In this document: one piece after another, positions 1-32,000 of the stretch | Position numbering within the stretch: the stretch's first letter is position 1 | How the letters are laid out: every line of letters begins with the position of its first letter | Assembly (NCBI GenBank): GCA_934131175.1 | Contig: CAKOZD010000016.1 | Location: 8,302 to 40,301 of the forward strand | Reading direction: 5' to 3' | Source of the DNA: an uncultured Bacilli bacterium | Lineage (GTDB): Bacteria; Bacillota_I; Bacilli_A; RF39; UBA660 | Length of the DNA stretch: 32,000 nt | Made by a program: the position numbers and the translations under genes | Notes under the pieces: generated by a model | Told to the model about the DNA's origin: nothing | The model's input: the letters and a program-made list of their open reading frames with translations, nothing else | Database searches by the model: none

Positions 1-92
1 ATATAACATTTTATATAATAAATAGATTAAATTTTATTTGCTATTTCGCCAAAACATAAGTATAATATGTGATAAATCAAAGGGGGATATTT

Positions 93-914
93 ATGAGTAT
101 AATAACAGAAAACGGAATTGATACACTAAACTATGTTACAAAGGATTTAGACAATTTAGATGATTTAGGAATTTATCTTGCTAAAGAAACAGATATAAAT
201 GCACTAAAAATATTAAAATTTATGATATTAGTTGGAAGATGCAATTATCTAAAAAAAGATTTTAATATTAATAAAGAAAGTACAATAGTAGATGAATATG
301 GTAGGGAAAGAAAAGAAAATATTATTACAAACTTATCTACAAATCCACAATATTTTGCTTTAGAATTAATTGAAAATATTATTCACAATGAAAAAGTAGA
401 TTTCTCACTAGAACCATTTAATAATGGGATGACTTCATTTGATTTTTGGGTACGTTCTTTAAATAGGATTGAATATGACCAAGATAAATTTTATAAAAGA
501 TATGACATGATTAATAAAAAATTAGATATTATTTCTTATATGATAGATTTAGAATTGTTAAGTAATGAAGATATAAAGTCCTTAATAGACGCTTTAGAAA
601 TATGTGTAGAAAAGAAATTTTCATATACAAATGAACAACTATTCATAATGAAAGAAATAATAAATACATTAAAACAAAAAGAAGAATTAAGAAGAAATGC
701 AGTTAATTTACTAGTAAAAAACAAAATTAGTCTAAATTGTTCAAAAGAAAACTTTTTAAGAGAATTATTTCTAACAAGTAGTAAAAAAGAAAACATAACT
801 CAAATTAGTAAAATGGATGAATTACTTGAATATCAATTATTAAATAATCAATTTATATATATGACTGATAAAATGCCTAAAGTCATTGAAAAGATAAAAT
901 CAGGTGGTAAGTAA
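93..914 (+). CDS. hypothetical protein with no recognisable domain
   Basis: Long ORF. The ATG at 93 is preceded by GGGGG (82-86), so it is a better start than the GTG at 69 used by the ORF track. A hairpin terminator follows. Confidence 0.55.
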   Translation: MSIITENGIDTLNYVTKDLDNLDDLGIYLAKETDINALKILKFMILVGRCNYLKKDFNINKESTIVDEYGRERKENIITNLSTNPQYFALELIENIIHNEKVDFSLEPFNNGMTSFDFWVRSLNRIEYDQDKFYKRYDMINKKLDIISYMIDLELLSNEDIKSLIDALEICVEKKFSYTNEQLFIMKEIINTLKQKEELRRNAVNLLVKNKISLNCSKENFLRELFLTSSKKENITQISKMDELLEYQLLNNQFIYMTDKMPKVIEKIKSGGK

Positions 915-919
915 TAAAA

Positions 920-968
920 AAGAAGATTATAGTTTACATATCATAAAATGTAATAATCTTCTTTTTTT
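920..968. terminator. bidirectional intrinsic terminator between convergent genes
   Basis: 11-bp stem AAGAAGATTAT (920-930) / ATAATCTTCTT (953-963), with an A-run on the left and a T-run on the right. Confidence 0.55.
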
Positions 969-1009
969 ATAGTTTATTTTTATATAACTGATGTCATAGT
1001 TTTTGTATT

Positions 1010-1435
1010 TTAGTGTAATTTGTTATATTCTTCATCACTTACAGCTTCGCACCACTCATTTGATGTTTCTTCTCCAGGTACTTCTACTGCAATATGACTA
1101 AACCAAGAGTCTTTCTTAGCACCATGCCAATGTTTAACATTTGCAGGTATTGTAATAACCATACCTGGTTCTAAGCTAACAGCATCTTTTCCCTCTTCTT
1201 GATACCATCCATATCCAGCAGTGCAAACAAGTAATTGTCCACCACCACTTTTTGCATGATGAATATGCCAATTATTTCTACATCCTGGTTCAAATGTAAC
1301 ATTTGCTAAAAATACAGTTTCTTTTGGGTTAGTTAATGGATTTAAATAACTATTTCCAATAAAATACTGAGCATAAGCAGTATTAGCTTCTCCTAACCCA
1401 AACACATTTACTTTATCAAATTCTTCTTTATTCAT
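1010..1435 (-). CDS. cupin domain protein
   Basis: Cupin-like motifs (FEPGCRNNWHIHH ... GQLLVCTAG ... PANVKHWHGA). AGGAGG at 1445-1450 favours the ATG at 1435 over the one at 1441. Confidence 0.75.
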   Translation of the reverse strand: MNKEEFDKVNVFGLGEANTAYAQYFIGNSYLNPLTNPKETVFLANVTFEPGCRNNWHIHHAKSGGGQLLVCTAGYGWYQEEGKDAVSLEPGMVITIPANVKHWHGAKKDSWFSHIAVEVPGEETSNEWCEAVSDEEYNKLH

Positions 1436-1748
1436 TTTCATAAACCTCCTTTGCTAAATTAAATACAGCCCAACCTTTTGGCCATCCAACATAAAATGCA
1501 GTATGAGTAATAACTCCAACCATTTCTTCACGAGTAACTCCATTTTTCCTAGCATTTTCTAAATGATATTTAAGAGAATTATCAGTAATTCCAGAAGACA
1601 TTAAAGCAACAACAGTGATTATACATCTTGTCTTTAAGTCAATTGAAGTATCATTCCAATTCTCTCCAAATAAAATATCATCATTATAATGTGCGAAATT
1701 AGGAGCAAATTCTCCTAAAGCATCGCGTCCAGCAGTTTGTTTAATCAT
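1428..1748 (-). CDS. carboxymuconolactone decarboxylase (AhpD-like) family protein
   Basis: Small CMD-type protein (TRCIITVVALMSSG..., LKYHLENARKNGVTREEM). GGAG lies upstream of the ATG. The gene is coupled to the downstream cupin gene. Confidence 0.7.
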   Translation of the reverse strand: MIKQTAGRDALGEFAPNFAHYNDDILFGENWNDTSIDLKTRCIITVVALMSSGITDNSLKYHLENARKNGVTREEMVGVITHTAFYVGWPKGWAVFNLAKEVYENE

Positions 1749-1760
1749 AATTTTTTTCTC

Positions 1761-1997
1761 CTATAAATTATTTATCCAATCATCTAAATCATCATTACTT
1801 GTTACTAATTCACTTGAATAGCTTTTAAATAAAATATTCATTCCATCGTGTACTTCGCTATTTGGACAAAGTTTAGTAAAATCTTTAAATGTTTTTCCAA
1901 GCCATCCAGCATTTGTTGCGAATGGATATATCTTTTTTCCTGATAAATCATATTTCTTTAAAAAAGTTACTACAACAGGACTTATTGTATACCACTA
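1761..1997 (-). pseudogene. 5'-truncated flavodoxin gene remnant
   Basis: The minus strand translates to WYTISPVVVTFLKKYDLSGKKIYPFATNAGWLGKTFKDF...DDWINNL*. There is near-identical nucleotide similarity to 2985-3068 of the intact flavodoxin gene. Similarity stops near 1997 and no start codon or N-terminal half is present. Confidence 0.7.
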
Positions 1998-2056
1998 TGC
2001 AATGATTTTTGGAAAATTTGTAAAAAATAAATTTTAATACCACTTTATATTGAAAT

Positions 2057-2746
2057 TCATCTATGTTTTACACTATTTTTTTCTTGATATAACTGATGTT
2101 TATGTAGCAAATCTTCAGTCAAAAACAAATTTCCCTCATCATCAGAGAAATATTCTTGTACTTCGTCTTCCAATCTTTTTTCTAATTCTTGTGAAGTTAA
2201 TTCTCCTAATGTAATATAATCAAAAAAATTTCCATTGTTCTTTTGGTAATATAATTCTCTTATTGCTTGTTTTGTAGTTCTTCCATAAAGTACATCTTGT
2301 TGTATAAAACATTTTGCTAATTCCATTAATTTATCACTTACATTTCCAACTAAATCATCACTACTAATTGGTACAGATATTGTAATAGTATTTCCTTCTC
2401 CTCGAGCTGAATTATCAACAATTTTTCCTATTATTCCTTCACTAATTAGTTTTTTTACAATGTTTTTATTTTCGTCATTTAAAGTATCATAAGAAATTCC
2501 AATAAAAGCTTCTGCAGTTGCATTTTCTTGTCCATCTACATTAGCCCCAGAATTAAATGTTTGAATATTTAAATCATATAGCAATTCACATGCTTCCACA
2601 CATGCCTCATCAGCATAGTATTTTATAAATTCTCTTGATAATGGAATACAACCATCCGTACCCACATTTAAAAAAATTTGAAATTCTTTTTCGTCAAAAC
2701 CTGTTAATATTCTTTTTGTATCTTTAATTTTAGTGTCCCTACTCAT
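2057..2746 (-). CDS. hypothetical protein
   Basis: ORF with AGGAG (2754-2758) 7 nt upstream of the ATG at 2746. The ORF-track start at 2791 is probably an over-extension. Confidence 0.5.
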   Translation of the reverse strand: MSRDTKIKDTKRILTGFDEKEFQIFLNVGTDGCIPLSREFIKYYADEACVEACELLYDLNIQTFNSGANVDGQENATAEAFIGISYDTLNDENKNIVKKLISEGIIGKIVDNSARGEGNTITISVPISSDDLVGNVSDKLMELAKCFIQQDVLYGRTTKQAIRELYYQKNNGNFFDYITLGELTSQELEKRLEDEVQEYFSDDEGNLFLTEDLLHKHQLYQEKNSVKHR

Positions 2747-2827
2747 ATATTTACTCCTGATAAATTTTTCTATATTTCTATTATAGCACAATGAAAGACA
2801 GATTTATTATAATCTGCTTTAATATAC

Positions 2828-3310
2828 TTATTTTTGCAACTTATTTATCCACTTATTTATTTCATTCATACTAGTTATTAAAATATCACTATAGTTTTTA
2901 AAAACTATATTCATTTCATTAGTGATTTGTGAGTTAGGACACATCTTTTCTATTTCTTTAAATTTTCTTCCAAGCCATCCAGCATTTGTTGCGAATGGAC
3001 ATATCTTTTTTCCTGACAAATCATATTTCTTTAAAAATGTAACAACAACAGGACTTATTGTATACCACCATACAGGTGTTCCAATAATTATTTCATCATA
3101 ATTATTTAAATCTACATTTATGTCTTTAATTGCAACTTCTTTATTATCTATAGAATTATTTTGATATTCATCAACAACCTCATCATAATCTTCTGAAAAA
3201 GGAATTAATGGTTCTAGTTCTAAAACATCACAATTTAATTTGTCTTTTATAATAGATGCTATTTTTCTAGTATTTCCTGTATAACTATAATAAACAACTA
3301 ACTTCTTCAT
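2828..3310 (-). CDS. flavodoxin family protein
   Basis: N-terminal KKLVVYYSYTGNTRKIA phosphate-binding loop and the GTPVWWY motif. The start overlaps the upstream stop by 1 nt. Confidence 0.75.
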   Translation of the reverse strand: MKKLVVYYSYTGNTRKIASIIKDKLNCDVLELEPLIPFSEDYDEVVDEYQNNSIDNKEVAIKDINVDLNNYDEIIIGTPVWWYTISPVVVTFLKKYDLSGKKICPFATNAGWLGRKFKEIEKMCPNSQITNEMNIVFKNYSDILITSMNEINKWINKLQK

Positions 3311-3813
3311 TATTTACACCAACTCTCAAGTTTTTCTAAAGCATTATTTGCATCACACCCACGAATAGCAAGACCACTCTTAATATCAGCACCAACGCAT
3401 AACTTTCTAACATCATCCATTACACTACCTAAACCAGATCCTTCATGTGTTGTAAATGGATAGACCTCTTTTCCACTAAAGTCTAGTCCCTCTAAAAGTG
3501 AAAATATAGCCATTGGATAATGTCCCCACCAAACTGGTCCTCCTATATAAATAACATCATAGGAATCAAAATTTTCTAAACTCTTTTTTAATTTAGGTCT
3601 AGCATCTTTTTCAAGTTCCTCTTTAGCAACATCACAACACTCATGATAGTCATATGGATAATCATTAACTGTTTCTACTTTAAATAAATCAGCATCAGTT
3701 ATTTCTTTTATTTTTTCTGCAACTATCTCAGTATTACCTTTTTCAATATTCTCAATACCATTTCTCATATAGTTTTCCCCAATATGAGAATAATAAATAA
3801 CTAAACTTTTCAA
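3310..3813 (-). CDS. flavodoxin family protein
   Basis: KSLVIYYSHIGENY and GGPVWWGHYP motifs. It is a paralogue of the downstream gene. Confidence 0.75.
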   Translation of the reverse strand: MKSLVIYYSHIGENYMRNGIENIEKGNTEIVAEKIKEITDADLFKVETVNDYPYDYHECCDVAKEELEKDARPKLKKSLENFDSYDVIYIGGPVWWGHYPMAIFSLLEGLDFSGKEVYPFTTHEGSGLGSVMDDVRKLCVGADIKSGLAIRGCDANNALEKLESWCK

Positions 3814-3851
3814 ATTATTCCTCCTTACATAAATATATTTATAACTTAATA

Positions 3852-3879
3852 ATAATACCTAAACCAAAGTTTAGGTCAA
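3852..3879 (-). promoter_or_regulatory. candidate sigmaA promoter with a dyad operator in its spacer
   Basis: On the minus strand, TTGACC (3879-3874) is followed by a 16-nt spacer and TATTAT (3857-3852). The spacer holds the perfect dyad ACCTAAAC-N4-GTTTAGGT (3857-3876). Confidence 0.4.
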
Positions 3880-3898
3880 CAAAAATAACAAAATAAAA

Positions 3899-3920
3899 TC
3901 TCATTAGACATAAAATGAGA
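3899..3920 (-). terminator. intrinsic terminator after the MGMT-like gene
   Basis: 7-bp stem TCTCATT / AATGAGA, followed on the minus strand by a T-rich run. Confidence 0.5.
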
Positions 3921-3982
3921 CTTCATTATTATATTTTGTATTTATAAAGAAAAAATACATGTATTATATTTAAATAAAAATT

Positions 3983-4318
3983 TTATTCATGATTGAAATA
4001 GTAGAAATAGTCCTTTGAAACTTTATTATTTTGAACAACTATTCCATCATTTTCTAATCTCTTCTTTTGACCATCAATTCCACCAAAAGCATAATGACAA
4101 GCTAAATTTCCACTACTATTTACTACCTTATAACAAGGATACTTATCACCATCCTCATTTTGATGAAGAATATTTCCAACTACTCTAGCAAGTCTTTTAT
4201 TTCCAAGAGTCTCTGCAATTATTCCATACGTTGTTACAAAACCATCTGGTATTTCGAGTAACAAATTATAAACTTTTTCCTTCACCTTGGCACCTCTTAC
4301 ATATTCCATCAATAACAA
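3983..4318 (-). CDS. MGMT-family protein (methyltransferase C-terminal DNA-binding domain only)
   Basis: VYNLLLEIPDGFVTTYGIIA ... PCYKVVNSSG resembles the Ogt/Ada C-terminal domain, with PCYK in place of the canonical PCHR. A GTG at 4288 with GAGG upstream is an alternative start. Either start overlaps the end of the Fur-family gene. Confidence 0.7.
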   Translation of the reverse strand: MLLMEYVRGAKVKEKVYNLLLEIPDGFVTTYGIIAETLGNKRLARVVGNILHQNEDGDKYPCYKVVNSSGNLACHYAFGGIDGQKKRLENDGIVVQNNKVSKDYFYYFNHE

Positions 4319-4661
4319 GTGAATGACTTATTATTTTATATCCATCAATATATTCATCTAACTCCATTGGACAAATATCAATTTCTTTTATAGAATTACA
4401 TTTTATACACTTAATATAATGTTTATTAGAATCAGATATTACATATATAACATCATCATTTATACCGCTAATCTCTTCAATAATATTCCTATCTTCTAAC
4501 GTCTTTATCGTTCTATAAATTGTTGATGTATCTACATTATTTAAATTATTTATTATATTTTTTAAAGTGCTATTACATCCTAATTCATTTATAATATTTA
4601 ATATTTTAATTCTTTGATTTGTTACTTTTAAACTATTGTTTTTTAAAATGTTTTCTATCAT
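4266..4661 (-). CDS. Fur family transcriptional regulator
   Basis: N-terminal winged helix (LKVTNQRIKILNII ... STIYRTIKTLE) and a C-terminal CxxC...CxxC motif (CIKC ... CKRC). Confidence 0.7.
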   Translation of the reverse strand: MIENILKNNSLKVTNQRIKILNIINELGCNSTLKNIINNLNNVDTSTIYRTIKTLEDRNIIEEISGINDDVIYVISDSNKHYIKCIKCNSIKEIDICPMELDEYIDGYKIISHSLVIDGICKRCQGEGKSL

Positions 4662-5497
4662 AAAGCAATCCCCAAAATGTTAATAATACTTCCAACAATA
4701 ACACCAATTAAATAGATTAACAAAAGTATTTTTATATTTTCTTTAACATTTTTATTAGTTTTAAAAAGTACTAAAATTCCTATACCACTACCAGTAAGTA
4801 ATCCTCCTATACAAGTACCTAAAGTAATTACATTATTAAGATATAACTCTGTTATTATTATAGAAGAAGCACAATTTGGTACTAGTCCAATTAAACTTGA
4901 AATAATTGGTGCAAATACATTTCCTTTTAAAAATATACTTCCTATAAATTCTTGATTTACAAAACTAAATAATGTATTTAAAACTAAAGTTACTAAAAAT
5001 ATAAATATTAATGTTTTTCCTGTATGAATAATACTAGATTTTATAATTGACTCTTCACATTCACATTTTTCATCTTCACATATATGATAATCTTCATGCT
5101 CATTTTTTCTTATAAATAAATCTATTAAGAAACCACAAATAATACCAACAATAACTTTTATAAGTAATATTATTATTACTTTGGAAATAGCTGTTCCATT
5201 AGATAATAGTATTGGTAACATCTCATCACTTGTAGATAAATAAATAGAAATTAATGTACCTAAAGAAATAATTCTAGTTACATATAAATTAGATGCTAAA
5301 ACTGAAAAACCACATTGAGGTATAGCACCAAGAAGTCCCCCAAGTACTGGTCCAAATCTTCCTGCCTTTTTTAAAATTTTCTCATTTTTATTAGACATTT
5401 TATGTTCAATTAATTCAATAATTAAGAACGCTACAAACAAAAATGGTATAAGTTTTATTGTATCTAATAATGTATCTTTTAAGATATCAAGTATCAT
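4658..5497 (-). CDS. polytopic membrane protein, putative 10-TM heavy-metal exporter (ArsP_2-like)
   Basis: Multiple TM helices, IPQCGFSV and PNCASS half-repeat motifs, and a Cys/His/Glu-rich central loop (HEDYHICEDEKCECEE). AGGAG (5506-5510) favours the ATG at 5497 over the ORF-track start at 5563. Confidence 0.55.
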   Translation of the reverse strand: MILDILKDTLLDTIKLIPFLFVAFLIIELIEHKMSNKNEKILKKAGRFGPVLGGLLGAIPQCGFSVLASNLYVTRIISLGTLISIYLSTSDEMLPILLSNGTAISKVIIILLIKVIVGIICGFLIDLFIRKNEHEDYHICEDEKCECEESIIKSSIIHTGKTLIFIFLVTLVLNTLFSFVNQEFIGSIFLKGNVFAPIISSLIGLVPNCASSIIITELYLNNVITLGTCIGGLLTGSGIGILVLFKTNKNVKENIKILLLIYLIGVIVGSIINILGIAL

Positions 5498-5509
5498 TTT
5501 ATCATCTCC

Positions 5510-5532
5510 TAAATGCAAATTAATTGCATTTA
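5510..5532. promoter_or_regulatory. candidate Fur-family operator
   Basis: TAAATGCAAAT-T-AATTGCATTTA is an 11-1-11 palindrome with one mismatch. It sits between the -10 box and the RBS of the permease/Fur operon. Confidence 0.45.
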
Positions 5533-5534
5533 AA

Positions 5535-5563
5535 ATAATATCACAATCTTTCTCTATATTCAA
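5535..5563 (-). promoter_or_regulatory. sigmaA-type promoter of the permease/Fur operon
   Basis: Minus strand TTGAAT (5563-5558), a 17-nt spacer, then TATTAT (5540-5535). Confidence 0.45.
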
Positions 5564-5580
5564 TATCTAAATAAAAAGTT

Positions 5581-5615
5581 AAAAAAAATCAATGTTTTTA
5601 CATTGACTTTTTTTT
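5581..5615. terminator. bidirectional intrinsic terminator after hsp20
   Basis: A8, stem TCAATGT (5589-5595), loop TTTT, stem ACATTGA (5600-5606), then a T-run. Confidence 0.6.
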
Positions 5616-5617
5616 AA

Positions 5618-6040
5618 TTAATCTATAGAGATATAATTTCTTTCAGCTTCTTTATCCTCTTGTGTCTTCTTTGGTACATTTAAACATAAAATACCATCTT
5701 TAAATGATGCTTTAATATCATCTTTTTTGATATCATCTCCAATATAGAAACTTCTTGAACATTCACCATAATATCTTTCACGTCTTACATATTTACCTTT
5801 TTCTTTTTCATCATGTGAATCATTCATTTTAGCATTTATATTTAAATATCCATCAGTTACATCTACTTTAATATTTTCTTTTGAATATCCAGGTAAATCT
5901 ACATCTATTAAATATTCATTATCACTTTCTCTAATATCAGTTCTCATCATATTATTATCAACTTTACTTAAAAAGTTACCACCAAAAATATCATCAAATA
6001 AATCTAAATTATTTTTAGGCATTAACATCATATACATCAT
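5618..6040 (-). CDS. Hsp20/alpha-crystallin family small heat-shock protein
   Basis: Alpha-crystallin domain (TDIRESDNEYLIDVDLPGYSKENIKVDV ... FKDGILCLNVPK). Several candidate ATGs lie between 6022 and 6040, so the exact start is uncertain. Confidence 0.85.
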   Translation of the reverse strand: MMYMMLMPKNNLDLFDDIFGGNFLSKVDNNMMRTDIRESDNEYLIDVDLPGYSKENIKVDVTDGYLNINAKMNDSHDEKEKGKYVRRERYYGECSRSFYIGDDIKKDDIKASFKDGILCLNVPKKTQEDKEAERNYISID

Positions 6041-6105
6041 CTTCCTTTCATATATTATATATATTTATTAATACCAGGGAACTATTTATCTCCCTTACAG
6101 TTATA

Positions 6106-6134
6106 ATAGTACCACTTTAATTAGCACTTGTCAA
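6106..6134 (-). promoter_or_regulatory. sigmaA-type promoter of hsp20
   Basis: Minus strand TTGACA (6134-6129), a 17-nt spacer, then TACTAT (6111-6106). The -35 box lies inside the CIRCE spacer. Confidence 0.5.
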
Positions 6135-6147
6135 GTGTAAGTGCTAA
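6121..6147. promoter_or_regulatory. CIRCE element (HrcA operator)
   Basis: TTAGCACTT-GTCAAGTGT-AAGTGCTAA compares with the consensus TTAGCACTC-N9-GAGTGCTAA. It has a 9-nt spacer and one mismatch per arm. Confidence 0.8.
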
Positions 6148-6208
6148 TTATTAATATTATATACATCTAAATAAAAAGTATTCATATTTTACTAATTTAT
6201 TTAAATAT

Positions 6209-7507
6209 CTATTCTTGATTATTATTTTTACTTTCTTTTAACTCATCAAACATTTTAGCCATAGTTTCACTTCCATGAGTTAATTTTTTTATTGTTAAGT
6301 CTTCTGCTTTATTATTCGCAAGTCTTAAATTGTTTTCACTTGAAAGTAATGCCTCTTTTGTCTTTTGTAAATGATCTATTGTCTTATCAATTTCATCTAT
6401 TGCTTTTTTAAATTTTTCTGAAGCAAGTCGATAATTTCTCGCAAATCCCTCTTTAAAACTATTCATATTCTCCTCAAAATGAGATATATCAATATTTTGG
6501 TTTTGAACAATTTCTAGCTCCTTCTTATAACTTAAAGAATTCATCGCTGCTCCTCTAAGTAGTGTTATAATTGGAATAAAAAATTGTGGTCTAATGACAT
6601 ACATCTTCGGATATTTATGTGATACATCAACAATGCCTGTATTATAGTAATCATTATCTATTTCTAAAAGAGATACTAAAACAGCATATTCACAATTTTT
6701 TTCTCTTCTATCTTTATCTAGTTCTTTAAAGAAATCTTCATTCTTATGCTTTGATGCAGTCTCATCTGCTTCATTCTTCATCTCAAACATAATAGAAATA
6801 ACTTCTGTTCCATCATCGTCACTTTCTCTAAAAATAAAATCTCCCTTAGACCCAGTTCTCGCATCATTGTCTTTTTCAAAATAAACATTTTTAAGTATCG
6901 GTCTAATTCTATTAAACTCATTATTACAATGTTGTTCCAATGATTCACCTATCATCTTAGTTGACTGTCTAGCTTTAAAATCTTTATAATAAGCAATTTG
7001 CTCATCCTTATTTTTTATCTTTTCTTCATAGCTTTCAACTAAATTTTTCTCTTTTAATAAATACTCATTCTTACCAATTTCCAATTTATTATTTAAATTA
7101 TCAATCTCTTTTTCTTTCTCACTAACTGCATTCTTTAAATTTAATTCTTCATGTGCTTCCATCAAAGAAATTTTATTTTTAAGTTCAGCTATCTCTTTAT
7201 CTTTATCAGTTAATTTTTCTGTATAATCTTTATCTAATTTACTCTTTATTTCTAAAGAATTATTATCAAGTCTATTTTTTAAATCTTTTATCTCACTATT
7301 TTTTTCATTTAACTTTTCTGTGTACTCTTTCTCAAGTTCTGCTCCATGTAATTTAATAGAATTTTCCTTATCTAACTCATGTTGTTTATCTCTTAAAGTA
7401 ATTTCTTTTTCAAATTCTTTATCTCTAATTTGTTTTACAATTGATTGATACTCGTTCTCATCTATTTTAAATACAGTTCCACAATTTGGACATTTAATCT
7501 CATTCAT
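6209..7507 (-). CDS. DUF2130-like protein (N-terminal zinc ribbon, long coiled coil)
   Basis: N-terminal MNEIKCPNCGTVFKIDE, a Lys/Glu-rich heptad-like middle and a conserved C-terminal half (GSKGDFIFRE ... CEYAVLVS). The family was recognised from memory only. Confidence 0.6.
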   Translation of the reverse strand: MNEIKCPNCGTVFKIDENEYQSIVKQIRDKEFEKEITLRDKQHELDKENSIKLHGAELEKEYTEKLNEKNSEIKDLKNRLDNNSLEIKSKLDKDYTEKLTDKDKEIAELKNKISLMEAHEELNLKNAVSEKEKEIDNLNNKLEIGKNEYLLKEKNLVESYEEKIKNKDEQIAYYKDFKARQSTKMIGESLEQHCNNEFNRIRPILKNVYFEKDNDARTGSKGDFIFRESDDDGTEVISIMFEMKNEADETASKHKNEDFFKELDKDRREKNCEYAVLVSLLEIDNDYYNTGIVDVSHKYPKMYVIRPQFFIPIITLLRGAAMNSLSYKKELEIVQNQNIDISHFEENMNSFKEGFARNYRLASEKFKKAIDEIDKTIDHLQKTKEALLSSENNLRLANNKAEDLTIKKLTHGSETMAKMFDELKESKNNNQE

Positions 7508-7547
7508 ATTTCCACCTCAAATATATTATACAAAAAAATAAAGAAAA

Positions 7548-9428
7548 CTAACAAGCCTTCTTTATTGCTACTGCACCATATGGTGTAATTATATCTTTAG
7601 TTGATTTATTTAAAGTATAAATCTTTGCTTTGCAATCATTATATTCTGGTGGTAATAATATTCTACCTTCCTTACCGCTTCTATTTGTAATAACAAGCAT
7701 CTTATCATTTAATCCAATTCTTTCATATGAAAAGTAATCACTATTTATATCTCTTATTTTTAAATCAGCTTTTTGTAAAAATTCCTCACCATTTCTAATG
7801 TTTCCGAGAGTTTTAAAATATTCTTGCAAATCTTTATCTTCCATTTTCCAAGGAAAAGTCTTTCTATTTAGTAAATTACCATATCCATCTATGCCTACCT
7901 CATCTCCATAAAATATTGAAATATTTCCTGGTAAAAAATATAGTGCAAATAGATAAGACTTAAGTTTCTCTTTTGCCTTTTCATAGGCCTCCTTAGAAAC
8001 AACTTTACTCTTTAAATAGTTTAAATCATTATTCTTTAAGTCCCAAGCCCATTCTGCATATTCATTAAATTCATTATTATCTAAAAACAAATTAATTATT
8101 CTAGAAATATCATGAGTTGAAGTAAAATTCATTAAAGAGTTAATTGTCTCTTCTGGATACTCTCTTAAAATATCTCTTATAATGTAATCTAGTTTATTAC
8201 AATCTGAATATTTATAATATCTAAGTAAAGCATCAATCAAAGGATAATTCATAACTGTATCCATACATCTACCAGAAGAAATATATCCTCTTCCCATTCT
8301 CATAGGATTTTTCCATACCTCTCCTATTATAAATCCATCTGTCTTATTTCTTTTAACAGCATTTCTAATTTTTTCAATAAAATCATCACTTAATTCATCT
8401 GCAACATCTAGTCTTAATCCATCTATTCCTAAATCGAACCAATTATCAATTACTCCCCCGACTCCAGTAATATATTCTTGCCATTCGCGTGATGCACAAT
8501 CACATTCTGGTAAATTATCAAATCCCCACCAATAATCATAATAAATTTTACCATTTTCATAATGTCTTTTATAAAAGTTAGAATACTTAGACATAGGATT
8601 ATTATATGCCCCTTCTCCACCAAAAGACTTATACTCATCAAAATATTTACTATCATTTCCAGTATGATTAAAAACAGCATCAAGAATAACTTTCATACCC
8701 CTTTTATGAGCCTCATCACATAATACTTTTAAATCAGCATTACATCCAGCATAGGGATCAACATTTTTATAATCAGATGTATCATATCTATGATTAGATT
8801 GACTATAAACAATAGGACTTAAATATAAAATAGATACTCCAAGAGACTTTATATATTCTAGCTTTTCAGTAACGCCTTTTAAATTCCCACCATAAAAGTC
8901 GACATTCCAAACTTCTTTTCCAACCATTTTACTTATTTCTTTATTTGCACCTAAATGCATCTCTTCATTCCAATCTTTATGAATAACACGTCTAGGCATA
9001 TCAACTAATTTACTATCATCACTCTTATTAAATCTATCTACAAATATATGATACATTATTTTTCCTTGAGCCCATTCTGGTACTTTAAAATTAACATTAA
9101 GTTTAAAACAATCATCACTTGAAAAAATAGCATTTTGTAATCCATTCTTATTAAAATGATAGGTCTTACCATTTACATCATAAGAAAAGCAGTATCTATA
9201 TATAGCCCTTGTATCTAAAGTAATATCACCTTCAAAAATAGCGTACTCATTCTTATTTCCCTTATGAGAAAAATTTTTATAACTGATTCTTTCTCCATCA
9301 TCAATTAACAATTTAACATTATAAAACCAACCTAATTCCATTGGAAGTTTTACCTCACAATGATAAGTATTTCTATCTTTATTATAGTTAGTAACTTCCA
9401 AACTATAACTAACCTTTTTATTTTCCAT
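7548..9428 (-). CDS. glycoside hydrolase family 13 (alpha-amylase family, neopullulanase/cyclomaltodextrinase-like)
   Basis: The four GH13 conserved regions are visible: DAVFNHTG, GIDGLRLDVADEL, IIGEVW and FTSTHD. There is also an N-terminal beta-rich domain. Confidence 0.85.
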   Translation of the reverse strand: MENKKVSYSLEVTNYNKDRNTYHCEVKLPMELGWFYNVKLLIDDGERISYKNFSHKGNKNEYAIFEGDITLDTRAIYRYCFSYDVNGKTYHFNKNGLQNAIFSSDDCFKLNVNFKVPEWAQGKIMYHIFVDRFNKSDDSKLVDMPRRVIHKDWNEEMHLGANKEISKMVGKEVWNVDFYGGNLKGVTEKLEYIKSLGVSILYLSPIVYSQSNHRYDTSDYKNVDPYAGCNADLKVLCDEAHKRGMKVILDAVFNHTGNDSKYFDEYKSFGGEGAYNNPMSKYSNFYKRHYENGKIYYDYWWGFDNLPECDCASREWQEYITGVGGVIDNWFDLGIDGLRLDVADELSDDFIEKIRNAVKRNKTDGFIIGEVWKNPMRMGRGYISSGRCMDTVMNYPLIDALLRYYKYSDCNKLDYIIRDILREYPEETINSLMNFTSTHDISRIINLFLDNNEFNEYAEWAWDLKNNDLNYLKSKVVSKEAYEKAKEKLKSYLFALYFLPGNISIFYGDEVGIDGYGNLLNRKTFPWKMEDKDLQEYFKTLGNIRNGEEFLQKADLKIRDINSDYFSYERIGLNDKMLVITNRSGKEGRILLPPEYNDCKAKIYTLNKSTKDIITPYGAVAIKKAC

Positions 9429-9501
9429 AATTATCTCCTAAAATAACTATTCTTCCTATAATTAAATTATATTCGTATAACAAAAAAAAGAAAAGATATT
9501 T

Positions 9502-11214
9502 TTATACCTTCTCCTTCATCACTTTTTTCTCATCAATACAAATTAAAATTATATAAAACAAAAGCATTAATAATCTCATTCCATATATATGCATATAAAA
9601 ATCTAGCACAGAAAACATACATATAATTACAAATAAAGAAAAATAAATTACACTTTTACTATTCTTTCTATTTTTAAATATCAAATATATTCCCGAAAAA
9701 TATATAATTAATAAATAAATGGGACCAATTATACCTATATCTAACCAATATTCAAATAATATACTATGTGGATTCTTTTCATTATAATTATTATCTGTTG
9801 CGATTAATCTGTAATATTTAAAAGTATCTACTCCTCTACCATATATATAATTAGTATTTTTTAAATATTTTAAAGAATCTTTATAATAATCAAATCTATG
9901 ACTAACACTTTCTCCATCATACTTAGTAAGTTCTAATTGCCTTGTTATCTGATATGGAACAATAAAAGTATTTATACTTTGCTCATGTCCATCAACAGTA
10001 ATTTTATTTATCTTTATATTTGTGTTTTCATCAAGTCCTCTTATACTTAATAAATAATATTCAGCATCACTACTACCAGTAACTTTAAACTCACCATTGA
10101 TGCTTATATAATCAAATGAAGTAAAACTATTATTATTAACGCATCCTTTTTCTAATACAAAGTGAACATCCCCGCTATAAACTTCATAATCAATATTAAT
10201 TGTATATTCTTTAGAAGGTTTTAGAAATAACTCTGTAATGTAATAATTATCACTAGTATATTTTGTACTATGAACATTATTTATTTTTAAAGGAATATTT
10301 ATAGGTTTAAATAATAAATAAGTAAGTATAATTACTATTAGTAATGAAGTAATTAACTTTATATATTTATTTTTTAAAATATAAGTAATTAATATATAAT
10401 AAATTACAAAAATAATTAAATTATTAGTAATAAATTCTATTAAATTATAATTAATTAAATATGTTCTATATGTAGTAATTGATAAACAAACTGGTATTAA
10501 TATTGATATTACATCCCAAAGTATTAATTTTACTTTTTCATATTTTTTATATATCAAATTATAAACTATATATATAAATAGTACTATTATAAAACATATA
10601 GTAATCATCTTAGAAAATGTATAACTAAACCCTATAAAACTAATATATAAAGTTAAATAATCAAATACTTTTTTATTGTCTTTTAATAGTGTTATAAAAA
10701 TACTTATTAAGAATAATACAGCTGATGCATTACAATAACACAATACTCCATAAAATCTATCTATACTATTATAATATGTATCTGTAAAAGGCGATAATAT
10801 TCCAATATTTGAAAAGAAGTCTTGATTTTGGTATGATACAAAACTTACAATGAAAGAAAATATTGTTATTAATTGTAATACTTTTAAAAAGTTATTTATT
10901 TTATTATTATCTATAATTCTTCTAAAATTAATTATTATTAAAGCAATACTTGCGTTACATGTAATAGCAAAAATATTACTCATAAATGATGTTTTATTAA
11001 GTCTAAATATTAATATTAATAAATATGATAATGGTATTAATAAAAATAATATATCTTTTTTATCTATCTTTACTCTATTAATGATTAAATAAATAACATT
11101 AATGACTAAAAATATTATACTTGCACTATTAATAATATAGCTATTTGTTGAGAAGAATAATAAAATAGTCAAGTATATATACATAAATATCATAAATAAT
11201 TTATCTTTTTTCAT
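9502..11214 (-). CDS. polytopic membrane protein, O-antigen ligase/polymerase-like
   Basis: At least 10 predicted TM helices with a large central extracytoplasmic segment. It overlaps the downstream glycosyltransferase subunit genes. The family call is weak. Confidence 0.45.
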   Translation of the reverse strand: MKKDKLFMIFMYIYLTILLFFSTNSYIINSASIIFLVINVIYLIINRVKIDKKDILFLLIPLSYLLILIFRLNKTSFMSNIFAITCNASIALIIINFRRIIDNNKINNFLKVLQLITIFSFIVSFVSYQNQDFFSNIGILSPFTDTYYNSIDRFYGVLCYCNASAVLFLISIFITLLKDNKKVFDYLTLYISFIGFSYTFSKMITICFIIVLFIYIVYNLIYKKYEKVKLILWDVISILIPVCLSITTYRTYLINYNLIEFITNNLIIFVIYYILITYILKNKYIKLITSLLIVIILTYLLFKPINIPLKINNVHSTKYTSDNYYITELFLKPSKEYTINIDYEVYSGDVHFVLEKGCVNNNSFTSFDYISINGEFKVTGSSDAEYYLLSIRGLDENTNIKINKITVDGHEQSINTFIVPYQITRQLELTKYDGESVSHRFDYYKDSLKYLKNTNYIYGRGVDTFKYYRLIATDNNYNEKNPHSILFEYWLDIGIIGPIYLLIIYFSGIYLIFKNRKNSKSVIYFSLFVIICMFSVLDFYMHIYGMRLLMLLFYIILICIDEKKVMKEKV

Positions 11215-11684
11215 ACATCCTCCAATAATTTATCTATTTCTTTTTCTACTTTTTTTGTAAATTTATCGGTAGTAGACTTAAATTTTTTTAATTTTTTATC
11301 TGAATTAAGGCAATTAATGAATTCTTCTTCTGTTCTTGCTACATAACAATATTTTTTTCTATCTAAATAATTTGCAAAGTACAACTGATGATCATTTATA
11401 TGTTCCTTATATTTTTCTTGACGAGGAACAACAATTACTTTTTTTCCTTTTAATAAGGCATAAAATATATTATCTGGACCACCATGAGTAATTAAAGTGT
11501 CACATTTATCAATATATTTTTTCATATCATAAAAAGGAATACTTTCATATATCTGATAATTATCTTGTTCTTTTATTTTATTAAATCCACTTTGAATAAT
11601 TACATCATCATCTTTAATATTTTCTAAATATTTAAATAGTCTTGTAAACTTTATTTTTTGTGTACCTACCGTTACAAATATCAT
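11211..11684 (-). CDS. PssE/Cps14G-like (Alg13-like) glycosyltransferase subunit
   Basis: MIFVTVGTQ...F.RL start and a THGGPDNI motif typical of the GT28 C-terminal-domain-only subunit. It is paired with an Alg14-like partner. Confidence 0.65.
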   Translation of the reverse strand: MIFVTVGTQKIKFTRLFKYLENIKDDDVIIQSGFNKIKEQDNYQIYESIPFYDMKKYIDKCDTLITHGGPDNIFYALLKGKKVIVVPRQEKYKEHINDHQLYFANYLDRKKYCYVARTEEEFINCLNSDKKLKKFKSTTDKFTKKVEKEIDKLLEDV

Positions 11685-12148
11685 TAATACACACCACCTA
11701 TATATTTAGCTTTAGGAAATACTTTTAGCATCTCTTTATGTTGAACTATAAAAACATCTGAAAATTTATATACTATTCTTGCAGTTAATGAAGGATTATC
11801 TATTCTATCAAACACTTCTATAAATATGATTTTTGTTTTAAAAAAATGTCCAATAATACATAATGGTACACAAGTATGTGCTCCTGTTGTATAAATTACT
11901 TTTGGTCTATATTTAAAATAAAGATATAGGGACTTAAATATATTTATAAAGCATACAGGAATATATTTAATAATATTTACTTTATTTCCAAGTTTTAGAA
12001 ATTCAATATTATATTCATTTTGTAAATTAATTGAAATAGAATTTTTCTCTGTCACTAAAATATAACTATATTTTTTAAATAACTTTTTTACTTTTAAAAT
12101 TTCTGCTAAATGTCCTCCAGTTGATGCAATAAACATGACTTCTACCAC
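11684..12148 (-). CDS. PssD/Cps14F-like (Alg14-like) glycosyltransferase membrane subunit
   Basis: FIASTGGHLAEI motif. GTG start at 12148 with AGGAGG 6 nt upstream. The stop overlaps the partner gene's start. Confidence 0.65.
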   Translation of the reverse strand: MVEVMFIASTGGHLAEILKVKKLFKKYSYILVTEKNSISINLQNEYNIEFLKLGNKVNIIKYIPVCFINIFKSLYLYFKYRPKVIYTTGAHTCVPLCIIGHFFKTKIIFIEVFDRIDNPSLTARIVYKFSDVFIVQHKEMLKVFPKAKYIGGVY

Positions 12149-12160
12149 CTTGAACCTCCT

Positions 12161-12192
12161 AAAAAAAAATCATACGCCAAAGCATATGATTT
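12161..12192 (-). terminator. intrinsic terminator after the surface protein gene
   Basis: Stem AATCATA (12168-12174) / TATGATT (12185-12191), followed on the minus strand by T9. Confidence 0.6.
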
Positions 12193-12197
12193 ATTAA

Positions 12198-13382
12198 CTA
12201 TTTACTTTTAGCCTTACTTTTTACTTGAATAAAGCAAATTAATCCAATAAGTGAAATTGCAACTATTAAATAATAACTATCACTAAATGTATTAGGATTA
12301 ATTATATTGTTAATCTTATTATCTTTATCAGTATCATTAGCTACGTTAAAATCTAAATCAATATCAGATAATGTATTTTCACCTAATTTATCAATATATT
12401 TAAAATCAGTTGCTTTTAATAAAGCTAATATTTTATCTTCTGTTGCATCTTCTGATGAAACTTCAAATGTTGCTATTTCAGTACTATCTTTAAAATCAAC
12501 TAAAGAAAAATCATCATTTGCATATTCTAAAGAATATCCATTAGTAATTTCATTTGCAGACCAATTATTGGTTGGTTTAAAATTACTTATTTTTAATTTA
12601 TCACTTGAAATATTAAATGATACATTATTTAATGCATATTTATATGAAAAACTAACTTTACATTTTGATGTTGTTCCTTTTTTTAATTTATTGTCATCAC
12701 ATGTAACTTTTAATGAAGGTTTTTCTTCTGGTACTTGATATAACTTATAAACATATGAAGTATAGTATTCATATGTACCTACATAATTAGAATCTGTTGC
12801 TCCTCCACAAGTATGATATCCTCCAGAATTACAGATACTATACTTTGTCTTATTTCCATAATTCTTATTATCAAATCTCCATCTTACATTCTCTCCATTA
12901 ACAGCTGGTAAAATAATTTTACATACTTTTTTATAATAATCAGAATAATCATAAGTTATGTTACTATTTTGACAAGAATTAAAATTTATTGCTGATAAAC
13001 TACCTGGGTAATATCCACTAGCACTATTATCATATCTTGATTTAAAATCTTTTGGGTAAAACACTTCATTTGCTGATGTTGAAAAATCATATTTTTTATA
13101 TTTAATGTTACCATTAGAATCAACACTATCAATTATATAGTATTCAAAGTTAGTAATTCTTCCTTCATTACTATCCCATAATTCTGCTCCCGGATTTATA
13201 TCCTCATATGGAATCAATTCTGATGGATTATTAATCTCAACATCATCACCACTAATTAGTTCCTTATTTTTCATATCATCTTCATTTACAGTCCAGTTAT
13301 AAGATTTAGCACTTACACCAAAAGGTAAAAATAATGACACTAATAATATTAACAATAGTCTACTCTTTTTATTCATATACAC
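12198..13382 (-). CDS. secreted protein with a C-terminal membrane or cell-wall anchor
   Basis: N-terminal signal peptide (LLLILLVSLFLPFGVSA). The C-terminus is NPNTFS, a hydrophobic helix, then a KSKAKSK tail. Confidence 0.5.
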   Translation of the reverse strand: MYMNKKSRLLLILLVSLFLPFGVSAKSYNWTVNEDDMKNKELISGDDVEINNPSELIPYEDINPGAELWDSNEGRITNFEYYIIDSVDSNGNIKYKKYDFSTSANEVFYPKDFKSRYDNSASGYYPGSLSAINFNSCQNSNITYDYSDYYKKVCKIILPAVNGENVRWRFDNKNYGNKTKYSICNSGGYHTCGGATDSNYVGTYEYYTSYVYKLYQVPEEKPSLKVTCDDNKLKKGTTSKCKVSFSYKYALNNVSFNISSDKLKISNFKPTNNWSANEITNGYSLEYANDDFSLVDFKDSTEIATFEVSSEDATEDKILALLKATDFKYIDKLGENTLSDIDLDFNVANDTDKDNKINNIINPNTFSDSYYLIVAISLIGLICFIQVKSKAKSK

Positions 13383-13456
13383 ACTCTCCTTACCTTATAG
13401 ATAAAGTATAACATAAATTTAGAAAATTAAAACAAAAAAATTAGAAATCTAAATTC

Positions 13457-13984
13457 CTAATTTTTCTTAGTTGGACCTTTCCAATTTTCAAACTTTTCTT
13501 TTAAATTCTTTAACTGCTCAGTACCAATTAATATCTCATTATCTGTCTCAGTTTTATCTTCTATTGCAATAGGATTACATCCATCATCAACTAAATTATC
13601 AAGTTCATCTATAGAAAACATATTCCCACAATTTTGGCATTGAATTTTATCACCAACTTGAACAAAATAAGCATAAGGAGAACCTCCACAACTTTGACAA
13701 GTATCAACTACAACTTTCACTTCACCTTTTGAATCTTTTACTGCAAGTAATCCAACAATAACTCCATCAACATCATAATTTATATAAGTCACTTTATCAG
13801 TTATTTTACTTTTATCAATTACTATTTTTTCATCTGAATTTGTTTTTGCGTTAACCACATCACCTACAGCTTCTTTTAAATTAACAGGCGTCTTTTCATC
13901 AGACGATGAATTATCATTACTACAACCAGTAATTAAAAACATTGAAGATAACATTACTAAAAATAATGTAATATATTTTTTCAT
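13457..13984 (-). CDS. lipoprotein with a CxxC...CxxC zinc-ribbon module (DUF2318-like)
   Basis: Lipobox LITGC. DTCQSCGGSPYAYF...IQCQNCGNMF motif. It is the last gene of the copper operon. Confidence 0.55.
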   Translation of the reverse strand: MKKYITLFLVMLSSMFLITGCSNDNSSSDEKTPVNLKEAVGDVVNAKTNSDEKIVIDKSKITDKVTYINYDVDGVIVGLLAVKDSKGEVKVVVDTCQSCGGSPYAYFVQVGDKIQCQNCGNMFSIDELDNLVDDGCNPIAIEDKTETDNEILIGTEQLKNLKEKFENWKGPTKKN

Positions 13985-14214
13985 TATACCTCCTCTATTT
14001 TAGTAACTTTATATTCTAAAGCACTTATTCTTTTTTCAATCTCTTCTTTATTTATTTTATCTATATATATAATAACTGCTTCTTTTTTTTCTAAATTAAC
14101 TTTTACTTTTGAAACATTATCAATACTTTTTAAAGTGCTTTCTACTTTACTAGCACAATGACCACACATCATCCCTTCAATTCCAACTATCATTTTATTT
14201 TTCTTACTAAACAT
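13984..14214 (-). CDS. copZ: copper chaperone, HMA domain protein
   Basis: GMMCGHCASKVE metal-binding motif in a 76-aa protein, adjacent to copA. Confidence 0.8.
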   Translation of the reverse strand: MFSKKNKMIVGIEGMMCGHCASKVESTLKSIDNVSKVKVNLEKKEAVIIYIDKINKEEIEKRISALEYKVTKIEEV

Positions 14215-14215
14215 A

Positions 14216-16408
14216 TTATTTACTCCTCCATTTTTTTAATCTTAAAGCATTTATTATTACTGTTAAACTAGATATTGTCATAGCACCACCAGCAATCATT
14301 GGATTCATTGAAATACCAAATGGCTTTAATAGTCCTATTGCAATAGGTATCATACAAACATTATAGAAAAATGCCCAAAATAAATTTTCTTTTATATTTA
14401 TTAATGTTTTTTTACTAATATCTATCAAATTATAAATGTTATTCAAATTATCATTCATTAAAATTACATCACTTGAGTTACCGGCGATATCAGTACCAGA
14501 ATTTAAGCTTACTCCAATATCTGCAATTGCAAGACTTGGCGCATCATTTATTCCATCTCCTACCATCATAACGCATCTTTTATCACTCATTATCTTTTTA
14601 ACTACTTCACTTTTTTCTTTAGGTAAAACATTGGCAATTACTTCTTTAATTCCTATTTCTTCTGCAATTATTTTTGCCGTATTTTCATTATCACCAGAAA
14701 GCATTATAACATTTTTATTATTTTTAAGTAATTTTCCGACTACTCCTCTAGCTTCTTTTCTTACAATATCTTTTACTCCAATTAAAGCAATTACAATACT
14801 CTCTTCCACAACATAAACAATACTGTTTCCAGATAAAGATAATTCACGCTCTTCAGACTCATAAGTATTTTTTATTTTCAATTTAGTTAATATTTTACTA
14901 TTTCCAATAAAATACTTTTTATCATCAATTGTTGCAGTTAAACCAACACCTTCAATATTTTTAAAATTATCAACTTTCTTATTACTTTTATATTCTTTAA
15001 ATGCATTAGCTATTGGGTGAGTTGAATTACTCTCAAGTGCAGAAGTTAATTTTAATAATTCTTTATCACTATAATCACTAAAATTAAATACTTTTGCGAT
15101 TTTTAATAATCCATATGTTAAGGTACCAGTTTTATCAAATATTACTGTATCTACTTTATTAGCATTTTCTAGTGTTTCAGATTTTTTTACAAGAATTCCA
15201 TTTTTCGCACATACTCCCTCTGATACAACTATCGCAAGAGGCGTTGCTAAACCTAAGGCACATGGACATGCAACAACTAAAACAGTGACACTTGCAGTAA
15301 TTGCTTCACTAAATTCCATTCCAAAAACTAAATATGATATAAATGTAATAAGTGCAATAATTATTATTCCCGGTACAAAATAACTACTTACTTTATCTGC
15401 AACTCTAGCAATAGGAGCCTTTGTATTTGTTGCTTCTACTACTAATCTTACAATCTCAGAAATAGTCGAATCTTTTCCAATCTTACGTGCTTCGTAATTA
15501 ATTACTCCATCTATGTTATAAGACCCAGCAATTATCTTGTCCCCTACGCACTTTTTCACAGGAATTGACTCTCCACTGATAAATGCCTCATCAAAGTGTG
15601 ACTCTCCACTAGTAATTACACCATCAACTGCTATTTTCATTCCAGGTCTTGCTATTAATATATCGCCTTTATTAATCATATCAAGACTAACTTCAACTTC
15701 CTTATCACCTTTCTTTAATAAAGCAGTTTTAGGAGTTATTGTTACTAAATCCTTAATCGCATCTTTTGTCTTTTCTTTACTCATTCCATCTATATATCTT
15801 CCAAGTTTTATAAGATAAAGTATTATACAACAACTCTCAAAGTAAAGTGCTTCAACACAACCATAATTTCCCATAAATATAAGTATCATATTATAAGTAC
15901 TATATACAAAACTAGACATAACTCCAAGCATTACTAATGTATCCATATTAGGAGATTTATGTTTAATATTATTAATTCCACTAATTATTATATCTCTTCC
16001 AAAATATATAAAATACAAAGTAAATACAAATAAACACACAGAATAATTAATAGGATACTTCATCATATTAAGAAATGGTATTACAGGAAGACCAACCATG
16101 TGTGACATAGAAATATATAAAACTATAATTGCAAGTAATCCATTGATAAGTAAATATCCTTTTTTATTATCTTTCTTATTATCATCAGTCTCATCATATT
16201 CACCTAATGATTTGAATCCTGCATCAATCACAAATTTATTTAAATCATCTACATTTAACCTTTCTTCATCATAACTTATACTTGCAGTTGCCATTACTAA
16301 ATTTACTAAAGCATCGTCAATACCTTCTTGTTTACTTAAATATTTTTCTAGAGAAGATGAACAAGCACTACAAGTCATACCATCTATTTTTAATATAATT
16401 TTTTTCAT
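14216..16408 (-). CDS. copA: copper-translocating P1B-type ATPase
   Basis: N-terminal HMA domain (GMTCSACSSS), CPC in a TM helix (VVACPCALGLATP), DKTGTLT phosphorylation site and the GDGINDAP hinge. Confidence 0.9.
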   Translation of the reverse strand: MKKIILKIDGMTCSACSSSLEKYLSKQEGIDDALVNLVMATASISYDEERLNVDDLNKFVIDAGFKSLGEYDETDDNKKDNKKGYLLINGLLAIIVLYISMSHMVGLPVIPFLNMMKYPINYSVCLFVFTLYFIYFGRDIIISGINNIKHKSPNMDTLVMLGVMSSFVYSTYNMILIFMGNYGCVEALYFESCCIILYLIKLGRYIDGMSKEKTKDAIKDLVTITPKTALLKKGDKEVEVSLDMINKGDILIARPGMKIAVDGVITSGESHFDEAFISGESIPVKKCVGDKIIAGSYNIDGVINYEARKIGKDSTISEIVRLVVEATNTKAPIARVADKVSSYFVPGIIIIALITFISYLVFGMEFSEAITASVTVLVVACPCALGLATPLAIVVSEGVCAKNGILVKKSETLENANKVDTVIFDKTGTLTYGLLKIAKVFNFSDYSDKELLKLTSALESNSTHPIANAFKEYKSNKKVDNFKNIEGVGLTATIDDKKYFIGNSKILTKLKIKNTYESEERELSLSGNSIVYVVEESIVIALIGVKDIVRKEARGVVGKLLKNNKNVIMLSGDNENTAKIIAEEIGIKEVIANVLPKEKSEVVKKIMSDKRCVMMVGDGINDAPSLAIADIGVSLNSGTDIAGNSSDVILMNDNLNNIYNLIDISKKTLINIKENLFWAFFYNVCMIPIAIGLLKPFGISMNPMIAGGAMTISSLTVIINALRLKKWRSK

Positions 16409-17697
16409 TTTCTCACCTCGAAATAATTATAATCATCTATTACTTTAATTGAATTATTAAGCATATTCATCCAACAATTCATTGTAAATAATCCTTCTTT
16501 TGTTGGCATAAATTCAATTACATTTCTTCCTTCCACTAACTTTTTTCTAATTCCATATTCACTAATTACAACTTCGTTGTTGCAACCAGTTAAATATTTC
16601 TTTGATACATTAATTACTAATTTTACTTTTATACCTTTTTGAACAATTATATCTTCATACCCATCATAACTCAAATCAATATTTACTTCCTGATATTTAT
16701 CATAAATAATACTTTTTTCATAATTACCATAGTTTTTAAATAAATCAGTAACATTAAATCCTAATGTACTAATACCTCTAAATATCATTCCTAACGATAA
16801 AATAAATATTAGTACAGCAGATATTTTATTCAAAATGATTTTCTTTTTTCCTTTTAAATTATTAAAAATAAAACTTGAGAAAAACATTAATGGTACTGTA
16901 CCTAGTCCAAATAAGAACATAGAAAGTGCTCCATATATAAAACTAGATGTTGATAAAGCATATAACTGCATTGCTTGTAGCGGACCACACGGCATTAGTC
17001 CGTTTAGTAATCCTATAATAAATGAGTTTCTACTATGTACCTTATTTTTAAATAATTTAATATTTTTTAAATTACAAATTCCAAGCATAGAAAGTGACAT
17101 AATAAGCATAATGATTGCTGCTAGTAATATTATAATTCCAGAAAGTACTTCACTAAATTTAAAAACACTTCCAATTAATCCAGCAATTCCTCCAAGAATA
17201 GTATAAGAAAGTACTCTTCCAAAATTATATAAAATTATATTTTTTATACCTTTCTTACTCTTAGTCGCAATAATATTAATTGCTCCACACATGCTAATAC
17301 AATGAATACTTGTAAATATTCCTATAAAAAATAACATACCATAACTAATATTACTATCAATAACTGGTATAACATTAAAAATATTATATCCAAATACTTT
17401 ATAAATAATTAAAATTATTATTAAAATAAGAATACTAATTAAAATAAATTCATGAATTCTAATATTCTTTAAATCATTTATATTTTCTTTTATATAATCT
17501 TCACAAGTAAAATAGTCTAAACTACAAATATCATTAATTATCTTATTTAAATTAATTTTACCTTTATATTTTATTAAACATATATTTTTATTAAAACTTA
17601 TTTCTTTTATATTTTTATTTTGTAATAATTTTTTTCTAATAGTATTTTCACAATTAGTACAAGTAATACCATCTATTTTTACATAAATATTGTTCAT
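16405..17697 (-). CDS. fusion of an HMA domain, a TauE/SafE (DsbD_2)-like permease and a cupredoxin-like C-terminal domain
   Basis: N-terminal DGITCTNCENT. Six or more TM helices carry paired Cys-containing segments (SIHCISMCGA, LMPCGP). The soluble beta-rich C-terminus ends in NCWMNM. Confidence 0.55.
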   Translation of the reverse strand: MNNIYVKIDGITCTNCENTIRKKLLQNKNIKEISFNKNICLIKYKGKINLNKIINDICSLDYFTCEDYIKENINDLKNIRIHEFILISILILIIILIIYKVFGYNIFNVIPVIDSNISYGMLFFIGIFTSIHCISMCGAINIIATKSKKGIKNIILYNFGRVLSYTILGGIAGLIGSVFKFSEVLSGIIILLAAIIMLIMSLSMLGICNLKNIKLFKNKVHSRNSFIIGLLNGLMPCGPLQAMQLYALSTSSFIYGALSMFLFGLGTVPLMFFSSFIFNNLKGKKKIILNKISAVLIFILSLGMIFRGISTLGFNVTDLFKNYGNYEKSIIYDKYQEVNIDLSYDGYEDIIVQKGIKVKLVINVSKKYLTGCNNEVVISEYGIRKKLVEGRNVIEFMPTKEGLFTMNCWMNMLNNSIKVIDDYNYFEVRK

Positions 17698-17783
17698 AAA
17701 TCACCTCGCACATTAAATATAACAAAACTCACTTTTAGTATAAATAAAATGTACGTTGAATTGTATCAACCAATAGTTGAATT

Positions 17784-18518
17784 TTAATTACAAGCATCAT
17801 TATTTAATATTAATGGTATATTATAAGTTATATTTTTACCATCTTCTTCAGTTGCGACTATTTCAATTGATAAGTTTGACTTAGAAAACATAGGACAATT
17901 AACTGCTTTATGATCCATTTTAATTTTTATATTTTTTAAGTAATCAATTAATGTTGAGTCTTTCAAAGTATCACATGAACTCAGTTTTGTTTTTGTATCA
18001 TTACTCTCTTCATAAAGAGTACAATTTAATTCTTTATAAATTGTTTTTTCATCATAACCAGTATAATTTACATTATTTATAATTAGACTTGTTCTATCAT
18101 CGCCTTTTATTACAGTTCCTGATACTTTAAATTTATTATTAGTTGTTTCTACATCATTTATCTGATAATTAGAATGAGATGCTCTATTAAAGAATAAGAA
18201 AATTATGCATATTATTAAAATTAAGAATAGTACTACTATAATTAGTATATATTTATTATTTGATTTTTTGCTATTAGTTGTACAATTACAAGAATTTTTA
18301 CATGAAGAGGATTCTTCTCCATTGATAATATCATCTATTGGGATGTTAAATTCATCACTTATTGCTTTTAAAATAGCCATATCAGGTAAATTTTTTCCAT
18401 TTTCCCATTTGGATACAGCTTGAAAAGTAACACCTAATTTTTCAGCAAATTTTTCTTGAGATAAATTATTATCTTTTCTGATTTTTCTTATATACTTTCC
18501 TATTTTTTCTTGATTCAT
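17784..18518 (-). CDS. membrane-anchored XRE-family HTH regulator
   Basis: IRKIRKDNNLSQEKFAEKLGVTFQAVSKWENGKNLPD helix-turn-helix, one TM helix, and an extracytoplasmic Cys-containing domain. GGAGG (18525-18529) favours the ATG at 18518. Confidence 0.7.
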   Translation of the reverse strand: MNQEKIGKYIRKIRKDNNLSQEKFAEKLGVTFQAVSKWENGKNLPDMAILKAISDEFNIPIDDIINGEESSSCKNSCNCTTNSKKSNNKYILIIVVLFLILIICIIFLFFNRASHSNYQINDVETTNNKFKVSGTVIKGDDRTSLIINNVNYTGYDEKTIYKELNCTLYEESNDTKTKLSSCDTLKDSTLIDYLKNIKIKMDHKAVNCPMFSKSNLSIEIVATEEDGKNITYNIPLILNNDACN

Positions 18519-18591
18519 ATGCATCCTCCATACTACAAAATTATAACATAATCTATAGTGAATTTTATATGAAATTTTTACAATAAAAAGC

Positions 18592-18610
18592 CAATGTATT
18601 TTCTACATTG
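18592..18610 (-). terminator. intrinsic terminator after gpmI
   Basis: Stem CAATGTA / TACATTG with a 5-nt loop and a short T-run on the minus strand. Confidence 0.5.
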
Positions 18611-18619
18611 ACTATTTTT

Positions 18620-20143
18620 TTATTTTCTTATCAAACTATTTCCAGTCATTTCTTTAGGAATTGGTAATCCAATAAGCTCAAGCATTGTTGGGGCAATATC
18701 TGCAAGTTTACCATCATTTAATTCAATTCCTTCTTTTGTAATAATACATGGTACTGGATTTGTTGTATGTGAAGTTACTGGTTTATGTTCACTATCCCAC
18801 ATCATATCACAGTTTCCGTGATCGGCAATTATTAATAATATTCCACCAAGCTCTTCAACTGTACGCTTATATATTTTTGCAAGACACTTATCCATATCTT
18901 CTACAGCCTCAACTGCAGCTTCATATACACCTGTATGTCCAACCATATCACCATTTGCAAGATTCATTATTGTTACATCATAGTTTCCTACTTCTTTTAA
19001 GAAATTATCTGTTACCTCATAAACACTCATTTCTGGTTTTAAGTCATATGTTGCTACTTTTGGAGAAGGTATTAATATCTTTTTTATATCATCATATTCA
19101 ACTTCTTTTCCTCCATCAAAGAAGAATGTTACATGTGGATATTTCTCTGTCTCAGCAATTCTTAATTGACTAACTCCATTATTATGTAGATAGTCTACTA
19201 AAATATTTTTTAAATCTAAGTCATTAAATGCATGTGGAGAAAGTACTGTTTCAGTAACAGGATACATTGTTAGTGTTTTTAAATTATTATAAGTTATTAC
19301 ATTTAACCCTTTTTCACTTGCTTGTTCTTTGTAAGCTTCAGGATTTGATAATAAAGTAAACATTTCTCTAATTCTATCTTTTCTAAAATTAAATGTTATT
19401 ACTCCATCATTATCTTTAATTGGACATTTATTGATAATTCCAGGAATTACAAATTCATCATATACTTCTTTTTGATAATTCTCATCAATTAGTTCTTTAT
19501 AATTATTATAAACAGGGCCTTCACCATAGCATATTGCATCATATGAAAGTTTTACTCTGTCATAATTATTATCTCTATCCATTCCATAATATCTTCCAGA
19601 AATTGTTGCTATTTTACCAATTTTAATTTCATCTAATTTTTTTTGTAAAATGTCTAAATATTTAATAGCACTCTTTTCATATGTGTCTCTTCCATCTAAC
19701 ATAACATCAATATACACATTTTCTACATTATTTTCTTTACAAATATCTAATAGTGCTAATAAATGATTTATATGAGAATGTACTCCTCCATCACTTAATA
19801 ATCCCATAATATGTAAATTTGAATTATTTTCTTTTACATGATTTAATACATCTAATATTTTTTCATTTTTATTTAATTCTTTTGATTCAATTGATTGTGT
19901 TATTGCTTGAAGTGGTTGTAGAGCAATTCTTCCTGAACCTAAATTCATATGTCCTACTTCACTTGTTCCCATTTGTCCTTCAGGTAAACCAACAGATGGC
20001 CCACTTGCTTGTAATATTGAATGTGGATATTTATTAACTAACATATCTAATGTTGGCTTTGAAGCATTTTTAAAAGCATTACCATCACTTTCTTCTCTTA
20101 TACCACAACCATCTAAAATACATAAAACTACTGGTTTGTTCAT
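18620..20143 (-). CDS. gpmI: 2,3-bisphosphoglycerate-independent phosphoglycerate mutase
   Basis: KPVVLCILDGCG, SEVGHMNLGSGR, DGGVHSH and ADHGN motifs. AGGAGG (20150-20155) sits 6 nt before the ATG at 20143, so the ORF-track start at 20191 is an over-extension. Confidence 0.9.
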   Translation of the reverse strand: MNKPVVLCILDGCGIREESDGNAFKNASKPTLDMLVNKYPHSILQASGPSVGLPEGQMGTSEVGHMNLGSGRIALQPLQAITQSIESKELNKNEKILDVLNHVKENNSNLHIMGLLSDGGVHSHINHLLALLDICKENNVENVYIDVMLDGRDTYEKSAIKYLDILQKKLDEIKIGKIATISGRYYGMDRDNNYDRVKLSYDAICYGEGPVYNNYKELIDENYQKEVYDEFVIPGIINKCPIKDNDGVITFNFRKDRIREMFTLLSNPEAYKEQASEKGLNVITYNNLKTLTMYPVTETVLSPHAFNDLDLKNILVDYLHNNGVSQLRIAETEKYPHVTFFFDGGKEVEYDDIKKILIPSPKVATYDLKPEMSVYEVTDNFLKEVGNYDVTIMNLANGDMVGHTGVYEAAVEAVEDMDKCLAKIYKRTVEELGGILLIIADHGNCDMMWDSEHKPVTSHTTNPVPCIITKEGIELNDGKLADIAPTMLELIGLPIPKEMTGNSLIRK

Positions 20144-20226
20144 ATTCATCCTCCTATTTCTAAAATACATTAATATTATACCACTTTCCAATAAAAGAAT
20201 AAAAGAAATTTAAAAAGAAGAGTTCT

Positions 20227-20709
20227 TTACTCTTCCTCTAATGCAGTTATCTCTTCTTCTGTTAGATTAGTAAGCTCAGATATTAAAGATTTATCCATTT
20301 TCTTCTTTAACATATTCTTTGCTATTTCTATTTTTTCTTCTCTTTTTCCTTCATCTTTCAATGCCCATTCCTTGTCATAGGCTTCTCCAAATCCATCTTC
20401 AAAGCTTACTTCTTCTGCTTCTTTTAGATATTCATTCATAACTTTCTCATCACCCAAACCTTTTAGTTTATCTAAGTCCATATCTACTAGTGCTAGAATA
20501 TATTTTTCTCTTTCACTAAGACTTTTTTCACCTTCATTATACCATTTCTTTCTTAGGTTTGGTACATATATTTGTATGAATACTAATTTATCACTTAAAA
20601 CTAAAATATATACACTTTTATACTTTTTCAAATGCAAATTAATTATAGTTTTAAACCATAATCTTTTTCGCCTAGTAACATAATTAAAATTTTTAATAGA
20701 ACAAATCAT
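20227..20709 (-). pseudogene. 5'-truncated Rpn-family (PD-(D/E)XK nuclease/putative transposase) gene fragment
   Basis: Only the C-terminal half is recognisable (DKLVFIQIYVPNL ... KIEIAKNMLKKKMDKSLISELTNLTEEEI). The N-terminal nuclease domain is absent. The stop lies inside a terminator hairpin GAAGAGT/ACTCTTC followed by a T-run. Confidence 0.5.
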
Positions 20710-20724
20710 TTCAAAAAATAAAAA

Positions 20725-20857
20725 TTATTTTAAGCAGATTAATTGCTTGATACATATTAAATAATAAGTAAAAGTGTTTCTATGTACTTTGATTTTTTAG
20801 ACATAGTATTTTTTTAAAAGTACAGTAGAAAGGGTTTTATTAATCTGCTTAAAATAA
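20725..20857 (-). repeat. 19-bp perfect inverted repeat enclosing about 95 nt with an inner stem
   Basis: TTATTTTAAGCAGATTAAT (20725-20743) pairs with ATTAATCTGCTTAAAATAA (20839-20857). The inner stem is TGTACTTT (20783-20790) / AAAGTACA (20817-20824). A T-rich run follows on the minus strand. Confidence 0.6.
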
Positions 20858-20878
20858 CTTCTATTAATAAAAGTCATT

Positions 20879-20959
20879 TTGAGAATAATGATTAAAGTCG
20901 TAATATAATAAAAATAGAAGAATCAGATACAAAGATTCTTAATAAATCATTATTCTCAA
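20879..20959 (-). repeat. 15-bp perfect inverted repeat with a nested hairpin
   Basis: TTGAGAATAATGATT (20879-20893) pairs with AATCATTATTCTCAA (20945-20959). The inner hairpin is AAGAATC (20918-20924) / GATTCTT (20934-20940). The structure begins 12 nt after the stop of the last DGR gene. Confidence 0.6.
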
Positions 20960-20970
20960 GATAATTTCTA

Positions 20971-21384
20971 TTATTTAGAAATATTTTGTAAGAATCCTTT
21001 AATTTTTTCATAATTATTGAAATCAATATTAAGAGATTTATTAATTAAACTAATTAACTCTTCTCTATTTAAATTCTTGTCATAACTATTATTAGATAGT
21101 GCTTTATAATGATTATAATTATCAAAATCACCATTTACTTTTTCAATAATATTGTCTTTAGAGCAAACAAGAAAAGCTAAATCAATACGTCTTAATTTAT
21201 CAAGAACTTTATCATAAGAATTAAGACCAAATGATGTACAATTATTTATATATTTATATTCAAAGAGATACCATAATATTAAAGCATCATCATTATATGT
21301 TTTATAAAATATTCCTTCTTTAACAAGAATTATTGAATGTTTGTATTGTTCCTTATACATGTCATATAAATCTTTTGATTTCAT
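20971..21384 (-). CDS. small MutS-domain-I-like protein, candidate DGR accessory factor
   Basis: ILVKEGIFYKTYNDDA...SFGLNSYDKVLDKLRRIDLAFLVCSK aligns by eye with MutS [17 protein letters not shown]...[28 protein letters not shown]. The ATG at 21384 lies 4 nt after the RT stop. Confidence 0.55.
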   Translation of the reverse strand: MKSKDLYDMYKEQYKHSIILVKEGIFYKTYNDDALILWYLFEYKYINNCTSFGLNSYDKVLDKLRRIDLAFLVCSKDNIIEKVNGDFDNYNHYKALSNNSYDKNLNREELISLINKSLNIDFNNYEKIKGFLQNISK

Positions 21385-21388
21385 AAAC

Positions 21389-22522
21389 CTAGTTCCCTTC
21401 TTCAAGAAAAAATTTATTCTTGTATACAAAATTATTAGTAGTTGATACTTTAAAATACCCATTATAACTAGCAAGAGATTTCTTATAAAAATTAATATTA
21501 TTTTTTCTTGCTTTTCTTAACTTTCTTTTTATTTTCTTACGTGTTTGATTATTAAGTAAAATAATTAATTTTTTATTTTTTAAAATAAATTTATATCCTA
21601 AAAAATTCACTCCACTCTTTAAATTATAAATCTGTGTTTTCTTATTAAGAGATAACTTAAGAGAAGATAACTTTTTATTAATTAAATTTAGACATTTCTT
21701 TAAATATTCTTTATCATGATGAATTAAAATGAAATCATCCATATATCTAATGTAATACTTAATATGAAGATGTTCTTTTATATAATGATCAAGTTCATTC
21801 AAATAATAAATAGCAAGTAATTGACTTGTCTCATTACCAATAGGTAAACCTTTTCCTTTATGATACCTTGGTAGACTATAGAGTTGTTTTTTTCTTAACT
21901 CTAAATCATAAATATTCATATCTTCTAAGTGAGATATTTCTCTATTTATAGAACTATCTATTAAATCATTTATATAGCCATTATCAGTACTATTAATTAT
22001 ATTAATTAAAATCTTTAAAATATCTTTATCAAAATTTTCATGAGATAACTTATTAATTAATATTTCATGATCAATATTATAAAAGTACTTACTAATATCA
22101 CATTTTAAAATATAAACATTATCATAATTTTCTTTAATAGAATTAATATATTTTTTCATATATCTAATTCCTTCTTTAGAACCTTTTCCAGTTCTTGTAG
22201 CAACATTTTGTTCAATTAACTTTCTTGATAAAGTTGGTATTAAAACATATTTACTTATTAAGTGATTAACTATTTTATCATACATTAATTCACTCATTAT
22301 AATTCTATACTTAGGTTCTTTAATTATAAAAATATTATATTTAAGATGACTATAATGTTTGTTATTTAAAGTATTATATATCTTAACAATATTAGATGTT
22401 TTAGTTAATTCAAATCTTACTAGTTTTGCTTTATGACATGTATTTTTATAGATACCATCATATACATCTTTTATTTTATTAATAGAAACAATATCATTAT
22501 AAGAAATACTATATTTATTCAT
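21389..22522 (-). CDS. DGR-type reverse transcriptase
   Basis: RT motifs CDISKYFYNIDH, LPIGNETSQ (DGR-specific [I/L]GxxxSQ), YIRYMDDFIL (YxDD) and VNFLGYKF. It lies next to Avd and the TR/VR pair. Confidence 0.9.
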   Translation of the reverse strand: MNKYSISYNDIVSINKIKDVYDGIYKNTCHKAKLVRFELTKTSNIVKIYNTLNNKHYSHLKYNIFIIKEPKYRIIMSELMYDKIVNHLISKYVLIPTLSRKLIEQNVATRTGKGSKEGIRYMKKYINSIKENYDNVYILKCDISKYFYNIDHEILINKLSHENFDKDILKILINIINSTDNGYINDLIDSSINREISHLEDMNIYDLELRKKQLYSLPRYHKGKGLPIGNETSQLLAIYYLNELDHYIKEHLHIKYYIRYMDDFILIHHDKEYLKKCLNLINKKLSSLKLSLNKKTQIYNLKSGVNFLGYKFILKNKKLIILLNNQTRKKIKRKLRKARKNNINFYKKSLASYNGYFKVSTTNNFVYKNKFFLEEGN

Positions 22523-22910
22523 TTACAAGTTTATATTCCTTAGAATCTTTTTTATAAACATATTTCTTTAATGTAGCATTGTCTAATATTTTATTGATTG
22601 TTTTTGAATTATAATTATTAAGTACCTTACCATCTAAATCATAAACAATATTATTTTCAACATAAGCTTCTTTAGTAAACATAATAATATTTTCAGAATT
22701 ATCATTAGAATAACCATATAACTTAGAAATATATTTTCTAGTAGATGTATCAACATTATTATCTTTTATATTATTATATAAATTATAAACAACTTTATAT
22801 TTTACTACTTTATTTTTATTACCTTTCTTAGTATCTGATAAGAAAGATATTGTGACTAGTACAAGTATTATTACTAGACTTATAAATATTAATTTTTGTA
22901 TTTTATTCAT
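22515..22910 (-). CDS. small protein with an N-terminal membrane anchor, function unknown
   Basis: One N-terminal TM helix (LIFISLVIILVLVTISFL). It overlaps the avd stop by 8 nt and the RT start by 8 nt, which suggests translational coupling. Confidence 0.5.
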   Translation of the reverse strand: MNKIQKLIFISLVIILVLVTISFLSDTKKGNKNKVVKYKVVYNLYNNIKDNNVDTSTRKYISKLYGYSNDNSENIIMFTKEAYVENNIVYDLDGKVLNNYNSKTINKILDNATLKKYVYKKDSKEYKLVNE

Positions 22911-23256
22911 TAATAGTCACCTCTTTTTTTCGTAGTGCTTTAGTCATAGCAATTATTTCTGATAAGAAATTACCTATAACAATATATTTCTTTTCACTTA
23001 TAATTTTTTTATCATGACTTATATTTATATAAAAATTTAACATTGATATAGATATTAATAAGTCTTTTAAGTTTTTATCTTTTATTCTTATTGAATCATT
23101 TATGTTGTATGAGTAGATATTTTTTATTAATTCATAACAGGTTTGTTCTATGTTATTTTTTAATACTACTTCTTTTTTAGGATAATCAACTAAGACTTTA
23201 TTAATGTAGTTTATTGTTTTATATGATTTATCTAATATTTTGAAATTTGTTTTCAT
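22903..23256 (-). CDS. avd: Avd-like four-helix-bundle protein (DGR accessory variability determinant)
   Basis: About 117 aa, helical and basic, with the pattern DYPKKE..L...IEQ....L...I..N ... LKDLL..ISMLNFYINIS..KK.IS.KKY...GNFLSEI. GGAG (23264-23267) sits 7 nt before the ATG at 23256. Confidence 0.7.
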   Translation of the reverse strand: MKTNFKILDKSYKTINYINKVLVDYPKKEVVLKNNIEQTCYELIKNIYSYNINDSIRIKDKNLKDLLISISMLNFYINISHDKKIISEKKYIVIGNFLSEIIAMTKALRKKEVTINE

Positions 23257-23510
23257 ATTGTTTCTCCATAATGTGGCAAAAGAAACTAAGATGATATTCT
23301 TGATGAATCTTTTCCACTGATATAGCAATAGTTAATTAATCTCTTGTTAAATAACGTCTATACCTTGTTTTTAGCACAGTGGCATGGGACTAACCTTGTT
23401 TCCAATCTAGATATGATTATTGCTAATGCAACTACTTCCTCTAAGTATCAGCCATGACCAATACTATGCGGTTCATTAGTTATAATAATTACTAATTTGT
23501 AGTAGGAAAT
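23257..23510 (-). ncRNA. non-coding segment 3' of the template repeats (candidate spacer/priming region of the DGR RNA)
   Basis: No ORF and less AT-rich than its surroundings. It contains UUAGUCCCA (23393-23385), complementary to the UGGGACUAA that precedes each TR. Confidence 0.35.
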
Positions 23511-23618
23511 TGGGCGAACGCTGTAGCCGTTACCAGTGTTGTTGTTCGTAAGCTCGCCTGAAGAATTCACGTTGAACTCGTTCGCATTACCCCAATTGTT
23601 GAAGATGGACGGCGACAT
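23511..23618 (-). repeat. DGR template repeat TR-1 (36 codons, no cognate VR in this window)
   Basis: It encodes MSPSIFNNWGNANEFNVNSSGELTNNNTGNGYSVRP with 10 AAY codons. It has the same 5' leader and the same termini as TR-2, but a different interior. Confidence 0.75.
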
Positions 23619-23663
23619 GCACTCATCTGACCACTAATTAGATTAGTCCCAAATTTTGGAAAT

Positions 23664-23775
23664 TGGGCGAACGCCGTAGCCGTTATTGACATTACCCCAT
23701 TCGTTCAACTCGCCGGAAGACGTCACATTCAACTCGTTAGCGTTGCCATTGTTGTTGAAGTTGGACGGCGACATG
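23664..23775 (-). repeat. DGR template repeat TR-2 (cognate of the VR)
   Basis: It aligns with 23939-24050 at an offset of 275. There are 20 mismatches, all at template adenines on the coding strand. It encodes MSPSNFNNNGNANELNVTSSGELNEWGNVNNGYGVRP. Confidence 0.9.
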
Positions 23776-23863
23776 CACTCATCTGACCACTAATTAGATT
23801 AGTCCCAATTTTTTCATTCCCTCAATGATGAGTCATTTCGGGACAAGTTGTTTTCTTTTCTTA

Positions 23864-26602
23864 TTATTCAATAACATATGGATCCTCCTTCGTTCCTGAA
23901 CCTGTGAACTGAAGATTTGAAGAATCTAGATTGATCACTGGGCGAACGCCGTAGCCGCCACCGACAAAACCCCATACGCCCAACTCGCCGGAAGACGCCA
24001 CAGACAACTCGCGAGCGCCGCCATTGACGTAGAAGTGGGACGGCGACATGGTCCAATAATAGGTACCGGTATACAAATAGAATAATTGATTTTTATAACT
24101 TGTTCTTGCTCCTGCCATGTTAACTTCATCTGCTGTTATTAAACCAATTGGACTTGTTAATTTTTTGTTACCGATTGTACTATTTGTTGTTGTAAATTTA
24201 TCATTAACATTTGAACATGTTAATCTTGGTCCAGTCATTCTTCCACCCCATGAGTAGAACCTTTCATATCCATATATTGTTGGTACTGCTCCATATCCTG
24301 AATTTTGATAAGTACCACTTTTTATTGTAGATATTTCCCTATCGTTACAGAATGATGAGTTTGTTGCAATTTTATCACTATAACTTGATAAATTGTTTTT
24401 ATACCAGTTTTCTAAATATGTTTTCATATTACTATTTGTTGTATTTGATATAGCATTTTCAAGTGATGGTGATGCATACTCTACTGCTTTTACATTCATA
24501 GATGTTGGACTTACATACTTATCAACATGATTCAATCTTTGACTAGTCGATGTTGATGATGTTCCAAAAACTGTATATAATTTATCATTCGCATGCTTAG
24601 TGTTATATTCTGATAATGTCATTGCTTCAAGTGTTCCACTCAACTTAAATGCATTGTTATTTTTATCAAATGTATATTCTGTTCCAAAATAATATTTTGC
24701 TGTTGCAGACAATCCTGAATAAGTAAAAGCATAGGTCCATTCTTTTATTTCATTTGTACTGGTGTCTCCATACATATATCCAACATAAGCATTATCACTC
24801 CATCTAGAATTAAATGCACTTGTTCCTACTTGTCTATTACTACTTGATTCACCATTTGCATGAGGAGATGTTCCATCATAAATTAATCTTACTGAATTAT
24901 CTCCATTTATTCTTATAATTCTCCAATATTTGTTTGCAAACTTAACATAGTTTCCTCCAACTATTCCTCTATAATAATAACTTGTTCCTTCATCATCAGC
25001 TGTTGAATAAAGACCTGATTCTGAATTATCATAACTTAGAATTGCTGATGAATAATTATATTTAGTCAAAGTATAAGTCACTTGTTGAGTCGTCTGGTTG
25101 GTAGATGACGTTGCACTAGTTAACAAATACATTGTGTCACAAGACGTACTTGTATTTCCACATGTATAATATGTTCCATTAGAATAATCTTTGGTTGTTG
25201 GGTCTACCAATGTTGCACTCTTTAAAGTATATTTCCCAGTTGACTCTTGGAATGTGTAACCAGTATTTGTATCTGTTACTTGTGAAATATAAATATATGA
25301 CGAAGTTGATAGCGTTGATGTTTGTGTTGCATGTATTTCATTATATTTTATAGCTGGACTTGTAACATTAAAATTAGGTGTACCTTTATTTACAATTTCT
25401 TGCTTTGCTTCAGTAACATTTGTATTTTTTTGTTCTGTTGCAATTATACAATCTGAGAAATTAGTTAAATTGTTCTTCTCACACCAACTTTTATGTCTTA
25501 TTGTTGTACTCTTAGCAGTTATTTCAGATATATTTCCTGCAATATCTTCAGCATAAACTGTTGCTAAATAATCTCCTTCATCTAAACTTGTAAATGTATA
25601 ATTAGGAAATTCACTTTCAACATAAGTAGTTCCACTATCTTTACTATAGTAATATTTACTAATTCCACTAAATGAATCTTTTGCATCTACTGTAATTGTC
25701 ATAGTATCATCATTAGGTTCAATAGTAACTGTAGATATAGTTGGTTTCTCATTATCAACTTTATATTTATTACTACATCTGCTATATTCATTACCTTTAC
25801 TATCAACTGCTTTAAAACACGCCACTTGATAATCTTTATTATTTGAAAAAGCAATATTGTATTTATTGTTTGTTTTTGTTATCTCTTTTTCTGGTACACA
25901 TACTTCATCAGTTGTTACACAATATTTTGCATAAGCAATTTTTGTATCATCTAATACTTCAAAATTAAGAGATAATGTTTTATACCAATCTTCATTTCCT
26001 AATTCATGGTCGCCTAAATCATATTTAATTCTTGTACCATTTCCTGTACCATCATCTTGTACATAATTAAGAGTAAAACTTAATTTTGCATTTATATCAT
26101 TTGGAGCGTAATTATTTCCATCCTTATATTTTATCTCTATTTTTAATGTCTCTTTTGAATCTTTTTTTAATAAGTCTTTTTCTTTTATTTCATTTCCATC
26201 CGAATATTTAATTGAATATTCTAAATATTTTTGTTGTTCTTCAGTTAATTCTGTTTTAAATATTTCTGTTAGCATAGCATCAATTGATCCTGAATTAACT
26301 ACATCAACATCAAATGAATATTTATCTCCTGGACTTTCTAACGATATATCCATTGATATTGTTGTATCATTAACAATCTTTGCTGGTGTAGTTGCTTCTA
26401 CATTTCCATCATCAAATTTTATATTTGAAAAATGAATGTTCCAAGATGTTTTTGCTATATTTGCTGTTCCAGCTAATTTTAAATTACTACTTAGATATGC
26501 ATATCCTACGCCTATAGTTGACCAAGCAAATAAGATTAACGCAAAGATAAGTAATTTTTTACTATTTTTTATTGAAAAGTATTTATTTATCTTTCGTTTC
26601 AC
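23864..26602 (-). CDS. DGR target: secreted multidomain protein (TasA/camelysin-like N-terminal domain, Ig-like domain, C-terminal variable ligand-binding module)
   Basis: GTG start at 26602. The signal-anchor ends in GVGYA. The LESPGDKYSFDVDVVNSGSIDA motif is present. An Ig-like repeat lies around DNEKPTISTVTIEPNDDTMTITVDAKD. The C-terminus contains the VR. Confidence 0.85.
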   Translation of the reverse strand: MKRKINKYFSIKNSKKLLIFALILFAWSTIGVGYAYLSSNLKLAGTANIAKTSWNIHFSNIKFDDGNVEATTPAKIVNDTTISMDISLESPGDKYSFDVDVVNSGSIDAMLTEIFKTELTEEQQKYLEYSIKYSDGNEIKEKDLLKKDSKETLKIEIKYKDGNNYAPNDINAKLSFTLNYVQDDGTGNGTRIKYDLGDHELGNEDWYKTLSLNFEVLDDTKIAYAKYCVTTDEVCVPEKEITKTNNKYNIAFSNNKDYQVACFKAVDSKGNEYSRCSNKYKVDNEKPTISTVTIEPNDDTMTITVDAKDSFSGISKYYYSKDSGTTYVESEFPNYTFTSLDEGDYLATVYAEDIAGNISEITAKSTTIRHKSWCEKNNLTNFSDCIIATEQKNTNVTEAKQEIVNKGTPNFNVTSPAIKYNEIHATQTSTLSTSSYIYISQVTDTNTGYTFQESTGKYTLKSATLVDPTTKDYSNGTYYTCGNTSTSCDTMYLLTSATSSTNQTTQQVTYTLTKYNYSSAILSYDNSESGLYSTADDEGTSYYYRGIVGGNYVKFANKYWRIIRINGDNSVRLIYDGTSPHANGESSSNRQVGTSAFNSRWSDNAYVGYMYGDTSTNEIKEWTYAFTYSGLSATAKYYFGTEYTFDKNNNAFKLSGTLEAMTLSEYNTKHANDKLYTVFGTSSTSTSQRLNHVDKYVSPTSMNVKAVEYASPSLENAISNTTNSNMKTYLENWYKNNLSSYSDKIATNSSFCNDREISTIKSGTYQNSGYGAVPTIYGYERFYSWGGRMTGPRLTCSNVNDKFTTTNSTIGNKKLTSPIGLITADEVNMAGARTSYKNQLFYLYTGTYYWTMSPSHFYVNGGARELSVASSGELGVWGFVGGGYGVRPVINLDSSNLQFTGSGTKEDPYVIE
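23939..24050 (-). repeat. DGR variable repeat (VR)
   Basis: It encodes MSPSHFYVNGGARELSVASSGELGVWGFVGGGYGVRP, ending about 25 codons before the target's stop. By hand count it is about 65 percent GC. Confidence 0.9.
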
Positions 26603-26619
26603 GCAAAATCATCTCCTTT

Positions 26620-27981
26620 TTAATTTAAATCTAAAATGTATGGATTATTTTCTTCTCCAGTTCCAGACTTTATATTTATTTCATTTTTAATTACAATTGA
26701 AGGTCTTACTCCTAATTGGTCACTTACTTTAGCACTTGATAATATTTCTGTTTTAGAAGATGTATCAATATTTGAATTTGTATCATAGCTATATGGAGTC
26801 ATTGTAAAGAACACTTCATCATTTGAAAAATTATTAACTAAACCAACTTCTTCTGATGTTAATAGTGCAACTGGATACGTTAACATTCCATTTCCATTTC
26901 TTACACTTACTGTGAAAGCATCTCTTGTGTTTTGACACGTTAAACTTATATTTGTTTTAGTATAATTTAATTTATTGGTATGCCATGAATTAAATATATT
27001 TAATTTATTTGTTGAATCTTCATCTTTATTTTTTATACTTCCTGTATATAAATCTCTATTATTACACCATACTGAGTCTTCTAAATATTTTGTATAGTCT
27101 ATCATATTATTTTTATACCATTCATCTATTTCTTTTTTTATATTTGAGTCAGTTATATTTACAAAACTTTTTTCTTTTATTGTATCTATTGTTGCTCCAC
27201 TTGATAATTCAAAATATTTAGATGTTATATCACTAGAAAAATCAGTTACATAATATACTTTTGAACAATAATTTTTTGCATCAAAACATGTATAGTGATA
27301 TTTAGTTGCTAATGTATTTTTATCATTTGTCCATGATGTTGATATATAATCATCACTTAAAACATAAGTATCTGTATCTTTATTATATGTTACATTATTT
27401 GAATAAACATATTCATAATCCTGTTTTGTCATATCCTTTTCTTCTTGTTTATAAGAAACTCCATACATATATCCAACATCTGTTAAACTATTACTATCTG
27501 AATTAAAATTTGTAATTGTAAGTAAAGAGTCTTCACCAGTATTTGTACATACTCCATTTGAATCAGGTTTACCATTATATAAAATTTTTGTTCCACCCTT
27601 TTCTGTTGTTCTAATTATCTTCCAACAGTATCCAGCAAAATTAACATTATTATTAGTTGTATTTCCTCTAAAATATTTAATTGGAAATTCATCAGTTATA
27701 GTTTCATTTTTTAAATATATTCCTTTTCCATTAGTATCAGAAGATTCTTGATTAAAATCTATACCATCAGTATTTTTAACATAATCACTTTCTATATTAT
27801 CTTCTACTGCATTGCATCCTATTCTTTTATATAAATTTTTGACTGCATTACAATTTTTCTTCTTTACTGTGACATTTGAATCAATAGTCAATGTTGTTGA
27901 AAGGAATGCATATCCTATACTTACTGAAAAAAACAATATTAAAATTAATGTTATATATATTTCTTTTCTTGTATATTTCAT
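26620..27981 (-). CDS. non-diversified paralogue of the DGR target that lacks the TasA-like and Ig-like domains
   Basis: It shares the signal/N-terminal strand (SIGYAFLSTTLTIDSNV) and blocks such as YFRGN..NNVNFAGYCWKIIR, VGYMYG and EWYKNN...WCNNRD. Its C-terminus is MTPYSY...QLGVRPSIV. Confidence 0.7.
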   Translation of the reverse strand: MKYTRKEIYITLILILFFSVSIGYAFLSTTLTIDSNVTVKKKNCNAVKNLYKRIGCNAVEDNIESDYVKNTDGIDFNQESSDTNGKGIYLKNETITDEFPIKYFRGNTTNNNVNFAGYCWKIIRTTEKGGTKILYNGKPDSNGVCTNTGEDSLLTITNFNSDSNSLTDVGYMYGVSYKQEEKDMTKQDYEYVYSNNVTYNKDTDTYVLSDDYISTSWTNDKNTLATKYHYTCFDAKNYCSKVYYVTDFSSDITSKYFELSSGATIDTIKEKSFVNITDSNIKKEIDEWYKNNMIDYTKYLEDSVWCNNRDLYTGSIKNKDEDSTNKLNIFNSWHTNKLNYTKTNISLTCQNTRDAFTVSVRNGNGMLTYPVALLTSEEVGLVNNFSNDEVFFTMTPYSYDTNSNIDTSSKTEILSSAKVSDQLGVRPSIVIKNEINIKSGTGEENNPYILDLN

Positions 27982-28004
27982 AAAACTATTCCTTTCTAAA
28001 AAAC

Positions 28005-28622
28005 TTATTTTTCAAATGAAAATCTTTCACTACTTTTTTTCACATCATCTTTTTTTCTTACTGGAGATATTTTATATGCTTTATCATTTGGTAACTTTAT
28101 TATTGTTGTTTTACTTATTTCGTTTAATGTTTCTTCATCTATATCTCCTTTATTTTTATTCTTGATTTTATTATTATTAATTTCTATCTCAAGAGGTGAT
28201 AAAATATCATCATTCTTTTTTAGAATAAATATTATAGCTTGGTTTTGATCAAACAAAATAAATGAACAATTATCTGTTTGTTTAAAAAAGTAAATCATTT
28301 TTCTTAATTCTGTTTGAGCATCAATTAAGTCATCTATTGAATTAACTAAAATTATTTTCTCACTATCTATAACTGGAACCTTTCTTGTTTCAACTAATAC
28401 TGAATCATATGTTTTTAATATTTTCTTTAATTTTGTTTCATACTTTTCTTCGTTTGTATCTCCAGCAAATCTATATGTTAATTCTTGAATTATAAATGAT
28501 ACTGCTATTGCTAATACAATAACTGCATAATTTATATAACTATTCATAATCAAATACCCCCCAAAAAGCACAACTGCTAAAATAAATATATCAAATATTA
28601 TTAATTTATCTTTCTTTGTCAT
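28005..28622 (-). CDS. membrane protein with two N-terminal TM helices, function unknown
   Basis: ORF tightly packed between the signal peptidase gene and the paralogue gene. Confidence 0.5.
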   Translation of the reverse strand: MTKKDKLIIFDIFILAVVLFGGYLIMNSYINYAVIVLAIAVSFIIQELTYRFAGDTNEEKYETKLKKILKTYDSVLVETRKVPVIDSEKIILVNSIDDLIDAQTELRKMIYFFKQTDNCSFILFDQNQAIIFILKKNDDILSPLEIEINNNKIKNKNKGDIDEETLNEISKTTIIKLPNDKAYKISPVRKKDDVKKSSERFSFEK

Positions 28623-28626
28623 ACAC

Positions 28627-29787
28627 TTATCCTTTCTGAGAAATTAGTTCAGATATAAATACACTTGGATATGAAATATATGGTATTTTTCCTATAACTT
28701 TTCCCTTTATATTCTTTAATTTTATTTCAACATTATCTTCTGTATTATTGGCATCACCTTTTGTTATATATATCTTTTCATCATTTTTAATCATTGTTTT
28801 GACTATCCTATGTATTATTATTCTGTCACTTGTCTTATAAGCGATAATGTCTCCTTTTTTTATTTCTTTTTCATTTTTTATCTTCTTAATAATTACTGCG
28901 TCCCCTTTGCTTATTTTTGGTTGCATTGAATTTGAACCAATTCCAAGCATTTGATATTTAAACACCCCTGACGTTAACAGTATTAGAACTAAAATAATAA
29001 TTACTAATGGAATATCATATAATTTTATAGATTTTTCTTTAAATTCATGTTTAATTGGTTCTCTACTATATTGTTCAACAATAGATGACGTACTTATATA
29101 TATCATTATTGGTAAAGTTATTAATATCATTGAATTAAAATAGTCACCTAAATTTGGAAATATTGGTAAAAGGTATTTATACAAATCCATTACTAAACGA
29201 TATATTACTGAACTTTTTAATCCAGCATAATATGTTAAATAACTTAATGATGCATTTTTTATTATTATTGGTAATATAACCGATGATGTTATTTCAAACA
29301 CATTTTTAAAATTATAATTAATTATTGGTCTGATTGTTATCGTTAATTCTAATAAAATTAAACCTATTGTAAATAGAGTTATATCTTTTTTCTTATCAGT
29401 GTTTGATGATATAAAAATATATCTTATTAATTCTGTTGCAATAATAATTATTATTGGTGAAAGCATATTTTCAAATATCTTATTTATTTTTAATGAGTAA
29501 GCATTTTTCAAGAAACCAGTAAAGAAACCTAATAAATACATTATTGCAAAGGTAATTACAACAAAAAAGATTGTGTTTTTTAATAAATCATCTTTTATTT
29601 TTGTTTTCTTATCTTTTCTATAACCATATATTAAAAGTAAAATACTTAATAATATTATTAAAAATCCAGCAGTTAGTGTTTCTGAGTAAGCAGGGATTCT
29701 TGTAAATATAATGAATTTATAAAAAAGTATATATAGGAGTATTACTAATAATAAAATATAATTTTTTAAATTTCTTTTCATTTTCAT
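28627..29787 (-). CDS. SipW-type (S26B, archaeal/ER-type) signal peptidase I fused to an N-terminal polytopic membrane domain
   Basis: The C-terminal roughly 110 aa carry GSNSMQPKISKGD (catalytic Ser), IIIHRIV (His) and TKGDANN. About 270 aa with 7-8 hydrophobic helices precede them. Confidence 0.7.
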   Translation of the reverse strand: MKMKRNLKNYILLLVILLYILFYKFIIFTRIPAYSETLTAGFLIILLSILLLIYGYRKDKKTKIKDDLLKNTIFFVVITFAIMYLLGFFTGFLKNAYSLKINKIFENMLSPIIIIIATELIRYIFISSNTDKKKDITLFTIGLILLELTITIRPIINYNFKNVFEITSSVILPIIIKNASLSYLTYYAGLKSSVIYRLVMDLYKYLLPIFPNLGDYFNSMILITLPIMIYISTSSIVEQYSREPIKHEFKEKSIKLYDIPLVIIILVLILLTSGVFKYQMLGIGSNSMQPKISKGDAVIIKKIKNEKEIKKGDIIAYKTSDRIIIHRIVKTMIKNDEKIYITKGDANNTEDNVEIKLKNIKGKVIGKIPYISYPSVFISELISQKG

Positions 29788-29847
29788 CCCTTCTTCTATA
29801 CTTATATATAGATACCTGCTCTATATTTATATATAAATATAGAAGTT

Positions 29848-29872
29848 GCAGCTTGGATTTTCACCAAGCTGC
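29848..29872 (-). terminator. GC-rich hairpin after the small TasA-like gene (possible partial terminator)
   Basis: GCAGCTTGG (29848-29856) / CCAAGCTGC (29864-29872) with a 7-nt loop. The T tract on the minus strand is weak. Confidence 0.45.
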
Positions 29873-29884
29873 TATATCTATTTA

Positions 29885-30424
29885 TTAATCTTGAACATAG
29901 TTCATTGCAAATGTTAAATTTAATGTTTGTGCGTCTGTAGGTAATTGATTATTTGAAATATTTTTATCAAATTCAACTCTTACCCTTAATGTTTTTGTTG
30001 CTCCAACAGCTAATTTATCATCTGCTTTAATTGCAGTACCATCACTATATTTAACTGTATAATTTGTATAAACATCTTGTTCTGTTGATACTCCGCTTAA
30101 TATAGGTGCATCACCTAATTTTGCAGCAATAGTTCCATTGTTTGTAACATCTACTGTAAATTCATAAAAATCACCTGGTTTAGTTAATTCAACATTGTAA
30201 TCAACTGTTGTTGTGGCACTATCAATTGCAGCTGCTTTTGTTGCTGATACACTACCTGATGTAACTTGTAAATTTGTAAAATGTACATCCCATGAAGCAT
30301 TATTAATTTTTGAAGTTCCCTTAATATTTAAAGTTGTGCTTAGAGCTGCGTATCCAACTGTAATAGTTAATAGTAATAAGGCTAGTAGTGATAAAACAAC
30401 TTTTTTACCGTTTTTTTTCTTCAA
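29885..30424 (-). CDS. small secreted TasA/camelysin-like protein (candidate major fibre subunit)
   Basis: The signal ends in TVGYA. LTKPGDFYEFTVDVTNNGTIAAKL resembles TasA NLKPGDKLTKDFQFENNGSLAIKEV. The protein is collinear with residues of about 30-185 of the 912-aa target (both end in ...NYVQD). Confidence 0.6.
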   Translation of the reverse strand: MKKKNGKKVVLSLLALLLLTITVGYAALSTTLNIKGTSKINNASWDVHFTNLQVTSGSVSATKAAAIDSATTTVDYNVELTKPGDFYEFTVDVTNNGTIAAKLGDAPILSGVSTEQDVYTNYTVKYSDGTAIKADDKLAVGATKTLRVRVEFDKNISNNQLPTDAQTLNLTFAMNYVQD

Positions 30425-30513
30425 GATTTCACCTCCTCACTGCTTTTTATTTATCTTTTTTGTATATTTCTATAAAAAAGATGAATAATATAATTAAGAT
30501 AGACATGCTTTTT

Positions 30514-30536
30514 TCATAATATTTGCTATATTATGA
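30514..30536. repeat. recombinase-core-like dyad, copy A
   Basis: TCATAATAT-TTGCT-ATATTATGA. It is the reverse complement of copy B at 31857-31879. Confidence 0.6.
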
Positions 30537-30594
30537 AAAAAAAGATAAAAATAAATAATATCAATGATTCTATCTTTTTTGACTAATAATTTGA

Positions 30595-31683
30595 CTAATA
30601 ATTTATAAAGATTGTATTAAAAAATTCTTTCTTGTATTCTAGATTTGAATGCACATATATTGATAATGTCGTTTTTACATTTGAATGACCAAGAACTTCA
30701 CTAAGTGATTTTATATCAAATCCAAGATGACAGCATCTTGTTGCAAATGTATGCCTTAAAATATGAAAATTGTAATCCTTCATATCAAGATTTTTTAATA
30801 TTTTCTTATAATTATAATAAAAAGTTCTTGTATCTATTGCCTTTATAGAATTTGTTAAAACAAAATTTCTTTCATTATTTGAAATTAGTTTTCTATGTTC
30901 AAGCAAACATTTTAAAATAACTTTGTCTAATGGAATAACCCTAATAGAATTATCTGTTTTTGCTGAATTTAAAATAACTTTTGTCTTCTCAAATTTTTTA
31001 CCATCATTTGTTTTAACTCTAGACAAAGTATATTCTACTGTTAATACTTTATTTTCAAAATCAACGTTTTTCCACTTTAAAGCACAGACTTCGCCTAGTC
31101 TTAATCCAGTATGTAGTGAAATTAATATACCTAATGTATACTTATTTAAATTTAATATTGAGTAGTTTTCAATCCTTTTTAATTCATTATCATTCAACGT
31201 TTTTAATATCTTTTTATGTGTTTTAGGTAATTTAATTTCAAAATTTAATCCAGAATATTTTAGAATTGATTTAAAAATGACCATTACTTGTTTTAAAGTA
31301 TTCTCATTTATTTCATTTTTTTTACTATACATAAAATTGTAAATCATTGATTCTGAAATTTGATTCGTTTTTAAATTGCCAAATGTTGGTTTTATATGCT
31401 TGTTTATAATATTTGAATAATAATTTAATGTACTTAATTTTAGATTTATTTTATTTTTATTTAACCATTCATTTATTTTTACATTGAATAAATCATTATC
31501 TATTTTTTCAATATTTTGATTTATTCTGAGCATTATTTCAGTACGTTTATTTTTTACTTCTTGATACGTCTTACCATAAACATAACCATAAATATTTTTT
31601 CCAGAATAGTCTCTTCCTTTTACATATCTTGCTTCCCATCTTCCATCTTTTCTATAAAAGATATTTTCACCTTTACGAGCCAT
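30595..31683 (-). CDS. tyrosine recombinase / phage-type integrase
   Basis: The C-terminal catalytic region has HTGLRLGE, HILRHTFAT and LGHSNVKTTLSIYVH (R..H-x-x-R..Y). The N-terminal MARKGENIFYRKDGRWEARY is typical of arm-binding domains. GGGAGG sits 9 nt before the ATG. Confidence 0.85.
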   Translation of the reverse strand: MARKGENIFYRKDGRWEARYVKGRDYSGKNIYGYVYGKTYQEVKNKRTEIMLRINQNIEKIDNDLFNVKINEWLNKNKINLKLSTLNYYSNIINKHIKPTFGNLKTNQISESMIYNFMYSKKNEINENTLKQVMVIFKSILKYSGLNFEIKLPKTHKKILKTLNDNELKRIENYSILNLNKYTLGILISLHTGLRLGEVCALKWKNVDFENKVLTVEYTLSRVKTNDGKKFEKTKVILNSAKTDNSIRVIPLDKVILKCLLEHRKLISNNERNFVLTNSIKAIDTRTFYYNYKKILKNLDMKDYNFHILRHTFATRCCHLGFDIKSLSEVLGHSNVKTTLSIYVHSNLEYKKEFFNTIFINY

Positions 31684-31856
31684 ATAATTTTACCTCCCTA
31701 ATGACTAATATTTTGACTAGTAATTATTTAAATTACATATTTATATTCAACATATTTTGACATTTTTTTACTAAAATTGACAAAAATTACAAAATAATAT
31801 TGAATTTAGAATTTAATTATTATACAATAAGAGTGTAAGATAGTAGTAAATAAGTT

Positions 31857-31879
31857 TCATAATATAGCAAATATTATGA
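31857..31879. repeat. recombinase-core-like dyad, copy B
   Basis: TCATAATAT-AGCAA-ATATTATGA, followed by T8 on the plus strand. Confidence 0.6.
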
Positions 31880-31928
31880 TTTTTTTTGCGGATTTTTTGA
31901 AAAAAGTTATATAAAAAAAGAAGAGTTT

Positions 31929-32000
31929 TTACTCTTCCTCTAATGCAGTTATTTCTTCTTCTGTTAGATTAGTAAGCTCAGATATTAAAGATTTATCCAT
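31929..32000 (-). CDS. 3' end of a second Rpn-family gene, which continues beyond the window
   Basis: Positions 31921-32000 match 20218-20298 with one substitution (synonymous, GAG/GAA) and one 1-nt indel in the terminator loop. Confidence 0.5.
   Translation of the reverse strand: MDKSLISELTNLTEEEITALEEE

What the first reader, a model, noticed from the sequence alone, without database searches (positions are those of the whole stretch)
20971..21384. MutS mismatch-binding-domain-like mini-protein directly coupled to the DGR RT
The 137-aa ORF starts 4 nt after the RT stop. By eye, HSIILVKEGIFYKTYNDDALILWYLFEYK....SFGLNSYDKVLDKLRRIDLAFLVCSK aligns with MutS domain I ([29 protein letters not shown]....[28 protein letters not shown]). 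The mismatch-intercalating Phe of the F-x-E motif is kept, but the Glu is Lys (FYK). DGR homing creates A-templated mismatches, so a stand-alone mismatch-binding module could shield the heteroduplex from host repair or bias its resolution. I recall a MutS-like accessory gene being reported in a DGR survey but cannot verify this. Its function is, as far as I know, untested.
Basis: partly seen in the sequence, partly recalled or inferred. Interest (0 to 1): 0.7.

Follow-up and report, generated by a model that had tools for sequence, protein, structure and literature searches.

The report
Known MutS-like DGR accessory protein (Msl)
The small gene just after the reverse transcriptase of this diversity-generating retroelement does encode a copy of the mismatch-binding domain of the repair protein MutS, but this "MutS-like" (MSL) accessory gene class was described in 2017 and its function is still untested.

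Summary
ORF 20971..21384 (-) encodes 137 aa and starts 4 nt after the RT stop. It lies in a real DGR: 20 VR/TR mismatches in the 110-nt core, all at TR adenines.

It matches Pfam MutS_I just above threshold (9 of 10 close relatives also match). A family profile hits Taq and E. coli MutS and human MSH6. An AlphaFold model (pLDDT 90) has only MutS/MSH chains among its 50 best PDB matches.

The mismatch-stacking Phe is kept in 101 of 103 stand-alone relatives. The Glu of Phe-x-Glu is kept in only 4 of 103 (Lys here).

This is the MSL accessory class of Wu et al. (NAR, published 2017). I found no functional test of it in the held literature.

New here:
- In 27 of 31 related genome loci the module is the C-terminal domain of the RT itself. 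This window carries a split version.
- In other relatives it sits upstream of avd.
- One lineage lacks it, and one clone carries a nonsense allele.

My best guess (about 0.4) is an RT-tethered heteroduplex binder that occupies mispairs without signalling repair.

Verdict: new member of a known kind, modest interest.

Seen in passing and more unusual: a tandem array of 2-5 alternative TRs feeding one VR, and a conserved membrane-anchored ORF between avd and RT.

The parts
20971..21384 (-). msl: 137-aa MutS-like accessory protein. Residues ~1-85 form a MutS domain I fold. Residues 87-136 form a conserved two-helix hairpin.
   Evidence: dN/dS 0.16-0.20
21301..21309 (-). Codons F26-Y27-K28, the counterpart of MutS Phe-x-Glu (Taq F39/E41).
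   Evidence: HMM alignment to Taq MutS. Family counts: F 101/103, Y 94/103, Glu-position E only 4/103. In fused forms F 26/26 and K 25/26.
21389..22522 (-). DGR reverse transcriptase, 377 aa. Its stop lies 4 nt before the msl start.
   Evidence: RVT_1 E=2.8e-18; relatives
22515..22910 (-). orfX: 131-aa ORF with an N-terminal hydrophobic helix. It overlaps the avd stop and the RT start by 8 nt each.
   Evidence: No family hit. It occupies the same slot in RT relatives. dN/dS 0.17-0.19.
22903..23256 (-). avd, 117 aa from the ATG as called in relatives. The ORF list shows a TTG start at 23328.
   Evidence: bAvd E=1.1e-11; PHROG Avd; NCBIfam DivGenRetAVD below its cutoff; gene calls
23329..23511 (-). 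183-nt spacer between the last TR unit and avd. It is identical in four strains and contains TTAGTCCCA (23385..23393), which is complementary to the TR leaders.
23512..23618 (-). TR unit B (type u5): 107-nt core with 29 A. It has no cognate VR in this window but is the donor of the VR in other strains.
23665..23774 (-). TR unit A (type u2): 110-nt core. It is the cognate template of this window's VR.
   Evidence: 20 mismatches to VR, all at TR adenines, 0 others
23940..24049 (-). VR, at the 3' end of the target gene.
23864..26602 (-). Target gene: 912-aa surface-type protein with an N-terminal hydrophobic segment and weak Ig-like/PKD hits.

Best explanation
Shown:
- The ORF is a real gene of the Msl/MSL (MutS-like) class of DGR accessory proteins.
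- It consists of a MutS domain I fold plus a C-terminal helical hairpin.
- It has none of MutS domains II-V. There is no connector, clamp or ATPase, and so no way to signal to MutL.
- In most relatives the same module is a flexibly tethered C-terminal domain of the DGR reverse transcriptase. This window carries a split version: stop codon, 4 nt, ATG.

Inferred:
- The protein travels with the RT/cDNA complex.
- It uses the conserved Gly-x-Phe-Tyr loop to bind mispaired duplex made by adenine-mutagenised cDNA.
- The Glu that licenses repair in MutS is replaced (Lys/Arg in about 45% of stand-alone relatives, varied residues in the rest) and there is no ATPase. It can therefore occupy mismatches but cannot start repair.
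- The net effect would be to stabilise the densely mismatched cDNA:VR heteroduplex and hide it from host MutS, so that more retrohoming events are fixed.

My confidence by step: about 0.95 for identity as an MSL member, about 0.8 for physical association with the RT, and about 0.35-0.4 for the shielding mechanism.
For: Identity:
- Pfam MutS_I hits.
- Profile hit to Taq and E. coli MutS and to MSH6, with Phe aligned to the intercalating Phe.
- The 50 best Foldseek PDB matches shown are all MutS/MSH. BFVD contains small phage 'MutS domain I' proteins.

Linkage to the RT:
- 31 of 35 assessable MSL-selected genome loci have the RT directly upstream. In 27 of the 31 it is one fused ORF.
- Fusion proteins combine RVT_1 and MutS_I.
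- The fusion model has a low-confidence linker between two confident domains.
- Three of four RT-selected relatives keep msl in the cassette although its position changes: after the RT, or before avd.
- 0 of 80 distant viral DGR RT loci have it. It is therefore specific to certain RT clades, as Wu et al. reported.

Constraint:
- dN/dS 0.16-0.20.
- Phe kept in 101 of 103 and Gly in 100 of 103.

Why a shield would pay:
- Deleting host mutS raised retrohoming 5-10 fold in a Bacteroides DGR that lacks Msl. Repair there behaved as all-or-nothing (10.1101/2024.11.15.621889).
- From my own knowledge: E. coli MutS E38 mutants still bind mismatches but fail to authorise repair. Structures of E38A, E38Q and E38T are among the fold hits.
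Against: - No experiment on any Msl was found.
- The Pfam match covers only 40 of 113 profile positions and barely passes the cutoff for this protein.
- Fusion to the RT fits a role in cDNA synthesis equally well.
- One RT lineage (P0277, RT 63% identical) has no msl within 5 kb.
- One clone carries a nonsense codon at msl codon 13. The gene can therefore be lost.
- Host mutS was reported as not required for BPP-1 retrohoming.
- I could not check whether this host has MutS/MutL. It is a low-GC gut lineage labelled Bacilli or Mollicutes. If the host has none, there is nothing to shield against.
Confidence: 0.4

Rival explanations
1. Helper for cDNA synthesis. As an RT domain or subunit, the module grips the emerging TR-RNA:cDNA hybrid and stabilises rA:dN mispairs behind the active site. 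That would allow extension past misincorporations, or raise processivity. It would have nothing to do with host repair.
For: In 27 of 31 relatives the module is the C-terminal extension of the RT, just after the thumb region. Basic residues often replace Glu at the F-x-E position. msl is always in the same operon as avd and the RT.
Against: MutS domain I is known to read DNA:DNA mispairs from the minor groove, and binding to an A-form RNA:DNA hybrid is not documented (my own knowledge). Most DGR RTs, including BPP-1, carry out adenine mutagenesis with Avd alone. The tether of about 14 residues is predicted flexible, not docked.
Confidence: 0.25
2. A homing-step factor that recognises a DNA structure other than a base mismatch. 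Candidates are the flap, D-loop or junction formed when cDNA invades VR, a target-side hairpin, or bulges created when a TR unit of different length is copied in.
For: The discriminating Glu is lost, which fits looser specificity. MSH3-type domain I binds loops without F-x-E, and MutSbeta chains are among the best fold hits. This lineage swaps 107-nt and 110-nt templates into the same VR, which must create a 3-nt loop.
Against: The intercalating Phe is 98% conserved. This is typical of mismatch-reading domain I and not of MSH2/MSH3 (my own knowledge). Most MSL-bearing relatives have a single TR.
Confidence: 0.15
3. A recruiter or biaser of host mismatch repair. Msl marks the heteroduplex and directs MutL/MutH-type or beta-clamp-directed excision to the parental strand, so that repair converts VR to the cDNA sequence.
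For: All-or-nothing repair of VR heteroduplexes was observed in Bacteroides.
Against: The protein has no connector or ATPase domain, which are the parts of MutS that contact MutL (my own knowledge). I saw no beta-clamp motif by eye and ran no motif search. Every family search returned only domain I.
Confidence: 0.07
4. A dispensable relic. The MutS-like domain is a leftover passenger of this RT clade with little present function.
For: There is a nonsense allele in one clone. One RT lineage has none. Decayed cassettes keep msl without an RT (L001, L016, L030, L036).
Against: The gene is under purifying selection. The family has 648 clusters at E<=1e-3 with near-invariant G, F, D, Y and F positions. 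It is retained through three different gene arrangements.
Confidence: 0.08

Closest known systems
MSL (MutS-like) DGR accessory proteins, Architecture D of Wu et al., NAR 46:11 (PMC5758913); called Msl in Bacteroides DGRs (10.1101/2024.11.15.621889)
   Same: A small protein (137 aa, within the 112-283 aa range) with MutS similarity, encoded in a DGR cassette. avd is present and HRDC is absent. The pI is near neutral (7.7). Occurrence follows RT clades. RT versions with a C-terminal MutS_I extension exist.
   Different: Nothing essential differs. I could not align it directly with the 16 published MSL sequences because the supplement is not held. This subfamily comes from uncultured low-GC gut Bacilli/Mollicutes. 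NCBIfam, PHROGs, and the Pfam hits precomputed for its closest cluster all leave it unannotated.
MutS domain I (Pfam PF01624), the mismatch-binding domain of bacterial MutS and eukaryotic MSH6
   Same: The same fold (rmsd 1.7-2.6 A over about 80 residues). The G-x-F-Y...D-A motif is conserved, and the Phe aligns with the mismatch-stacking Phe.
   Different: The Glu of Phe-x-Glu is replaced (Lys here; Glu in 4 of 103 relatives). Domains II-V are absent. An unrelated, conserved two-helix hairpin with a near-invariant Tyr90 follows the domain.
DGR RTs with a C-terminal MutS_I extension (three cases noted by Wu et al.)
   Same: The same module in the same RT clade. In 27 of 31 related genome loci the RT and Msl form one ORF of about 490-515 aa.
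   Different: In this window the module is detached: RT stop, 4 nt, then a new ATG. In two further lineages it has moved upstream of avd.
Small stand-alone 'MutS domain I' proteins of uncultured phages in BFVD (e.g. A0A8S5PPT8, A0A8S5PL02)
   Same: Stand-alone domain I of similar or smaller size, with a similar fold (E 2e-5 to 2e-4).
   Different: No sequence relatives of this subfamily turned up in IMG/VR, INPHARED or PLSDB. I did not examine the genomic context of those phage proteins.

Membership tests
MSL/Msl DGR accessory protein (Wu et al., PMC5758913) | Small protein (112-283 aa) with detectable similarity to MutS | tested here: met
   137 aa. Pfam MutS_I, profile match to PDB MutS, Foldseek.
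MSL/Msl DGR accessory protein (Wu et al., PMC5758913) | Encoded inside a DGR cassette (RT plus a TR/VR pair with adenine-specific differences) | tested here: met
   RT lies 4 nt upstream. VR and TR differ by 20 A-site mismatches and 0 non-A mismatches.
MSL/Msl DGR accessory protein (Wu et al., PMC5758913) | Co-occurs with avd and not with HRDC | tested here: met
   avd found by bAvd and the PHROG Avd model. No HRDC hit among the cassette ORFs.
MSL/Msl DGR accessory protein (Wu et al., PMC5758913) | Roughly neutral pI (7.2 +/- 1.7) | tested here: met
   pI 7.66. Family mean 7.8 +/- 1.4.
MSL/Msl DGR accessory protein (Wu et al., PMC5758913) | Direct sequence homology to the 16 published MSL proteins (Legionella, Bacteroides and others) | not tested
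   The supplementary sequences are not held. No hit in the plasmid or phage collections.
MutS domain I (PF01624) | Score above the Pfam gathering threshold | tested here: met
   21.3 bits against 20.6, a marginal pass covering profile positions 7-46 of 113. 9 of 10 relatives match, best E=1.1e-7.
MutS domain I (PF01624) | Domain I fold | tested here: met
   Model pLDDT 90. The 50 best PDB matches shown are MutS/MSH domain I.
MutS domain I (PF01624) | Phe-x-Glu mismatch-recognition motif | tested here: inconclusive
   Phe is present and 98% conserved. Glu is replaced by Lys here and is present in only 4 of 103 relatives.
MutS-family mismatch-repair ATPase (MutS/MSH) | Connector, core/lever, clamp and ABC ATPase domains (MutS_II to MutS_V) | tested here: not met
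   The protein ends at residue 137. Only MutS_I was found, and the C-terminal part is a helical hairpin. It is not a MutS protein.
Mismatch-binding protein (functional class) | Preferential binding to mispaired duplex | not testable with these tools
   Needs EMSA or similar. No published test was found.

The most novel reading that the evidence does not exclude
Msl may be an RT-tethered anti-mismatch-repair decoy. It would let this DGR clade fix cDNA that is very unlike the resident VR. That includes not only 10-20 adenine-site mispairs but whole template swaps, because this lineage keeps a tandem array of 2-5 diverged TR units and writes different units into the same VR in different strains. 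If so, Msl together with the TR array would make a 'multi-template' DGR. Template choice might be set by pairing between a leader before each unit and the invariant spacer.
Probability: 0.2. Interest if true: 0.75.

Novelty: new member of a known kind. Interest (0 to 1): 0.35.

Why it matters
MSL is one of four recognised DGR accessory gene classes, and its role is still open. Recent work shows that host MutS cuts retrohoming 5-10 fold, and that engineered DGRs in E. coli do better with mismatch repair disabled.

A natural protein that does this job would explain why some DGR clades carry a MutS fragment. It could also serve as a compact, portable add-on for DGR-based and retron-based mutagenesis tools.

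This locus adds practical handles for testing that idea:
- a split form and many fused forms of the same module;
- a conserved Phe to mutate;
- a naturally occurring nonsense allele in otherwise identical strains.

Tried and rejected
- A PDB sequence search with the 10-sequence profile found no MutS. Only the 80-sequence profile did.
- The search for related loci rejected the 80-sequence alignment. I used a 21-sequence alignment instead.
- Protein searches of INPHARED phages and PLSDB plasmids, and a pattern scan of IMG/VR, found no relatives of this subfamily.
- The listing of cluster members returned no source names.
- The promoter/terminator scan was uninformative in this AT-rich DNA: 28 sites against 32 expected, and no terminators.
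- Folding the spacer RNA alone gave z = -0.12.
- Rfam and tRNA scans of the window found nothing.
- I rejected the 167-aa reading of the ORF from TTG 21474. It overlaps the RT by 86 nt. Gene calls in relatives and the fused forms all align from Met1 at 21384.
- I rejected the idea that msl homologs next to housekeeping genes are independent host genes. L001/L036 and L030 still have the target gene beside msl. L016 is an integrase fused onto the RT tail plus msl. L012 has a deletion spanning the RT and msl. These are decayed cassettes. L006-L008 (msl beside thyX, contigs under 3 kb) remain unresolved.
- The 'frozen VR' in the msl-nonsense clone is not evidence for function. Those assemblies show 0 differences in the directly comparable stretches, so they are probably the same clone.

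Full report
**1. The observation**

On the minus strand, ORF 20971..21384 encodes 137 aa beginning MKSKDLYDMYKEQYKHSIILVKEGIFYKTY. Its ATG lies 4 nt after the TAG stop of a 377-aa reverse transcriptase at 21389..22522. A purine-rich GAAGGG sits about 10 nt upstream of the start.

The RT belongs to a real diversity-generating retroelement. It matches RVT_1. An Avd gene lies upstream (bAvd, PHROG Avd, NCBIfam DivGenRetAVD).

The 3' end of the 912-aa target gene (VR, 23940..24049) differs from a downstream repeat (TR, 23665..23774) at 20 positions in the 110-nt core. All 20 are adenines in the TR.

**2. Is it MutS domain I?**

Yes. Four independent lines agree.

- Pfam MutS_I matches at E=3.4e-4 and 21.3 bits (cutoff 20.6). 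The match covers only residues 7-46.
- 9 of 10 close relatives match the same model, with a best E of 1.1e-7.
- A profile of 80 family members hits Taq MutS (E=6e-4), human MSH6 and E. coli MutS among all PDB sequences. The family consensus G-n-F-Y-k-t-f-d-e-D-A aligns with Taq G-D-F-Y-E-C-F-G-E-D-A.
- An AlphaFold2 model (mean pLDDT 90.2, pTM 0.80) shows a beta/alpha core (residues 1-85) followed by two long helices (87-119 and 122-136). Its 50 best Foldseek matches in the PDB are all MutS, MSH3 or MSH6 chains, with about 80 aligned columns and rmsd 1.7-2.6 A.

In the viral structure library the best matches are small phage proteins named 'MutS domain I' or 'DNA mismatch repair protein', followed by giant-virus MutS proteins.

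The ORF evolves under purifying selection. dN/dS is 0.16-0.20, against 0.07-0.10 for the RT.

**3. The motif**

I aligned 103 stand-alone relatives. The residue matching the mismatch-stacking Phe is Phe in 101. The preceding Gly is kept in 100 and the following Tyr in 94.

The position of the MutS Glu is variable: Lys 27, Arg 19, Ile 13, Tyr 10, Val 8, and Glu only 4. In 26 of 27 fused RT-Msl relatives that could be scored, the motif is KEG[IS]FYKT[YF], with Phe 26/26 and Lys 25/26.

Tyr90, at the start of the C-terminal hairpin, is also kept in 101 of 103.

**4. What is already known**

Wu et al. (NAR 46:11, PMC5758913) defined MSL ('MutS-like') as one of two new DGR accessory genes. Their description:

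- found in 16 of 372 DGRs;
- 112-283 aa, pI 7.2 +/- 1.7;
- always with avd and never with HRDC;
- mostly confined to clades of the RT tree;
- three RTs carry a weak MutS_I match in a C-terminal extension.

A 2021 review lists MSL among DGR ancillary proteins (PMC8632793).

A 2024 preprint names Msl in three Bacteroides DGRs. It shows that deleting host mutS raises retrohoming 5-10 fold in a DGR that lacks Msl, with an all-or-nothing pattern of repair. It does not test Msl itself.

Two papers that reconstitute a DGR in E. coli disable mismatch repair. One cites the MutS-like homologs as its motivation.

I found no functional test of any Msl in the held library.

**5. Distribution and linkage to the RT**

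An exhaustive HMMER search found 648 clusters at E<=1e-3 and 166 at E<=1e-10. Most are 130-140 aa. A set of 470-515-aa members combine RVT_1 with MutS_I.

In GTDB species representatives, 39 loci encode relatives. All come from uncultured gut Bacilli, Mollicutes, 'Mycoplasma' or Erysipelotrichaceae-type MAGs, plus a few bins with other labels.

Of the 35 loci with enough upstream sequence, 31 have the RT directly upstream. In 27 of those 31 the RT and Msl form a single ORF. The other four are decayed cassettes:

- L012: a deletion spans the RT and msl.
- L016: an integrase is fused onto the RT tail plus msl.
- L030 and L036: target gene plus msl only.

A model of one fusion protein (496 aa, pLDDT 84, pTM 0.63) has two confident domains joined by a low-confidence linker at residues 342-355. 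This suggests a flexible tether.

I also selected relatives by the RT instead of by Msl, which gives an unbiased check:

| RT relative | RT identity | Arrangement |
|---|---|---|
| P0268 | 71% | Same order as this window, with msl 264 nt after the RT |
| P0269 | 62% | msl upstream of avd and overlapping it |
| P0289 | 59% | msl upstream of avd and overlapping it |
| P0277 | 63% | No msl within 5 kb |

None of 80 viral DGR loci with RTs 26-37% identical has an Msl HMM hit. Msl is therefore tightly tied to this RT clade and is retained through fusion, fission and relocation. It is not absolutely indispensable.

**6. A natural null allele**

In the lineage whose RT is 97% identical to this window's (P0176), nine assemblies (L146-L154) have no msl gene call. 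The eight that span the whole gene carry CAA->TAA at codon 13 of an otherwise 98.5% identical msl. L150 ends at residue 59.

The five of these loci that include the VR have identical VRs. They also show 0 differences in the stretches that can be compared position by position, except L148, which carries an indel. They are probably one clone, so this says little.

Msl-intact strains behave differently. Strains that are nearly identical elsewhere differ strongly in VR. L142 and L145 differ by 1 SNP in 5.9 kb but by 21 positions in VR. Read-level analysis of those samples would be a cheap test.

**7. Mechanism**

What is shown: a domain I fold with the stacking Phe, no signalling domains, and attachment to the RT.

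What I infer: Msl rides with the RT/cDNA complex and binds mispaired duplex made by adenine-mutagenised cDNA. It occupies the sites without licensing repair, and so protects the heteroduplex from host MutS. I put this at about 0.4.

The main rival, at 0.25, is a role in cDNA synthesis on the RNA:DNA hybrid. The fusion to the RT supports that reading equally well. Other options are recognition of loops or junctions at the homing step (0.15), recruitment or biasing of host repair (0.07) and a dispensable relic (0.08).

An epistasis test separates the first two: with and without msl, in mutS+ and mutS-null hosts. I could not determine whether the host encodes MutS/MutL. That is a real gap for the shield model.

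**8. Verdict on the finding**

The thing itself is a new member of a known and already named accessory class. The modest additions from this work are:

- the family-wide motif statistics;
- the conserved C-terminal hairpin;
- the finding that fusion to the RT is the majority state in this clade and that this window is a fission product;
- the mobility of the gene within the cassette;
- a natural nonsense allele.

**9. Seen in passing: a tandem array of alternative TRs**

This may deserve more attention than the finding itself.

The window has two TR units with a 156-nt period. Each is preceded by the same leader of about 37 nt. Close relatives carrying the same cassette have one to five units (L012, a decayed cassette, keeps only one).

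In 14 of 16 such loci with a scorable VR, counting this window, the single VR has zero non-adenine differences to exactly one unit of its own array. The exceptions are L143 (1 non-A difference) and L144 (no matching unit found in its own array). The donor unit differs between strains:

- u2 in this window, L011, L141, L142 and L145;
- u4 in L003 and L140;
- u5 in L002, L004 and L146-L150;
- u1 in L143, with 1 non-A difference.

The target protein toggles between 911 and 912 aa according to the donor. L143 and L144 differ by 9 SNPs in 5.9 kb, yet their VRs come from different donor types.

The 183-nt spacer before avd is identical in four strains. It contains TTAGTCCCA, which is complementary to TGGGACTAA in the leaders of units u2, u4 and u5.

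Another species (L027) has about five units with a period of about 400 nt. L130 and L136 have two units each.

The held literature yielded only passing mentions of multiple TRs: a DGR with 'two TRs' (PMC6642488) and individuals carrying several TRs in Treponema metagenomes (PMC4891356). I found nothing on alternative tandem templates feeding one VR.

**10. Seen in passing: orfX between avd and RT**

A membrane-anchored ORF at 22515..22910 sits between avd and the RT. It is conserved in that slot in every RT-selected relative, as a short form of 131-132 aa or a long form of 217-218 aa, with the motif Y[IV]SKLYGY[ST]. It has no match in Pfam, PHROGs or NCBIfam.

Noticed in passing
window 23512..23811 (-), with VR at 23940..24049; relatives L002-L004, L011, L012, L140-L150, L027, L130, L136: A tandem array of alternative template repeats feeds one VR. 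The window has 2 TR units (156-nt period, each with a leader of about 37 nt), and close relatives have 1-5. In 14 of 16 scorable loci of this lineage (window included), the VR has 0 non-adenine mismatches to exactly one of the strain's own units. The donor differs by strain (u1, u2, u4 or u5). Near-identical strains (9 SNPs in 5.9 kb) carry VRs from different donors, and the target length toggles between 911 and 912 aa. I found no description of this in the held literature.
   Followed up: partly
window 23329..23511 (-), site 23385..23393; leaders at 23619..23655 and 23775..23811: The 183-nt spacer between the last TR unit and avd is 100% identical in four strains whose proteins differ by 3-12%. 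It contains TTAGTCCCA, complementary to [T]GGGACTAA in the leaders of units u2, u4 and u5. The A-poor units u1 and u3 have GGGGCTAA (a G.U wobble). This could be an RNA pairing that selects the template unit. Folding the spacer alone is not remarkable (z = -0.12).
   Followed up: partly
window 22515..22910 (-): orfX is a 131-aa ORF with an N-terminal transmembrane-like helix. It overlaps both the avd stop and the RT start by 8 nt, and dN/dS is 0.17-0.19. Homologs (131-132 aa, or 217-218 aa with an insert; motif Y[IV]SKLYGY[ST]) occupy the same avd-orfX-RT slot in every RT-selected relative. They are absent from the fused RT-Msl loci and from 80 viral DGR loci. There is no Pfam, PHROG or NCBIfam match. 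It is a candidate lineage-specific DGR accessory gene.
   Followed up: partly
L146-L154 (RT 97% identical to the window), msl codon 13: A natural msl nonsense allele (CAA->TAA, giving MKSKDLYDMYKE*). Nine assemblies lack an msl gene call, and the stop is seen in the eight that span the whole gene. RT and avd are intact (orfX too, except in L148). The VR is identical in the five loci that include it, but these appear to be one clone. This offers a natural-knockout comparison at read level.
   Followed up: partly
L130/L132, L137/L139 (RT 59-62% identical): In these relatives msl lies upstream of avd and overlaps it (order target-TRs-msl-avd-orfX-RT) instead of after the RT. Lineage P0277 (L133-L135) has no msl at all. 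L133 shows no detectable TR/VR pair.
   Followed up: partly
window 20227..20709 (-): This 160-aa ORF matches only the C-terminal part of Rpn/PDDEXK_2-type recombination-promoting nuclease or transposase families (PHROG 3300, 5416). Relatives (L140-L145) have an intact 268-276-aa PDDEXK_2 + HTH_Rpn_C gene at the same place, so the window's copy looks truncated.
   Followed up: no
window 26620..31683 (-): Upstream of the target gene lie a 453-aa ORF with no family hit, a DUF5305 protein, a signal-peptidase-like (S26/S24) protein and a tyrosine integrase (30595..31683). The diversified protein may belong to a SipW-type secreted-fibre operon, possibly on an integrated element.
   Followed up: no
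L016 6984..8417: A 477-aa ORF joins a tyrosine-integrase-like N-terminal part to the last ~20 residues of the DGR RT and a complete Msl domain. The integrase part was identified by eye only. This is a rearranged, RT-less remnant of a fused RT-Msl gene.
   Followed up: no

Follow-up and report, generated by a model that had tools for sequence, protein, structure and literature searches.

A probable chromosomal DGR with a tandem array of non-identical template repeats in an uncultured gut bacterium

The DGR locus and its two template units

The window, that is, the whole stretch of 32,000 nt that was analysed, carries a diversity-generating retroelement (DGR) made up of a target gene with the variable repeat (VR), followed by an array of template repeats (TRs), a spacer, avd, a small open reading frame (ORF131) and a reverse transcriptase (RT) gene, in that order. 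All features described lie on the minus strand, and coordinates are positions in the window; sampled loci are told apart by L numbers.

23864..26602, minus strand: DGR target gene, encoding a 912-aa secreted protein (open reading frame and translation)
23939..24050, minus strand: VR, derived here from TR-2 (20 A and 0 non-A mismatches against TR-2 over 112 nt)
23818..23844, minus strand: hairpin past the target stop codon, GTCCCGAAATGA..TCATTGAGGGA, in the same position in all groups (read from the sequence; not scored as a terminator)
23664..23775, minus strand: TR-2, 109-nt-type scaffold 'b', 112 nt, with 37 codons counted from the ATG, the unit from which the present VR derives (alignment to the VR)
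23511..23619, minus strand: TR-1, 106-nt-type scaffold 'c', 109 nt, 36 codons, last unit of the array (28 adenines; homologous units template VRs in L004/L005, L006/7, L026-28 and L146)
22903..23256, minus strand: avd, 117 aa counted from the ATG (PF22296 bAvd, 1e-11, above the cut-off; phrog_3206 'Avd protein of DGR', 9e-17; gene call in L001)
22515..22910, minus strand: ORF131, small conserved protein in the avd-RT interval, without a family match in profile searches
21389..22522, minus strand: DGR reverse transcriptase, 377 aa (RVT_1, 2.8e-18; phrog_1423, reverse transcriptase, 1e-83, residues 2-366)

The locus combines a DGR-type RT beside repeats, an Avd protein, TR/VR differences confined to adenines and a 3'-located VR that varies in populations, and a TR/VR pair lies beside nearly all of the 203 IMG/VR relatives of the window RT. 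It departs from the canonical rule of a single template, one TR per RT, in that the window has two units and its relatives have 2 to 12. As a scan of IMG/VR with the VR flank gave no match, the element is regarded as cellular and non-viral. The window very probably represents a chromosomal DGR of an uncultured, low-GC, Bacillota/Mycoplasmatota-like bacterium of the human gut, the template of which is a tandem array of non-identical TR units, here TR-2 and TR-1. Neither Rfam (gathering thresholds) nor a tRNA scan returned a match in the window, and a promoter/terminator scan of the TR region gave one weak plus-strand promoter-like site and no terminator.

The target protein has a SipW-type N-terminal signal region, an Ig-like/OmpL47-type domain (the PKD/Big_13 and OmpL47-type matches are weak) and, at the C-terminus, a DUF6273-related domain with the VR, which occupies codons 852 to 888 at the 3' end of the 912-codon reading frame. 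The C-terminal 389 aa have over 7500 homologues, some with PF19789/DUF6273, and an AlphaFold2 model of this region reached a pLDDT of 91. Using Foldseek with the whole 389-aa model as the query, the closest PDB structure was the Thomasclavelia ramosa IgA peptidase 9qa6 (E 2e-3, TM 0.31) and no CLec match was found; a PDB sequence search with the target protein gave no match. The 90% identity cluster of the target comprises 218 members of 912 or 911 aa with differing VRs, and 13 distinct VR sequences were counted in the 14 VR-reaching members among the 15 listed of the 218.

The two units, each a leader plus a TR, lie in tandem with 156 nt between their starts (leader starts at 23808 and 23652). 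They share an identical leader, TTGGGACTAATCTAATTAGTGGTCAGATGAGTGC, a common 5' end, ATGTCGCCGTCC, and the 3' end GGCTAC[G/A]GCGTTCGCCCAATTTCC, and each TR contains 28 adenines. The duplication was recovered by a repeat search as 105 nt of 87% identity at a spacing of 156 (family D2), with the 3' block in three copies (family D3); it was not reported by Tandem Repeats Finder, as there are only two copies and their interiors have diverged. The earlier note had described a tandem duplication of non-identical units of 37 and 36 codons, with the same leader and start and nearly the same 3' block, both copies being intact templates and TR-2 the source of the current VR; all of this is borne out, and both copies also keep their trailer.

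TR-1, which translates as MSPSIFNNWGNANEFNVNSSGELTNNNTGNGYSVRP, differs from the VR at 13 non-A mismatches and 11 gap columns, and no TR-1-derived sequence was found elsewhere in the window. In the window's own strain, every contig seen carries the identical TR-2-derived VR (L001, L002). The two-unit arrangement recurs in independent assemblies from three samples (L001, L002 and L003) and is therefore neither chance nor the artefact of a single assembly. Within its GC-rich 3' block, TR-1 of the window has a private G>A change (GGCTACAGC) that could reduce its homing efficiency.

Template units and VRs in related loci

At the same locus in close relatives, arrays of 1 to 5 units were found (2, 3, 4 or 5 where the RT is at least 95% identical), while clades with an RT 71%, 62% or 59% identical to that of the window have 2 to 4 units and one with an RT 63% identical has 8 to 12, copy numbers that are best taken as estimates since arrays from short-read assemblies are unreliable. 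Assembly faults include a unit repeated in L115 and L114, a unit dropped in L145 and a VR fused to the last TR in L119, and the donor unit is absent from the contig in L016, L009/L025 and L019. Longer and one-codon-shorter scaffolds occur together in clades down to 59% RT identity, and the 109/106-nt scaffold pair, with the 106-type last, is retained down to 62%. No comparable tandem TR array was found in a control set of 80 distant viral DGR loci. Beyond what the earlier note had reported, the array is a family trait of 2 to 12 units and not a one-off duplication.

To which unit the VR corresponds differs from locus to locus. With 0 non-A mismatches in each case, the donor is unit 1 of 2 in the window, L010 and L117, unit 1 of 4 in L008, unit 2 of 3 in L017, unit 2 of 4 in L029, the last of 4 in L012, and units 11 of 12, 10 of 11 and 8 of 8 in L126, L127 and L131, respectively; it is the last of 3 in L004, with 1 non-A mismatch. 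The A-only pattern was also found in more than 20 VR/unit pairs besides that of the window. The 106-nt VR of L004/L005 (a 911-aa allele) has 1 non-A and 10 A mismatches against the TR-1-type last unit, which supports the suggestion of the earlier note that TR-1 may be an alternative cassette able to overwrite the same VR with a different scaffold. Six samples (L111-L116) are identical in RT protein and have a 5-unit array in common, and their VR donors include unit 4 (L111), unit 2 (L112, L113 and L116) and unit 1 (L114, a 911-aa allele). On this comparison, in which template use is inferred from static assemblies, any unit of an array can evidently be copied with adenine-specific errors into the one VR, and as any unit can serve, alleles vary in the scaffold formed by the non-A positions and have either 36 or 37 codons.

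Several VRs were explained by two units but by no single one. A two-piece fit left 0 non-A mismatches in L006/7, L011, L026-28 and L146, versus 7, 5, 5 and 8, respectively, for the best single unit, and the breakpoints fall in blocks common to the units. Where the array is complete (L006/7, L011 and L146), the last unit served as 5' donor; in L026-28 the 5' donor is of the last-unit type (c), and the contigs lack that unit. The comparison indicates that such VRs are chimeras, with a 3' part from an upstream unit and a 5' part from the last unit. The locus in L146 is close to the window (RT 98% identical), and its last unit equals TR-1 of the window except for AGC>GGC. The earlier note had proposed to seek TR-1-specific non-A positions, such as TGG GGT, in VR alleles; TGG GGT, GCG and TCTTCAGGC, all specific to TR-1, were located in the 5' two-thirds of the L146 VR. 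We infer that TR-1 of the window is probably a functional alternative template for the adjoining VR, merely not the source of the current allele.

Mismatches between VRs and units in L009/L025, L015, L016, L019 and L145 were considered as an argument against templating in situ and set aside, as locus decay or assembly collapse explains them better. The decayed loci have lost RT or Avd in part or entirely, and a TR is absent from L015; for the collapsed arrays, the donor type is present in sister contigs with 0 to 1 non-A mismatches (L015: 1 to 3). The 112-nt VR of L014 was explained by no known unit. The notion that A-poor units are archived VR copies was also rejected: unit 2 of L008 departs from the A-rich units at many non-A positions and is hence taken as an old unit that has diverged, not a copy made recently from a VR, and no VR derived from it was seen among the sampled loci.

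Predicted RNA elements and template choice

Each unit consists of three parts, an 11-nt leader, the A-rich repeat and the trailer AATTTCC, and a single downstream spacer RNA (approximately 190 nt), Avd, RT and recipient VR serve all of the units. The following elements were assigned:

23924..23933, minus strand: VR 3' flank CAATCTAGAT, candidate recipient-specifying IMH-like site, complementary to 23403-23412 (sequence comparison)
23796..23806, minus strand: unit 1 leader, GGGACTAATCT, predicted to supply the upstream strand in the stop duplex of TR-2 (11/11 pairs; forms inverted repeat I3 with 23385-23396)
23658..23664, minus strand: TR-2 trailer AATTTCC, its first A the last position shared with the VR, the remainder complementary to the spacer primer strand (sequence and pairing)
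23640..23650, minus strand: unit 2 leader, GGGACTAATCT, predicted to supply the upstream strand in the stop duplex of TR-1 (RNAalifold helix; forms inverted repeat I2 with 23385-23396)
23505..23511, minus strand: TR-1 trailer AATTTCC (RNAalifold pairing with 23434-23442)
23475..23496, minus strand: stem-loop directly past the last TR (ATTAGT..ACTAAT), candidate Avd-binding element (6-bp helix with a compensatory UA>CG change; position as in bioRxiv 10.1101/2023.10.23.563531)
23434..23442, minus strand: spacer primer strand AGAGGAAGT, pairing with the AATTTCC trailer in a predicted template:primer duplex (9 invariant pairs in 9 sequences from 4 clades)
23403..23412, minus strand: spacer element ATCTAGATTG, matching the VR 3' flank in reverse complement (sequence comparison)
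23386..23396, minus strand: anchor AGGTTAGTCCC, the single downstream strand able to pair with either leader in the predicted cPRT-stop duplex (11-bp helix with no broken pair)
23368..23383, minus strand: small stem-loop and then an A run, right behind the anchor (RNAalifold; layout like the stem-loop and adenosines of the cPRT stop)

In all 49 units scanned, the leader pairs 11/11 with the single anchor and the AATTTCC trailer is kept. Both helices, leader with anchor and trailer with primer strand, were predicted independently by RNAalifold from 9 sequences of 4 clades. The pair at columns 11-281 of the anchor helix is CG in five sequences, UG in three and UA in one; as this is the only fully compensatory pair of the leader:anchor helix and the trailer helix is invariant, support for the RNA comes mostly from conservation and analogy. 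TR/VR homology stops exactly 1 nt 5' of the predicted trailer duplex, and the A at that point is C in some VRs. In constrained folding, the TR-1-docked and TR-2-docked conformers lie no more than 2.6 kcal/mol apart. In every lineage, the VR 3' flank and the spacer element are complementary over an uninterrupted 8 to 11 nt, and compensatory changes occur. An RNA architecture like that published for DGRs, with an Avd-binding stem-loop after the TR, a template:primer duplex and an upstream:downstream stop duplex, is predicted here in silico, with limited covariation.

Cryo-EM of the Bordetella phage DGR revealed two adjacent Sp duplexes, a TR:Sp template:primer duplex and an 11-bp upstream:Sp stop (bioRxiv 10.1101/2023.10.23.563531). 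Since the leader and trailer pairing of each unit mirrors these two duplexes, it is proposed that the template is chosen by alternative docking and folding of the RNA. The spacer would dock on a single unit at a time, AGAGGAAGT pairing with the trailer of the chosen unit to form the template:primer duplex and the anchor AGGTTAGTCCC pairing with its leader to form the stop duplex; cDNA synthesis would begin at the first A of AATTTCC. Chimeras would arise at the conserved blocks AACGAGTT and GGCGAGCT, either by template switching or by homing that is partial and biased towards the 3' end. The 10-nt spacer guide ATCTAGATTG may base-pair with the DNA just 3' of the VR and so single out the VR over the TR units as recipient, which, if true, would make it an RNA-guided step in retrohoming. 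The units themselves may be rewritten now and then, so that the library would evolve by the element's own activity; unit 1 of L004 and unit 1 of L006 differ at adenine positions in 8 of 8 cases. That docking choice, spacer guide and unit rewriting act jointly, making the array a self-renewing cassette library read by an RNA switch, is put forward tentatively, as a reading more doubtful than probable.

Alternative explanations and comparison with known systems

TR-1 might be the inert product of a recent template duplication by unequal crossing-over, with no role in diversification. The window has no TR-1-derived VR, the strain's contigs all carry the same TR-2-derived VR and the private G>A lies in the 3' GC block of TR-1; however, the scaffold pair with the 106-type last has been kept in clades of 62 to 71% RT identity, the 28 adenines of TR-1 are in AAY codons with leader and trailer intact, and units of the TR-1 type have supplied, with A-only differences, entire VRs (L004/5) and the 5' parts of others (L006/7, L026-28 and L146), which makes inertness quite unlikely. 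A role for TR-1 in serving a remote VR in another gene, instead of or besides the adjacent one, had been raised in the earlier note. Remote targets are known in other DGRs (PMC5758913), and in L020, from a metagenome, another gene has a VR-like stretch at its 3' end, the 3' half of which fits a unit type (L013.u1) not seen with a VR beside it. Yet L020 is of another clade, is without a spacer-complementary flank and misfits in its 5' half; no such sequence lies within the window, and when 185,579 species genomes were scanned for any VR or TR with these ends, a single locus was returned in each of 7. The proposal gained no support from the window or from these 7 species-level genomes, which are incomplete MAGs, and is considered unlikely.

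With its tandem partial gene copies beside an expression site and its mosaic VRs, the locus type recalls cassette systems, in which case the units would be silent cassettes moved by homologous recombination (gene conversion, as with pilin or vlsE) and not by reverse transcription. Against this, in every VR the differences from the donor unit are confined to adenines (5 to 20 changes, with 0 to 1 at non-A positions), the signature of a DGR RT and not of recombination; the common flanks are just 11 to 17 nt; and intact RT and Avd genes accompany the arrays, whereas loci that have lost them look frozen (L009/L025 and L015). Movement by gene conversion is accordingly very unlikely. Misassembly of metagenomes, with co-assembled strains carrying different single TRs, could in principle produce both a tandem arrangement and chimeric VRs, and mis-threading is clear in L114, L115, L119 and L145. 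The unit-to-unit junctions (AATTTCCAAAATTTGGGACT), however, are unlike both array ends and recur across independent assemblers and samples, including MEGAHIT at k141, and A-mutated positions flank the chimera breakpoints, where the common blocks of 8 to 10 nt are below any assembly k-mer. The same chimeras were also obtained in separate assemblies (L006/L007 and L026/27/28), and an origin of the arrays and chimeras in assembly appears extremely improbable.

A DGR is usually thought to be limited to the sequence space set by the adenines of one fixed template. Where distinct templates feed one VR and recombine into chimeras, as the array reading holds, this limit would be lifted, and non-adenine positions, loop length and whole scaffolds would become variable, recalling combinatorial cassettes layered on hypermutation. 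The arrays offer a natural experiment on how the RT-Avd-RNA particle chooses its template, each unit having its own spacer-pairing strands, and on how the cDNA finds the VR, the spacer element covarying with the VR flank. In practice, current DGR search tools built around a single TR will assign these loci wrongly or drop them, and in short-read assembly the loci are broken or collapsed; engineered systems for DGR mutagenesis could borrow the design by multiplexing templates on one RNA.

The DGR of BPP-1 (mtd-VR / avd / TR / Sp / brt) resembles the locus in having an RT and Avd, adenine-only differences from TR to VR, a VR at the 3' end of the target and a GC-rich block at the 3' end of VR and TR, and in a spacer that pairs with the TR 3' end and with an 11-bp upstream segment, followed by a stem-loop and an A run, which are predicted here. 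It has one TR, whereas 2 to 12 non-identical units, each with its own two spacer-pairing strands, occur here; the order here is target, TR array, spacer, avd, ORF131 and RT; and VR length and non-A positions vary here among alleles, with chimeric VRs occurring. The BPP-1 system has been reconstituted in E. coli (PMC12875486). The DGRs of Treponema denticola, Legionella and Stenotrophomonas, with one TR and several VRs or targets (PMC4891356, PMC5758913 and PMC6642488), likewise depart from the rule of one TR to one VR within one cassette, but with the multiplicity reversed, as many templates converge here on one recipient. [quoted passage not shown] The multi-TR DGR literature searched gave no description of TRs arrayed in tandem, of several TRs using one VR, of chimeras or of cis elements repeated in each unit. 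Some of the 53 surveyed multi-TR DGRs may be tandem-array DGRs.

In Neisseria pilE/pilS and Borrelia vlsE, non-expressed partial copies are arrayed by one expression site, and mosaic alleles are formed from cassette segments. The arrays described here differ from these in that transfer bears the mark of adenine mutagenesis by reverse transcription and proceeds without RecA-type homology tracts, and because it carries that mark, a cassette acts as a seed open to mutation, whereas a fixed allele would not.

Two-unit array and its genomic setting

Two tandem units, each consisting of a leader, a template repeat (TR), and a trailer, lie on the minus strand downstream of the stop codon of the target gene of a diversity-generating retroelement (DGR). 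The features are as follows.

23864..26602, minus: DGR target ORF, 912 codons, ending with the 112-nt variable repeat (VR)
24050..23939, minus: VR, 112 nt, at the end of the target ORF
23808..23775 and 23652..23619, minus: 34-nt leader TTGGGACTAATCTAATTAGTGGTCAGATGAGTGC, identical in both units
23775..23664, minus: TR-2 (unit 1), 37 codons
23619..23511, minus: TR-1 (last unit), 36 codons

In both units the leader is followed by CATGTCGCCGTCC and the 3' end reads GGCTAC[G/A]GCGTTCGCCCAATTTCC; the interiors are set apart by substitutions and a one-codon difference. The duplication was recovered by a repeat search (105 nt, 87% identity, spacing of 156) and was not reported by Tandem Repeats Finder run on the window. 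Relative to TR-2, the VR has 20 changes, every one of them at an adenine, and relative to TR-1 it has 13 non-A mismatches plus gaps; each TR contains 28 adenines. Coordinates, repeat search, and mismatch counts bear out the earlier note's description of the duplicated unit in every detail. A conserved hairpin (23818-23844, minus strand; GTCCCGAAATGA / TCATTGAGGGA) separates the target stop codon from the first leader, with a hairpin at the same position in other clades (GGTCAAAAATGA / TCATTTTTGACC). This hairpin may act as a transcription attenuator or correspond to the homing-aiding inverted repeat of BPP-1.

The array is followed by a noncoding spacer of approximately 250 nt, avd (family matches PF22296 and phrog_3206), a small ORF (131 aa), and a DGR-type reverse transcriptase (RT) gene (RVT_1 and phrog_1423). 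Upstream of the target are genes for a 453-aa protein, a DUF5305 protein, a SipW-type signal peptidase, a 179-aa ORF, and a tyrosine recombinase. The element is chromosomal, given that housekeeping genes (iPGM and a copper ATPase) lie past the RT and that the GC content is approximately 25%. Matching contigs came from human gut metagenomes and from MAGs labeled uncultured Bacilli, Mollicutes, or Tenericutes. The C-terminal 389 aa of the target (23867-25033, minus) gave a confident AlphaFold2 model (pLDDT 91), whose only notable PDB match was the Thomasclavelia ramosa IgA peptidase 9qa6 (E value of 2e-3); this region has more than 7,500 homologues, some annotated with DUF6273. The operon shared with the SipW-type signal peptidase and the DUF5305 protein suggests that the target is a secreted fiber or adhesin. 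The target belongs to a 90%-identity cluster of 218 proteins, 912 and 911 residues long, whose VRs differ.

Two rearrangements were observed around the element. The recombinase gene (30595-31683, minus) lies within a 1,366-bp (1.37-kb) segment that has perfect inverted repeats of 25 nt at its two ends (30514-30538 and 31855-31879). Relative to the window, this segment is inverted in contigs L004, L005, and L007 (95% identity reverse complemented, 54% collinear), with collinear flanks; these alignments point to a probable phase-variable switch a short way upstream of the operon that holds the DGR target. In addition, two samples with the same cassette (L001 and L002) have different right-hand neighbors past an Rpn-like gene (window approximately 20227-20709, minus), namely, iPGM and the copper ATPase in one and GerA/GerAC and ParAB in the other. 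Rpn-family genes (PDDEXK_2 / HTH_Rpn_C) occur at both cassette ends (L001 versus L002; L004, 1-671), and the DGR-plus-target block may be on a mobile or rearranging island.

Tandem arrays and their donor units in related clades

The contigs compared were those of the target 90% cluster together with those retrieved using a DNA pattern that accepts any VR/TR with these ends. Short-read assemblies handle such arrays badly and copy numbers are estimates, with 2, 3, 4, or 5 units in close relatives (RT at least 95% identical), 2 to 4 in clades with RTs 71%, 62%, and 59% identical, and 8, 11, and 12 units (arrays of up to 2.4 kb) in a clade with an RT 63% identical. The large arrays of the last clade, which include degenerate units and nonunit inserts, are located as follows.

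L126, 769-3249: large array
L127, 927-3249: large array
L131, 513-2195: large array

Longer and one-codon-shorter scaffolds were found together across these clades, with the 106-nt type occupying last place in clades down to 62% RT identity. No tandem TR array of this kind was present among 80 distant viral DGR loci, which mostly carried one TR/VR repeat pair and sometimes other repeats. Multi-template DGRs of this kind occur in several related clades of gut bacteria, and the window holds their smallest form. One A-poor unit, with 19 adenines (...FPDWFSASEFSVTSLGKIMDFGIDYGHGVR), has been retained in the arrays of different species-level genomes, at the following positions.

L008, 4672-4777: A-poor unit
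L017, 8662-8767: A-poor unit
L111, 2097-2202: A-poor unit

No VR derived from it was seen among the alleles compared, and the unit may either have decayed or serve as a fixed cassette. The orthologous first units of L004 (8827-8932) and L006 (6819-6924) have 8 differences, all in the 3' half and all 8 at adenines in the A-richer copy, suggesting that TR units themselves are sometimes rewritten by adenine mutagenesis.

Donors were assigned from mismatches at non-adenine template positions in a common alignment. Perfect VRs, differing at adenines only, were traced to unit 1 of 2 (window, L010, and L117), unit 1 of 4 (L008), unit 2 of 3 (L017), unit 2 of 4 (L029), and the last unit of 4 (L012), and A-only VRs of the large arrays L126, L127, and L131 were traced to units 11 of 12, 10 of 11, and 8 of 8. 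The L004/L005 VR came from the last unit of 3, with 1 non-A mismatch; this donor is of the TR-1 type, the VR being 106 nt and the protein 911 aa. An identical RT protein and 5-unit array were found in six samples, among which the donor was unit 4 (L111), unit 2 (L112, L113, and L116), or unit 1 (L114). This comparison shows, with high confidence, that several units donate to one VR. The earlier note's second suggestion, that TR-1 is an alternative cassette for the same VR, was right, as TR-1-type units are used in relatives. At the decayed locus of L009/L025 only the first 24 residues of the RT and part of Avd remain, and at that of L015 the TR, Avd, and RT were not found; the VRs of both fit unit types now absent and so look like frozen alleles.

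Four independent VRs (L006/L007, L011, L026-28, and L146) had no single-unit fit (5 to 8 non-A mismatches). Each was fitted perfectly in two parts, 5' from the last unit and 3' from an upstream unit, with the junction in conserved block AACGAGTT or GGCGAGCT; in L026-28 the 5' part was assigned to the last-unit type (c). The chimera nearest to the window is L146 (RT 98% identical), whose last unit equals TR-1 except for AGC/GGC and whose VR carries the TR-1-specific TGG GGT at codons 9-10 that the earlier note had proposed seeking in VR alleles. Since the 5' donor is always of the last-unit type and the c type is the donor of only 1 of approximately 13 complete alleles in the close clade, template switching toward the spacer-proximal unit is tentatively favored over random sequential partial homing on the basis of four cases.

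Predicted pairing of the spacer with the units and the VR flank

All 49 units examined keep two short elements at fixed positions, the sequence between them being free to vary: an 11-nt leader, GGGRYTAATCT, 29 to 33 nt upstream of the repeat, and the trailer AATTTCC directly after it. The leader is complementary to AGGTTAGTCCC (23396..23386), the anchor, each of the four leader variants giving 11 of 11 pairs, and the trailer to AGAGGAAGT (23442..23434); both partners are single sites in the spacer after the last unit. RNAalifold predicted both helices unprompted (from 7 and then 9 sequences, four clades), the leader helix having no broken pair and one pair that is CG, UG, or UA across clades. 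Both leaders were also reported as inverted repeats of the anchor by the repeat search. The last position shared by TR and VR is the first A of AATTTCC, which lies one nucleotide 5' of the predicted duplex; in some VRs this position is a C, as expected for the first templated base.

In the cryo-EM structure of the Bordetella phage DGR RNA, the spacer lies in two adjacent duplexes: one with the TR 3' end, which positions the priming nucleotide, and one of 11 bp with a TR-upstream segment, which stops the RT and is needed for priming. A stem-loop and adenosines follow the 11-bp duplex, and an Avd-binding stem-loop lies just past the TR (bioRxiv 10.1101/2023.10.23.563531). All of these elements have counterparts here, as predicted by RNAalifold. 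Based on the conserved leader and trailer pairing and the Bordetella layout, we infer that the single spacer would dock one unit at a time, with the other units looped out; the priming site and the switching are inferred likewise. Constrained folding of the window RNA gave -128.7 kcal/mol with TR-1 docked, -126.1 with TR-2 docked, and -132.7 for the free ensemble, and we rate the chance that this RNA-docking mechanism operates as roughly even.

Just to the 5' side of the anchor, the spacer carries an element, ATCTAGATTG (23412..23403, minus), whose reverse complement, CAATCTAGAT (23933..23924, minus), is found in the VR flank DNA 6 nt downstream of the VR. Complementarity of 8 to 11 nt is kept in six of six clades (window; L010-L012, L019, L117, L118, L126, and L140), and three positions show compensatory changes (G-C to A-U, T-A to C-G, and A-U to G-C). 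Paired cells amounted to 90.8% overall, compared to 14 to 40% in slid controls, and the covariation score was reached by none of 500 shuffles. As the TR units lack this flank, it is a possible means of singling out the VR as recipient, the choice of which is an unsolved step of retrohoming (PMC12875486). Guide-like RNA recognition of the VR is a tentative reading of this covariation, possible rather than probable.

Alternative explanations and relation to known DGRs

Individual contigs have irregularities that bear on whether the arrays and chimeras are assembly artifacts: a unit is repeated in L114 and L115 and dropped in L145, the donor unit is missing from L016 and L019 (present in sister contigs), L005, L027, L028, and L030 end at the array, and the VR is fused to the last TR in L119, with a like fusion in L125/L130. 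In the latter, an A-mutagenized unit-6-type copy at the target-gene end (L125, 3144-3249; L130, 2987-3092) is directly followed by the last-TR trailer and the spacer, the whole array and the gene 3' end being missing; as seen in two independent assemblies, this may reflect a genuine VR/TR deletion or a collapse in assembly. An artifactual origin is nevertheless contradicted by the junctions and chimeras, which are reproducible. The tandem junction sequence recurs across different assemblers and samples, and the chimeric VRs have A-mutated sites on either side of shared blocks of only 8 to 10 nt, too short for assembly mis-joins. On these sequence grounds, the array and multi-donor pattern were treated as real.

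The view of TR-1 as an inert duplication is contradicted by both the conservation of the arrangement across clades and the use of TR-1-type units in relatives. The earlier note's first suggestion, that TR-1 serves a remote VR in another gene, found no support: with adenines as wildcards no second TR-1 match was found in the window, and no such VR was found in the genomes scanned by pattern. A VR-like end on another gene does exist in a different clade, where a 112-nt sequence (L020, 2404-2515; ...GYGVRPVIRVTKDNSTV) closes a different gene. Apart from one C>T, the 3' half of this sequence differs from an L013.u1-type unit only at adenines. The sequence has no flank complementary to the spacer and may represent a target, remote or former, in a clade related to L010-L013. 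Conversion of units into the VR by a RecA-type cassette mechanism does not explain the data, as the adenine-only differences are left unaccounted for.

The tandem multi-template finding is real. In the openly accessible literature searched, no account was found of an array of tandem templates feeding a single VR, of VRs that are chimeras, or of spacer-pairing elements repeated in each unit. The element has the defining sequence features of a DGR but departs from the canonical form in its number of templates.

Follow-up and report, generated by a model that had tools for sequence, protein, structure and literature searches.

In the locus described here, the target of a diversity-generating retroelement (DGR) begins with an N-terminal module that also makes up a small free-standing protein, whose gene lies beside that of a dedicated signal peptidase of the ER/SipW type. 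The original prediction was that the target is a hypervariable adhesin carried on a TasA/SipW-type fibre. Having analysed the whole 32,000-nucleotide stretch of DNA (hereafter the window), we find that the module, its association with the peptidase, the Ig-like spacers and the variable repeat all hold up, whereas homology to TasA or camelysin does not. With confidence slightly above even, we read the region as a chromosomal operon for surface display or fibre formation, linked to an active DGR, in an uncultured, low-GC, gut-associated, RF39-like member of the Bacilli/Mycoplasmatota. The content of the operon is kit-like, comprising a small subunit, a dedicated signal peptidase, an accessory protein and cargo-bearing subunits, and that its products form a fibre is so far only inferred. 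All operon genes lie on the minus strand where they had originally been placed, as do the DGR components.

The 912-aa protein (23864..26602) is a genuine and active DGR target, because all 20 mismatches between its variable repeat (VR; 23939..24050, codons ~851-888) and the cognate template repeat TR1 (23664..23775, with a 109-nt core and 11 AAY codons) fall at template adenines, and because strains differ from one another in the VR at those sites only. This assignment had been made from the sequence at the outset and is borne out by the mismatch pattern together with the Avd and reverse transcriptase genes downstream. Relative to the related locus L078, divergence is 12.5% in the VR and 1.6% over the rest of the gene, and the codons that the DGR rewrites, about 12 in all, lie at the C-terminal end of the protein. 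A further template repeat, TR2 (23512..23617; 106-nt core), matches TR1 at its 5' and 3' ends, and the window contains no VR cognate to it. Such repeats form a tandem array of alternatives, and the same VR has been written by different template repeats in different strains. Between the last template repeat and avd lies a candidate DGR RNA spacer (23329..23511) with invariant columns in alignment A3, which is identical in the window, in L078 and in the more distant L001. The accessory protein Avd (22903..23328) matches the bAvd model with 45.6 bits (cut-off 40) and NF033474 with 46.8 bits, and the 377-aa reverse transcriptase (21389..22522) matches RVT_1 with 66.8 bits. Encoded between these two is a 131-aa protein with one N-terminal transmembrane (TM) helix (22515..22910), whose gene is kept in place in L001, L076-L078, L087 and L136. 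The small protein downstream of the reverse transcriptase (20971..21474; 137 aa as called in sister contigs) has a marginal MutS_I match (20.8 bits against a cut-off of 20.6), and the DGR of locus L144 encodes a 131-aa protein with a PF01624 match. In a second species, a DGR adjoins a homologue that is 57% identical.

The module that the DGR target shares with its neighbours is most easily described from the 179-aa candidate major subunit (29885..30424), which consists of a signal peptide with a G-Y-A site, a conserved amphipathic strand at residues ~27-40 and a beta-sandwich at 47-178. Three co-oriented proteins had been noted to have near-identical N-termini, and TVGYA-ALSTTLNIKGTSKI (179 aa), GVGYA-YLSSNLKLAGTANI (912 aa) and SIGYA-FLSTTLTIDSNVTV (453 aa) are indeed all present; in each, a G-Y-A / L-x-x-x-L-x-I-x-G segment comes after the signal peptide. 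The beta-sandwich is common to the 179- and 912-aa proteins, with 40% identity between the former and residues 12-183 of the latter (E 3e-35). Conservation of the strand alternates (G36 100%, L32 89%, I34 87%), G-Y-A is 84-90% conserved and fits the -3/-1 rule, and the predicted PGD...F.V.V.N.G motif is real, with P83, G84, F89, V91, V93, N95 and G97 invariant in 22 relatives. In AlphaFold2 (AF2) monomer models of both the 179- and 912-aa proteins the strand is unstructured (pLDDT <55); the model of the 179-aa protein has a pLDDT of 83.5 overall and <50 at residues 23-33. Relatives of this protein number 6758 cluster representatives, and among the best 150 of these, which range from 161 to 1925 aa, the best-matching domain copy is N-terminal in nearly all. 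P0121 and P0124 have tandem copies of the domain with no strand between them, and seven strand-only proteins keep it.

In the 912-aa protein, signal and strand are followed by the subunit-type sandwich (56-182), two Ig-like domains (192-282 and 288-368), a short helical region, a large beta-rich region and the C-terminal VR-bearing domain. Foldseek matches of its AF2 model (pLDDT 81.8) are tandem Ig/fn3 arrays, and weak PKD, Big_13 and OmpL47 matches occur at residues 300-367, so that the Ig-like spacers and the C-terminal VR that had been proposed are both there. For the VR-bearing domain itself, a search for the fold that included Foldseek identified none. The 453-aa protein (26620..27981) shares signal peptide, G-Y-A site and conserved strand but lacks the sandwich; it continues with a domain that is homologous to the DGR target's residues 523-912 and does not contain a VR. 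The two proteins are 28% identical over ~400 aa of the C-terminal region (E 1e-25), and their N-termini share only signal peptide and strand (29% over 45 aa, E 1e-4). Similar strand-only proteins occupy the same slot after the DUF5305 gene in L001, L008, L012 and L018.

These three genes are arranged around a signal peptidase I and its DUF5305 partner. The 386-aa peptidase (28627..29787) has Peptidase_S26 and S24 matches and an ER/SipW-type catalytic domain (residues ~260-384) fused to an N-terminal polytopic membrane domain with seven strong hydrophobic segments. It had been called SipW-type on the strength of its SMQP, HR and GDANN motifs, which are present; with 89.6 bits it exceeds the cut-off (51.85) of TIGR02228, the model for archaeal/ER-type signal peptidase I, but it reaches no more than 70 bits with the Bacillus SipW equivalog, whose cut-off is 190. 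In these small genomes it could also be the housekeeping signal peptidase, a possibility that weighs against the fibre reading. The adjacent 205-aa protein (28005..28622) has two TM helices and matches PF17231 with 35.2 bits (cut-off 29), over the C-terminal half of the DUF5305 model only (profile positions 118-206 of 217). By analogy with the role proposed elsewhere (bioRxiv 10.64898/2026.01.04.697558), we regard it as a putative accessory subunit of the peptidase. The association of module and peptidase is conserved: a subunit(s)-SPase-DUF5305 core recurs in 31/75 related genome loci, across ~30 species, in the order of one to five subunits of ~180 aa, the peptidase (374-410 aa in all 31), DUF5305 (adjoining the peptidase in 29) and larger module proteins. 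Many further cargo-bearing module proteins are scattered through the same genomes, and in one MAG module proteins 258-1065 aa long are encoded at no fewer than 14 loci. Directly 3' of the stop codon of the 179-aa gene, amid DNA of 25% GC, we also observed a GC-rich hairpin with a 9-bp stem (29848..29872; inverted repeat I9).

Whether the module is TasA-like is a separate matter. The window protein itself has no match to PF12389 (Peptidase_M73), which appears below threshold in only 6/22 and 5/61 relatives; the subthreshold Pfam matches of the relatives are spread, equally weakly, over DUF11, fn3, DUF4352, CARDB and Peptidase_M73, all generic Ig-like families. Alignment with TasA by hhalign covers just the 20 columns of the KPGD...N.G motif (probability 1.3%), and Foldseek of the AF2 model retrieves no TasA and nothing at E<1e-3. 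More broadly, solved donor-strand filament subunits give no significant sequence or structure match, and Foldseek TM-scores are low; as weak links in favour of a fibre, the best matches include pilins of the chaperone-usher class and the AbpA pilin 7ueg (probability 0.91). Similarly weak in sequence, family profile A1 places AbpX on top among PDB sequences (E 0.2), and hhalign of profile A2 with AbpX gives a probability of 68% over 91 columns, but in the PDB search with this more diverse profile the AbpX match is gone and only fn3/titin-like entries are found. This sequence kinship is not significant.

The architecture of the locus nevertheless matches the AbpX-type branch of the TasA superfamily rather than TasA itself. 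Loci of this type, known from Pyrodictium abyssi AbpX and homologues in Thermoproteota, Bacillota and Chloroflexota, encode a ten-TM signal peptidase I, a DUF5305 accessory, major and minor subunits and tip proteins, for which AF3 predicts co-assembly through donor strands (bioRxiv 10.64898/2026.01.04.697558). Here, too, are a small major subunit, a dedicated many-TM peptidase, a DUF5305 protein, further subunits that have the N-terminal strand in common, and 'tip' proteins that carry different domains. In contrast, the strand lacks the aromatic-2/acidic-4 signature tied to calcium-mediated complementation, and the absence of the acidic residue at position 4, reportedly conserved in AbpX donor strands, counts against a fibre; the DUF5305 protein is short, paralogues with diverse cargo are hugely expanded, and that study does not mention a DGR. 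The Bacillus subtilis TapA-SipW-TasA system (PDB 8AUR) likewise encodes an ER-type peptidase beside its substrates, a PGD...N.G.(L/I) motif lies in an early strand pair in both systems, and TapA may be comparable to the 453-aa protein in its N-terminal strand. Unlike that system, the present locus includes DUF5305, its peptidase has a multi-TM extension, and its mature subunit is ~150 aa rather than the 234 aa of TasA. Chaperone-usher pili (Fim, Pap, CFA/I) share an N-terminal extension of alternating hydrophobics with a conserved Gly and an Ig-like subunit fold, with CfaB, the PapG pilin domain, FimA and PapK among the top Foldseek matches; however, these reach only E ~0.02-0.07, and neither chaperone nor usher is found in this Gram-positive-type setting. 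Donor-strand polymerisation of the module proteins is plausible.

If so, the peptidase would cleave after G-Y-A, a site that resembles T-W-A|A of TasA in its aromatic residue at -2 and its Ala at -1. The freed strand (~A27-I40, alternating L32-I34-G36-S38-I40) would enter the sandwich of a neighbour, as in TasA, AbpA and AbpX filaments. The shaft would be made of the 179-aa protein, and the 912-aa protein would join it through its own strand and sandwich, so that its pair of Ig-like spacers and its hypervariable, lectin-like head project outward. With a strand but no acceptor domain, the 453-aa protein would be confined to capping the free-groove end, which would make it a counterpart of TapA. 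Expression is probably switched on and off by a 1.37-kb invertible segment directly upstream, bounded by the perfect 25-nt arms of inverted repeat I1 (30514..30538 and 31855..31879), the proximal one lying 90 nt upstream of the 179-aa gene start. Within it is a 362-aa tyrosine recombinase (30595..31683, minus strand; Phage_integrase 86.7 bits, plus Phage_int_SAM_3), whose gene runs with the operon in L001 and L076-L080 and against it in L002 and L087. In these last two loci the breakpoints of the inversion map to the proximal arm, and contigs of five assemblies stop just past the distal one. Tyrosine recombinases also drive the fimS promoter switch of chaperone-usher pili, but here the recombinase sits inside the segment.

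Taken as a whole, a strand-exchange shaft bearing a DGR-diversified 912-aa subunit seems to us marginally the better bet, and it must be weighed against simpler views of the module. The shared N-terminus might be a sorting tag, G-Y-A and strand being read by a dedicated or sole ER-type peptidase, the sandwich a mere Ig-like stalk, and the proteins, DGR target included, secreted or surface-associated monomeric binders. We consider this possible but doubtful. The generic similarities of the sandwich (Ig-like, fn3, DUF11, CARDB) are in keeping with it, as is the finding that 912-aa homologues often lie far from any peptidase operon; dozens of paralogues with cargo as disparate as beta-helix and Gly-rich domains are what a general export tag would produce, and at least two dozen cargo paralogues per genome exceed what is expected of tip adhesins. 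However, module-only ~180-aa proteins are the most conserved genes of the core operon and are often multiplied, up to five tandem copies, which is why a mere tag is hard to accept. Moreover, the conserved segment reaches ~14 residues past the cleavage site with beta-strand periodicity and persists in proteins without a sandwich, and SPase-DUF5305 pairing is reported specifically with TasA-superfamily filaments (bioRxiv 10.64898/2026.01.04.697558).

Another view, which we judge unlikely, is that the N-terminal helix stays uncleaved, making these type II signal-anchored proteins with strand and sandwich as a membrane-proximal stalk, while the peptidase serves other substrates. AF2 does model the hydrophobic segment as part of a long helix, which spans residues 6-26 of the 179-aa protein and 14-39 of the 912-aa protein, and no cell anchor such as LPXTG or SLH is encoded in the locus, an absence that also counts against the fibre. 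Against an anchor stand the conserved, rule-abiding G-Y-A site, its parallel in TasA (where the mature chain starts at A28) and the tight peptidase synteny in 31 loci. It is highly improbable, in our estimation, that the locus belongs to a prophage or mobile element and that a phage DGR diversifies a receptor-binding protein, even with a tyrosine recombinase alongside, Foldseek matches in BFVD to phage tail proteins with fn3 arrays, and many DGRs, in the portion of the literature covered, being phage-borne. Genes for phage structure or replication are missing from the window, where the neighbours include iPGM, alpha-amylase and a P-type ATPase; the recombinase lies in the invertible segment and not at an att site, 912-aa homologues sit amid housekeeping genes on a 1.37-Mb contig, and the viral matches are generic Ig/fn3.

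If the fibre exists, a close parallel would be the type V pili of Bacteroides, whose DGR-diversified tip adhesins have been shown experimentally to be incorporated into the pilus (bioRxiv 10.1101/2024.11.15.621889). Both systems come from the gut, and in each a DGR of the cell targets the lectin-like C-terminus of an adhesin, here a putative one, that is encoded directly downstream of shaft subunits; assembly by strand exchange after proteolytic processing, described there, would apply here. Type V pili use lipoprotein pilins and an Arg-protease, whereas the present module would depend on signal peptidase I, its adhesin has a full shaft-type domain with its own strand, and its DGR has a tandem template array. 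The suggestion that a DGR on a TasA-like fibre would be new has to be qualified: in the literature covered, no paper links DGRs to TasA, but DGR-diversified tip adhesins are already known from type V pili, and what this locus would add is their occurrence in a different phylum and on an unrelated fibre system.

The original prediction placed the 179-aa candidate subunit (29885-30424), the 453-aa protein (26620-27981) and the 912-aa target of the diversity-generating retroelement, or DGR (23864-26602), in one co-oriented group with a shared N-terminus, and all three genes do lie on the minus strand. An N-terminal module common to the subunit and the target is likewise supported, since the 179-aa protein aligns over its whole length to the target's residues 12-183 (40% identity, E 3e-35). 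The 453-aa protein matches the 912-aa protein over the signal peptide, the G-Y-A and the strand that follows (approximately the first 45 residues, E 1e-4) and over nothing further in the module. It bears the strand without the beta-sandwich. In a separate match, this protein resembles the C-terminal half of the 912-aa protein over approximately 400 residues (28% identity, E 1e-25).

Structure prediction was confined to single-chain AF2 models. For the 179-aa protein (pLDDT 83.5), a signal-peptide helix leads into a disordered segment, in which pLDDT is below 50 at residues 23-33 and block means stay under 55 as far as residue 40. Residues 47-178 are confidently modelled as a beta-sandwich. The 912-aa protein (pLDDT 81.8) has the same N-terminal layout, after which come two more beta-sandwiches, a short stretch of helix and a large C-terminal part. 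Directly 3' of the stop codon of the 179-aa gene is a GC-rich hairpin (29848-29872; a 9-bp stem with 6 GC pairs in DNA of 25% GC). We rejected an intrinsic terminator at this site because the hairpin has no T-run on the coding strand. It could serve as an attenuator or stabiliser that sets subunit stoichiometry.

Among 61 sequences with mutual identity below 50%, the G-Y-A is 84-90% conserved and is followed by conserved L28, L32, I34, G36 (100%), S38 and I40. From L32 onwards the conserved positions are separated by variable ones, a pattern that, judged from the alignment, matches a beta-strand with a single buried face. The strand is unstructured in both AF2 monomer models, is missing between tandem copies of the domain, and persists in sandwich-less proteins, among them the 453-aa protein and similar genes located after DUF5305 in other species. 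The predicted cut, G-Y-A/A, resembles the established T-W-A/A maturation site of TasA. A donor strand would look like this, although the resemblance falls short of proof.

The operon also encodes a 386-aa protein that had been predicted to be a SipW-type signal peptidase. The SMQP, HR and GDANN motifs are present, and the protein passes the model for ER/archaeal-type signal peptidase I (TIGR02228, 89.6 bits against a cut-off of 51.85), but it does not reach the model for the Bacillus SipW equivalog (NF046067, 70.4 bits against a cut-off of 190). Its catalytic domain occupies residues ~260-384 and is preceded by seven strong hydrophobic segments on a Kyte-Doolittle plot, with weaker ones possible. 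The neighbouring 205-aa protein is a DUF5305 member (PF17231, 35.2 bits, cut-off 29). Among 75 genome loci that encode relatives, the long peptidase is present in 31 (with a conserved size of 374-410 aa) and DUF5305 in 29, where its gene adjoins that of the peptidase. The genes follow a fixed order: one to five that encode subunits of approximately 180 aa, then the peptidase, then DUF5305, often followed by larger proteins with the module.

Close relatives of the 179-aa protein number in the hundreds and come from gut and rumen MAGs of uncultured 'Bacilli', 'Tenericutes' and 'Erysipelotrichaceae'; not one of these relatives carries a Pfam domain or a name. An exhaustive profile search expands the module family to 6758 cluster representatives. 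In the best 150 of these, which range from 161 to 1925 aa, the best-matching copy of the domain is N-terminal in nearly all; one match starts at residue 105. The cargo behind the module varies, and among its forms are beta-helix repeats, Gly-rich domains and further copies of the domain in tandem. Further loci in these genomes encode large cargo-bearing members alone, with at least 14 such loci in one MAG. This genome, RGIG2316 (JAFRAK01 contigs, loci L050-L075), exhibits a massive expansion of the family, with about two dozen cargo-bearing paralogues distributed over its loci. Some proteins of the group that includes P0121, P0124, P0201 and P0244 carry two to three tandem sandwiches with no intervening strand, and other members of the same expanded family carry beta-helix or Gly-rich cargo and reach 1925 aa.

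Assignment of the module to TasA, as originally proposed, did not survive comparison. Neither the 179-aa nor the 912-aa protein matches Peptidase_M73 (PF12389) at E<0.1. Subthreshold matches occur in 6 of 22 relatives (best E 5.8e-4) and in 5 of 61 (best E 1.3e-3), and relatives match DUF11, fn3, DUF4352 and CARDB as often and as weakly. The KPGD...N.G motif offered as a link to TasA fares no better: an hhalign comparison of A2, the more diverse of our two family profiles, with mature TasA (sequence checked against 8AUR) covers that 20-column motif only, at a probability of 1.3%. A Foldseek search of PDB with the AF2 model of the module returned nothing at E<1e-3, and the 50 matches listed include no TasA structure (8AUR or 5OF1). 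Besides Ig-like domains of a generic kind, they include several chaperone-usher pilins and AbpA, an archaeal bundling pilin (7ueg, probability 0.91, TM 0.35). Direct membership in TasA is thus rejected via Pfam, NCBIfam, hhalign and Foldseek, and the module is not demonstrably TasA-like in sequence or in predicted fold.

For the locus as a whole, a better fit is provided by the AbpX-type filaments of the TasA superfamily, which were described in January 2026 from archaea, Bacillota and Chloroflexota (bioRxiv 10.64898/2026.01.04.697558). Their loci encode a dedicated ten-TM signal peptidase I, a DUF5305 accessory protein, minor subunits and tip proteins, and AF3 models depict co-assembly by donor-strand complementation (bioRxiv 10.64898/2026.01.04.697558). 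The locus studied here shares with them both a signal peptidase I with many TM segments and a DUF5305 gene beside it, and fits this description better than that of the tapA-sipW-tasA operon. In contrast, the acidic residue of the AbpX donor strand has no conserved counterpart in the module, whose predicted mature N-terminus is A-L-S-T-T-L-N-I. When PDB is searched with A1, our first family profile, the AbpX entries 9sj2 and 9rhp come out on top in hmmsearch, at E 0.2 only, whereas the broader A2 profile does not recover AbpX and yields fn3/titin-like matches only. Because the match is so weak and is lost with the more diverse profile, subunit homology to the TasA superfamily is suggestive at most. 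A pairwise hhalign of A2 with a single AbpX sequence (residues 43-160) gives a probability of 68% over 91 columns (pairwise E 4.6e-5), and a word-based search with an AbpX fragment found no relatives from which to build an AbpX profile. The evidence at the level of the locus is stronger than that at the level of the subunit, and the label should be 'AbpX/TasA-superfamily-like', with membership unproven, instead of TasA.

Other families of pili were also considered. Sortase-assembled pili are rejected because the C-termini (...NYVQD, ...PYILDLN and ...PYVIE) bear no LPXTG-type signal, and no sortase domain is present among the proteins of the locus. A type IV pilin is rejected because the N-termini are classical n-h-c signal peptides that end in G-Y-A, not class III signals, and because the peptidase belongs to S26, not to A24. 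Termini and locus content likewise rule out membership in the chaperone-usher group.

We lean, by a modest degree, towards a mechanism in which all components of the operon serve one fibre. A complex of the peptidase with DUF5305 would cut after the G-Y-A, and the 179-aa protein would then polymerise via its N-terminal strand. The 912-aa protein would enter the same polymer and hold out its DGR-diversified head on two Ig-like spacers. Since the 453-aa protein has the strand and no acceptor domain, it would cap one end of the polymer. The main competing explanation, which we consider rather unlikely, makes the module a sorting tag and stalk for surface proteins that stay monomeric. Less probable still is that the signal peptide remains uncleaved and acts as a membrane anchor. 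A prophage origin of the locus is very improbable, and we rejected it on the gene content of the window, which, along with the housekeeping neighbourhood, argues against it.

Diversification of the proposed fibre head is seen in the relation of the variable repeat (VR, 23939-24050) to the first template repeat (TR1, 23664-23775): over 112 nt, 20 of 20 mismatches fall at TR adenines. The VR corresponds to codons ~851-888 of the 912 in the target. Downstream are, in order, Avd, a 131-aa membrane protein, the reverse transcriptase (RVT_1, 66.8 bits) and a small protein with a marginal match to MutS domain I. The Avd protein scores 45.6 bits with bAvd (cut-off 40); with the NCBIfam Avd model it scores 46.8 bits and falls short of the cut-off, 80. 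The 179-aa protein is identical in L078, a contig from another sample. The VR of this contig departs from TR1 at 17 A sites and at no non-A site, and from the VR of the window at TR-A sites only. Divergence between the two strains is 12.5% in the VR and 1.6% in the rest of the 912-aa gene. Variation of the VR between strains is confined to TR-A sites, which shows the DGR to be active.

Attempts to recognise a C-type-lectin-like fold in the VR-bearing domain gave no clear match, as Foldseek searches of PDB and BFVD with the full 912-aa model were swamped by Ig/fn3 domains, and for the C-terminal part neither a profile search of PDB nor a Pfam scan returned anything. A precomputed DUF6273 match on one homologue was not reproduced at E<=1. 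Full-length homologues of the target are widespread (40-57% identity), and all have the invariant residues of the module. Several of their 90% clusters contain 90-220 distinct member sequences, as would be expected for hypervariable proteins. The association with a DGR recurs and is not universal. Among the 75 genome loci, a reverse transcriptase lies within 10 kb in only one (L001, with 80% identity between its 179-aa protein and that of the window), and one homologue on a 1.37-Mb contig has no DGR nearby. In a second species (L144, 6441-12662), the target has a 982-aa homologue (57% identity) that is directly followed by a DGR with a MutS_I-like protein, Avd, a 217-aa protein, reverse transcriptase and three TRs. 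No peptidase operon adjoins this locus.

Some genes that accompany these elements merit mention. The small protein of the window (20971-21474) barely passes the model for MutS domain I (20.8 bits against 20.6), and a 131-aa protein in L144 (10172-10567) has a recorded PF01624 match. Proteins of this type belong to this DGR lineage, and such a mismatch-binding module may bear on retrohoming. The membrane protein between avd and the reverse transcriptase gene (22515-22910, 131 aa) has a single TM helix at its N-terminus; it is conserved in sister contigs but matches no family. Another species (L143, 98-8774) encodes two paralogues of the 912-aa protein, of 977 and 967 aa, approximately 2 kb from one another. 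Behind each comes an unannotated protein of ~213 aa, and an ATPase-like gene separates the pairs; L142 has the same pairing.

In the window, the stretch from the target gene to avd contains tandem TR units (23329-23880, minus strand), each with a leader of ~45 nt and common ends, 5' TGTCGCCGTCC and 3' GGCGTTCGCCC. The number of units is two in the window, four in L001 (8180-9040), three each in L085 (5600-6300), L087 (8070-8770) and L144 (9200-9960), and one in L078. An 'a'-type TR has no non-A mismatches to the VRs of the window, L001, L078, L085 and L087. The VR of L136 differs from a 'c'-type TR at 17 A sites and 1 non-A site, compared with 11 non-A differences from the 'a'-type TR on the same contig, and the VR of L082 is also of the 'c' type. 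Since orthologous VRs derive from different TR types, several templates appear to write the same VR.

The spacer-proximal template of the window, TR2 (23512-23617), is a 106-nt repeat that seems to be unused. No VR corresponding to any of the 106-nt TR types occurs among eight orthologous VRs, no cognate VR is present in the window, and an exact-pattern scan of metagenome contigs was also empty. A generic scan of these contigs for TR/VR ends gave mostly high-GC chance matches and no separate TR2 target; the low-GC matches were orthologous loci or a fragment of a 912-aa-type gene only. The sole repeat of L078 (7921-8300) is of the TR2 type, yet its VR equals TR1 at all 82 non-A positions, so either TR1 was lost after the VR was written or the tandem repeats collapsed in assembly. 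Avd is separated from the last TR by a spacer of approximately 180 nt (23329-23511), and the window, L078 and L001 have this spacer in identical form. Because the L001 proteins are only ~80% identical to those of the window, this identity suggests a constrained RNA element, the putative spacer of the DGR RNA.

Upstream of the operon, perfect 25-nt inverted repeats (30514-30538 and 31855-31879) flank a tyrosine recombinase gene and delimit a segment of 1366 bp that ends 90 nt from the 179-aa gene. Compared with the window, L087 and L002 carry precisely this segment in the opposite orientation, its breakpoints coinciding with the repeats, and five assemblies break just past the distal repeat. 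From this arrangement, the segment is probably a phase-variation switch whose recombinase resides inside the invertible element.

Taken at its broadest, and only tentatively, the material would describe a donor-strand fibre that RF39-like gut Bacilli use as a scaffold for cargo. The fibre would come from a large, unnamed branch of the TasA superfamily, with thousands of cluster representatives and no Pfam model, and would serve dozens of cargo subunits as a general scaffold. A single adhesin subunit on the fibre would be varied in three ways: through the invertible recombinase switch of the operon, adenine mutagenesis by the DGR, and a tandem library of alternative TRs. The latter would overwrite the same VR and thereby alter scaffold residues beyond the reach of ordinary DGR mutagenesis.

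In the literature consulted, no paper mentions DGRs together with TasA. The claim that a DGR on a TasA-like fibre is undescribed has to be narrowed, because DGR-diversified pilus tips have been described in Bacteroides. There, the tip adhesins of type V pili are encoded just downstream of the stalk subunits (bioRxiv 10.1101/2024.11.15.621889). Type V pili, too, assemble through protease-triggered strand exchange. The concept of a fibre tip varied by a DGR therefore already exists, and what is new here are the fibre system and the phylum.

If the proposed mechanism is correct, DGR-driven evolution of adhesins would reach an unrelated fibre system in a phylum other than that of Bacteroides, which would suggest that hypervariable fibre tips are a recurrent solution to life in the gut. 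The writing of one VR from multiple templates would add a layer of cassette switching to DGR biology, and could be of use in engineered DGR mutagenesis. RF39-like Bacilli are common, uncultured bacteria with small genomes in the human and animal gut. Under the proposed mechanism, their main surface organelle would be a TasA/AbpX-like fibre with interchangeable cargo subunits, and the unnamed module family would acquire a testable function.
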